Assembly: GCA_004431415.1 (NCBI GenBank) | Contig: QPMI01000452.1 | Location: 310,001-374,000, forward strand | Direction of reading: 5' to 3' | Length of the DNA stretch: 64,000 nt | Origin: Cyanophora paradoxa CCMP329 | Taxonomy: Eukaryota; Plantae; Glaucophyta | Shown: positions 1 to 64,000 of the stretch, piece after piece | How the letters are laid out: each line of letters opens with the position of its first letter | How positions within the stretch are numbered: the stretch's first letter is position 1 | Notes under the pieces: model-generated | The model's database searches: none | Seen by the model: only the letters and a program-made list of their open reading frames with translations | Told to the model about the DNA's origin: nothing | Program-made: the position numbers and the translations under genes

Positions 1-12604: not shown

Positions 12605-13496
12605 GTCTACGGGGCGGTCAGGGCAGAAGCGCGCCGCGGGGAGCGCGCCTCCCGCCGCGCCCCCACCACCCCCGCCGCGTCGCGTCGCCTGGTGGGAGCC
12701 GAAAGCGGCCTAGCACGCTCCTTGGCGCCCGTACGCGTGCGAAGAAGAGCGAAGCGATTCCTAGGTTCTAGACCGGGATTCGCCCAGCGGCAACTTACGG
12801 CAATCCAGGCTAGGCGCCCTCCAGGCGTCGCGCACCTTCGACTTCGGAGGATATCGATCGCCTTGCCGCAGCAGAGCCAAATTTAGGAACCGAAGGAGTT
12901 CGCGCGCTGTCTGCTGGCTGCTCGCCTGCTGCGCGGTGCACGAAGCTACGACTGAACAGGGAGCGGGCAGGGCGAGAGGCGGGCGATGCGCATGCCAGAA
13001 AACCAACGTTAACGACAAACGAAGCTCCTGGGTCGACTGTACCCCGCCCCTACTCAGATGAGTCAGATCTGGATGTCGACGTCTCGCGATCGGATTGCGC
13101 GCTGCCAGGCTGTATACGTATACGTAGATACGTAGATAGTACTAGAGACAGATAGGCCTAGGAGGAACTTCGAATTCGGATCGGGAATGCAGCCGGCAGG
13201 CCCGGCACCAGTGCGCTTCAAATCGCTCTAAATTACTACAGCTTGAACTTCATCCTTGAACAATCATTGAACAATCATTGAATGAATTCAAACTACTTGA
13301 ACTTGAACTACAGCGCCTACTTGGGCGGGCTGGGGCTCTAGCTAAAGCTGTAGTTAGCCCGGAGGCCTGCAGCATGGAAGAAAGGAAGTGTGGAAGATGT
13401 GCAGTGGCCGGCTGCGGTCGCTAGCTAAAGCAACAGAAAGCCTGAGACCGCAAACAGAGCCGGAGCTGCGACGCGCGGCGCCGCGCCGCGGGGCTC

Positions 13497-13858
13497 TCAA
13501 TCGTAGATGGGGACGGACCCACCGAAAGGCTCGCGCCAAATGGGGCATGTTCCCGCCCCGCCGGCGAGACGCTGGACGCAGGCGGCGCAGACGACGTGCC
13601 CGCAGGGGTGCAGGAGCCGCCGCTCCCCCCGCTCCTTCTCATGTAGACACACCTGCTGGCCCAGCATCAAGCAGGCCAACTGCCGCTGGCTCAGACTGCG
13701 GCGCACCGGGCACTCGAATCGGTTGAGCGCAGCGGCCCGCGCGGCGATCCGCAGCTCCTCCACGCGCGCCAAGGCCGCCTTCAGCCGCTCGGCCGCCGCC
13801 GCGAGCTCCGCCTCGCCCCAGGGCCGGCCGCTGGGCGCGCCGCCAGCGCTGCCGGCCT
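13497..13858 (-). pseudogene. 3' RING fragment, copy 2
   Basis: ORF 13497..13772 encodes ..HPCGHVVCAACVQRLAGGAGTCPIWREPF. Confidence 0.85.
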
Positions 13859-14345
13859 AGCAGCTGCACTAGAACTAAACGGGAATGAGAAATCGAAGCG
13901 AGAAGCGAACCTAGCAGCTGCACTAGAACTAAACGGGAATGAGAAATCGAAGCGAGAAGCGATGCTCTGAGACGCGACTTAGCTCACTGCACTGCTAGGG
14001 ACCCGGGAGCCTAGAAAGTGTCAAGGCACAGGCCTGTCTTGTGCGAGCGGAGCGCCGGCGCCGGCATCGGCATCCTCTGGAAGAGGCTGATTCTCAAGAC
14101 CGCCGGTCTCTGGAGGATCTGGTGCTGCTTCAGGATGCGCATGCAAGCCCACACCGGCCGCTTCATCAGGCAAGACTTGCTGGGGCGGGAGAGGCTGGCG
14201 GAGAGGGGATGGCTGATGTTCAGAAGAGCCGGCTGAGGCGGGTCGGTCAGCCTGGCAGGCGAGTCCGTCAGGACAACAGAGGGGGTGGGAGGCGTCGGGA
14301 CCGTCGGAGGAGTCGACCCCAACGAGAGGTGCTCCCCGGCGCCGT

Positions 14346-15331
14346 TCACTTCATGCTCGACTCCGTCGCCGCCGCCGCCGCCTTCAGGCCCCGGCGCGTG
14401 CACGCCACGCGCCTCAAGTCCCTCCCACTGGTGCCCGTGAGCACAATTCTTTGTTGGGCCGCAGACAGCACCTGCGCGACAGCTTGACGACCTGCAACGG
14501 GTTCAGGAACAAGACAATATACTTCATACGCTTGCAATATACTTCATACGCTTATAATTAGATGGATTGCGCACCAAGAGCTCCCGCTCTGCCCGCCGCT
14601 GCCGCTGCTGCAGTTGCCGCTGCCGCCTCCTCCCGCGCTCGCTGCGCATCCTCTGCGGCGCAATCAGAGCGCGAACGCAAACAGCAACGTCCTTAAGCAG
14701 CGCGCCTTCGGATGTGAGCGCGCGCTGTTCGGCTCGCCGCGCCTCCTCCTGTGCTCGCCGGATTTCCTCTGTCGCACCATCAGAGCGCGAACGCAAACAG
14801 CAACGGGAAAATAAGCAGCGCGCCTTCGGATGTGAGCGCGCGCTGTTCGGCTCGCCGCGCCTCCTCCTGTGCTCGCCGGATTTCCTCTGTCGCATCGATA
14901 TCATCAGAGCGCGAACGCAAACAGCAACGGGTAAATAAGCAGCGCGCCTTCGGATGCGAGCGCGCGCTGTTCGGCTCGCCGCGCCTCCTCCCGTGCTCGC
15001 CGATTATCATCTGTCGCACCATCAGAGCGCGAACGCAAACAGCAACGGGTAAATAAGCAGCGCGCCTTCAGATGCAAGCGCGCGCTGTTCGGCTCGCCGC
15101 GCCTCCTCCTGTGCTCGCCGGATTTCCTCTGTCGCATCATCAGAGCAAGAAGGTTGGAGCGCGTGCGGGCGCGCATGCGTGCGAACCTACAGCGATAAAG
15201 CAAGCCTACTGTGAAGTCAGAACAAGCATGCAGGAAGGCAGGGGCGGTCGCACCACACGATCTATAGCTTGTGAATTTGGCACTTCAACTGGATTCGGGA
15301 AGAGAAACCAGAACTCGTCGGCGAGCGACAT
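14346..15331 (-). CDS. Putative spliced coiled-coil protein, copy 2
   Basis: Copy of 6772-7757. Confidence 0.45.
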
Positions 15332-15735
15332 CTAAGCTGGACGATGCCGCCGAGCGCTTCCGAGTCTCCAAAGAAGCGCGTTTGGCACTCCTCGATGCTT
15401 TGTCCGCAACCCGGGCGACCCCCAAACAGCCTTGCAGCCGTAAAGAGACTTCAAACAGTTGGCTGGGGGGGTACACAAGATCCTTACGGATGTGCCCCTG
15501 ATCCGCCTGCGCGATCTCCGCACCCGGCCACTCCGTCGCCTGTGTGCCTTGAATGACGGGACGGGCAGCGTGCGAGCTCAATCGAGGACACCCGCAAGCG
15601 GCGGGGCCCTCGGAGGGGTCCCCGGGCCCCGCCGCGCTGAGTGCGCGAGCGCTGCTTCTTGTAGACGTCCCCGAAGCGCCCAGCCCGCGCGTAGCTAAGC
15701 GGCCACTTCGGCAGGTTGGAGGCGCGGCGTTGGAG

Positions 15736-17071
15736 ATGGCTTCTAGGAGACCGCTCCCGCCGACGACGCTGCGGCGTCGATCACCGTCGCAACGTCGAGC
15801 GCGGGCCCCTCCCACGACCGCGCGAGCTCCGCCGCCGCCGCGGCCGCCGCGCCGACGGCCTCCGGCTCTACCCTCCCGCCCGCCTCCTCCCACTCGCCGC
15901 CGGAGCCGCCGGCGCCGCCCTCCGCGCCCGCGACGGTCCGGAAGAGCCCCTTCCGCGCGGTGGCGGTCCCCGCGCCGCCCCGCCGGCGCTGACGCTCACG
16001 GGGCGGCATGGGCGGGGCGGCAGAGTCGCAGGCGGTGTCGGAGTCGATCGGTCTGCTGCGGACGATGCGGCTGTACGGCGGTGCCGGCCCGCCGCACGCC
16101 GACGGCGCCCTGTACCGCGCGCCTCGCACAGCTTCGGCAGTGCAGTTGAGCACATCCGCCGCGGCCGCCCCTTCTGGGACCCCGGTCCGTGCAATCAAAG
16201 GCTTAGGCGCCGGTCTCAGACGCTGGACCGGTGCAGACGCCCGTCCCAGACGCCCGCCGCTGCCCGCCGCCCGCCGCTGCCCGCCGCCCGCCTTGCCCGC
16301 CGCCGGAAGCTGAGCGCTTTGGGCGCAGCCTGGCAGCGGTGAAGCCGCGGCAGTCGCTGGACCTTGGCGGGCTCGTCCGCACGCGCACCCGCCGCCTCGC
16401 CGACCTCGACCCCGTCAAGTCTCGGTGCACTCGCCCGCCCGCTCGAGCCTGCGCGGGAATAACTGAGACGGCGCGCGATGGGCGGGCAGGCCGCGCCCCA
16501 TCCGCAAGATCATAGACGACTTCCCCGAAATGTGGCGCCTGGCTCGCATGGGTGCGGCCCGTTCCCGTACCCCGTGATCGCCTCCAACGACGTACCCCCG
16601 CAGACGAGACGGTACGGACCCGCTCGGGGTACGTGCCCCACGAGATGCTCAACGAGGCGAGCGCCCGTACCCCTTTTCGGCTCCATCCCCGTTCCTGATG
16701 CCTGTACCCCTGCTCGCCCTCCCGCGCAGCTGCGGGGCATGTTCCACAAAGAGTCCGTACCCCTTCCTAGCCAACTCCGTTACCCCCCGGCCCCTCACCC
16801 GTACCCCCCAGGTACTACATCCCCGTGCGGAACATCTTCCGCTACTACGCGCACCTCGATGGCGCCAAGGGGCGTGTACCCCTCCCCCTTCCCTTGCTTC
16901 CCCTACCCCTGACCCGGCCGGCGGGGGTACAGGTGAAGGCGATCGCGGTGCGGGCGCGGCACGGCGACGGGGAGGAGATGTACACGGTCAACAAGCGGGG
17001 TACACCCCCACCCCGCCTCCCCACCGCCCCCCCCTGCCTGCCGCTCACTTGATCTCCTTTCTTCCCCTCAG
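15736..17071 (+). pseudogene. Third tandem copy of the deleted multi-exon gene
   Basis: Near-identical to 577-1913. Confidence 0.7.
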
Positions 17072-17905
17072 CAGGGATAGCTGGGAGCCTCTGCAGCGAC
17101 GGGTCGTTCCGGGAGAGTCTGAAGGGGCCCGCCCATAGCTGGGGGAGAGTCCCCCTCAGCAGGGATAGCTGGGAGCCTCTGCAGCGACGGGTCGGGCCCG
17201 GTCGCTCCCAGGAACCGGAGCCCGGGTCACTCGCTTCCAGGAGTCCGGCGCCGGGGCAGGCGCTCGGGGTACATGTGAGGGCGATCGCGGGTCTGAGGAC
17301 CCGCCGCTCAACCGCGCCCAAGGTGCGCGTGCCCGCCCCGGCCTCCTCCGCTCCCCCTTCCCAGGCGCGGGCGCGGGCGCTGGCGCCCCCCTTCGTCTCC
17401 CTGCCCGCCTTCGCTCGAGCGGAGAGGGGGTAAGGTTCGCCGTCCCCGGGGCCCCGCCGTTGAAGTAGAGCGTCCAAATCTGTGATTCTTTCAAAATTGC
17501 AAGAGGAGAGCATTATTAAAATTATTATGTGTACATGTGCTCCTTTCATTGCAAAAGAGGAGGGCACGGGCATGTACAGCTGGCGAGGCGGGGGCGGCGG
17601 GGGTGGCGGGGCGCCCGGGGGTGCACGTGGAAGGGGCACGGGCCTGGCGGCGCCCAGGTTACTCTTATCTGAGATTTCGAAGCTGAGATTTCAAGCTTCG
17701 AACGACCTTCTGCTACACATGCATTTACATTGAATTTCATCTTCGTAGGGAAACGCTTGGAACTATCAACAAATCATGAGCTTCGACAGGCCGCCTGCAC
17801 GCGCTGCCCACTGTTGCAGCTAGCTGCTGACTTCCGAACGAACGTGGAACGCCGCGGGCGCTCCGGACCGGGCAGGGCTTGGGGCCTCAGAGGCGGCGGG
17901 CGGGC

Positions 17906-20177
17906 CTACGCGAGCGGGGCCGGGAGCTCCTCGAACGGCTGCGCATGAGCGCCCGTCAGCGGCCGGCAGCGGGCGCCTCGTAAGGGAGTAAAGGAAGGCG
18001 GACGGCGGCGGCGGCGACGGCGGCGTCGATGAGGGCGCAGAGTTTCGCGATGGCCGCCTGCTGGTACATGTTGCTGAAGAAGACCGCTACGGACCGCCGG
18101 GCCGTCAGCGGTGCGCGGGCGGGCGCTGTGGCTTCGGAGGGCGCGCGGGGCGGACCGTTGTGGCGGGAGAAGGCGGCCATGTCAGCGGGGAGGCCGTCAC
18201 AGGAGGGGAACCGCTCGTTCGGGTCGTCCACAAACGGAACGATCGCCTTGCCCAGGCGAAGGCTTTCCACGACCTCCTTCCGCACCCTGCGCCCCGCCCC
18301 GCCCCGCGATCGGCGGGGGCGGCGAGGCTTGCGGGGCCGCCGGGCGGTCGGGCGGCACCAGTCGGTGGAGAGAGCGGCCGAGGGCGCCTTGTCTTCGAAG
18401 CAGCGTTTCAGGGTGCCCGGCGTGAGCACGAAGACTGCGCCTGGGCGTCAGGAGAGAAGCGACGCGGCGGGGTGGGGTTTGGGGGTTGGGGGGGGGGGGG
18501 GGGGAGGGGGGAGGGGAGAGGGGGGAGAGGGGGGAGAGGGGGGGAGAGGGGGGGGAGGGGGGGCGGGAGCGGCGGGGCCGCCGTGGGGCATGCCGTCGCA
18601 GCAGGAGGCGCGGAGGCTCTCGAGAATCTTCGAGTCGAAGACGCCGCCCTGGAGGGTCTCCAGGTCGAAGAAGACCTTGTAGCTGTTGCTGTATCAGGGG
18701 CACGGGGTACGGAGCCGGCGCCGGCGGCCGCACCCGGCCTTGTCCAGCGCCTCGCGCACGAACGCCGCGAGGTGGTTCCTCCCGTCCAGCCGCCGGTACG
18801 TGATGCTGCGCGGGCCTCAGGGCGAGCGAGCGAAAGGAGCGCGGAGGGGGCACGGCGGCGCACAAGGCGTGGAACTCGTAGCCAGGGGGCAGCGGCGGGA
18901 CGCGGCGGGAGGCGGCGCTCTGTGCGCCGCTCTCCTTTGCGAGCTCGGCAATCTGGCGAAAGGAGCTCAGCCAAGTCCAGAGCGGCGGGCGGAGAGCGGG
19001 CGCACCTCCACGAGGAGCTTCTTGCGGACGAGGCCCGACTCGACGCCGAGCTCCCGCTGCAGGTCTGCGTCGGCTAGAGCGAGCAGCATCTTGCCGTCGA
19101 CGCGGTGCCTCTCGAAGGCCGGGGCGAGGTCCCCGAGCTCGACGGACCGCAGCCACTCGCACACGTCCGCCACGCGCATGCCCCGCGGGTCCCGCGCCGC
19201 CGCGGCGGGGGCGGGCGAGGTAGCAGCAGCAGCAGCAGGCGCCCCGGCGATGGATGACGCTGAGCCCGCTGTTAATGAGCTCGCATCGGAAGGCAGAGCA
19301 GCAGGAGCGGGGCGTGCGCGGACCGGGGACCGAAGGGGCCGCGGCGGCGGGAGGGCGCGGGGGCTACGGGAAAAGGTGAGGGGCAGCCGCGTGCATGGGG
19401 AAGCGCAGTGGCACGCACCGCCGCAGGGGGCGCGGCTCCAGCGGAGGGCGCCGCTGCAGAACGGAATCGAGTCAAAGGCTGGCGGAGCGTGTACAAGAAA
19501 GTGTACGGACCGGAGGTACGGACCGGTGGGCCGGCGGGAGGATTCGGGACGGGCGGCGCCCCGGGGACGGGCTGCGGCGGGAGGTGAAGGGCGGAGCGCG
19601 GGGCTGGCGGGGCGGGGCGCACCGCGGCGGCGGGAGTGGGTGCGAGGAGAGAGCGGAGGTAGGGCACGACGACGGCGCACTGAGCAGCACCGTTGTTAGG
19701 GGCTCCTTCGTTGACGGCGCGGCGGATGTGCTCGGGCCATGAGTCCACGACGGGGTTGCCGTGCACGTACAGCTCCTTCAGGGCGGCGAGGCGGCCGATC
19801 TCCGGTGGCAGCGCCGTCAGCCGGTTATTGGCCGCGCTCAGGCACTGCAGGGCGGCGAGGCGGCCGATTTCTGGTGGCAGCGCCGTCAGCTGGTTCTCGT
19901 TCACGACCAGCTCCTTCAGGGAGGCGAGGCGCCCGATCTCCGGCGGCAGCGCCGTCAGCTGGTTTTTGTTAAACCGCAGCCGCTCCAGGTTCGTCAGCTT
20001 GGCGAGCTCGGCGCCCGGGATGCGTGTGAGCTTGCTCGTTATAAGCCAGAGCACGCGGATGTTCTGCGGCCCCGCATGCGCGATCCAGTCCGCCGGCCAC
20101 TCCGTCCGCGGCTCCCCCGACAGGTCCAGCACCCCCCCCTCCGGGCTCCACCTCTGTCTGCTGCTGCCGCCGCCCAT
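17906..20177 (-). CDS. LRR-SAM-TIR protein, copy 3
   Basis: The LRR ORF 19272..20177 is identical to copy 1. SAM and TIR exons are present; the indels seen lie mainly in introns. Confidence 0.88.
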
Positions 20178-21069
20178 GTCTACGGGGCGGTCAGGGCAGA
20201 AGCGCGCCGCGGGGAGCGCGCCTCCCGCCGCGCCCCCACCACCCCCGCCGCGTCGCGTCGCCTGGTGGGAGCCGAAAGCGGCCTAGCACGCTCCTTGGCG
20301 CCCGTACGCGTGCGAAGAAGAGCGAAGCGATTCCTAGGTTCTAGACCGGGATTCGCCCAGCGGCAACTTACGGCAATCCAGGCTAGGCGCCCTCCAGGCG
20401 TCGCGCACCTTCGACTTCGGAGGATATCGATCGCCTTGCCGCAGCAGAGCCAAATTTAGGAACCGAAGGAGTTCGCGCGCTGTCTGCTGGCTGCTCGCCT
20501 GCTGCGCGGTGCACGAAGCTACGACTGAACAGGGAGCGGGCAGGGCGAGAGGCGGGCGATGCGCATGCCAGAAAACCAACGTTAACGACAAACGAAGCTC
20601 CTGGGTCGACTGTACCCCGCCCCTACTCAGATGAGTCAGATCTGGATGTCGACGTCTCGCGATCGGATTGCGCGCTGCCAGGCTGTATACGTATACGTAG
20701 ATACGTAGATAGTACTAGAGACAGATAGGCCTAGGAGGAACTTCGAATTCGGATCGGGAATGCAGCCGGCAGGCCCGGCACCAGTGCGCTTCAAATCGCT
20801 CTAAATTACTACAGCTTGAACTTCATCCTTGAACAATCATTGAACAATCATTGAATGAATTCAAACTACTTGAACTTGAACTACAGCGCCTACTTGGGCG
20901 GGCTGGGGCTCTAGCTAAAGCTGTAGTTAGCCCGGAGGCCTGCAGCATGGAAGAAAGGAAGTGTGGAAGATGTGCAGTGGCCGGCTGCGGTCGCTAGCTA
21001 AAGCAACAGAAAGCCTGAGACCGCAAACAGAGCCGGAGCTGCGACGCGCGGCGCCGCGCCGCGGGGCTC

Positions 21070-22323
21070 TCAATCGTAGATGGGACGGACCCACCGAAAG
21101 GCTCGCGCCAAATGGGGCATGTTCCCGCCCGCCGGCGAGACGCTGGACGCAGGCGGCGCAGACGACGTGCCCGCAGGGTGCAGGAGCCGCCGCTCCCCCC
21201 GCTCCTTCTCATGTAGACACACCTGCTGGCCCAGCATCAAGCAGGCCAACTGCCGCTGGCTCAGACTGCGGCGCACCGGGCACTCGAATCGGTTGAGCGC
21301 AGCGGCCCGCGCGGCGATCCGCAGCTCCTCCACGCGCGCCAAGGCCGCCTTCAGCCGCTCGGCCGCCGCCGCGAGCTCCGCCTCGCCCCAGGGCCGGCCG
21401 CTGGGCGCGCCGCCAGCGCTGCCGGCCTCGTACAGCGCCAGCCGCTCGTCGGCCCGAAGACGCGCGCCTCCGCCTCCGCCAGCCGCCCGCGCAGCGCCTC
21501 CGCCTCCGCCGCCGCCTGCCGCTCCCGCCGCGCCGCCGCCTCGAGCTCCGCCCGCGCCTCCGCCCGCTCCGCCGCGAGGGCCGCCGCCCGCGCCTCGGCG
21601 AGGGCGGCGGCGCGCGCCTCCTCCCGCAGGCGCGCGGCCGCCGCCTCCAGCTGCCCCGCCACCGCCTCCAGGGGCAGTGGGCAATCGGGGGCGGCTCCCG
21701 CTGCGGCTCGCGCCGGGAGGTTGGAGGGCGGGCGGGAGCCGGGGAGGCTGGAGCGGCGGGGGGGTGCGAGGCAAGCGGGGCGGAGGGAACGGGCTGTCGC
21801 GGATGTGAGGGGCGGGACGCGAGGGGGGGGGGGGGGGGGGGGGGGGGGAGCCCGCCGCGGGGGCGGGGTAGAGGAGGGAGAGGAGGTAGGGCTCGACGGC
21901 GGTGAGCTGGGCTTGACCATTCCCAGGTGCGGCGATGACGGCGCGGCGGACGGGCTCGGGCCACGAGTCCACGACGGGGTTGCGTTCGACGTACAGCTGC
22001 TCCAGGGCGGCGAGGCGGCCGAGCTCCGGCGGCAGCGCCGTCAGCCGGTTGTCTCGCACGTACAGTTCCTTCAGGTTCGCGAGGCGGCCAGTCTCCGGCG
22101 GCAGCTCCATCAGTTGGTTGCACTGCAACCACAGCGTCTCCAGGTTCGTCAGCTTGGCGAGCTTGGCGCCCGGGATGCGCGTTAGCTTGTTCCCGTCGAG
22201 GTCGAGCACGCGGATGTTCTCCGGCCCCGCGCGCGCGATCTCCGCTGCCGGCCACTCCGTCCGCCCCTCCGGATCCCCCGCCAGGTCCAGCTTCCCCTCT
22301 GCCGGGATCCACCCCCTGCCCAT
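21070..22323 (-). CDS. LRR - coiled coil - RING protein, copy A (frameshifts; last RING Cys replaced by Trp)
   Basis: MGRGWIPAEGKLDLAG..IRVLDLDGNKLTRIPG..LWLQCNQL..LYVRDNRL..LYVERNP, then an Ala/Glu/Arg coiled coil and a RING ending CPIWREP. Confidence 0.75.
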   Translation of the reverse strand: MGRGWIPAEGKLDLAGDPEGRTEWPAAEIARAGPENIRVLDLDGNKLTRIPGAKLAKLTNLETLWLQCNQLMELPPETGRLANLKELYVRDNRLTALPPELGRLAALEQLYVERNPVVDSWPEPVRRAVIAAPGNGQAQLTAVEPYLLSLLYPAPAAGSPPPPPPPPSRPAPHIRDSPFPPPRLPRTPPPLQPPRLPPALQPPGASRSGSRPRLPTAPGGGGGAAGGGGRAPAGGGARRRPRRGAGGGPRGGAGGGAGGARGGGAAGAAGGGGGGGAARAAGGGGGARLRADERLALYEAGSAGGAPSGRPWGEAELAAAAERLKAALARVEELRIAARAAALNRFECPVRRSLSQRQLACLMLGQQVCLHEKERGERRLLHPAGTSSAPPASSVSPAGGNMPHLARAFRWVRPIYD

Positions 22324-23134
22324 GCCTGCGGGGCGGACCCGGGCGGTCAGCGGCAGAAGCGCCCCGCGGGGAGTGCGCCCACGCCCCGCCCGGCGTTTCG
22401 AAGTTCCCCAGCGCTGGGCCGCGCTGGGCTCCAGTCTGAGCTCTGGGTCGCGCCTTCTGACCCTCAACCTGAACCTAACTTCTGCGCCGGACCCGGCGAT
22501 GCCCAACGATAACTTCTGACCCGTACCTATGGCCCAACTTCTGCGCCGGACCCGGCCATGCTCGAAATCGCCCGGCGGCAACTAGCGACAACTAGGGCGT
22601 CGCGCATTTCGATGGATCTCCGTGCCGCAGCGCTAGCAGAGCCGGCGCCAAGCTTGGGAACGAACTTCTGAAGTGATGCGAACCGCAGCGAACCGCTGCG
22701 AACGAAGCGCCGGGGTACAATCGTTTGCCCGCTGCATCAACTTTCATGCGGAGCATCGGCGGCAGGAGATCGTCATCGCAGCAGTAGAGGCCACTTGCAG
22801 CAGTGACTTGCTTGAATCGAGCTTATCCAGCCCGACCTGCGAATCAGAGGCTGCGATAGCGGATCGCGCTCAGCGAGTTTGCGGGCGGAGCGCGTTCGCG
22901 CGTTTGTGGAGATCCTTATCTTTGGAGCTGGAGATCTCATGGCCGGCTGCTTGCCTGCGACGTGACGGGACAGCTTGCGAGCTTAATCGAGGACGCCCGC
23001 AACCGGCCCTGAGCAGGAGCCCCCGCTTGCGTAGTGAGTGCACTGATTCTTGCAGGCGTCCCTGAGGCGCCCAGCCCGCGCGCAGCTAAGCCGCGGCTCC
23101 TGCACTGCAGCAGGTCGGCGGCGCGGCGTTGGCG

Positions 23135-24020
23135 ATGGCTTCTGAGGAGGCCGCCCCGGCCGAGGGGGCGGCGGCGTCGATCGACGTCGCTCCGTCGAGC
23201 CCTGGTCCCTCCCACGACCGCGCGAGCACCGCCCTCGCCGCGGCCGACGCGCCAACGGCCGCAGCCGCTGCCCTCCCGCCCGCCTCCTCCCACGCGCCGC
23301 CGGAGCCGCCGGCGCCGCCCTCCGCGCCCGCGACGGCCCGGCGAGCCCCTTCCGCGCGGGGGCGTCCCCCGCGCCGCCCCGCCGGCGCTGACGCTCACGC
23401 GGGCGGCGGAGGCGCCGGGGCCGCAGGGGCCGCCGCCGTCCCTCTCGCTACCGGCCTTCCCGGCGGACTTCCGCGCGGCGACCGCACCGGCGCAGCTCAG
23501 CCACCGCAGCTCCCGTGCGCCCCGCCCCGCCCCTCCCCGCCCCGCCCCGGCGCCCCGCCAGGAGCCGCGGGCCAGCGGATCCGCTGGGGTCTCGCCTCAC
23601 GGGGCGGGGCGGGGCGGCAGAGTCGCAGGCGGTGTCGGAATCAATCGGTCTGCTGCGGACGATGCGGCTGCGCGGCGGCGCCGGCCCGCCGCACGCCGAC
23701 GGCGCCCTGTACCTGCGCCACGGCGAAATGGCCCTCAACAAGCGCATGTGGAAGGTCCGCGCCGGGCGCGCCCAGGGCAGCCCCCTTCCCGTCATGCTCT
23801 GAGCGCCGTGGCGCAGGACGGGGCGGAGCAGCTGCTGGTGTGCCTGGCGTACAACGACGGCGACCCGCGCGCCTCGCACAGCTTCGGCAGCGCCGTGGAG
23901 CATATCCGCCGCGACCGCCCCTTCTGGGATCCCGGTCCGCCAGTTCAAAGGCTTAGGCGCCGGTCCCGCTGGCCGCTGAGCGCTTTCGGCGCAGTGGTGA
24001 AGCCGCGGCAGTCGCTGGAC
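23135..24020 (+). pseudogene. 5' truncated-off copy of the multi-exon gene (first exons only)
   Basis: MASEEAAPAEGAAAS.. is homologous to 27074. Homology ends after VKPRQSLDF, in GCCGGGATA microrepeats. Confidence 0.65.
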
Positions 24021-24238
24021 TTTAGCCGGGATAGCCGCAGTGGTGAAGCCGCGGGATAGCCGGTATAGCCGGGATAGCTGGGATAGCCGTTCCAGGAGAG
24101 TCCCAAAAGGGGCCCGCCCACCGTCCTGTCCCCTGCAGCCGCTGAGCTGCCGCAGCGCCCCCATTCCCCTCAAGGAGCCCGGCAAGCGGCGTCTTGGGGG
24201 GTCGGGGCCGGGGCCGGTCTAGGGCCCCTCGGGAGGGC

Positions 24239-24404
24239 CCTACGGGGCACCCCTGGCCCCTCTTTCACTGGGGCCGGCGGAGTGGGCCGGGGCGGCGGGC
24301 CCGGGCGGCGGGGCTCGGGCCTACGGGGCACCCCGGGCCCCTCTTTCACTGGGGCCGGCGGAGTGGGCCGGGGCGGCGGGCCCGGGCGGCGGGGCTCGGG
24401 CCTA
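24239..24404. repeat. 2 x 81 bp tandem duplication
   Basis: TACGGGGCACCCC..TTTCACTGGGGCCGGCGGAGTGG.. starts at 24241 and 24322. Confidence 0.9.
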
Positions 24405-24976
24405 TATATAGACGGGTCGTGGCGGGCTGGCCCGTAGTGGAAGGGCCCGCCCCCATTTCTAGGAAGGAGTCGCTCCCAGAGGACCCGGTGGCTCCCAGGA
24501 GTCCGGGACCGGGGCAAGCGCTTGGGTCGGATTCCGGAGGTTCCCCCCACCCCCACCCCCCCCCCCCACCCACCCCTCCCCCCCCGGCCCCCCCCCGCCA
24601 CCCCGCCCCCCCACGCCTCGCCCCGCCTCGCCTCGCCAGCACCGTGGGGCCGAGGCGGCAGGCCAGGGGAGCCCCTCTCTTCCCCCGCGGGGGCGGCGGT
24701 CCCTAGATGTCTCGAGATCGGATGGTACCATCTAATTAAAGCGATGTCGGGCGGCGGTACCATCTACATTACGCTCGAGAGCTTTCAACGGCTCTGTATT
24801 CGATTGAACTTGATCCTCGAACAATGAACCTTCGTGCCTTCGTACATTCCTTCATGATCATATATATACGCAATGAACACGAGGTTGGAAAGAGGGGCGG
24901 CGACACAAGGGATGCATGCACACGGCTGAGACCGCGCTCGACTCGCTGCCACTCGCGGCGCCGAGTCGCGGCGAGC

Positions 24977-26185
24977 TCAATCGTAGATGGGGACGGACCC
25001 CCCGAAGGGCTCGCGGCAAATGGGACACGTTCCCGCCCCGCCGGCAAGCCGCTGGACGCAGGCCGCGCAGACGACGTGCCCGCAGGGGTGGAGGAGCCGC
25101 CGCTCGCCCCGCTCCTTCTCGTCCAGGCACACCTGCCGGCCCAGCATCAAGCGGGCCGGCGGCAGCTGGATCAGACTGCGACGCGCGCAGCTGCGCACCG
25201 GGCACTCGAATCGGTTGAGAGCGGCGGCCCGCGCTGCGATCCGCAGCTCCTCCACACGCGCCAGGGCCCCTTTCAGCCGCTCGGCCGCCGCCGCGAGCTC
25301 CGCCTCGCCCCAGGGCCCGCCGCCGGGCGCGCCGCCAGCGCTGCCGCCCTCGTACAGCGCCAGCCGCTCCTCGGCCCGGAGACGCGCGGCCTCCGCCTCC
25401 GCCAGCCGCCCGCGGAGCTTTGTCGCCTCCGCCGCCGCCCGCCGCTCGCGCTGCGCCGCCGCCTCGAGCTCCGCCCGCGCCTCCTCCCGCAGCCGCGCGG
25501 CCGCCGCCTCCAGCTGCGCCGCCACGGCCTCCAGGGGCAGTGGAGAATCGGGGGCGGCTCCCGCTGCGGCCCGTGTCGGGAGGTTGGAGGGCGGGGCGGG
25601 AGCCGGGGAGGCCGGAGCAGCGGGGGGGGGGGGGTGCGAGGCAAGCGGGGCGGAGGGGGTGGGCTGTCGCGGGATGTGAGGGGCGGAACGCGAGGGGAGG
25701 GGGGGGGGGGGGGGGTAGCCCACTGCGGGGGCGGGGTAGAGGAGGGAGAGGAGGTAGGGCTCGACGGCGGTGAGCTGGGCTTGACCATTCCCAGGTGCGG
25801 CGATGACGGCGCGGCGGACGGGCTCGGGCCACGAGTCCACGACGGGGTTGCGTTCGACGTACAGCTGCTCCAGGGCGGCGAGGCGGCCGATCTCCGGCGG
25901 CAGCGCCGTCAGCCGGTTGTCGCGCACGTACAGTTCCTTCAGGTTCGCGAGGCGGCCAGTCTCTTGCGGCAGCTCCATCAGTTGGTTGCTCTGCAGCCAC
26001 AGCGTGTCCAGGTTCGTCAGCTTGGCGAGCTCGGCGCCCGGGATGCGCGTGAGCTTGTTCCCGTCGAGGTCGAGCACGCGGATGTTCTCCGGCCCCGCCG
26101 CCGCGATCTCCGCCGCCGGCCACTCCGTTCGCCCCTCCCCCGCCAGGTCCAGCTTCCCCTCTGCCGCGATCCAACCCCTGCCCAT
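24977..26185 (-). CDS. LRR - coiled coil - C3HC4 RING E3 ubiquitin ligase, copy B (intact)
   Basis: Four LRRs, a Pro linker and a coiled coil. Removing the in-frame intron 25133-25198 (GTGCGC..GGCAG) gives CPVCLDE..HPCGHVVCAACV..CPICREP. Confidence 0.9.
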   Translation of the reverse strand: MGRGWIAAEGKLDLAGEGRTEWPAAEIAAAGPENIRVLDLDGNKLTRIPGAELAKLTNLDTLWLQSNQLMELPQETGRLANLKELYVRDNRLTALPPEIGRLAALEQLYVERNPVVDSWPEPVRRAVIAAPGNGQAQLTAVEPYLLSLLYPAPAVGYPPPPPLPSRSAPHIPRQPTPSAPLASHPPPPAAPASPAPAPPSNLPTRAAAGAAPDSPLPLEAVAAQLEAAAARLREEARAELEAAAQRERRAAAEATKLRGRLAEAEAARLRAEERLALYEGGSAGGAPGGGPWGEAELAAAAERLKGALARVEELRIAARAAALNRFECPVRSCARRSLIQLPPARLMLGRQVCLDEKERGERRLLHPCGHVVCAACVQRLAGGAGTCPICREPFGGSVPIYD

Positions 26186-27073
26186 GCCTGCGGGGCGGTC
26201 AGCGGCAGAAGCGCATTCCGAAGTTCCGGCCTGCGGCCCGGCCGACCCGAGCCGAGCCGAGCCCAGGGCGGCTCGATGCGGCGCCGAGCTTCGATGCGGC
26301 ACTAGCGGTAGCGGCACTTCGATGGATCTCCTTGCTGCAGCAGAGCCAAGCTTCCGGAACAGGCCGCTCGGAGCCGGCGCTGCAGCTGGCTGCTTGGCGC
26401 TAGGAGCTAGAACGCTAGGAGGAGCAAGCGCGCGCGGCGGCCCGGCGGGCGATGATCCAAAACTGCATCGATATCGATATCGCTGCTGGGCGATGGTCCA
26501 AAACTGTAGCGATGGCTGCTTGGGTGAGCAAGCGCGCGCGGCGGGCGATATTCAACTTCTGAAGTGTTGCGAACGAGTTGCGCGTTCTGCGAAGCTGCGA
26601 ATTCGAAGTGTTCTGAAGCTGAAGTGTTGCGAACCGCAGCGAGCCGCTGCGAACCGCAGCGAACGAAGCGCCAGGGTACAGTCGTTTGCCAACGCTGCAT
26701 CCACTTTCACGCGGAGCACCGGCGGCAGGAGATCGTCATCGCAGCAATAGAGGCCACTTGCTTGAATCGAGCTAAGCCAGCCCGGCCCGCGATAGCGGCT
26801 CAACGCTCAGCGAAATTGCGGGCGGGGCGAGTACGCGCGTGTGTGGTGTGCACACGCCCGACGGGATCTCGAAAGTTTGAGATCGCATGGCCGCCTGCTT
26901 GCCTGCGACGTGACGGGACAGCTTACGAGCCTAATCGAGGCGCCCGCAACCGGCCCTGAGCAGGAGCTCCCTCTTGCGTAGTGAGTGCACTGCTTCTTGT
27001 AGACGTCCCTGAAGCGCCCAGCCCGCGCGTAGCTAAGCCGCCGCTTCTGCAGGTCGGCGGCGCAGCATCCGCG

Positions 27074-30000
27074 ATGGCGTCTGAGGAGGCGGCCCAGGCC
27101 GACGGCGCGGCGGCGCCGATCGACGTCGCCGCGTCGAGCGCGGGCCCCTCCCACGACCGCGCGAGCACTGCCCCTGCCGTGGCCGCCGCGCCAACGGCCT
27201 CCGCCTCCTCCCTCCCGCCAGCCTCCTCCCACGCGCCACCAGAGCCGCCGGCGCCGCCCTCGGCGCCCGCGACGGCCCCAGCGAGCCCCTTCCGCGCGGA
27301 GGCGGCCGCCGCGCCGCCCGCGCCGGCGCTGACGCTCACGCGGGCGGCGGAGGCGCCGGGACCGCCGGGCCGCCCCGCCCGCTCGCTACCGGCCTTCCCG
27401 GCGGACTTTCGCGCGGCGACCGCACCGGCGCAGCTCAGCCGCCGCAGCTCCCGTGCGCCCCGCCCCGCCCCGGCGCCCCGCCAGGAGCCGCGGGCCAGCA
27501 GGGGCCGCCGGGACCTCACGGGGCGGGGCGGGGCGGCAGAGTCGCAGGCGGTGTCGGAGTCGATCGGGCTGCTGCGGACGATGCGGCTGCGCGGCGGCGC
27601 CGGCTCGCCGCACGCCGACGGCGCCCTGTACCTGCGCCACGGCGAAATGGCCCTCAACAAGCGCATGTGGAAGGCCCGCCCCGGGCGCGCCCTGGGCCGC
27701 TCCGTCCCCGCCCTGCTCTGAACGCTGCGGCGCAGGACGGGGCGGAGCAGCTGCTGGTGTGCCTGGCGTACAACGACGGCGACCCGCGCGCCTCGCACAG
27801 CTTCGGCAGCGCCGTGGAGCACATCCGCCGCGACCGCCCCTTCTGGGATCCCGGTCCGCCAGTCCCAGCCACTAGACCGGCGCCGATCGAGCGCAGCCGC
27901 CCGCCGGGCCCGCCGGCGGCCGCTGAGCGCTTTCGGCGCAGTGGTGAAGCCGCGGCAGTCGCTGGACTTTGGCGGGCTCGTCCGCACGCGCACCCGCCGC
28001 CTCGCCGACTTGGATCCCGTCAAGGCCCGGTGCGGCTGTCTGCCCGCTCGGCACCGCGCGGGGATCGCTGAGACGGGGCGCGCCGGGTGGGCAGGCCGCG
28101 GCCCATCCGCAAGATCATAGACGACTTCCCCGAAATGTGGCGCCTGGCTCGCATGGGTACGGCAACTTTCCGTATACCGGATTCGCCTCCGACGCCGTAC
28201 CCCCGCAGACGAGACGGTGCGGACCCGCTCCGGGTACGTGCCCCACGAGGAGCTCAACGAGGCGAGCGCCCGTACCCCTTTCCGGCTCCATCCCCGTTCC
28301 TGATGCCTGTACCCCTGCTCGCCCTCCCGCGCAGCTGCGGGGCATGTTCCACAAAGAGTCCGTACCCCTTCCTCCCCAACTCTTCCCCCCCCCCGGCCCC
28401 TTACCCGTACCCCCCAGGTACTACATCCCCGTACGGAACATCTTCCGCTACTACGCGCGCCTCGATGGCGCCAAGGCGCGTGTACCCCTCCCCTCCTTCC
28501 GCTCCCATACCCCTGACCCGGCCGGCGGGGGTACAGGTGAAGGCGATCGCGGTGCGGGCGCGGCGCGTCGACGGGGAGGAGATGTACACGGTCAACAAGC
28601 GGGGTACACCCGCACCCCTGCCTCCCCACCGTCCCCGCCTGCCTGCCGCTCACCTGATCTCCTTTCTCCCCCCCCCTCAGAGTTCGACGTCTTCGTGCAG
28701 GACTGCCAGCTGCTCTGCCGCGAGCTCACCGCCCCCAAGGCGCGCCCCTGGGAGGGGTATGGGATAGCCTAGTTCCGAGGTTTACCGGATGCCGGGCCTC
28801 GTATCCCCCTGCCCTCCTCTTTATTTAGTTTGTACCCCCAAGGCGCGCCCCTGGCAGGGGCTCGGCCGCAGAGGCTGGGCTGTCGCCGGGTCCTAGGGTC
28901 CGGGCGGTCCGAGGCGGGCTCATGTCTAGGCTCGGACTTTGGGTTTTGGGCCGCCCCACCTGACGACCGTTCCTCCCACCCCACCATTCCCCTTCCTCAG
29001 GTGAACATCGTGTTCATTTCGGCGAACAAGGACCCCCCCAAGGCCCTCGTCGAGTCCATGGCCCGCGCGGTGCGGTACCCGCCCTCCTCTTCTTCCCCCC
29101 CCCCCTCCACCCTCCTCATTCTCGCCCCAGGGCGCCCCGATCGAGGTGGAGGGAAACAACAAGCTGACGATGGTGCGCGTCCTTGAATCGTCCGCCGGTA
29201 CTAAGCGGGATTACCCTCTCCTCCTCTCCTCCTTTCCTTCTAGAGCCCTAAAGGCGCCAAAGGACGCGTCCCCCGGGATCATGGGCGAGCGCTACAGCCT
29301 TCGCCCTCGCCGCCGTAGCGCCTAGCGCTGCTAGCGCTACGCACCCGCCTAGGCGAGCGGCGAGCCCATTGCTGCTCCCGCGGCCGCCGTCCCGCCGCTG
29401 CGTCCTTGGATCCCGCTTAGCCACTAAGCCGCTACTAAGCCGCTACTAAGCCGCGTAGCTTCTGGGCTTCTTCTAGGCCGCCCCGCCTCGCCGATCCTCG
29501 CCGCCCCATGCCTCTCTGATGATCCTCGGGGGATCATGGGCAAGCGCCCCGGCCTAGGCTCCCGTCGCTGCTCCCGCGGCCGCCGCCCCGCCGCCGCTTC
29601 CCTGAACCTAGCTAAGCTACTAAGCCGCCCCGCTGCTTTCCTTCTACCCTCCGCCCCGCCTCGCCTCCCACTCAACCACTAAGCCGCTTCTCCTCCCCCT
29701 CCGTTCCTTTCTTTCTAAGCCGCTTCTCCTCTTTCTAAATCTAACGGCCTTTCCCCGCGCAGGTGCTGCCGGAGTTCATGAACGCCGTCGTCCGCCTCGC
29801 CAACCTCCGCTACGTCCGTACCCCCCGGCCCCGCCGGAGGATCTCGGCTTAGCTCTTAGACCCTATCCCCCCGCCCCGGCCCCGCCCCCGCCCGGCCCCC
29901 GCCCCTCTCAACCCCCCGGCCCCGGCCCCTGAGGAGAGCCTCGGGCAGGCGCGCGTGGGGAAGACGGCGGCCCCGGCCCCGGCCCCGCCGCATAAGCTTC

Positions 30001-31048
30001 TTAGCTGGAGACCCATAAGCTCTTATGCTTCTAAGCTTCATAAGCTTAAGAGCATAAGGACGGAACCCATAAGCCCTTAAGCCTCCCGCACCCGCCCCTG
30101 AGGAGAGCCTCGGGCAGGCGCGCGTGGGGAAGACGGTGGCGGAGCGCTTCGTGATGCTCATGGAGCGCGACGTCCTCCCCAACGCCAGGTGGTGCGCGGT
30201 TGCTTAAGATTCATAGAAAAGGGGGAGGGCCGAGAGAAATCTCTGTTGCACCGAGAGAAATCTCTCTAGTCTGCGCCGGGACGGCGGTGGTGCGCCCGCC
30301 GGCCCGGGCCCGGGGCTCCTTTAGCTTCAGGGGCGCGCCGGGTCCTCCCCCACCGGCCCTCGACCTAGAACGTCTCGGGTCCTCCCCACCGGCCCTCGAC
30401 CTAGAACGCCCTCGACACCGGCGGCGGCCCTTGCGCGGGGCTCTGCGGTGGCTCCGACCCGATGCCGTAGAGCGGCTCCGGCGCCCTCGAGCGCGGGGCT
30501 CGCCTGAGGGCCGCCCGACGGCGCAGGGACGACGTGAGATTGATTGCTAGATTGAGGCGCTGCGCGCCGATATATAACTCTGTGCTAGATCTGACGGCGT
30601 GATCCGCTTGATCCGAGGGCCGGCCGCCCGACGGCCGCCCGAGGCCCGGAAATCCTCCTCTAGACCGCTCATGCTCCTCCTCCTCGGGGCCGCCTCGCCT
30701 GAGGGCCGGCCGGGCGCGCAGGGACGACGTGCAGGAGTTCCGCCGCCTCGTGCAGCGCGGCGCCGTCCTGGTGCGCCCGCCCCTTGCCCCCAGGAACCCG
30801 CTCCAGTCCTAGGGGTGAGATCTGGATCTGGGGGAACCCCCTTCTGCTTCTTCTCCTTCTCCATAAAACTATCTTGCATCATATCTACCTATCTATCTAT
30901 CTCACATCTATTTTCGCGCCAGGTTCCGCAACCCTCCCTCGCAGACGACGGCGCGCCCCGCTGCCCTACCCCTCCCCCCGTCCGCCCCCCCTACCCCCGC
31001 TGACGTTCCCCCCCCCCAGACGTGACCATCGCGGACGACCACGCCAAG
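27074..31048 (+). CDS. Multi-exon host protein of unknown function (helical, possibly EF-hand-like C-terminal domain); 3' end unresolved
   Basis: Exon-like pieces bounded by splice sites: MASEEAAQ.., AESQAVSE.., DGAEQLLVCLAYNDG.., YYIPVRNIFRYYARL, EFDVFVQDCQLL, VNIVFISANK, VLPEFMNAVVRLANLR, VAERFVMLMERDVLPNAR, DDVQEFRRLV, DVTIADDHAK. Confidence 0.6.
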
Positions 31049-32110
31049 GTGCCCTTGGGCCGCCCCCTCGCCCCCGCCCCGGCCCCGCCTCCGGCCCCCG
31101 GCCCCGCCCCCGCCCCCGCCCCCGCCAGCTAAGGAGGACCTCCCGCAGGCGCGGGTTGGGAACAGCAAGGGCGTTCCGGGCGGACAGCCGGGGCCTCTGT
31201 ATCGGCGGGCCGTTCGGGCCCTGCCGGAGCGAAACCACTCCCCCCGGCCTGCCTACCGCTCACCTGACATCCTCCCTCAGCTCCGGGCCCAGAGCTGACT
31301 CTCGGCTGCTCTGCCCCGGACCTGCCACCGTCCTCACCGCCCTTCAGGAGCCCATCAAGCGGCTTCTTGGGGGGTCGAACCGGGGGCCAGTCTAGGGACC
31401 CAGGAACCCGGGCCCGGGTCGCTCCCAGGCGCCCGGGGCCGGGGCAGGCGCTTGGGGGTACAGGTGGGGACGATCGCGGGTCTGAGGGCCGTCGGCTGCT
31501 CCGCCGCGAGCCCGCCGCTCGCCGCGCCCGAGGTGCGCACGCCCGCCCCGGCCTCCTCTGCTCCCTCCTCCCAAGCGCGGGCGCGGGCGCTGGCGCCCCC
31601 CTTCGTCTCCCTGCCCGCCTTCGCTCGAGCGGAGAGGGGGTAAGGTTCGCCGTCCCCGGAGCCCCGCTGTTGAAGTACAACGTTCAAATCTGTGATTCTT
31701 TCAAAATTGCAAGAGGAGATCATTAAAAAATGAGAGTACCCCCATCGGGGTGGGCCCGCCCTCTTTGCAACCCTCACCTCTCCGGACACACCCCAACCCA
31801 CCCACTCCGACGCCTTCCCAGCCCTCATTCTCCTCCACCCCTCCGCTATGTCTACTGCCCTCCTCTCCCTCTGGTCTACCTCCCCTCCATCCAGCAACCG
31901 CTAGGTAATATCTAACGTCTAGACCAAGCGATCTTGCAAAAGATATAGCAGTGAATTGAGGCGGGCCCCCAAACGCGCCGGTCTGCAGAGACCTCCTAGA
32001 GCTCTCTATCGGAATAAGCTAGACGTGATTGATGTGTACAGAGAAGCTTACTGCCGAAACGCAATCCAGCTCTAGCTTGAGGTCTATCTAGGTGTTAACT
32101 GCGGCTATAG

Positions 32111-32812
32111 CTAAGCCTGCGCCTGCGCCTGCGCCTCCGCCTGCACCTGCGCCTGCACCTGCGCTTGCACCTGCGCCTGCTGCTGCTGGGAATGCTGAAG
32201 GTAGGTAAGAAGAGACGCGCGCGCTTGTTTGAATGAGCCCATTGTGCTTTCCAGGCGCTCCATCATGATGTTGTATTCATCCATGCTCTGCAAAGTTGCA
32301 AGCAATCAGCCACTGTCCATGTGCATGCGTCAAACGAGCGTAGCTATAGGCGGCCTCCGCTCAGCTAGGGCCGCCGGGCGAACCTTGCAGCCCTTGTTCC
32401 AAAGGCATTGCTTGAGTGCTAAGACATCGTTGAAGTACGATGCTGCTGCAGGGAACCACTCCGAGAAGAGCTGCTCGAAGGCTATGATCTGTGCCTGGAC
32501 GTGATGCGCCTGGAGTTGGTTCTGAATGCGCGGACCTGCAGGTACGGCTGCGCGCGATGTTGCAAGCTGCTTGTCGCTGGATGGCATAGCTTTGTCTTTC
32601 CGCGCTCGAGTGCGGCGGCTCTCCTTCTCGCGCTCTCTCGTCACTTTGCCTGCCTCTGTCGCGCGATACCTGGCTACAGCTGCGCGCTGCGCGGGTGATG
32701 TCTTGTACTGGCGTTCCACCGTGGACGTGCTATAGCTAGCTGCAGCTTCTGGGGCTCCTGTCAAGTCGGCCGAAGTCGAGGAAGCTTCTGAGAAACTTGT
32801 CCTTTCGTTCAT
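32111..32812 (-). CDS. Small spliced basic/coiled-coil protein with a QA-repeat tail
   Basis: ORF 32812 (..AQRAAVARYRATEAGKVTRERE..) joins SMDEYNIMMERLE..QAQVQAQ through a plausible intron at 32288-32383 (GTTCGC..TTGCAG). Confidence 0.45.
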
Positions 32813-32925
32813 CTAACCGTGCTAACCGCGCTCACACGTACGAAAGGCGTCTAACCGCACGCGTCTAACCGCTGACGACACCGCTCTAACCGCAGCCGAA
32901 CCACGGTCTAACCGCAGTCTAACCT
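32812..32925. repeat. Cluster of CTAACC(G) motifs upstream of the 32812 gene
   Basis: About 7 copies of CTAACC in 115 bp. Confidence 0.75.
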
Positions 32926-33411
32926 CAAGCTTCAAGCCGGAGACCGTCGGACCAAGCCGGAGATTAAGCCGTCAAGCTCGAGCCGGCTAGGGTGAACGTC
33001 TCGGGGCAAAACGTTCATAAGCTCGGAACTGCTGCGGCGCCCAGCGCGGGAGACTTGTTTTATCGTGCTTCTGCATCATACTAAGCATGCGTACGCTTTG
33101 GCCGGCGCCTGGTGCGCTTCTGTGCTGAGGTCAAGCCACCATACATCTTAATCGTCAAACCCGACGATTAAAGATCTCATCAACGCTGTGGCGCCTGAAC
33201 GCGCTTGCTGCGGATATCGTACTTATAGATCATGAAACTATAGCATACACAGCGGCTCAGTCCAATTCGATCTCTGTCGCGAGAAACCACGGTTTACGGG
33301 GTCAAAACGTTGTGCCTTCTCAGATCGCCTACTGTAGTGTTATTAGCAGTACTATAAATCGAATCTAAATGCATTTGCGTATGTGTTTACATGTATTCAG
33401 CTATGGAGCGG

Positions 33412-34059
33412 TCACTCCCAGCGATGCCGGAGCCCTAGCTTAGTGAAGCCGCTCAGCATTGGCTTGTACTCGATCGCCGGCCCGACAGGATCAGCACTGC
33501 TAGAGGCGATGCGCAGGATCGATGCGTTAGCTACAGGCAGCTCGCTAGCATTCTCATCGACCTCAGGGATCGCAACGATCGTCTTAGCAGGAACAGCAGC
33601 TGCAGGAGGAGAGACCTTCTTATCAATCTTGGTCTTAGTAATAGGTTCATTTAAAACCTTGTTCTCCATCATAGTCTCAGCCGCGATGCCAGCTATAAGA
33701 TCACTAGCTCGCTTCTTTGAAACTGTTTTAAGACCGGTCACAGTTTTAATGAAATACCTGCTACGATTAGCCGTCTCTGAGATGTACAGCGGCCCATCGT
33801 CAGTATCCTTTAGCTTGCTAGTCTTGGTCTTCTTAGTCCGCGAATTCGGGATCTTATCAAGAATAGCGTTCTCGTCGGCGGTAAGAGCATAGTCGTTGGA
33901 TGCACCCTCACCGCCACCAGCGCGACGGACTAGCGGGTAAGCATCAGTATCACCACTCAAGAACTCGATGTGATTCTTCTTAGTAGGGCTGGAAGTGACT
34001 TCAAGCTGCGGAGTGCGCAGCCGAGACTGCATGTCTGTCGACTTCTTTCGCGGAGGCAT
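33412..34059 (-). CDS. Hypothetical viral protein (MPPRKK..; possible counterpart of 53961)
   Basis: 215-aa ORF with an AT-rich leader. It has an NLS-like start, a GGG motif and a Trp near the C-terminus, like the 53961 protein. Confidence 0.7.
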   Translation of the reverse strand: MPPRKKSTDMQSRLRTPQLEVTSSPTKKNHIEFLSGDTDAYPLVRRAGGGEGASNDYALTADENAILDKIPNSRTKKTKTSKLKDTDDGPLYISETANRSRYFIKTVTGLKTVSKKRASDLIAGIAAETMMENKVLNEPITKTKIDKKVSPPAAAVPAKTIVAIPEVDENASELPVANASILRIASSSADPVGPAIEYKPMLSGFTKLGLRHRWE

Positions 34060-34084
34060 CTTTTAACTAGTAGTGGGAAAAAAC

Positions 34085-34963
34085 TTATGCGAACGATCTG
34101 TCGAAGGGGACGTACTCGCTGGCTGCATTCTTGATTGCGGATTTAGCAGCAGCAGACGTGTAAGAGACATCCTCGATATCGAACTCTAGCACGAACGAGA
34201 ACTCCGTGTTTGTGACAGCGTCTGTTCCATTATGATAGCGCAGCGATATGTCAAGTTCAGACAGCTCAGCGTTTCGATCGAAGCCTGTGACGGGAACACG
34301 ATCCTCAGATGTGAACTTGATGAGCTCCCCGAATTTTGAGTCGATGTGAATCTTTGCGATCGAGCCCGTTGTATAGGGGTTAAGTGTCAAGATCGGGCCT
34401 TTGATCTGCTGAATGTACAGGAACAAATACGTGTGATAAAGTAGATCAACTGGCATATCGCTGAACAGCTCGTACGAATATTGTACGCCATCGATTGTCT
34501 CAGGTGTGTCAAGCTCACTGGAAAGGTCACTGAGAGTCTTCGCAAACCCGAGCAGGTTCGCTAGTTCGGCCGATGTGAAGCTCAAAATAAAGTCCGCTTC
34601 ACACAGGAACCTAAGCCGCATTGAGATCTCTTCGAACTGAACGACGAACTTGCGCTGATAAGTAGTTCCACCGTAACTATACTGCTGGGTTTTAAGCAGC
34701 GTACTTAGATAGTTTGCAAGGGAGGTTGGCGTATAGACTCCGGGCTTGAAAGTGTTGGCACGCGTTTTCTCAATGCCAGAGGGATCAAGGGTGCCAGTTA
34801 TAATTGCAGCTTGTGTGGACAGGTTGAACATGTTATGGAAGAGCTCCAGCGAATCGACTCGCACCGACTTCACATTAACGAGGGGCCTTGGGAGATTGAT
34901 CTTGAAATTCGAGGACGTGCCTTCGAACCGGTCCCTAGAATCGACATTTACGCGGAGCTTCAT
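34085..34963 (-). CDS. Minor capsid (penton) protein
   Basis: MKLRVNVDSRDR..SNFKINLPRPLVNVKSVRVDSLE and C-terminal LDISLRYHNG..FSFVLEF, the single-jelly-roll signature of PLV/NCLDV pentons. Confidence 0.85.
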   Translation of the reverse strand: MKLRVNVDSRDRFEGTSSNFKINLPRPLVNVKSVRVDSLELFHNMFNLSTQAAIITGTLDPSGIEKTRANTFKPGVYTPTSLANYLSTLLKTQQYSYGGTTYQRKFVVQFEEISMRLRFLCEADFILSFTSAELANLLGFAKTLSDLSSELDTPETIDGVQYSYELFSDMPVDLLYHTYLFLYIQQIKGPILTLNPYTTGSIAKIHIDSKFGELIKFTSEDRVPVTGFDRNAELSELDISLRYHNGTDAVTNTEFSFVLEFDIEDVSYTSAAAKSAIKNAASEYVPFDRSFA

Positions 34964-35007
34964 CTTTACAACAATATGCATGAAAATTTTCTGGTCTATA
35001 ATAGCAA

Positions 35008-36237
35008 ATGGCGCAAGCAGGAACAACTCTAAAGGAGCTCCTCACTACCAAAGGTTCAAGCGAGCTTTATCTATCCCCAGGTCTCACCGTCGGTGTCAGC
35101 CCCAAGTTCAAACCTTTCCTTGAAACGATCCGTCCGCGAGGCAACTCGTACGGCTTTGCGCAGACTGCCGCTTTCGACCTTCCCCGCAAGCAGCTTCTAA
35201 ACGGTGTCTCACTATACTTCAAGGTCAGTGTCGCTGGCGGAGCTGCCGCCTCGGTGCTGCCGAATGGTGCTGGTGCCTTTATTGAAAATGTACGGTTTGT
35301 GCACGGCAGTTTCAAGATGGTGATCCCTGGAGACTGGCTCACTGTGAACGCGCTCATTGATAATAGCGTTGCATCCGCCCAGGCTTTTGCTAGCAGCTAC
35401 GGCTTTGGAAAGGACGCGGCTCTTGAGATTCTCGATGCCAGTCGCGAGTACGTGCTAAAGATCCCCTCCCAGCTCTGGGACAATTCGTACTTCCCGCTGC
35501 TCGCGCTGGCTGACATGCCCACCGTCGAAATTGACTTCCGTTCGGCTTCGGTGGTTGGAACTGTTGCAAGTGCTGTCGCGACTCTCACGGATTGTGCACT
35601 CGTCTGCCAGTTCGTGAACATCCCTAGCGAGGAGGCCGAGGCGATGCTAAAATCCGCAAACGAGAGCGGAGGTATTCGAATTCCCTTCACCGAGATCATC
35701 TCGAAGCGCTCACGCCAGCTTAAGACGGACGACGCAGGAAACGCGGTCGAGATCTCCCTTGCCAACGTCAGCGGCCTTGTGCATGCGATCCTGATGACAG
35801 TGCGAAATGCGAATCACCTGGGCACTCGCAATCATAATTTATTTGCTGGCAATGGTAACGCTTTGAAGATTGATTCGTTTGAGATCATGCACAATAATCG
35901 TACTCTCGACATCAGCAATAAGCCAATCTCTGGGTTCGTTTCAAGCTGCTACCACATCCCCACTCAGTACCGCGGTGCAACCACTGGCAATTCAGCCCTT
36001 GGCTTCGAGGACGGTAACGTCTACGGGATTGTGCTTTCGAAATCTGGCAAAGACTCGCTGCATAATGCTGTCCTCGGATACACAGACTTCTTTAATTCCA
36101 GCAGCAGCTACTGCTCACTTACTGTAACCGGCTGCACAAACTCAGCTCCCGCTGTCGTTGATTTCCACGTTCTTCGACACAATGTTCTCGTAATTAACTC
36201 GTATCAAATGTCAACTCTAAAAGTAAGTAACTTCTAA
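35008..36237 (+). CDS. Major capsid protein (double jelly roll)
   Basis: 409 aa and beta-rich: FDLPR..LYF, FIENVRF..GDWL, IP..YFPLLAL..VEIDF. Lies between the penton and the ATPase. Confidence 0.85.
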   Translation: MAQAGTTLKELLTTKGSSELYLSPGLTVGVSPKFKPFLETIRPRGNSYGFAQTAAFDLPRKQLLNGVSLYFKVSVAGGAAASVLPNGAGAFIENVRFVHGSFKMVIPGDWLTVNALIDNSVASAQAFASSYGFGKDAALEILDASREYVLKIPSQLWDNSYFPLLALADMPTVEIDFRSASVVGTVASAVATLTDCALVCQFVNIPSEEAEAMLKSANESGGIRIPFTEIISKRSRQLKTDDAGNAVEISLANVSGLVHAILMTVRNANHLGTRNHNLFAGNGNALKIDSFEIMHNNRTLDISNKPISGFVSSCYHIPTQYRGATTGNSALGFEDGNVYGIVLSKSGKDSLHNAVLGYTDFFNSSSSYCSLTVTGCTNSAPAVVDFHVLRHNVLVINSYQMSTLKVSNF

Positions 36238-36942
36238 ATGGACATCAAATTGTTTGATCCTACAGAAATAAAATTGCCTAAGCGCTTCCTGTTTGTCGGT
36301 CCAACAAACTCGGGCAAGAGCACCTACGTAAAACACGTGCTAAATGCAGTAGCTCCACAGTTAGACGACGTCTTCGTTTTTAGTACCACCGCATTTACAG
36401 AGCAGTGGAACGACACGACTCGCTCAAGCAATATCCAGGAAGAATGGGATCCAGTTTTGGTTGAGAGCCTTCTAGAGCGTCAAAAAGAAAGGCGACGCAA
36501 GAAAGATGAGCGCAAGATCGCAATCGTGCTCGACGACCTTTTAGACAATGACCTTGTGAACGTCCACAGCGACCGATTAATGCAAAAGCTTTTTACTAGT
36601 GGGCGTCATTATAACATCAGCCTTTTCATAACCACTCAACGTCTTTGTGGAATCAGCCCTACAATTCGAAGGAATTGTGAGTACGTCTGTTTCTCGTCAA
36701 TTCTCTCAAACGTTAAAGAGTTCAACTGTGTTTTCGACGAATACAACGCCGGAGCGATTCGAGCAGATCTAATGCGTCTTTTCGTTGAATTGAATCATTC
36801 GTATCAGGTTTTGATATATGAAGCTGCGACCGCGGACCGCGTTTATTCTGTTGACAAATCGTCTGGAGTGACTTCGGCTCTATCAAAGTTTTTACACGTA
36901 AGAAAGCAGCGCGATCAAAAGCCGGTAGCCAAGCCTGTCTAA
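36238..36942 (+). CDS. A32-like genome packaging ATPase
   Basis: Walker A GPTNSGKS, Walker B IVLDD, and GRHYNIS..TTQ..ISPTIRRN. Confidence 0.95.
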   Translation: MDIKLFDPTEIKLPKRFLFVGPTNSGKSTYVKHVLNAVAPQLDDVFVFSTTAFTEQWNDTTRSSNIQEEWDPVLVESLLERQKERRRKKDERKIAIVLDDLLDNDLVNVHSDRLMQKLFTSGRHYNISLFITTQRLCGISPTIRRNCEYVCFSSILSNVKEFNCVFDEYNAGAIRADLMRLFVELNHSYQVLIYEAATADRVYSVDKSSGVTSALSKFLHVRKQRDQKPVAKPV

Positions 36943-37105
36943 GCAACCAAGCAGTATAATCTGGTTTTGCTGATGCAATCCACAGGAACGATGTGCCCTT
37001 GTAAATGCCGAACGAAATCAGATGATCAGGCGATTCGTGAGTTCTTCCAGGCCAGCAGTCTTCGAGATTAAACTCTTCCTCTACCGTTTCGAATTCGAGT
37101 TCCAT
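36722..37105 (-). CDS. Small protein with a DUF3820-like FGxYKG..PDYxxWL motif
   Basis: ISFGIYKGTSFLWIASAKPDYTAWLL; the 3' part overlaps the ATPase antisense. Confidence 0.5.
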   Translation of the reverse strand: MELEFETVEEEFNLEDCWPGRTHESPDHLISFGIYKGTSFLWIASAKPDYTAWLLRQAWLPAFDRAAFLRVKTLIEPKSLQTICQQNKRGPRSQLHISKPDTNDSIQRKDALDLLESLRRCIRRKHS

Positions 37106-37222
37106 TAAAAAAATAGTCGGCTTTCGTTACATCTACAGATCGCATTATCGTTTAGTCAAAAAGTCGCGCTAATTTGTCTTAAAAGGATTTATGTCTCTTA
37201 TTATTGAGAGACAAACCGAACA

Positions 37223-37567
37223 ATGACTTCTGCAATTACTGCGGATTGCGTTGCGGTTAAACGTGGCCGTGGGCGACCTCCTAAGGTTCGTCTTTTAACA
37301 ATGGAGCCTTATCAGCCGAAGAAGAAGGGTCCTAAACCGATCGAGGTCACCCCGGAGATTTTAGCAGAGCGACGCAGGAAGAATGCTGAACGCAATCGCA
37401 AACTGCGCCACACGAACGAAACATACCGTTTGAAACAGCTTGCCATCACAGCGAAGTATCGAGCTGAGAATCCTGATAGGATCCGTGAGTACCACAGGAA
37501 TGCTATTGCGCGTAGATGCCTCGCGAAGAGCGGAGCTTCTGTAGAGCTCGAGGTGATGCAGCTTTAG
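37223..37567 (+). CDS. AT-hook basic DNA-binding protein
   Basis: KRGRGRPPK and KYRAENPDRIREY; similar in style to 54974 and 55371. Confidence 0.7.
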   Translation: MTSAITADCVAVKRGRGRPPKVRLLTMEPYQPKKKGPKPIEVTPEILAERRRKNAERNRKLRHTNETYRLKQLAITAKYRAENPDRIREYHRNAIARRCLAKSGASVELEVMQL

Positions 37568-38690
37568 CACCTGCTCGTAGCTTTGGCTCCCCTGCAATCT
37601 CAAGCTTCTTGAGCTCTCGATACTGCCGGCTTTGACCGCTGTATTTTTTCGTTTCGATCAAACCCTCACGTCTCAATCGTCTCTGCTGTCGCATTTGCAC
37701 TTCTTCTTTTTCGATTCGTGTTTGAGGTGCAAGTCGCAGGCCAGGAGCCGCTTGCGCTCCGCGCTCACGCGGTTGACGTATTTCCGATGGTTTAACACGT
37801 CTAGAAATTTCCACACCCTGTTTCGTAACGAGTCGAACACGGTTCTTATCAGCGCCAGCAACTATGTACGTCTCCTTGCTTGGCTTTGTGGTTCCCTTCG
37901 CAAAAACGCTTGGCTTTGGCTCCAGGACTTGCACTTCGGTCCCTGTGCGCGGTATGTTCGAATTGTCTCGTTCAATATCGTTCTGTCGCTGTCTAACTTG
38001 ATGCAGCTGCTCGGCTACCTGTGTATTTTCCCGCATCCACTTTGGTGAGTGCTCCCCGCCGAAAGAGCTGTGGGCTGTTTCATTGTACGCCCTGACAATT
38101 GCCGGCAAACGTGAGAGGAAATGCGGGGAGCCACGTGCTTCTGTATCAGCCTGAATCAGTGCTCGCAATGTCCTCGCGAACCTGTCGATAATTCCCAGCT
38201 TGGAGCCTTTTGAAATGTGATCATCCTTAGCCACATCAGTGTGCATTTTCAACGAGTTCTCTTCAGCCATTTCCCGAATTGCCGCTGTGTTGAAGCCGTT
38301 GTCTCCTGAAAAGCCCCATATTCCAGGTAGCTGCTCGATCATTTTTGGAAGCTGCTTAAAAGTCTCGAGCTTACGGACCACAGCGAAACGGGTTGCAATC
38401 TCGACCGCTGCGAACAGGCGAAATCTCCCAATGAACAGCACGTCAATTTGCCACGCACCCGGTGGCGCAGTAATCTGGTACATCTTTGTAAATCAGGCGC
38501 GATTTTTATAATGTCCAATCGCTCGGGTGTTGATCCCGTCAGTCTCGAGGAAGCGTTTGGTATCAAGGGGATGGAGAGCCTGGCGCGAGGTTCGTTGTAA
38601 ATAAATCTCATGGCGTTTCGAGCGGAAACCGAGAATTCCTTTGATGTCATACGATTGCTTTTCTCCCTCTTTAGGACAGACGCACCGAAG
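37503..38690 (-). CDS. Retroviral-type (rve) integrase, with an in-frame TGA at 38493-38495 and a possibly truncated 5' end
   Basis: WQID..SGDNG..GIIDRFARTL..YNETAHSS. The upstream same-frame ORF (YDIKG..) resembles the N-terminus of the 62408 integrase (FYDVRTG). Confidence 0.85.
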
Positions 38691-38693
38691 GAA

Positions 38694-38766
38694 ACACATA
38701 TGAATATTCATATTTTAATCCCTCGGCGTTCCGCCTCAGGATTAAAATATGAATATTCATATGTGT
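38694..38766. repeat. Perfect 28-bp inverted repeat with a 17-nt loop
   Basis: ACACATATGAATATTCATATTTTAATCC (38694-38721) and GGATTAAAATATGAATATTCATATGTGT (38739-38766). Confidence 0.97.
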
Positions 38767-39259
38767 GATTCGATGTTATATCAATAAAATCGATTAATTT
38801 ATTTGAATTTTCACATGAATTTTCATATTTGTAAATGCATTTTCAATTAATTTAATCGATGTTATATCGATAAACTCGATTAATCGATATTGTATCTTAA
38901 TTGTAGTTAATCGGAATTATATCAATAACTTCGATTGATCTTAATTGAATCCTAAATGAATCTAATCGGAATTATATCAATAAATTCGATTAAATCATGT
39001 TCTTTTCCGATTAATAGCGGTGTGGTTATCATACACGCTTTCCGATGCATGCCTTCCGTGTTCGAATCGCCCTGCGATGAGAATCACGCCTTCAAATCCC
39101 GCCCGTTCCACATAATTCCGATCGATCATGCCCCACCTTGCCTGTATACGCCCCCACAGTGCTGGAGTAGACTAGAGGCTGTGGCCGGTAATTCACCAAA
39201 AAAAAAAAAAAAAAAAAAATTTCCGATTAAATCAAATAAATATTTAACTTTGTTATCAT

Positions 39260-39700
39260 AAGTGGTCTAAGTTGACTCACTTTTCATAAACATTTTGAAC
39301 TCTTAGTCTCTTTGAATTTCTTAAGATGACTCAACTTAGTCAACTTAGTCCACTTTGTTACCATAATCAATCAGGGTGGACTCACTTTTAGATCAACTTT
39401 GAAATTTCAAGCAAAATCAACTTGGATTTCAAAAGTGGATCTTCTAAGTGGACTCAAAATGTTCACTTTGTGATACATGTTAGCTCAAATCCTTACTGTT
39501 TATGGTCAGGGTTGACTAAGTGGGGGGAGTTGACACATTTTTTCAAATCCTTTTTAGAAAACTTTAGGTCCCAAATATTTCCTGTGAAATTTGAGTCAAC
39601 TCAACCCACTTAGTCAACCCTTGCATTGAATTCGTAACAAAATCCATATACTTTTACTACTTTTACGATTAATATGAGTCAACCTTGAGTCCACTTAAAT
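39260..39700. repeat. Iteron-like (T/G)GACT(C/A)A cluster with inverted arms at 39510-39524 and 39605-39619
   Basis: GGTTGACTAAGTGGG ... CCCACTTAGTCAACC, with many GACTCA/TGAGTC words around it. Confidence 0.85.
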
Positions 39701-39973
39701 ATAAATATAATATAATAGGGGGAATGAAGGGGAGATGCTGAGTTTTATTGTAAGGAAATCGAATTGTATTCGAAATACTTGACATTGCTTAATGTAGGGT
39801 GCATTCATATTTCGGCTACATCATACAGTAGAATTCTATTGTAACAAAAGCTACTGTATAAAGAAAATCATTGTAGAAAGCTATTGTAGGTAAATGATAT
39901 ATTATATCCTTTTGTAACGATTGCTATTGTAATAAAAAAGGTAAATCACCCTGATCATCATTATAGAAACTCA

Positions 39974-40372
39974 TCAAAACGGGAATCTATCATGTTTATG
40001 TCTCTCAGTCTTCTCAAATGTGAGGAAATTCATTGTTTTATCGATCTCATCTGCAACTGATTGTGTTTTATGCTGAGCTTCTTTACCACAACTGAATATA
40101 TCAATTGCTAACATGCCTTCATTGGAATAACAATGAGCTGTACAATGGCTTTCATCTAATAGCAGAACCAATGCAAAACCAGGAGGTGATAGTTTCCCAT
40201 CAAATATCTCACAGTGTTTATGAACAATCCTAATACCTTGTCTCAATATTGCTTGTTCAAGGGTTCTCATAATCCAATTACCAAGAAAGCTAACATGCTC
40301 ATAACCTGTTGCTATAGCTGTTTTAGCCTTGTAATCAAGCATTACATGAAAGCCTCTGTATTTAGTCTCCAT
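39974..40372 (-). CDS. speD: S-adenosylmethionine decarboxylase proenzyme (small prokaryote-type)
   Basis: GFHVMLD..PPGFALVLLLDESHCTAHCY..GMLAIDIFSCG, containing the ESH autocleavage motif. Confidence 0.92.
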   Translation of the reverse strand: METKYRGFHVMLDYKAKTAIATGYEHVSFLGNWIMRTLEQAILRQGIRIVHKHCEIFDGKLSPPGFALVLLLDESHCTAHCYSNEGMLAIDIFSCGKEAQHKTQSVADEIDKTMNFLTFEKTERHKHDRFPF

Positions 40373-40401
40373 TAAGAATACCTTAGAAAAATTAATTAAT
40401 C

Positions 40402-40674
40402 CTAATCGAACCTAATGCAAATATCCCTGTACTCTACTTTGATTGATGAAGTAGCCCTTTTCCTGTAAGCCTGAGAATGCTTTTTGTTGCATTCCCTACA
40501 ACCTGATCCCTTCACATGATTAAAGGGATATGTAAGGATCACCTTGTTACACTGCAAACATCTCACAGATACTTTCTCTTGAGCTTTGATGTAATGTGTC
40601 TCACTGTAATCGAATTTATCTTTACCATGAACTGTCATAGCAGCATCAATAAACTTTTTTGTTTTACTATCCAT
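40402..40674 (-). CDS. DUF723/CapR-like zinc-ribbon protein
   Basis: FIDAAMTVHGKDKFDYSETHY..KVSVRCLQC..NHVKGSGCREC. Confidence 0.75.
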   Translation of the reverse strand: MDSKTKKFIDAAMTVHGKDKFDYSETHYIKAQEKVSVRCLQCNKVILTYPFNHVKGSGCRECNKKHSQAYRKRATSSIKVEYRDICIRFD

Positions 40675-40696
40675 ACTCTATATATAACCAATATTC

Positions 40697-41527
40697 TTAT
40701 GGAGCAGTATCCTGCCCAAAAATGGGGAAATATCGATTTGTCCCATAGTATTCAGCATAGGTATTCTGCTTTGCAATAAAATCGGTTCTCTCAGCATATA
40801 ATACACACTTGTAGATACCAAACTTGGTGGCTCTAACCAGAAACTGATAATCTTCCAAACCAAAATTGACTCCATGATAAGCAATTCCGAAATTATCATA
40901 TGGGGTGATCACAACAGCAAAATTAGGAGTTCCACCCTCTACTTGACAAAGAGCATAAACATCTGGTGGGATATCCACAACTACCTTGTAGTGGTCACCA
41001 ATTTCAACAAGAGAGTCTACTACTGCTGTTTGTTCATTTACAACAATGGGGAATATTTTTATTATATAGGGGCATTCATGCTGGGACATAGGTTCGAATT
41101 CTTGTGTTGGGATCAATGGATTGGGTTGATCATTCACAAATAAAGGCGCTCCAACAGCCCCACCAACCCTAAGACCATCCCCAATATATGCTCCCCCCGA
41201 TTTGCAGTTAATAGCTCCCGACCTAGATTCAAAAGAATAAGTAGACAGAGGATCTCCATAGCTATCTGGGTCTCCATAATGAGCAGAAAAGTTTGCATTT
41301 GTGACAAGTAGCTTAGTTGTCTTAACTATTCCATTATTTTTATCACATCTGAGTTCCTGTAATCTCAGTTTGTGGGTGGAACCAAAGGTGTTCATTGTAG
41401 GTTGGACCTCTGTGGATTGGAGACCCTCTACATCATCAAAGGTAGCATGCTGTAAAACATGGTTTGCTGGGGCAGCTAATGATAGTTGAGGTGTAATAAT
41501 TCGTTCAAGTGGGGGTTGCTCAGCCAT
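40697..41527 (-). CDS. Fibre/spike paralogue 1
   Basis: Shared N-terminal domain ELRCDKNNGIVKTT..SGGAYIGDG, followed by a unique C-terminus. Confidence 0.7.
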   Translation of the reverse strand: MAEQPPLERIITPQLSLAAPANHVLQHATFDDVEGLQSTEVQPTMNTFGSTHKLRLQELRCDKNNGIVKTTKLLVTNANFSAHYGDPDSYGDPLSTYSFESRSGAINCKSGGAYIGDGLRVGGAVGAPLFVNDQPNPLIPTQEFEPMSQHECPYIIKIFPIVVNEQTAVVDSLVEIGDHYKVVVDIPPDVYALCQVEGGTPNFAVVITPYDNFGIAYHGVNFGLEDYQFLVRATKFGIYKCVLYAERTDFIAKQNTYAEYYGTNRYFPIFGQDTAP

Positions 41528-41550
41528 TTTACATTAAAGGGATATATCTT

Positions 41551-42395
41551 TTATGGGGTTGGGTCATCAATTACATCTGGCTCCATGTAAAACCCTGTAA
41601 CTGAAAGAGTATCAGGAGTTACACCTCTAAGAGCTGATACAGCGGCTATATCTGTTCTCAAACCGATAAGAGTTATAGTATATAACCCAATATCAGTAAC
41701 AAACAAGTCAAAGGTGAAATTATTATTATAAACACAGTAGCCATAACCGAAATGATTATATCCCTGAACATTGAAATAGTATCTATGACCTACTTGATTG
41801 TTGTTGGCTCTACAAAGGGAAAGCATTGCAGATGGAATCGCAAGACCTCTCAGTACTCTTTTGGTTCCTTCAATTAATTCCGAGTTTTCAAGAGTAACAG
41901 TATATCCAATGTAAAATTGAATTAATGGCTGCTGTGCAACAGGAGTATATAATCGAATTCGTTGGGGTCTTCTACATTTTGCTCTAGAGTATCTGGGACA
42001 TCATTATACGAAATTGAGGATGAAAGCTGACCTGAAATTCGACAGCCACCCCCAATAAATGCTCCTCCTGATCTCACAGTAACAGCAGCAGAATTCTTAT
42101 CGAAATCAAGGGCTTTCAGATCAACACTGTAAGCATCAGGACCTCCATTGGTAGGCTGGAAAAAGTTAGCATTTGTGACAAGAAGTCGAGTTGTTTTAAC
42201 CACACCAGAATTCTTATCAGCTCTCAGCTCTTTAACTCGAATAATCGAATTTTTATCAAAGGAGTTGCCATTGGAATTGGGTCTCTCTGTGGATTCTAAA
42301 CCACGAACCTCATCATTTACTTCATGCTGGCGAAAATGCATTGCAGGGGATCCAAGGGAATATATAGGCAGTTGAACTCGATTATATTCACCCAT
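41551..42395 (-). CDS. Fibre/spike paralogue 2 (frameshifted near 41930)
   Basis: ELRADKNSGVVKTT..SGGAFIGGG; continues into ORF 41551..41826. Confidence 0.65.
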
Positions 42396-42430
42396 TGCTT
42401 CTTTTACTAAGAAGGAAAGAAAAATAATGT

Positions 42431-42697
42431 TCATTGTTCTTCTGTGACATAATTATATTCGATACCTTTCTTTACAGTTCCCCTTTGGAATGCCTGTAAA
42501 ACGATGGCTTCCTTTGAGGTTGGTATTTGAATTCCTGATGCAATGCAAGACTGGATCTCTTTCTGAACAATATCATCAATTGCAATTCTTGCCCTGTTAT
42601 GAACCACATTATCAATCCAATCCTGAACAGAAGCTGCACAGAATTCCATTCCCAGCTTCTCAGTATCTGAGAGAACTACTTGGTAGATATTCGACAT
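42431..42697 (-). CDS. Small phage-like protein following the C1q fibre (possible assembly chaperone)
   Basis: LSDTEKLGMEFCAASVQDWIDNVVHNRARIAIDDI..IVLQAF, reminiscent of small proteins downstream of fibres in aquatic tailed phages. Confidence 0.6.
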   Translation of the reverse strand: MSNIYQVVLSDTEKLGMEFCAASVQDWIDNVVHNRARIAIDDIVQKEIQSCIASGIQIPTSKEAIVLQAFQRGTVKKGIEYNYVTEEQ

Positions 42698-42719
42698 TCC
42701 TACTTTATAAAGAGAAAAT

Positions 42720-43737
42720 TTATGTGACACTCAAAAGTTCACCTGTGAATGTTGTTCGATTTGTGTAGCTACCCCCATTATTTGTTACAAGTGTTATATA
42801 CTCACCCATAGCAATGTTAAGAATTACACTAATGTAAAGCGGTTTATTCGTAAGAGTTGAGTCATTTTGTGTTATGATACTTTGACCCCCTGGGTCTTGG
42901 TCATTTACTTTTAAAGAGAGACTTATTGGACTACTTGAAGTTGAATGGGTATATGCTGTAAATCTGTAATGACCTGCAACAGGAGCAGTGAACCTTCCAT
43001 TACTGACATTGAATGCCCCCTATTATTCACAAACACTACTCCCAATTGATAAGAGCAGTTTCACTGGTAGCAACATGAGGATAATTAAGTTGAACAGAAA
43101 ATCGAGGCTGATAGTCATATTTTAAATAACAATTTGTGTTGATTGTCAAGCGATTGGCTTCCAGAGTAGCCATAATATCACTGTTGCGTTTCAAAACAAG
43201 ATTCACATTTGCTCCTGTATCGATTTCAGGTGTGACCACCTTGGAAGTTGCTGTTATTATCGATTGTGTTGTTTCTGGAATACTTATGCCTCCATTGGCT
43301 GTTACTGAACCTGTAAATGTGCTTGTTCCTGTAATGTTTACTTGATTGGCTGTTAGAGTTCCATCAATCCTTGCCCCATCTCCAATATATGCCCCTCCAC
43401 TTCTAACTGAAAGAGCAGCATTATTAATTGTATTATCAAAAGTAACTATTTGGGTGTGGTGAACCCTCCACATTGTCATAAATTGCTGTATCTGAAACAA
43501 TTTGACCTGATTGGACTTGGTTCTTGTTAGATACAATGAGTCCTGTGGTTCTTATTTTTCCCCCATTGCGATCACATCGAATTTCTTTGCATCTAATCAC
43601 AGAATTTTGTGAAAACGAATCAGCCCCTGTTGTTTCTGTGCAAATAAACCCAGGTGTTGCATCTGTTACTGTATGGTTCAGTTGATGTATTTTTGGGCGG
43701 CATAACAGAAAACAGGAACTGCTATTTGTGTGGACAT
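42720..43737 (-). CDS. Fibre paralogue 3 with a C1q-like head (several frameshifts)
   Basis: EIRCDRNGGKIRTT..SGGAYIGDG..PRFSV..GRFTAPVAGHYRFTA..TFTGELL. Confidence 0.7.
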
Positions 43738-43759
43738 TCTTTATATTATACAGATAATA

Positions 43760-44829
43760 TTATGTAGCAGTAACAAGATAACAAGAAAAATAGTATCTGA
43801 TATCAAATTGAAGACTGGCTCCAGAAGAATTGCGTATATCAAAGGAGTCACCTTCAATAACAGAAAGTAAAATTTCATATGAAATTGGAGTTACAAATGT
43901 ATTAGAAATCCCTGCGGACGGCATTGAAACCCTTGTTTGGATGGTTGTAGGATTTCCATTTAAATAAATGCTGGTAGCAATATGAGTATAAGAGGTTGTG
44001 CCAGCTCTCATACATGCAAAGAACACCCTATATACTCCGGAAACAGGAGCTGTAAATTTTGTGGATGAAAAGTTTCCTTCATTGTTTACAAGATAAGCTC
44101 CATTTATAAAGTTAAAGGGTGTTCCAGCTGTAAGTATTATGGACCCTGTCAAACCAGGAGCTTGTCTTGATATATTCATTCTTGGACAATAGGATCGTTT
44201 CAGACCACTATTTTCCGGGATTGTGATTGCTTTCAGATCTGTTATTGTCTTTTCGAGAGTGAAAATGGTATTTCCGTTTCGTTTATAATTCACATTTGCA
44301 TCTGTCCCATTATCCATCTCAGGTGCATTAACTCTTGTTGTAGCTTTTCGAGTTTCAACGCTAACATTTCCAAGAGTCCACCATTGAAGGTCATCAATCC
44401 TGTAAATGAACTTGTCCCATTCACATTTAATTGATTCGCTGTTACAGTCCCTGCAACATTTGCCCCATCTCCAATGTATGCTCCTCCACTCTTGACAACA
44501 AGAGCCGAATTATTTATTGTGTTATCGAAAGTTACTATCTTTGCTGTGGTGAATCCACCCACATTATCATACACTGCTGAATCTGGGACTACTTGACCTG
44601 CTTGAACTTGATTTTTATTCGAGATAATAATTCCTGTGGTTCTTATCTTGCCTCCATTTCGATCACATCGAATTTCTTTGACTCTGAGTATATTATTCTC
44701 TGTGAAAGAGGTATTACTTGAAGTTTCAGTGCAAATATACCCAGGTGTTGAATCAACTACTCCATGAGAGGTGCTATGAAGTGATTTGGCTGCAAGTTCA
44801 TAGTTTGGGATTTCTAATAGAGAGGTCAT
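43760..44829 (-). CDS. Fibre paralogue 4 with a C1q-like head (frameshift near 44370)
   Basis: EIRCDRNGGKIRTT..SGGAYIGDG..NEGNFSSTKFTAPVSGVYRVFF..FSCYLV. Confidence 0.75.
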
Positions 44830-44848
44830 CTTTATAATTACGAAATAG

Positions 44849-47800
44849 TTAAATTGCGACAGCAATGTAATGAATTGTAACTGGAAATCCTGGTCTGTCA
44901 AAAGAACTTAATGGAACTATGTCAAGCTCACAAGTGAAATAGCTACTGTAAACTTGTTTAAGCCTAACATACATTCGATAGTAGTAGGCTGTCTCATTGT
45001 GTTGTATACCAGTTGTTACAATAGGAGGGTTAGCAAAGCTGCTGTTGAAATTAATAGTGAGGTTAAACCTATGGTCAGGATTTGCCCAAAGATAAGGAGT
45101 AGTGTAAACATACGTTCCTGCTTGGATTTTCCCATTAAAATATGCATTGAGTTGACTGGAAAGATCTGCCTCTGTAATACATCGACTGATGGTCGCATTA
45201 TTTGAGGGGTTCATAGCATAGAAATTTCTTGCATAGGCATTTCCACGAACAAGTAAGGTTTTATCAAAGTAATTCTGCGAATTGTGGAAGAACCATGTTT
45301 CTTCAAACATAGGTCCTGCTGGTTCTACAATCTGACCTGATCCTACATACATTGTGTTGTTGGCTCTGATTGTGGTGGCTGTGAAAGGATCAAGAGTTGG
45401 TCTATTGGTCAAATCATTGTAGTTTCCTGAGAAAATTGCAGGTTTGTTATAGATATCTGTATTCCAATCATGAGTGTGTGCAAAATCTGTAATCTCTGCC
45501 TTTGTGTGGGTGTGACCAACATATGCAACATTTCCAAGATCTGTAATCTCTGCCTTGGTATGGGTGTGACCCACATATGCAACATTTCCGAGATCTAATA
45601 TCTCTGATTTAACATGAGTGTGAGCGAAATTTGTGATATCTGCTCTTGTGTGGAAGTGTGCAAAATCTGTAATTTGTGATTTGGTGTGAGTGTGTGCAAA
45701 ATCTGTGATTTCTGCCTTTGTGTGGGTGTGTGATCTATTATTTAGATCAAGGAAACTACCCGAAAATGCAACAGGATGCAGATTTGCAGCAGTAGGTTTA
45801 TTTATGAGATCATTATAATCTCCTGTGAAAGAGATGGTCTTTAGTTCACCCCTTCCTACATAATCAGAAGGGAGATCAATCTTAATGGGCATAATAGCTG
45901 GATCATCAGGTATCTCATACTCACCTCCTGGATGAACCACAGGAAAGGTTTGATTGCTTTCAGTATGGACAAAGAAGTTACATGCTGTTACTGTTCCATC
46001 AATAGTCCCACCTGTGAGAGGGAGGTAATTGCCTGTAACACCAATACCTATACCTGCAATGATTGTATTTAGTTCTGTTTCATCTATGTAGTTCTGAGCT
46101 TGAAGGTAATCCTCTGTGACTACTCTCGAAATGCTCTCATTGTGTATGTTTTTTGCAGCCATTCTTTGATTGGCTTCCAGAACCCCACCATAATCTGTTT
46201 TAATCCATGCAAGCTCTGCCCTTCCATAATTATCATTTGCAGTTCCCACTATGGGAATGTAGGAATACTTATCTCGACTGAAAACTATCATTGGTCTTGA
46301 GCCATCTAAGCTGCTTACATCTGCTACATGAACCTGTATAGCAGAGTTGTAATTTTGGTAGGTTGCTGGGTCTGTTGGGACTCTGAATGTATCTGTGGGA
46401 ATGTCAGCCTCCATGTAGCTTGACACAAAGATATTTGGTATGGTTGCTCCTGGTTCAGGTGGTGGATTATAAGAGCCTGGTAGTGTCCTAATATGAAGTG
46501 GTCCTCTCATAGCTGAATTCGCAAGTGTCCCATTCACATGAACATAGTGTTCATTCAAAAAGATTCTTTCAGGGACATTACAAGTCTGATAAAGAGAAAC
46601 CCCCAAGTTATCAAGAGGCTCTACCTTTGCGAATTCTGGTTGGTCATTGATCTCATCCCAAGTGTGTTCATGTTTGCTTGGTGGGAACTCAGTAGGTATC
46701 CCATCAATATCACCCCAATCATGCCTGTGATCTTCTGGTGGATACTTTTGAGGTTTGCCTAAGATCTCATCCCAATCATGATTGTGATCCTCTGGGGATA
46801 CTTTGCAGGTTTATTATTTATTTGTTCATAATCAGGAAAGAACTCCCAGATCTCAGGTCGAAATCCATCTGGTAACAATTCCTCATGGGGTTCATAAGGT
46901 TGCTCATAATCAACAGCTGGTGGATCATGCCCATCTGGCAAATACTCCTCATCAGGTTCATAGTTCTGCTCATACTCAAACTCTTGTGGATCTAAGCCAT
47001 CTGGTAGTATCTCCTCCTCATTGGGATCAAACTGATCATATTCATATTCTTGTGGGTCAAAACCATCTGGTAAATATTCTTCCTCATCTGGAACGAATTG
47101 ATATTCATCAAGCTCTAATATATCGATTTCAGGAGGTAAATACTGCTCATCTATTTGCTTTTTTGGTTCAATTATAGGTTTATTGCGAACTTGCTCCCAA
47201 CTAACAATGTGCTGCCCAAAGGCTACATCTTCAGTTGCTGTGTATTCTCTTCCAGGTTGCTTCTTTGGTGTTAAATCGGGTGGTCCATTGGGAAATGGAA
47301 TAGGGAATGGGACAGTAGGTCCATTGGGACCATAATGCTCAATGATTTCTCTTAGGGTTTTCTCACTTACAAGCTTCTCTCCATTTGCATACACATTGCT
47401 GCCATGGATATTTCGCCATTGCCTGGTTCGAATTCCAAGGTCTTTCACATTGCTATACAAAGGCAAAAGGTGCCTATCCATTTCGACTAAATCAGGATGC
47501 AAATGGATTGCTACTGGTTGACTGGGGCTACTGTTGATTGTAATTGATGGCTTTTTTTGATGGACATCTTTTGGAGTAAAGAACCCAAAAGGCTCATTTC
47601 TTGCAAAGTCATATGTAATATCCTTGGGGTAGACATCATTTGTGTAGGAGACCTGATTTGTATTGGCAATGGGACCCACTTGCAATACTTGGGGGACCTC
47701 TGCTTTTGGAGTGCTGCCCTCATTGTAAATTCGCAAACCTGTGTTCTGTTTGCCCTGCTCATCTTGAACATTGAAAACCAAACGACCACTATCAAACCTG

Positions 47801-48108
47801 GAAGGTATATCTGGATGGGTGCCACTGGTTTTCAGTTTCCTAGGTCTCCTTCTTGTTGCTTTGATCTCTGCAACTTGGTTGGCTTTCACATTACCCAAAC
47901 TAAAGGCTACACTGACATCCTCTTTATCTGGATCAGTTTGATTCACAGATAAAGCATGCTCCCTTGATTGAGTCTTTGATGAATTATCAGAGCTGTGGTC
48001 AATTGAAACTGAACCCTTTACTTTAATATTATCAAAGTTCACATGCTTGGTGCTGCTTGCATTATCATCTTGAATGGTTTCTAGATTGGGTGGGTAATTG
48101 AAGCTCAT
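44849..48108 (-). CDS. Long fibre protein (~1085 aa): acidic repeats, HxH repeats, C-terminal H-type-lectin-like domain; one frameshift near 46795
   Basis: Adding one C at the CCCC run joins ORF 48108 to ORF 46606 through YPPEDHNHDWDEI repeats. It has about 6 HTHTKAEITDFA-type repeats and INFNSSFANPPIV..IHYIAVA at the end. Confidence 0.8.
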
Positions 48109-48151
48109 GGCTTTTACTATATGGATTTATAAAATTCCTGATAAGTAAAAG

Positions 48152-49705
48152 ATGCCTCTCAAAGTAGTTCTCAGTTTGTCAGGGGAGGTGCAAGGGGCAT
48201 TATCATAACCAGGCTGCTCAAAGAAATCGAAAATCGAACTGGCAGGAGAATAATCGATCTTGTGGATCTTGTGAGTGGAACTTCCACTGGTGGGATCATT
48301 GCTATTGGGTTAAACATCAGGCATCCTGATAAACCAGGTGAACCTAAACTGACAGCAAACGATTTACACAATATTTACCTAACTCAACTGCCCTTGATTT
48401 TCGCAAATCCTCGAAATATCATTGAAAATGCCCTATTTAACACAAAGTATGATGTGGGACCCTTGGAGACTGCAATCAATTCAGTTACTGGTGAATCACT
48501 AATACAGGATTCCCTTAAGGACATTGTGATCACATCCTTTGATACTCAGAATATGAAACCAATATTTATCACAAATGACAACAATTACAACTTTATGCCT
48601 TGTAAGATTGCTGCTAGGGCTACTTCTGCTGCTCCTACATATTTCTCTCCTGTAAGCATTGTTGATTTCAATAGGGGAGTATATGTCTGTCTCATTGATG
48701 GTGCCATTTCGGGAAACAATAATCCCAGTGTGTGTGGTTACAGCCATGCAAAGAAGATTTACAGTGATGATGATGACATTATAGTAATAAGCATCTCTTG
48801 TGGAGAGGTGGACCCACATTTAGAGTCTGATTATGTGGGTTATGCTTATGAGACTGTAAACAGCTGGGGCATTCTCTCATGGATTGCCTCAACAGATGGA
48901 AGCCCATTGATTAACATGCTCATGGCTGCAAGTGAGCTATCTGCCCTTGATAAGATGGAGGAGTTGTTACCCTACAACTATGATCAGGATTATGGGAGAT
49001 ACTATAGGTTATCAGTCCCTCTTCCAAATCATATAGTAAGCTCCCTGGATGACACATCTAAGATCCCAGACATGCTTGCATTCACTGAAACATACATTGC
49101 AGCAAACAATGATATGATTAATAAGCTTTGCAGCCTACTAGTAGCAAACTATGAACTAAAGAACCCTACAAAGGCTTACATTTCATCCACTCTCACTACA
49201 TCACCTCCTTTGGATGCCAATTGGTATCAGCTTGCAGATGATGCCTTTACTGCCTCATCCTCTGTGACAGGTAAAGAGCCTTTCATGGCTAGACCTTCAG
49301 CATTTGGCTGGGAAGCTGGAGCCTATGCTCCTGAACAGATATGGGAAACCCCACTGAATACCTTCAAGTTGCTTTTCCATATACTTTTGAACTCTCCTCT
49401 GTGATTGCCTATGGATCAGGGACACCAATGCTTTTATTAAGACTTTCAATGTGGCAACATCCACTGATGGGATCAACTGGTCTTTTATTCGATCAGATGG
49501 GCAAAACAAAATATATGTCTGTGAGAACATTAACAATGCTCACAACTCTGGTGATGTGGCTCTATTGAGTGGGTTCCCTCTCAGCATCAAGGATGCTTTT
49601 TACATAGGTTATTCTCTGAGAATAAGATATATTCGCATTTATCCCCTTGTGTATGTGAATGCTCCCACAATGAGAGTTGACTTTACAGGTGCCTTTATTC
49701 GATAA
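48152..49705 (+). CDS. Patatin-like phospholipase fused to an F5/8 type C (discoidin) domain; frameshifts
   Basis: Patatin motifs GGGARG, GTSTG and LIDGA. C-terminal AFTASS..W..EYLQV..STDGINW..RYIRIYP..MRVDFTG. Confidence 0.88.
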
Positions 49706-50626
49706 ACTCCAACTGAAAAGAATTATCGATTCCATTCATATCAATCAGTTCACCAAAGTAATCTTTAAACTCCACAGTGAGTTCCCTTATCACCAGGTTT
49801 CTGTCATTGATTTGAATAAATTCTGCATGTTCACCACTATGGTAAACATAGCCCCTATATCTTTACTCAATTGCAATCTAAGGATAGCTCCCTGGTTTTG
49901 TGGTTGCGATTTTGGAATTATATTGTGTCTGCTGGCAAAGGGGGACAGCTCTTTAATATGCATGTACAGATACTGCTCAGCATTCATATCAGACATCTTC
50001 CTGCTGTCAAAATAATATTGCAAGGGCTTAGAGGAGAGTCTGGGTCCTGAGAAGGTGATTCCCCATGCTGGGTGATCAGGTGTAATAGGTTTGCCATCAT
50101 ACTTTAAAAGGTTCTCAGGTCGATAGGGAGATCCACCAACAGGAGGAGTGCTATAATACCCAGTGGTGTATTCAGTAGAACTTACACCCAAAAGCTTTCC
50201 TATTCTCTGGTTGCTTGCAATAAAACGAAACTCATGGTTACTGTAAAACTCCACTTTATAGGTTGTTGGGTTGTAGAATATCTTGAACTCAAAAGCTACT
50301 GTTTTGCCTGCAATAGTTTGGAAGCTTGAATAGTTCAGCCCATAATTATAAGGGTGTGTGACCCCAAAATGACCCTGATTGATGTAGCCACTGGGAAGGG
50401 GATACACTTGTTGTGTGATCACTTGGTTATATGAACCATCTTGGTAATTAAACTGAACTGTTAGATGATCAGTTCCCACACTGTTATAGATACTGTTTGG
50501 AATCTCTGCATAGAGAACCCTACATTCCCTTGGTCTCTCTACTGGAGTTGTGAGGGTGACCCTGTAAGAGTTTTCATTTTGTCCTTGGCTTCTATCCCTG
50601 CTATCAATATTAACGAGCCGGTTCAT
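49695..50626 (-). CDS. Minor capsid (penton) protein 1; frameshift near the 3' end
   Basis: MNRLVNIDSRDR..YRVTL..VLYAEIPNSIYN; the shifted tail reads ELTVEFKDYFGELIDMNGIDNSFQLEF. Confidence 0.85.
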
Positions 50627-50655
50627 TTTAATATATAAATATAGATAAAAGAAGA

Positions 50656-51666
50656 ATGCCTGTGGATTACATCGAGGTTAGCTCATTTAATACAATCTCT
50701 GGTGATGGTCCCACATCAAGCTTTGTGGCTAGACTCCCCAGTAGTTATGAGAATGTGAGGGCTGTGAGACTGGTCTCAGCCGAATTTTATAACAGTATCC
50801 CTATGGTGAGTGGTGAAACCAAAGCAGGAGATGTGACAGTTGACAATGCATTTAGCATTTATTATTCTGAACAAACTCCTGGAGCTGGAAGCTCAGGAAT
50901 TCCAACAGTTCGCCCAGCTGCTGACTATGAACAATGGAAACAATTCATTATAAGTCGAAACACCCCCATCCAAAGCCACCAGCAACTGGTGAATGTAATT
51001 AACTCTAAATTCGAAGGCAGAAATCCCCAACCATCCATTCGCTGCAAATGGGATGAATCACTGAAACGAATTATATTCCACTCAGCAGTACCATTTTACT
51101 TGGCTTTCTCAGTAGCTGTGAACCCAAGCCAACAAACAATCCAAAAGCTGTTGAGTTCAGCTAGACTGCTGGGTCTTGATCCTGGAAGATATGGTAACTC
51201 CCCAATCCAATCACAGGTCTATGATGCTCTCACTGATGGAATCTTTACTGGTGGTCGCGTGAATGGCATTATATCTTCTTTTGAGCCTGAGAAGACCAGG
51301 GACAGTGTTTTGTTTGTGAGAGTAAAGGAGCTGGGTGATCTGGTGCAATGTGGGGATGGTCTTCTGACTGGTTACTTTCACAAAATAGTGGTCCCTGATA
51401 AAGACTATGGTGAGCATGTTGTTTACAATTCAACAGAAGCTCACCCACTTTACAAATACTATAATAAAAAGGTTGGATTATCCACTTTCTCGGTTGATAT
51501 TGTAAATGCTATTAATGAACCAATTGATTTTGAGGGTCAACCTGTTCATCTTACCTTTGAAATTCGCTATGGTGATGAGCCAGCTGGGGACCCAGTTTAT
51601 GAATACTTCAAGATGCGAATGTCACAGCTTCACCCTTCCTATCCAGTTATTACAAACTTCGCATAA
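50656..51666 (+). CDS. Minor capsid (penton) protein 2
   Basis: SSFVARLPSSYENVRAVRLVSAEFYNS..LSTFSVDIVN..IDFEGQPVHLTFEI. Confidence 0.85.
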   Translation: MPVDYIEVSSFNTISGDGPTSSFVARLPSSYENVRAVRLVSAEFYNSIPMVSGETKAGDVTVDNAFSIYYSEQTPGAGSSGIPTVRPAADYEQWKQFIISRNTPIQSHQQLVNVINSKFEGRNPQPSIRCKWDESLKRIIFHSAVPFYLAFSVAVNPSQQTIQKLLSSARLLGLDPGRYGNSPIQSQVYDALTDGIFTGGRVNGIISSFEPEKTRDSVLFVRVKELGDLVQCGDGLLTGYFHKIVVPDKDYGEHVVYNSTEAHPLYKYYNKKVGLSTFSVDIVNAINEPIDFEGQPVHLTFEIRYGDEPAGDPVYEYFKMRMSQLHPSYPVITNFA

Positions 51667-51719
51667 ATTAAGGATCATTGGTAGATTTTTTATGTTGCAG
51701 TATAATAAAAGAGAATATA

Positions 51720-53086
51720 ATGGATATCACTTCCACTCTTCAAAGACTTTCGCTGAAAGAAGCCCTAACAACCCAGAAGAGGCGAAAGCCTTTTCCTGGA
51801 TAACTCCCTTATGCTTGGTCTCGAATCCAAATCTAAGCCAGTTCTAGTTGTTGTGAATCCCAGCAATACTTTTGAGAATAATGTTGGAAATCGCATTTCC
51901 TTCAAGCTACCTCGCTACAATTTCTGTGGAAAACTCGAACTTGCTTTCGACCTTCCAGCCATCACGTTTGCTGGTGATACTGACCTAGTTCGCAATGGAT
52001 ACACTCGCCCAGTTGGTGCTTTAGTTCAGCGACTTGAAATTACCTATGGATCTTACACCTACCATATTCCATCTGATTTCCTTGCTCATTTCCCCTGGTC
52101 TATTATTCGGAGGATCAACTAGCTAAAAAGAAGCGATCAATGGGCATGGTTCATGGCATCCCTGCTCGTGGAACCAACCGCCTTGGTGGCTCATTCTTTG
52201 TTGAAATCCCTGTGCCTTGGCTAAATCACTACCTTCCCTTGGTGCTTTATCTGGTGAAATGGTTGTTACTGTTTGGTTTAAGGATGCTGGAAAGGGTTAT
52301 GTTGAAACTTCCTATGGTGGTCGCTCTCTCCCTGTTGTTGGTGGGACAGTTGCTGATAAGACAGAAGATGATGGTCTTGGTGATACTGCTAATGCCACAC
52401 TTGCCCATGTTGGTCAAAATATCACAACTTTCAGTCTTGGTGCAACAACTCCTGTTATTTCTATTACTTCTCCTCGCCTTTACATGCATGCTATTAATGT
52501 TTCTGATGAGCTTTTCGCTACTGTCATTGAAAAGGTTAAGACAACTGGCATGGCTATTCCCTCCCTTGATATTGGATTTGTAGATGCTAGTGCTTTCCCT
52601 GCCAAGGGCAATGCCCAACCCAATCGAATTAACCTCTCTCAAATCTCAGGTCTTGTATATGCTCTGCTTGTTTCAGTTCGTGATCATGAAACTGTTGACA
52701 AATCCAATGGCTCCCACAGTGTTCTTAAGACCTATGCCAACTCCAAAGACATCACATTCACAACTGAAATAAATGGTCAGCGACTTTTTGCCACTGAGCC
52801 AATTTCCCTACTCAAAGGTGCTGAGCTAATTGCTGATGCCTTCAAATGCTCTAACATGGATAAGGTTGCTGATCGCTATGTCCTCTCAGGACTCCCATTC
52901 TGTCTTGATGGAGAAAAGGCAATTCGAAATATTGCCCAGTCTGGTTATGTTGATTTAACAAATTCCTCTTCTTCCTTCCTCACCCTCTACATGCCCTCAG
53001 ATAAGGTAATCGATGTTAATGTTCGCGCTCTCATGCATTCGTTTATAATTTTGGACAAGGATGGTTTAAGGCGTATAAATTTGTAG
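51720..53086 (+). CDS. Major capsid protein (double jelly roll); several frameshifts
   Basis: Aligns by eye with the 35008 MCP (LKEALTT/LKELLTT, FKLPR/FDLPR, LSQISGLVYALLVSVR/LANVSGLVHAILMTVR, GYVDLTNSSSS/GYTDFFNSSSS). Confidence 0.85.
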
Positions 53087-53150
53087 ATTGTTACGATATT
53101 CAGTCACCATGCATTATTTTTATCTGTATTTATTAGAAAGATATACAACA

Positions 53151-53932
53151 ATGAATGATTTGGATGAATTTGTGGCTGGTGAAATGATAGAACCACCATT
53201 TCGAGTCCTAGCAATTGGGAAATCAGCAACTGGTAAATCAGAAGCTGTAAAATATTGGTTGAAGCAGTTGCATGATGCCAAAAAGATTGATGTTGTATTA
53301 GTTGTGAGTGGAACCAGCTTCAATCATTTCTGGGATAAAGTTGCAACATTGCAACTGGGAAAATGGGATGCCCCTTACATTGCTAAATTGCTAGATGAAA
53401 GGCAAGAGAAAATAGAAAAAGGTGAACCTGTTAACCAGTTATGTGTGGTTCTAGATGATTTAATCGATAATGAGATTGTAGACCTAACTCGTGATAAAAT
53501 TATTGGCTCTCTGTATTCCAGAGGTCGCCATTCGAAAATATCCATTATCTGCATCACACAAAAGCTAAGGAAAGTCTCTTCGACTATTCGAGTTAATTCG
53601 GACTATGCTATGTTTTAAGTGCTGCAAATCGCAAAGAACTGGAAGCCATAGAGGAAGAATACAATATAATGCGAAATAAAGAGGATTTTTACAAGATGTT
53701 TGAAGAGTATGTTCACTCCTATCAGTATATTATTTGGTCCTCTGCAAACTACTCAGTTAAATACTATGTAGATAAAGCTGAGCTTGTGAAAGATTTCCCA
53801 TTTCCTCGCTTCCACAGAAAGCCAAAAAAGAAAGAAGATGAACTGAAACCTCCAGAGAAAGAGGAAGCCCCTAAAGAAGTGAAAAGCCAAGTCCATAGCA
53901 ATAAATTGATGCGATATAAACGCGGTTTATAA
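53151..53932 (+). CDS. A32-like packaging ATPase; frameshift near 53615
   Basis: GKSATGKS, VVLDD and GRHSKIS..ITQ..STIRVN. Confidence 0.93.
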
Positions 53933-53960
53933 AATTATCTCTCATTCTAATAAAGATACA

Positions 53961-54695
53961 ATGCCTCCCAAACGAAAGATAGGGATCCCAGCTGGGGCTG
54001 TTGGCTATTCAGGTGGTGGAAACAATGGATCCATTAATACTGAACCAATGAAATTCAATGGTATGAATGAGGTGAAGCCCTCACAGCAAGAAGAGGACCC
54101 TCTTAATGCTGCCTATGAGGAATCAGTCGATGATAAAGCCCCACAGGCTTCAACCAGTGATCAACTCAACATCTCACCAGAAGCTTCGAAAATGAGGGCT
54201 GTTGCTGAGGGTGCCAGGCGAATTATTGGTGCTGCTGATGATAAAGGTTTAGGCTTGCAAGATCTATCACTGGCTCGCAAAGGTGAAGGTCTTAGTAAGG
54301 AATCAGACAAGGTAATCCAGTCCATGGCTGGTGAAGTCACATATAAGACTGCTCCCACTCAAAATATTCATCGAATTCCCAAGGCTCAATGGGATGAGAT
54401 GACTGCTAAACTCAAAGATCTGGAAGCCAAATCCAGTGCTTTGGAGCAGTATGTTACTGAGAAGAAAGAGAGAGCCAAGCTAAAGGAGATGCTTCGAAAG
54501 GAAGTTTATAAAATGGGCATTACTGGTGTCCCAGATAAACAGTTTATTGCTAAGAAAGAGAACCAAATCGATGAGCAAGCAGTAGATGAAATGAAAACAA
54601 AGACCCAAAAGGGAACCATTGAACCTGGTGCCACTAAAGCTGAAGTAGAAAAGGGAGTAGCTCCCACAGTATATAAAAGACGAGTTTGGCTTTAA
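53961..54695 (+). CDS. Hypothetical viral protein (MPPKRK..)
   Basis: 244-aa ORF with an AT-rich leader and a coiled coil. Confidence 0.75.
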   Translation: MPPKRKIGIPAGAVGYSGGGNNGSINTEPMKFNGMNEVKPSQQEEDPLNAAYEESVDDKAPQASTSDQLNISPEASKMRAVAEGARRIIGAADDKGLGLQDLSLARKGEGLSKESDKVIQSMAGEVTYKTAPTQNIHRIPKAQWDEMTAKLKDLEAKSSALEQYVTEKKERAKLKEMLRKEVYKMGITGVPDKQFIAKKENQIDEQAVDEMKTKTQKGTIEPGATKAEVEKGVAPTVYKRRVWL

Positions 54696-54717
54696 TTTTC
54701 TCTGTTTTATTAGAGAC

Positions 54718-54990
54718 ATGGATATAATACGAAAGTTTATTGAGATGCTCAGTCTGCATGTGGTAAGCAATTGCCACAGTGGATGCTGTGACACAACAAT
54801 AGAGTTTGAGATGTCAGATACTGAGGATAATGTATCTGAGGCAAGAGAGAGAAGGAGATCAACAGTTTCTGTGGAGTCAATGCCAGCAGACCCCACAGAG
54901 TATACATATGAGCAACAGGAGTATCCAAGGAGAAGTTCTCTGCCAGCAGAAAACGTTTTCTCTGGGAATATAAATGGAGGACACTATTAG
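54718..54990 (+). CDS. Hypothetical protein
   Basis: 90-aa ORF with a CHSGCC motif, tightly packed between neighbours. Confidence 0.55.
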   Translation: MDIIRKFIEMLSLHVVSNCHSGCCDTTIEFEMSDTEDNVSEARERRRSTVSVESMPADPTEYTYEQQEYPRRSSLPAENVFSGNINGGHY

Positions 54991-55321
54991 TTTAATCGAG
55001 TTTACCAGTGATGAACCTGTTACTGAGGGTTCTATTAGACACATACTAGCAATGCAGAAACGATATAGAGAGGACCCAGAATATAGAGAGTATAAAAAGC
55101 AGCAAGCCCTGGCATCCTATTATCGCAGAAAAGCCCAAAAAGAGGAGCAGAGACCCAGAGGGAGACCGATTAAATATTATTTGCCTACTGATAGTAGCAA
55201 TGGACCCCAGGTCTATAAGATAATTGAGAAAAAGCGGTCTCAGTATGCCACTGAGGCAGCTATAAAAGTTTACAGACAGGAACTGGTGTTCGCAACAAAA
55301 AATGACTTAAGGAAAAAGTAG
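54974..55321 (+). CDS. Basic DNA-binding protein with an AT-hook-like motif
   Basis: RYREDPEYREYKKQQAL..YY..RPRGRP. Confidence 0.7.
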   Translation: MEDTISLIEFTSDEPVTEGSIRHILAMQKRYREDPEYREYKKQQALASYYRRKAQKEEQRPRGRPIKYYLPTDSSNGPQVYKIIEKKRSQYATEAAIKVYRQELVFATKNDLRKK

Positions 55322-55370
55322 ATAGATTGTATTGAGGAAAAATTATTTTCGTATCTACTATTAAAGAGAA

Positions 55371-55697
55371 ATGCCGAATATCCGCAAGATACTCACAGAT
55401 GATGAAAAAGCAGAGAAGCTGAGACTGAAAAGGGAGCAAGATGCCCAAAGAAAACGCGAAGCCTATCATAAAAAGAAGCAGGAACGATTATCCCAAGGAG
55501 CCGCTACAGTTCACACACCAGAAGAACTCAAAAAGATTGCCCTCAGACACCAGAGGAAATACAGGGAAAATGAAGAATATCGCGAGCAAAAAAAGGCAAA
55601 AGCGCTGGAATATTACCACAAGAAGAAAGATGAACAGCCCAAGAAACCCAAAGAGCATAAACCGGTTGGAAGACCTCGGAAATATATCGAAGAATAA
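55371..55697 (+). CDS. Basic DNA-binding protein with an AT-hook (paralogue of 54974)
   Basis: KYRENEEYREQKKAKALEYY..PVGRPRKY. Confidence 0.75.
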   Translation: MPNIRKILTDDEKAEKLRLKREQDAQRKREAYHKKKQERLSQGAATVHTPEELKKIALRHQRKYRENEEYREQKKAKALEYYHKKKDEQPKKPKEHKPVGRPRKYIEE

Positions 55698-55913
55698 ATT
55701 CTCGATCGAAACAAATTTTGTAGAAATCGATTTGATCGGAGGCAAAAAAATGACAGCTTTCTTCCCTCTTTTTAAAACTGTACCTATATATCGAGACAGT
55801 ATCCCGACCCAAAACTACTTAAGGACTTGGCAAATAATAGGATATATATAAAAGACAATTCCTCCTTCCGAAATTATTTTCTTCGTTAAAGGTAGAAGTC
55901 CCCAAAATCGAAA

Positions 55914-58505
55914 ATGAACAAAATCGAGAAATTCGCCACCCCTGTTGAAAATGCTACATTCCTTAGTACTCTCATTGGTGATCGCAACAAGGTCACCCAT
56001 GTATTTGATTCTGCCGAAGATGCCCTTGAAGCCATTGATAATAGCAAGGTTAAGACCTGGGCTGAATGCATTCAACCTGAGCAAGTGACCAGAGTTTACC
56101 TGGACCTGGATAAATTCGCTGATTTGAAGGAGAACATTGCTGATAACTATGCTGAGGCGGAAACTGTTGTAAGAGAGATGAGAGATAAGCTATGGAAGCG
56201 ATCTGGTACCACTTCTATTAACGATATTGCTGTTGCAGTTCGCCATAGAAGGGTTTATTTGATTAAGGAGGATGTCACCAAGTTCAAGATTTCAGCCCAC
56301 TTTATTATTAAATCGCTTGCATGCAAACATGAAGATATCCCCAAGCTTTTCAAAGCGATGGATTGGTGAAAAATGAGGATTATGACAGTGGAGTTTACAG
56401 CTCCACACAGAACCTAATCTGCCTCAATTGCTGCAAAGGTGAGACTCTGGATGCTCAAAATAAGTCGAAAAAAGATGTTGATAAAAACGTTTGCTTTAAG
56501 AAATTCGTTGACTGTGACAAAGTGTTAATGCGAAATGAGGACTTCTTTGTATCTTACTTCTCAGCTACTACTAAACTTGTGGATGAATCAAATATTTCTG
56601 CATTTGCAAATTATACTCCTGAGCCAAAACCAGTTAAAAAGGAGCCAAAAAGTGATAAAGTGAAGACTGAGAAGGTAGAAGCTGAAAAAGACACTGAACC
56701 CGAAAATCCTGTTACTTTCGAACTGCTACAAAGTGTTATAATGGGTCTGAATGGTGAGAGAGCTAATGAGTATAAAACTTGGATTGATGTAGGACTGGTC
56801 ATCATCAATGTTGGGGAAGACAACAAATTTACCCCTAAAATGCAGGCTGAACTCTTCCACCAATTCTCAGAACAGAGTGACAAGTATGATTATGATGAAT
56901 GCCAGGAGAAGTTTACACAGCTTCGCAGAAGCAAGAAGAAGGCTGAGCCTGGCAAAGTGTTGACCTTCAAATCCTTGGTTTATTGGTTGAGCAAAGATAA
57001 CAATGAGCTTTTCAAGGAACTCTTCCCCAAAAAGTATGCATTCCTACCAGAGGACACAGATGAAATCGATTACAAGACTGCAAGTATCCCTCCTTTGGCT
57101 GAACATTACAATGTGCATAAGAGGTATTTCAATGCTCGAATGCATCATGTTGAAAATGTTGGTTGTGTGATGCTCTGGGATGAACAACTACTTTGCTGGA
57201 TGCCCAAAGATATTGGGAAGCTCTCTACAAAGCATTTCCCCATTTGATGCATAAGGTGATTGTCAATGAGGGAACAGATAATGAGAAAGAGAAATGGGAG
57301 CAATCATTTAGGAAATGGATTGTGGATCCAACAGCCACAAGATCAACTTACATGGATTTCCTTCCCCTCCTGCTACTCTCAGTGCAAAATGCAAGTCTGT
57401 ATTTAATCTCTATCCAGGAATGAAGGTCGACCATCAGCAATTCGAAAATGCTCCAGAGGATGTAACTGCTGAGATGATTAAGCCTTTCCTTGATCACTTG
57501 TTCTTAATGTCTGGTGAGGATCAAAATACCTATGAATATCTGTTGAAATGGTTTGCCCACATGCTGCAAAAGCCTGGGGAACTCAATGGAGTATCCTTAA
57601 TCTTCATTGGTGAACAGGGAACTGGTAAGAATGTGTTGGTTGATACTTTCCAAAAGAAGATACTTGGAGATGCCCTGAGTTATGCAACTGGTAAGCCAAA
57701 AGAGGATCTGTTTGGTCGATTTGCCCATAACAGAGAGGATAAGATCCTGATTGTTGTCAATGAAGCCTCAGGCAAGGACACATTCGAAAATAATGATATG
57801 CTCAAAGATCTCATAACTTCTGATAAGATTGTAATTGAACACAAAGGGATAGATTCATACACAAAAAGCAACTTTGCCAGGATTATATTCACCAGCAATA
57901 ACAACATTCCAGTAAAAATTGAAGCTGGAGATAGGCGATTTGTGGTTGTTGAAGTTAGTAAGAAATTCGCAAAGGATAGGTCATACTTCCTTCCACTTGT
58001 AAAATGGCTAAATGATCACTGCAATATTCGAAACATTGCCCACTATTTGAGAACCAAAGTTGACTGTGAGGATGTGAACTGGATTGCTGATAGACCCCTT
58101 ACAAATAAATACTATTTAGCCCAGCAGGTATGCGCCCCAATCATTCTTATGTTCACTAAGTGGCTTGTGGATCGAGGCTTAATTTCCGAGAATAAATGCA
58201 AGTCTGGTAGCCTTGTGGAAACCTGGAAATGGTTCCAGGAGTTTATTACCAGCAACAAATATAAAAACGATTATAATAGTCGCAGATATTATACAGAAAT
58301 GCGAAGTGTTACATATATCCAAGTGAAAACTACAAATGGCAAACAATACTATCATTTCTTGTTCCCACAAGTATTTGAGGAATTCAGAAAGATGAAGCTT
58401 GTAGATGATGAGACCATTGAGGAAGAAGCTAATCCAAGGATGAAACAAGAACTACCTGCTGCTGATCCTGATGCATCAGATTATGACTCTGATGTTGAAG
58501 TTTAG
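55914..58505 (+). CDS. AEP primase - PriCT-2 - D5/SF3 helicase; frameshifts near 56363, 57240 and 57365
   Basis: AEP: RVYLDLD and SAH. PriCT-2: YKTWIDVG..FHQFSEQSDKYD. Helicase: GEQGTGKN, VNEA and FTSNN..GDRRF. Confidence 0.92.
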
Positions 58506-58509
58506 GTTT

Positions 58510-58700
58510 ACTCAAAAGTGGACTCACAGTTGACTCAAATTTATCATAAAAGACCCAAACAGTCTTTTATTTATGGTTTATTTATCGATTAGGTTGACTA
58601 AGTGGGGGGAGTTGACTCATTTTTTCACAGATTCTAAAAGAGGACTCTGCCCTAAAAAGAAATAAAAAGTGCCTCAACTCCACCCACTAAGTCAACCAAA
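58510..58700. repeat. Second GACTCA iteron/stem-loop cluster, a direct repeat of 39510-39620
   Basis: 58592-58627 matches 39510-39545 at 35/36 nt; inverted arm at 58683-58697. Confidence 0.9.
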
Positions 58701-58748
58701 AAATGATTTAAGAGATAGAAAAATATATTTATATGTAACTAGTAAGAA

Positions 58749-59099
58749 ATGGCTGGAACAGATCATGATTCTGGATCGATCTATATGATTGAGAGTCAGG
58801 AAATGAACAAAGTCTACATAGGAAGAACCTCACAGCCACTTCAAAAAAGATGGAGACAACACAAATCAGGTCAAATGCCATCTACAGCAGACCTATGCAA
58901 GGCTTCTGATGTGAAGTTCTCAGTCCTGTATTCAAGTAAGAAGGGTGGGCATGAAGACCTAATGAACAGAGAAGCATATTACATGTATCTCTTTGAACCT
59001 TGGATAGTCAATTTACAAAAACCGAAATCCCGATTTAGGATTAATAGGTTTTTGCGATTCCATTCAGAGGAAGCCAGTGGATCCATTAAAACATTTTAA
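58749..59099 (+). CDS. GIY-YIG endonuclease
   Basis: GSIYMI..VYIGRT..KRWRQH..RE..VN. Confidence 0.9.
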   Translation: MAGTDHDSGSIYMIESQEMNKVYIGRTSQPLQKRWRQHKSGQMPSTADLCKASDVKFSVLYSSKKGGHEDLMNREAYYMYLFEPWIVNLQKPKSRFRINRFLRFHSEEASGSIKTF

Positions 59100-59159
59100 A
59101 TTGCGTTTAGAACATCCTAAAATAAAATATCCCCTTAGAATAGGAACAAGTTAGGAATA

Positions 59160-62100
59160 ATGCCCCGAATTACCAACAAACTCATAAGGGAGAAGAAATG
59201 GGAACTCATGGGATTGCTGGGAACACTATATGCAGCCCATGAAATAACAGAGGCTGAATATGACCGGGAAATAGATTTAATTGCAAAGGGCAGACCCACT
59301 TTAGCCAGATTAACTAGAAAAGCAAATAACCTATATGATAAAATTGAAACCTTGGATGAACTGGATCGCCTAAGGCAAATAGAACCTGAGGCAGAAGATG
59401 GAACAGCCATGAATGAATTATATCGCTGGCTCACTTACAGAGCCAGAAGGGAAGTTGTTGTAGATGTGATTGAATTCCTGGATAGAATTGCTACATCCCT
59501 TCCAAATCGATTAAAGCAGGGTTTAGATCAATTCAGGGCAATCAAGGTTCGCTTGTCTTTTATCTGCAAGTTCGTTAAAGTGAGCAATCCACAGGTTTGG
59601 ATATCGAAATACATTTACAGTGATTACTTTGTATTAACCAGGTCGAGAAATATTCGAACTGAGCTGAATAAAGCAGCCCAAATGTGTCAGGAGCAGATGA
59701 ATGTGGTTGATAGCTATCGCTTAGAAAGAATTGAAATACTCAGAGTGGCTATTATGAGTTATGCTCCAACTGGTGGATGCTTTCTACAAACCCCAGAGTG
59801 GATTGCTAGGAAGAGAGCCACAGTAAATATTCGAAATATTGATGATTCCTGCTTCGAAAATGCAATTTTGGCATATATTCACAGAAAAGCGATAAACTCC
59901 ATAAGAGGAATGAGCTTTCACAATATCGCAAATGGAAATACTCAGCAATCGCTTATAATCCGCTGGCTCTCAATTTCGATAACATCCCATTCCCTGTTGC
60001 CTGTGATGCTGATATTATTGATAAATTCGAGGCTCAAAATGCAGGCATTAGCATTAATATATTTGGAATCGATGGAGAGGTTATTTATCCCCTGCATCAA
60101 TCAAGTAACCCAGGCAGAAAGCATAAGGTTAATCTCATGCTGATATTTGATGATGAAGGGAATGGTCACTATATTACAATCATGTCCCTTTCAAGGCTAT
60201 TGAAAGTAAACCATGAAACATACAATGATCAGAAGTTACACTACTGTGACACATGCTTATCTCGATTCAGGTCTGAGGCTAAACTCACTGCTCATGTGGA
60301 CTCAAACAGATGCATTGATTGGAGACTCTCAAAGGGAATCACACCAAAACCTGAGACCACCATAGAGTTTGGACTGAAAAACCTCAGGAAAACTGTTTGG
60401 CTTCCTGTTGTGGTTTACTGCAAGATTGAACATAGAAGCATCCCCATAGATGCATCGAAATCCAAGAGGGAAGTCTCAGCAGTCAACATTAGAATAGTCA
60501 CTGGGGCAGATGTTCAAGATTTTCGATTTGAGGGTCAGGATCCAATGGGAGGTCTGTTTGAATGCTTGGAATCCAAAGCAAGAGAGCTAATTGACTTCCT
60601 GTTTACCAATATTCCCATGAATGAACTCACAGATGAGCAAAAGGCTGTTTACAGGGCTACTAAACACTGTTACCTTTGCAGTGAGAGGTTCACTAAAGAA
60701 AACTTCAAATGCAGGGATCATGATCACCACACAGGTCATTATATTGCTCCTGCATGCAGAAACTGCAATCTCCATAGGAGAATCTCAAAGCAAACCAAAG
60801 TTGCAGTTGTTGTTGACCAAATGGATGACTGTGGGACATTCATTTTCAGAAAAATAGCAGGCATGGGTGATAAAAAGCGAATCGAAATCCTTTCGAAAAA
60901 CTTTGATCAATACCTGTCATTGCAATGGGGTCTTTACAAGTTCATTGATGCAAGCAATTTCATGGATTTTGGAGCTGCTGATGTAGATGAGTTAATGAAC
61001 AAATTCCAGGCTTTTAGAAGGCTTTCACACTCAGTATATGGATTGGACCCAGTTCATTATGTATCTGCACCTGGGTTATCTTGGGATGCTATGCTTAGGA
61101 CCACCAAGGCAAAAATAGAGCTTATAAGTGATGTAGAGCAATACGAATTTGTTGAGAGGGGAATCAGGGGTGGCTTTGCAACAATGCCTTGTAGGTATGC
61201 TGAGGCTGATGGTGAAAACTCCCACATTATGCTGTTTGATGCTAACAACTTGTATGGCTACTGTTTGAGTCAGCCAATCCCAGTTGGTGATTTTAGATGG
61301 GAGACCGAATTCAACCCACAAGATAACAGATCCAGTTTCCTGGAAGTTGATCTGGATTACCCAATTAGGCTATATCTAGACCACAGTGATTTCCCCCTAA
61401 TTATTAACAAGAAAATAGTAGAATATGCAGAATTATCACAATATCAAAAGAGCCTATTAGATCTCTCAGGAGAAGAGCTTGATAAAACCCCAAAGCTAAC
61501 TGCAACCTTTGGTTCTGTGACCAACTATGTGATTTCTGAGCCTCTCCTACAGTATCTGTTCGACAAAGGGGTGAAATTAAAGAAGGTTCACAGGGTCCTA
61601 TCATTTACTGTGGCTCCTGTAATGAAACCCTACATTGAGCTGAATACTGAGATGAGAAGGAAAGCAGTGAATAAATTCGAGGCTGATTTGTATAAACTCA
61701 TGAATAACTCAATCTATGGGAAATGCATTGAATCTTGCAGAGGTAGATCTGTGGTTAAGATTGCAAACAGTGAGAAACTGTTTATGAAATATGCAGCCTC
61801 CCCATTGGTGAAATCAACCAGCCCCATAAACGAAAAAGCAGTTGCCTTTGAGTTTTACACAAAGCATGTGAAGCTAGATAAACCTGTTGCTATTGGGGCT
61901 TATGTTCTGGATGCAGCCAAACTGCATAACTACAAGTTCTTCTATGATACTGTAAGGTCCCAATGGACAAAAGCAAAGTTACTATTCCATGATACTGACT
62001 CCTTCTGTCTATATATTGAATCTAAGACCCTCCAAGAGGACCTGGGGAATATCTCTTATGCATTGGACCTAGGGGGGTCTAACAGAATGACCCCAGGTAA

Positions 62101-62404
62101 ATACAAAAATGAGATTCCAGGTTCTGCTATATTGGAGTATGTGGGTCTCAGAGCCAAAGTTTACAGTTTCAGAACTGCTGAGATTGAGAGAAGTAAGCTC
62201 TCTGGGACTTCAACTGAGGAACTCCAATTTAATGATTTTAAGCAGTGTTTATTTGCAGGTATCAGCAAGACTGTGACTGCAAAGCAGAAAAGAAGGGCAG
62301 ATCACACAATAATAGATACTGTGAGTAGAAGGGTTGCCCTAAACTGCTTTGATGCAAAGAGATACATCTTACCAGATGGTATTAATTCTGTTCCTTTTAA
62401 TTAA
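59160..62404 (+). CDS. polB: Polinton/adintovirus-type (protein-primed family) DNA polymerase B; frameshifts near 59900-60140
   Basis: N-terminal CFENAILA..INIFG..GHY..LSRL, C2H2 and EndoVII-like (CYLC..RDHDHHTG..CRNCN) modules, then IRGG, DANNLYG, KLMNNSIYGK, HDTDS and LRAKVY. Confidence 0.93.
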
Positions 62405-62407
62405 GAG

Positions 62408-63793
62408 ATGCCAGCAACTGGAAGAATAGTTAGGAGAACCACTGAGCAACTGCAAGGTAACCTATTGCCCATCACAGTTCCAAAGGAGGAAAAGGGAGAA
62501 TCTCGAATTGTTAAAAAGTCAGAGATGAAAGAGCTTGTCCCAGTAGAGATTCCAGTTGCTATTGCAGTGAAAGAAACCAGCAAGATTGCCAAGAGATTCT
62601 ATGATGTGAGAACTGGTTACAAAGGGCTTCAAGCTATGAGGGCTGAGTTACCTGATGAATCCTATAAGCAGTTGCAAGAGTTCTATAAAAAACAGGAAGT
62701 TGTTCAGATCAATGCACCTGCTATATCTAGAAAGAGAGATCCCATGGTTCCAATAAGGCAACCCCTTGATACCTATGTGATTGATTTGCTCTTTTTCCCA
62801 GCTTATAAGAAACAAAACAATGGCTATGATACCTTTATGACTGCAATGGAATCCACACTGAGAACTGGGTATATCATACCTATAAGGGATAAATCAGCTC
62901 TCACTACATTAGCTGCATTTAAACAGCTTGAGATGAGAGTGGCAAGACCCATAGTAAAGGTTCAATCAGATGCTGGGAGTGAGTTCCAAAATCGAATATT
63001 CCAGGAGTATTTATCTAGTAAATTCATAGAACACCAAGTGAGTGGAACTGCTGACCACAGGAGCCAAGGTCGAATTGAAGCCTTTAACAAGCAGATTAAG
63101 AGACTGATCACAAACTACTGCATAGCCAATAATACAGCTAGATTCTTTGATGTGTTAGGTGATATTGAGTATAATTACAATAATACAGTCCACTCAGCTA
63201 CTAAGATGAAGCCAGGCGAAACTACAGAGGAGCATTATAGGTATATAGTGGGATTAGAAGATGAGAGATTCAAGAAATCAATAGCTTATCTTGATACCAT
63301 GCAGCCTGGCATGTTTGTTAGAGTGAAAGTTGAGAAGAACCCCTTTGCCAAACAGGGTAACAATTGGTCTAGGATGGTTTACACTGTTGATAGTAGGGAA
63401 GGCTTTAAGTTTAAGCTAAGGAGTCCCACTGGAGAGATCATAGATAACAGATTTGCATTCCATGAGCTGTTGCCTGTGAATGCAGTTGAGTATCTGGAAA
63501 CACCTACAGTGGATGCCTTGGAGCAAGCTAAAGAGGAAGCTAGGGTTGATGCTGCTATAAGGAGAGAAGGCATAGAAGCTGCTAATGAAGTCCCAGATAA
63601 GCCTTTGATAGAGGCTAGAAAGGAGAAGACTGGCAAAGTTAATAGGGAACTCAAAAAGCTCACCATAGCAGGGACACAGAAACTTTCAGAAGTGAATAGC
63701 CAGAGATGGTATAATGACTTTCAGACTACTAAGGAGTCATATACAGTCCCTAAACCTCAGAGAACACTAAGAGAAAGGACCAAAACTAGCTAG
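62408..63793 (+). CDS. Retroviral-type (rve) integrase, intact DDE
   Basis: YVIDL..QSDAGSEF..GRIEAFNKQIK..YNNTVHSATKMKP, then an SH3-like VRVKVEKNPFAK..NWS segment. Confidence 0.95.
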   Translation: MPATGRIVRRTTEQLQGNLLPITVPKEEKGESRIVKKSEMKELVPVEIPVAIAVKETSKIAKRFYDVRTGYKGLQAMRAELPDESYKQLQEFYKKQEVVQINAPAISRKRDPMVPIRQPLDTYVIDLLFFPAYKKQNNGYDTFMTAMESTLRTGYIIPIRDKSALTTLAAFKQLEMRVARPIVKVQSDAGSEFQNRIFQEYLSSKFIEHQVSGTADHRSQGRIEAFNKQIKRLITNYCIANNTARFFDVLGDIEYNYNNTVHSATKMKPGETTEEHYRYIVGLEDERFKKSIAYLDTMQPGMFVRVKVEKNPFAKQGNNWSRMVYTVDSREGFKFKLRSPTGEIIDNRFAFHELLPVNAVEYLETPTVDALEQAKEEARVDAAIRREGIEAANEVPDKPLIEARKEKTGKVNRELKKLTIAGTQKLSEVNSQRWYNDFQTTKESYTVPKPQRTLRERTKTS

Positions 63794-64000
63794 TTTGCTA
63801 GCCGAAAACTCGTTTTTTCCAAATATATGTATGACTGATATACATATATGCATATGATATACACATTGTCTTGTAGATCTTTTCAAGCGCTTCACAGCGA
63901 TATGCAGAACGTTGCGATTTGATAATCTGGTGATGAGATACAAGCGTTTGAAGATGCCGATTATCGATTTTTCGAGATTTCGGAATGATGCATCATAATG

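What the first reader, a model, noticed from the sequence alone, without database searches (positions are those of the whole stretch)
17906..26185. One LRR sensor cassette, two effectors: a modular immune-receptor family (LRR-SAM-TIR and LRR-CC-RING)
Seen: both gene types begin with the same cassette, with an acceptor just before ATG-GGC, cap RTEWPA..IA.AGP.NIRVL, KLTRIPGAELAKLTNL, and C-cap NPVVDSWPE..RRAV..AQ..V.PYL.SLL. They then switch to different effectors at the Pro-rich linker. The framework is near-identical while the exposed strand positions differ (WLITS, RFNKN, VVNEN, SAANN, YVHGN versus DLDGN, WLQSN/WLQCN, YVRDN, YVERN), and repeat number is 5 versus 4 in 69-nt units. Known: diversification focused on the concave face marks recognition LRRs (NLRs, VLRs), and LRSAM1 is an LRR-CC-SAM-RING xenophagy ligase. 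Inference: a shuffled sensor/effector system pairing ubiquitination with NAD+ depletion.
Basis: partly seen in the sequence, partly recalled or inferred. Interest (0 to 1): 0.85.

Follow-up and report, generated by a model that had tools for sequence, protein, structure and literature searches.

The report
Algal LRR sensor with swappable outputs
The alga Cyanophora paradoxa has an apparently undescribed family of over 40 genes that reuse one leucine-rich-repeat binding module, variable only on its binding face, in front of either NAD-cutting (TIR) or ubiquitin-tagging (RING) tails; this looks like a simple immune-receptor repertoire, but no ligand or function is shown.

Summary
Observation confirmed and extended. 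The window is from the glaucophyte Cyanophora paradoxa. Gene A (17906-20177) is a spliced, transcribed LRR-SAM-TIR gene whose TIR matches only SARM1/TIR-1 among solved structures (E 2e-22; catalytic Glu kept). It lies in three near-identical tandem copies, supported by read depth. B2 (24977-26185) is an intact LRR-coiled coil-RING gene; B1 looks decayed (last zinc Cys is Trp). The same cassette marks about 47 public gene models, all from this species: 8 SAM-TIR (SARM1 type), 13 with other TIRs, 9 RING (plus B2), 1 BTB. Variation is concentrated on the concave strand (3.2 vs 1.3 bits; A vs B dN/dS about 5 vs 0.3). Tail type is random on the cassette tree (RING clade rejected, p=0.009), and one TIR gene and one RING gene share 73 identical residues. 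Best reading (0.55): a cytosolic receptor repertoire without a nucleotide-binding domain, whose outputs both switch on by clustering. Immune function, enzyme activities and any A-B pairing are untested; this locus argues against pairing. The scan had reported the TIR branch on other DNA of this genome; the RING/TIR reuse had only an unfollowed note. No paper found.

The parts
20409..20604 (-). A3 5'UTR exon (a 25-nt stretch of it is shared with the upstream region of B2)
   Evidence: RNA contigs X15 rec 12, X16 rec 21; blastn-short
20180..20408 (-). A3 5'UTR intron, acceptor two bases before ATG
   Evidence: spliced out in two RNA runs
19623..20177 (-). A3 coding exon 1: N-cap, five LRR strands, C-cap; starts MGGGSS (possible myristoylation, inference)
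   Evidence: Pfam LRR; AF2 pLDDT 92
19324..19571 (-). A3 Pro/Ala linker exons 19571-19520, 19453-19419, 19363-19324
   Evidence: frame check; length of a 404-nt RNA contig fits exactly
19006..19268 (-). A3 exon with linker end and single SAM domain
   Evidence: Pfam SAM_1 E 3e-12; RNA contig ends at donor 19005
17906..18952 (-). A3 TIR exons 18952-18864, 18805-18734, 18682-18594, 18434-18359, 18286-18156, 18086-18004, 17938-17906; SARM1-type TIR; one GC-AG intron (18593-18435)
   Evidence: RNA joints; PDB phmmer to SARM1 TIR E 2e-22; frame check
2753..5030 (-). A1, near-identical copy of A3
   Evidence: self-alignment; DNA depth about 3x
10325..12604 (-). A2, near-identical copy of A3 (ends approximate; homopolymer indels probably assembly errors)
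21070..22323 (-). B1: LRR cassette (4 strands), GC-donor intron, coiled coil, RING with last Cys replaced by Trp; probably decayed
25724..26185 (-). B2 coding exon 1: N-cap, four LRR strands, C-cap
   Evidence: Pfam LRR
25199..25663 (-). B2 exon 2: Pro-rich linker, coiled coil, conserved pre-RING helix, first RING Cys
   Evidence: long helices in the model of paralog P0040
24977..25132 (-). B2 exon 3: C3HC4 RING with the remaining seven zinc ligands and linchpin Arg
   Evidence: Pfam zf-C3HC4_3 E 1e-9; alignment A5
5923..6283 (-). RING-only stub of B1 at the triplication junction (unit 1)
13497..13858 (-). RING-only stub of B1 at the triplication junction (unit 2)

Best explanation
A species-specific family of soluble cytosolic receptors. 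One exon encodes a capped LRR solenoid whose frame is kept uniform while the five outward residues of each strand are diversified, giving many binding specificities (pattern shown; ligand binding inferred). Duplication and recombination in the Pro-rich linker behind a shared phase-0 intron, plus conversion between cassettes, join this exon to different tails (decoupled histories shown). The tails are interchangeable because both are switched on by clustering: when LRRs bind a repeated or foreign target, SAM-assisted TIR assembly would cleave NAD+ as in SARM1 (cell death or a nucleotide signal), and coiled-coil-assisted RING dimers would ubiquitinate the target (inferred from SARM1 and dimeric RING ligases). 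The likely role is cell-autonomous defence against viruses, bacteria or their proteins.
For: Intact, spliced, transcribed LRR-SAM-TIR. TIR hits only SARM1/TIR-1 in PDB; Y568, D594, G601, C629, W638, E642, Y687, Q688 equivalents kept (importance of several in PMC8266388). About 47 models, clustered on a few contigs, with variable repeat number and decayed copies. Concave entropy 3.19 vs convex 1.30 bits over 114 units; controls 3.52 vs 3.00. A3 vs B2 concave pN 0.58 vs pS 0.19, Fisher p 4e-5; rest pN 0.07. Variable residues lie on the beta strands of the model. Tail class needs 13 changes on the cassette tree (shuffled mean 12.6); RING clade rejected p-AU 0.009, SAM-TIR clade 0.02; 73 identical residues between g2261 (TIR) and g2263 (RING). 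Both C-cap types occur with SAM-TIR, TIRb and RING. All named tails (TIR, RING, BTB) are cell-death, signalling or ubiquitin outputs. The genome holds Polinton-like elements.
Against: No ligand, activity or infection data. Transcripts come from runs with no recorded challenge, at low depth. SARM1 H685, E686, H640 and D627 equivalents are changed; H685A lowers SARM1 activity. One SAM only, SARM1 has two. B1 vs B2 differ at 2 of 20 concave and 3 of 68 other codons, and A1-A3 are the same, so no fast change among recent copies. The dN/dS rests on one gene pair with uncertain repeat pairing. Unrelated LRR proteins can show the same contrast. Family counts rest on automatic gene models, some of them chimeric (for example P0121). 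The tree has 104 columns and is mostly unresolved.
Confidence: 0.55

Rival explanations
1. Host-protein adaptors, not immune receptors: SHOC2/RSU1-like LRR scaffolds that diversified once to bind different host targets and route them to NAD-derived signalling or to turnover.
For: Closest solved folds include SHOC2 and RSU1; recent copies keep their concave residues; several members end in a CaaX-like signal or start with a possible myristoylation signal.
Against: Such adaptors are usually few and conserved across species, whereas this cap was found only in C. paradoxa among 1.84 billion representatives, with frequent birth and decay.
Confidence: 0.2
2. Mostly turnover without a common function: a recombination-prone GC-rich LRR exon spreads by duplication and gene conversion; apparent swapping is conversion between cassettes, and many copies are pseudogenes.
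For: B1 decayed, RING stubs at duplication junctions, 14 of 47 models without a recognisable tail; conversion alone can scramble a cassette tree.
Against: Frame codons are under purifying selection (dN/dS about 0.3) while concave codons exceed the silent rate; A has 12 coding exons in frame and is spliced; the catalytic Glu is kept in all seven SARM1-type TIRs that contain the motif; tails are limited to a few signalling classes.
Confidence: 0.12
3. The RING and BTB members are regulators of the TIR members: they bind the same ligands or the receptors and ubiquitinate them to keep a toxic NADase in check.
For: TIR and RING members share contigs (tig00000042, tig00000600, tig00020704); g2261 and g2263 have the same first three strands.
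Against: In this locus A and B have different concave faces, and A was amplified without a whole B.
Confidence: 0.13

Closest known systems
SARM1 / C. elegans TIR-1 (ARM-SAM-SAM-TIR NADase)
   Same: SAM then TIR; TIR is the best and only TIR match in PDB (E 2e-22), SAM also matches SARM1 SAM1; catalytic Glu, BB-loop Asp and Gly kept.
   Different: LRR instead of ARM; one SAM; H685/E686/H640 equivalents changed; multigene family with variable sensor; activity untested.
LRSAM1 (LRR-CC-SAM-RING xenophagy E3; PMC8567218)
   Same: N-terminal LRR, coiled coil, C-terminal RING, no membrane segment.
   Different: No SAM in B; no sequence sign of orthology; about ten variable paralogs instead of one conserved gene.
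[quoted passage not shown]
   Same: Algal multigene family, birth and death, diversifying selection on repeat surface, immune role only proposed.
   Different: There each repeat is its own exon and repeats are shuffled on a fixed ROC-COR core; here all repeats sit in one exon, there is no GTPase, and the output domain is what changes.
Plant and fungal NLRs (TIR/CC-NB-LRR)
   Same: Cytosolic, LRR sensor, exchangeable effector domains including TIR, clustered genes (own knowledge).
   Different: No NB-ARC/NACHT switch; order reversed (LRR first, effector last); RING and BTB outputs.
Leptospira 23-residue LRR proteins and agnathan VLRs
   Same: Top fold matches; uniform frame with variable concave strand.
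   Different: Those are secreted or surface proteins without TIR or RING; no sign here of somatic assembly from donor cassettes (not tested).

Membership tests
SARM1 family | SARM1-type TIR with catalytic Glu642 | tested here: met
   alignment, DWVRKE motif
SARM1 family | Tandem SAM domains | tested here: not met
   one SAM
SARM1 family | N-terminal ARM domain | tested here: not met
   exon 1 is LRR
SARM1 family | NAD+ hydrolase activity | not testable with these tools
   needs an assay; H685 equivalent is Asn
LRSAM1 | LRR, coiled coil and C-terminal RING | tested here: met
LRSAM1 | SAM between coiled coil and RING | tested here: not met
   no Pfam hit on B2 exon 2
LRSAM1 | Orthology by sequence | tested here: inconclusive
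   not among hits of cassette or tail searches, which have limited sensitivity
C3HC4 RING E3 ligases | Eight zinc ligands and linchpin Arg | tested here: met
   met in B2; in B1 the last Cys is Trp
NLR immune receptors | Central NB-ARC or NACHT domain | tested here: not met
   none in A, B or the family models scanned
ROCO proteins | ROC-COR tandem after the LRR | tested here: not met
   no Roc or COR family on any C. paradoxa hit
Toll-like receptors | Signal peptide and membrane helix between LRR and TIR | tested here: not met
   linker is Pro/Ala-rich with no hydrophobic helix by inspection; no predictor run
Diversifying recognition LRRs | Variation concentrated on the concave strand | tested here: met
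Diversifying recognition LRRs | Binding of non-self ligand or induction by infection | not testable with these tools
   no challenge data available

The most novel reading that the evidence does not exclude
A glaucophyte alga independently evolved a receptor repertoire without a nucleotide-binding switch, in which one recombining LRR exon supplies specificity to both a SARM1-type NADase branch and a ubiquitin-ligase branch of cell-autonomous immunity.
Probability: 0.4. Interest if true: 0.85.

Novelty: new variant of a known kind. Interest (0 to 1): 0.66.

Why it matters
How single-celled algae recognise pathogens is largely open. This family offers a defined, culturable test case: dozens of variable binding modules wired directly to two kinds of output. 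It places a SARM1-type TIR behind an LRR in an early-branching relative of plants, and suggests that clustering alone, without the ATPase switch of NLRs, can couple sensing to either NAD+ loss or ubiquitination. If the role is not immune, it remains a clear example of domain exchange within one genome.

Tried and rejected
Assembly artefact for the triplication: rejected, DNA depth 150-183 on the unit against 60 on single-copy DNA (contig depth is a rough measure). Frameshifts as real differences between copies: rejected, nearly all are homopolymer indels, and those shown are corrected in short-read contigs. TIR exons searched singly in Pfam and PDB gave nothing, being 24-43 residues. Genomic DNA of paralogs could not be fetched, so codon tests use the window only. 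A viral origin of the RING tail, hinted by Atlas feature scores of 0.90-0.93, was not supported by a scan of viral contigs (the alignment query failed). Fold search of the RING tail gave only generic RINGs, E above 0.001. Pfam of the neighbouring plus-strand gene failed on coordinates. Paper searches found no description of the family; the genome paper never mentions LRR or TIR. Obligate A-B pair: rejected on anatomy.
Full report
Setting. The left half of the window is GC-rich and intron-dense; 33-64 kb is AT-rich and virus-like. Homologs carry gene ids of the form tig..._g..., and the cluster look-up names them EukProt EP00741 Cyanophora paradoxa; the id style matches the genome paper PMC6704402. 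Exon 1 of A3 is 100% identical to public model tig00020704_g13214 (P0017), and B1 matches g13220.

Observation. A3 has 12 coding exons and an open frame of 505 codons. RNA contigs from three studies show the 5'UTR intron and the introns 18593-18435 (GC-AG), 18358-18287, 18155-18087 and 18003-17939, and break at the donors 19622 and 19005. A 404-nt contig runs from the LRR exon for 177 nt and then 227 nt further; my three linker exons (127 nt) plus 100 nt of the SAM exon fill that exactly and give the expected 30-nt overlap with the next contig, so LRR and SAM are very probably on one transcript. No single contig spans the whole gene, and the runs are only guessed to be RNA, though the spliced joints are absent from the DNA run. 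B2 reads as three exons, 360 residues; it lay outside the stretch on which reads were laid, so its splicing is predicted only.

Copies. Positions 1-21428 hold a 7.57-kb unit three times. The copies differ almost only by homopolymer indels, which a short-read run corrects, and depth is about three times that of single-copy DNA. The unit ends inside B1, so units 1 and 2 carry only RING stubs. B1 has Trp at the last zinc ligand (confirmed by the DNA run), AT at the 5'UTR donor, one unresolved frame break near 21460, and no RNA contig with its own letters at 22164-22183; it is probably decaying.

The shared cassette. Homology between A and B covers a 25-nt stretch of the 5'UTR exon, the branch point and acceptor before ATG, the LRR exon and the phase-0 intron that follows, and fades in the Pro-rich linker. 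The model of the A3 cassette (pLDDT 92) has strands at 42-44, 66-68, 89-91, 112-114 and 135-137, an extra cap strand and a helical C-cap; nearest folds are Leptospira LRR proteins, SHOC2, RSU1 and VLRs.

The tails. The TIR of A matches only SARM1 and TIR-1 in the PDB (E 2e-22 for the domain), and the SAM matches SARM1 SAM1. Reading that alignment, equivalents of Y568, D594, G601, C629, W638, E642, Y687 and Q688 are kept; D627, K628, H640, H685 and E686 are changed. Mutation of E642, Y568, H685, D594 or G601 lowers SARM1 activity (PMC8266388). Choanoflagellates have SARM1 homologs with the Glu (PMC6040629), so this TIR type is known outside animals. The B tail is a long helix, a conserved pre-RING helix and a C3HC4 RING, shared by a C. 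paradoxa subfamily.

The family. Three word-based searches and one profile search of 1.84 billion representatives with the N-cap gave 47 C. paradoxa models with the cassette or its clear remains. Every full-cap match that I looked up is from this species. Tails: SARM1-type SAM-TIR 8, TIR type a 6, TIR type b 6 (one fused to myosin), SAM plus TIR type b 1, RING 9 (B2 is extra), pre-RING helix only 1, SAM only 1, BTB 1, none recognised 14. These are automatic models; some are truncated or fused.

Test of focused variation. Over 114 distinct repeat units the five concave positions have mean entropy 3.19 bits and eight other non-frame positions 1.30; in 466 units from unrelated LRR hits the values are 3.52 and 3.00. 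Within proteins, identity is 0.14 against 0.73 (controls 0.18 and 0.32), but 12 of 72 control proteins show a similar contrast. At DNA level, A3 against B2 gives pN 0.58-0.65 at 20 concave codons and 0.07 at 68 others, with pS about 0.19; corrected dN/dS about 5 and 0.3, Fisher p 4e-5 and 0.009. This is one pair, with repeat pairing uncertain. B1 against B2 shows only 2 concave and 3 other changes.

Test of exchange. On a tree of position-homologous cap regions (21 rows, 104 columns; members lacking a called cap left out) tail class needs 13 changes, as many as shuffled labels; a RING clade and a SAM-TIR clade are each rejected (p-AU 0.009, 0.02). g2261 (TIR) and g2263 (RING), neighbours on one contig, share 73 identical residues across cap and first strands. 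Long and short C-caps both occur with SAM-TIR, TIR b and RING (the 'short' call for P0007 there is a pattern error). Cassette and tail thus have separate histories; tail swapping and conversion between cassettes cannot be told apart, and no direction is claimed. A and B are not each other's closest cassettes: the N-cap of B2 is 84-88% identical to several TIR genes and 71% to A3.

Mechanism. Shown: modular anatomy, splicing and transcription of A, focused variation, exchange. Inferred: the concave face binds ligands; ligand-driven clustering activates TIR (helped by SAM) or RING (helped by the coiled coil), which would explain why such different tails are interchangeable. This uses established knowledge of SARM1 and my own knowledge of dimer-activated RING ligases. 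Defence is the most likely purpose (0.55); host adaptors, neutral turnover and RING-as-regulator are the rivals.

Comparison and novelty. It works like SARM1, like LRSAM1 (PMC8567218) and like brown-algal ROCO repertoires (PMC3341825) but fails defining features of each. Paper searches found no description; the library lacks most subscription journals. Earlier notes of this scan describe the TIR branch on other contigs, and one unfollowed note the TIR/RING reuse; I used them as leads only. Class: new variant of a known kind. Interest 0.66.

Method notes. My own spliced model was built only inside a script to check the frame; it was not sent to any search, and the joined search step was left out. 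Window sequence was searched exon by exon or as an unspliced ORF by reference; whole-domain searches used public models by their tool ids (P0017, P0040). The virus-like region was only annotated.

Noticed in passing
window 33000-64000: AT-rich region with two sets of Polinton-like virus genes: two A32-type packaging ATPases (36238, 53088), protein-primed DNA polymerase B (60137), integrase (62408), helicase-like gene (57315), patatin (48262), probable capsid genes; possibly nested or adjacent elements.
   Followed up: partly
window 6283/6284 and 13858/13859: The triplication junction puts TAG directly before the pre-RING helix and RING stub, in phase 0; public model g13217 (P0121) joins an unrelated coiled-coil repeat gene to it. 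Could be a newly made chimeric RING gene; expression not tested.
   Followed up: partly
window 7050-7572 and 14624-15146: Array of 118-nt units that look like repeated small exon plus intron encoding a coiled-coil peptide.
   Followed up: no
window 26981-31400 (+), partial copies near 395-2367, 7980-9940, 15555-17515, 22959-24029: Unidentified multi-exon plus-strand gene that alternates with the LRR genes; only the last copy looks complete.
   Followed up: no
window 20160-20177 and family models: A3 and g2283 begin with a Gly2...Ser6 pattern and lack the C-terminal CaaX-like end seen in g2281, g9984, g4736 and g2261: possible alternative lipid anchors.
   Followed up: no
P0166 (tig00000480_g1309), P0230 (tig00020553_g10595), P0135 (tig00021680_g23034): Same cassette in front of a BTB domain, behind a myosin head with TIR tail, and repeated in a 1407-residue protein ending in two RING-like motifs.
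   Followed up: partly
P0021, P0126, P0127, P0131, P0211: A RING subgroup with the short C-cap carries a basic stretch before the RING that may be a nuclear import signal; P0126 has the tail without LRRs.
   Followed up: no
window 18087-18400 (laid contigs): RNA contigs of a close SAM-TIR paralog (letters fit g1884, P0101) lie at two to three times the depth of A in runs X15 and X16; contig depth is a poor measure of expression.
   Followed up: no
window 24239-24404: Two near-perfect 81-nt tandem copies between B1 and B2.
   Followed up: no
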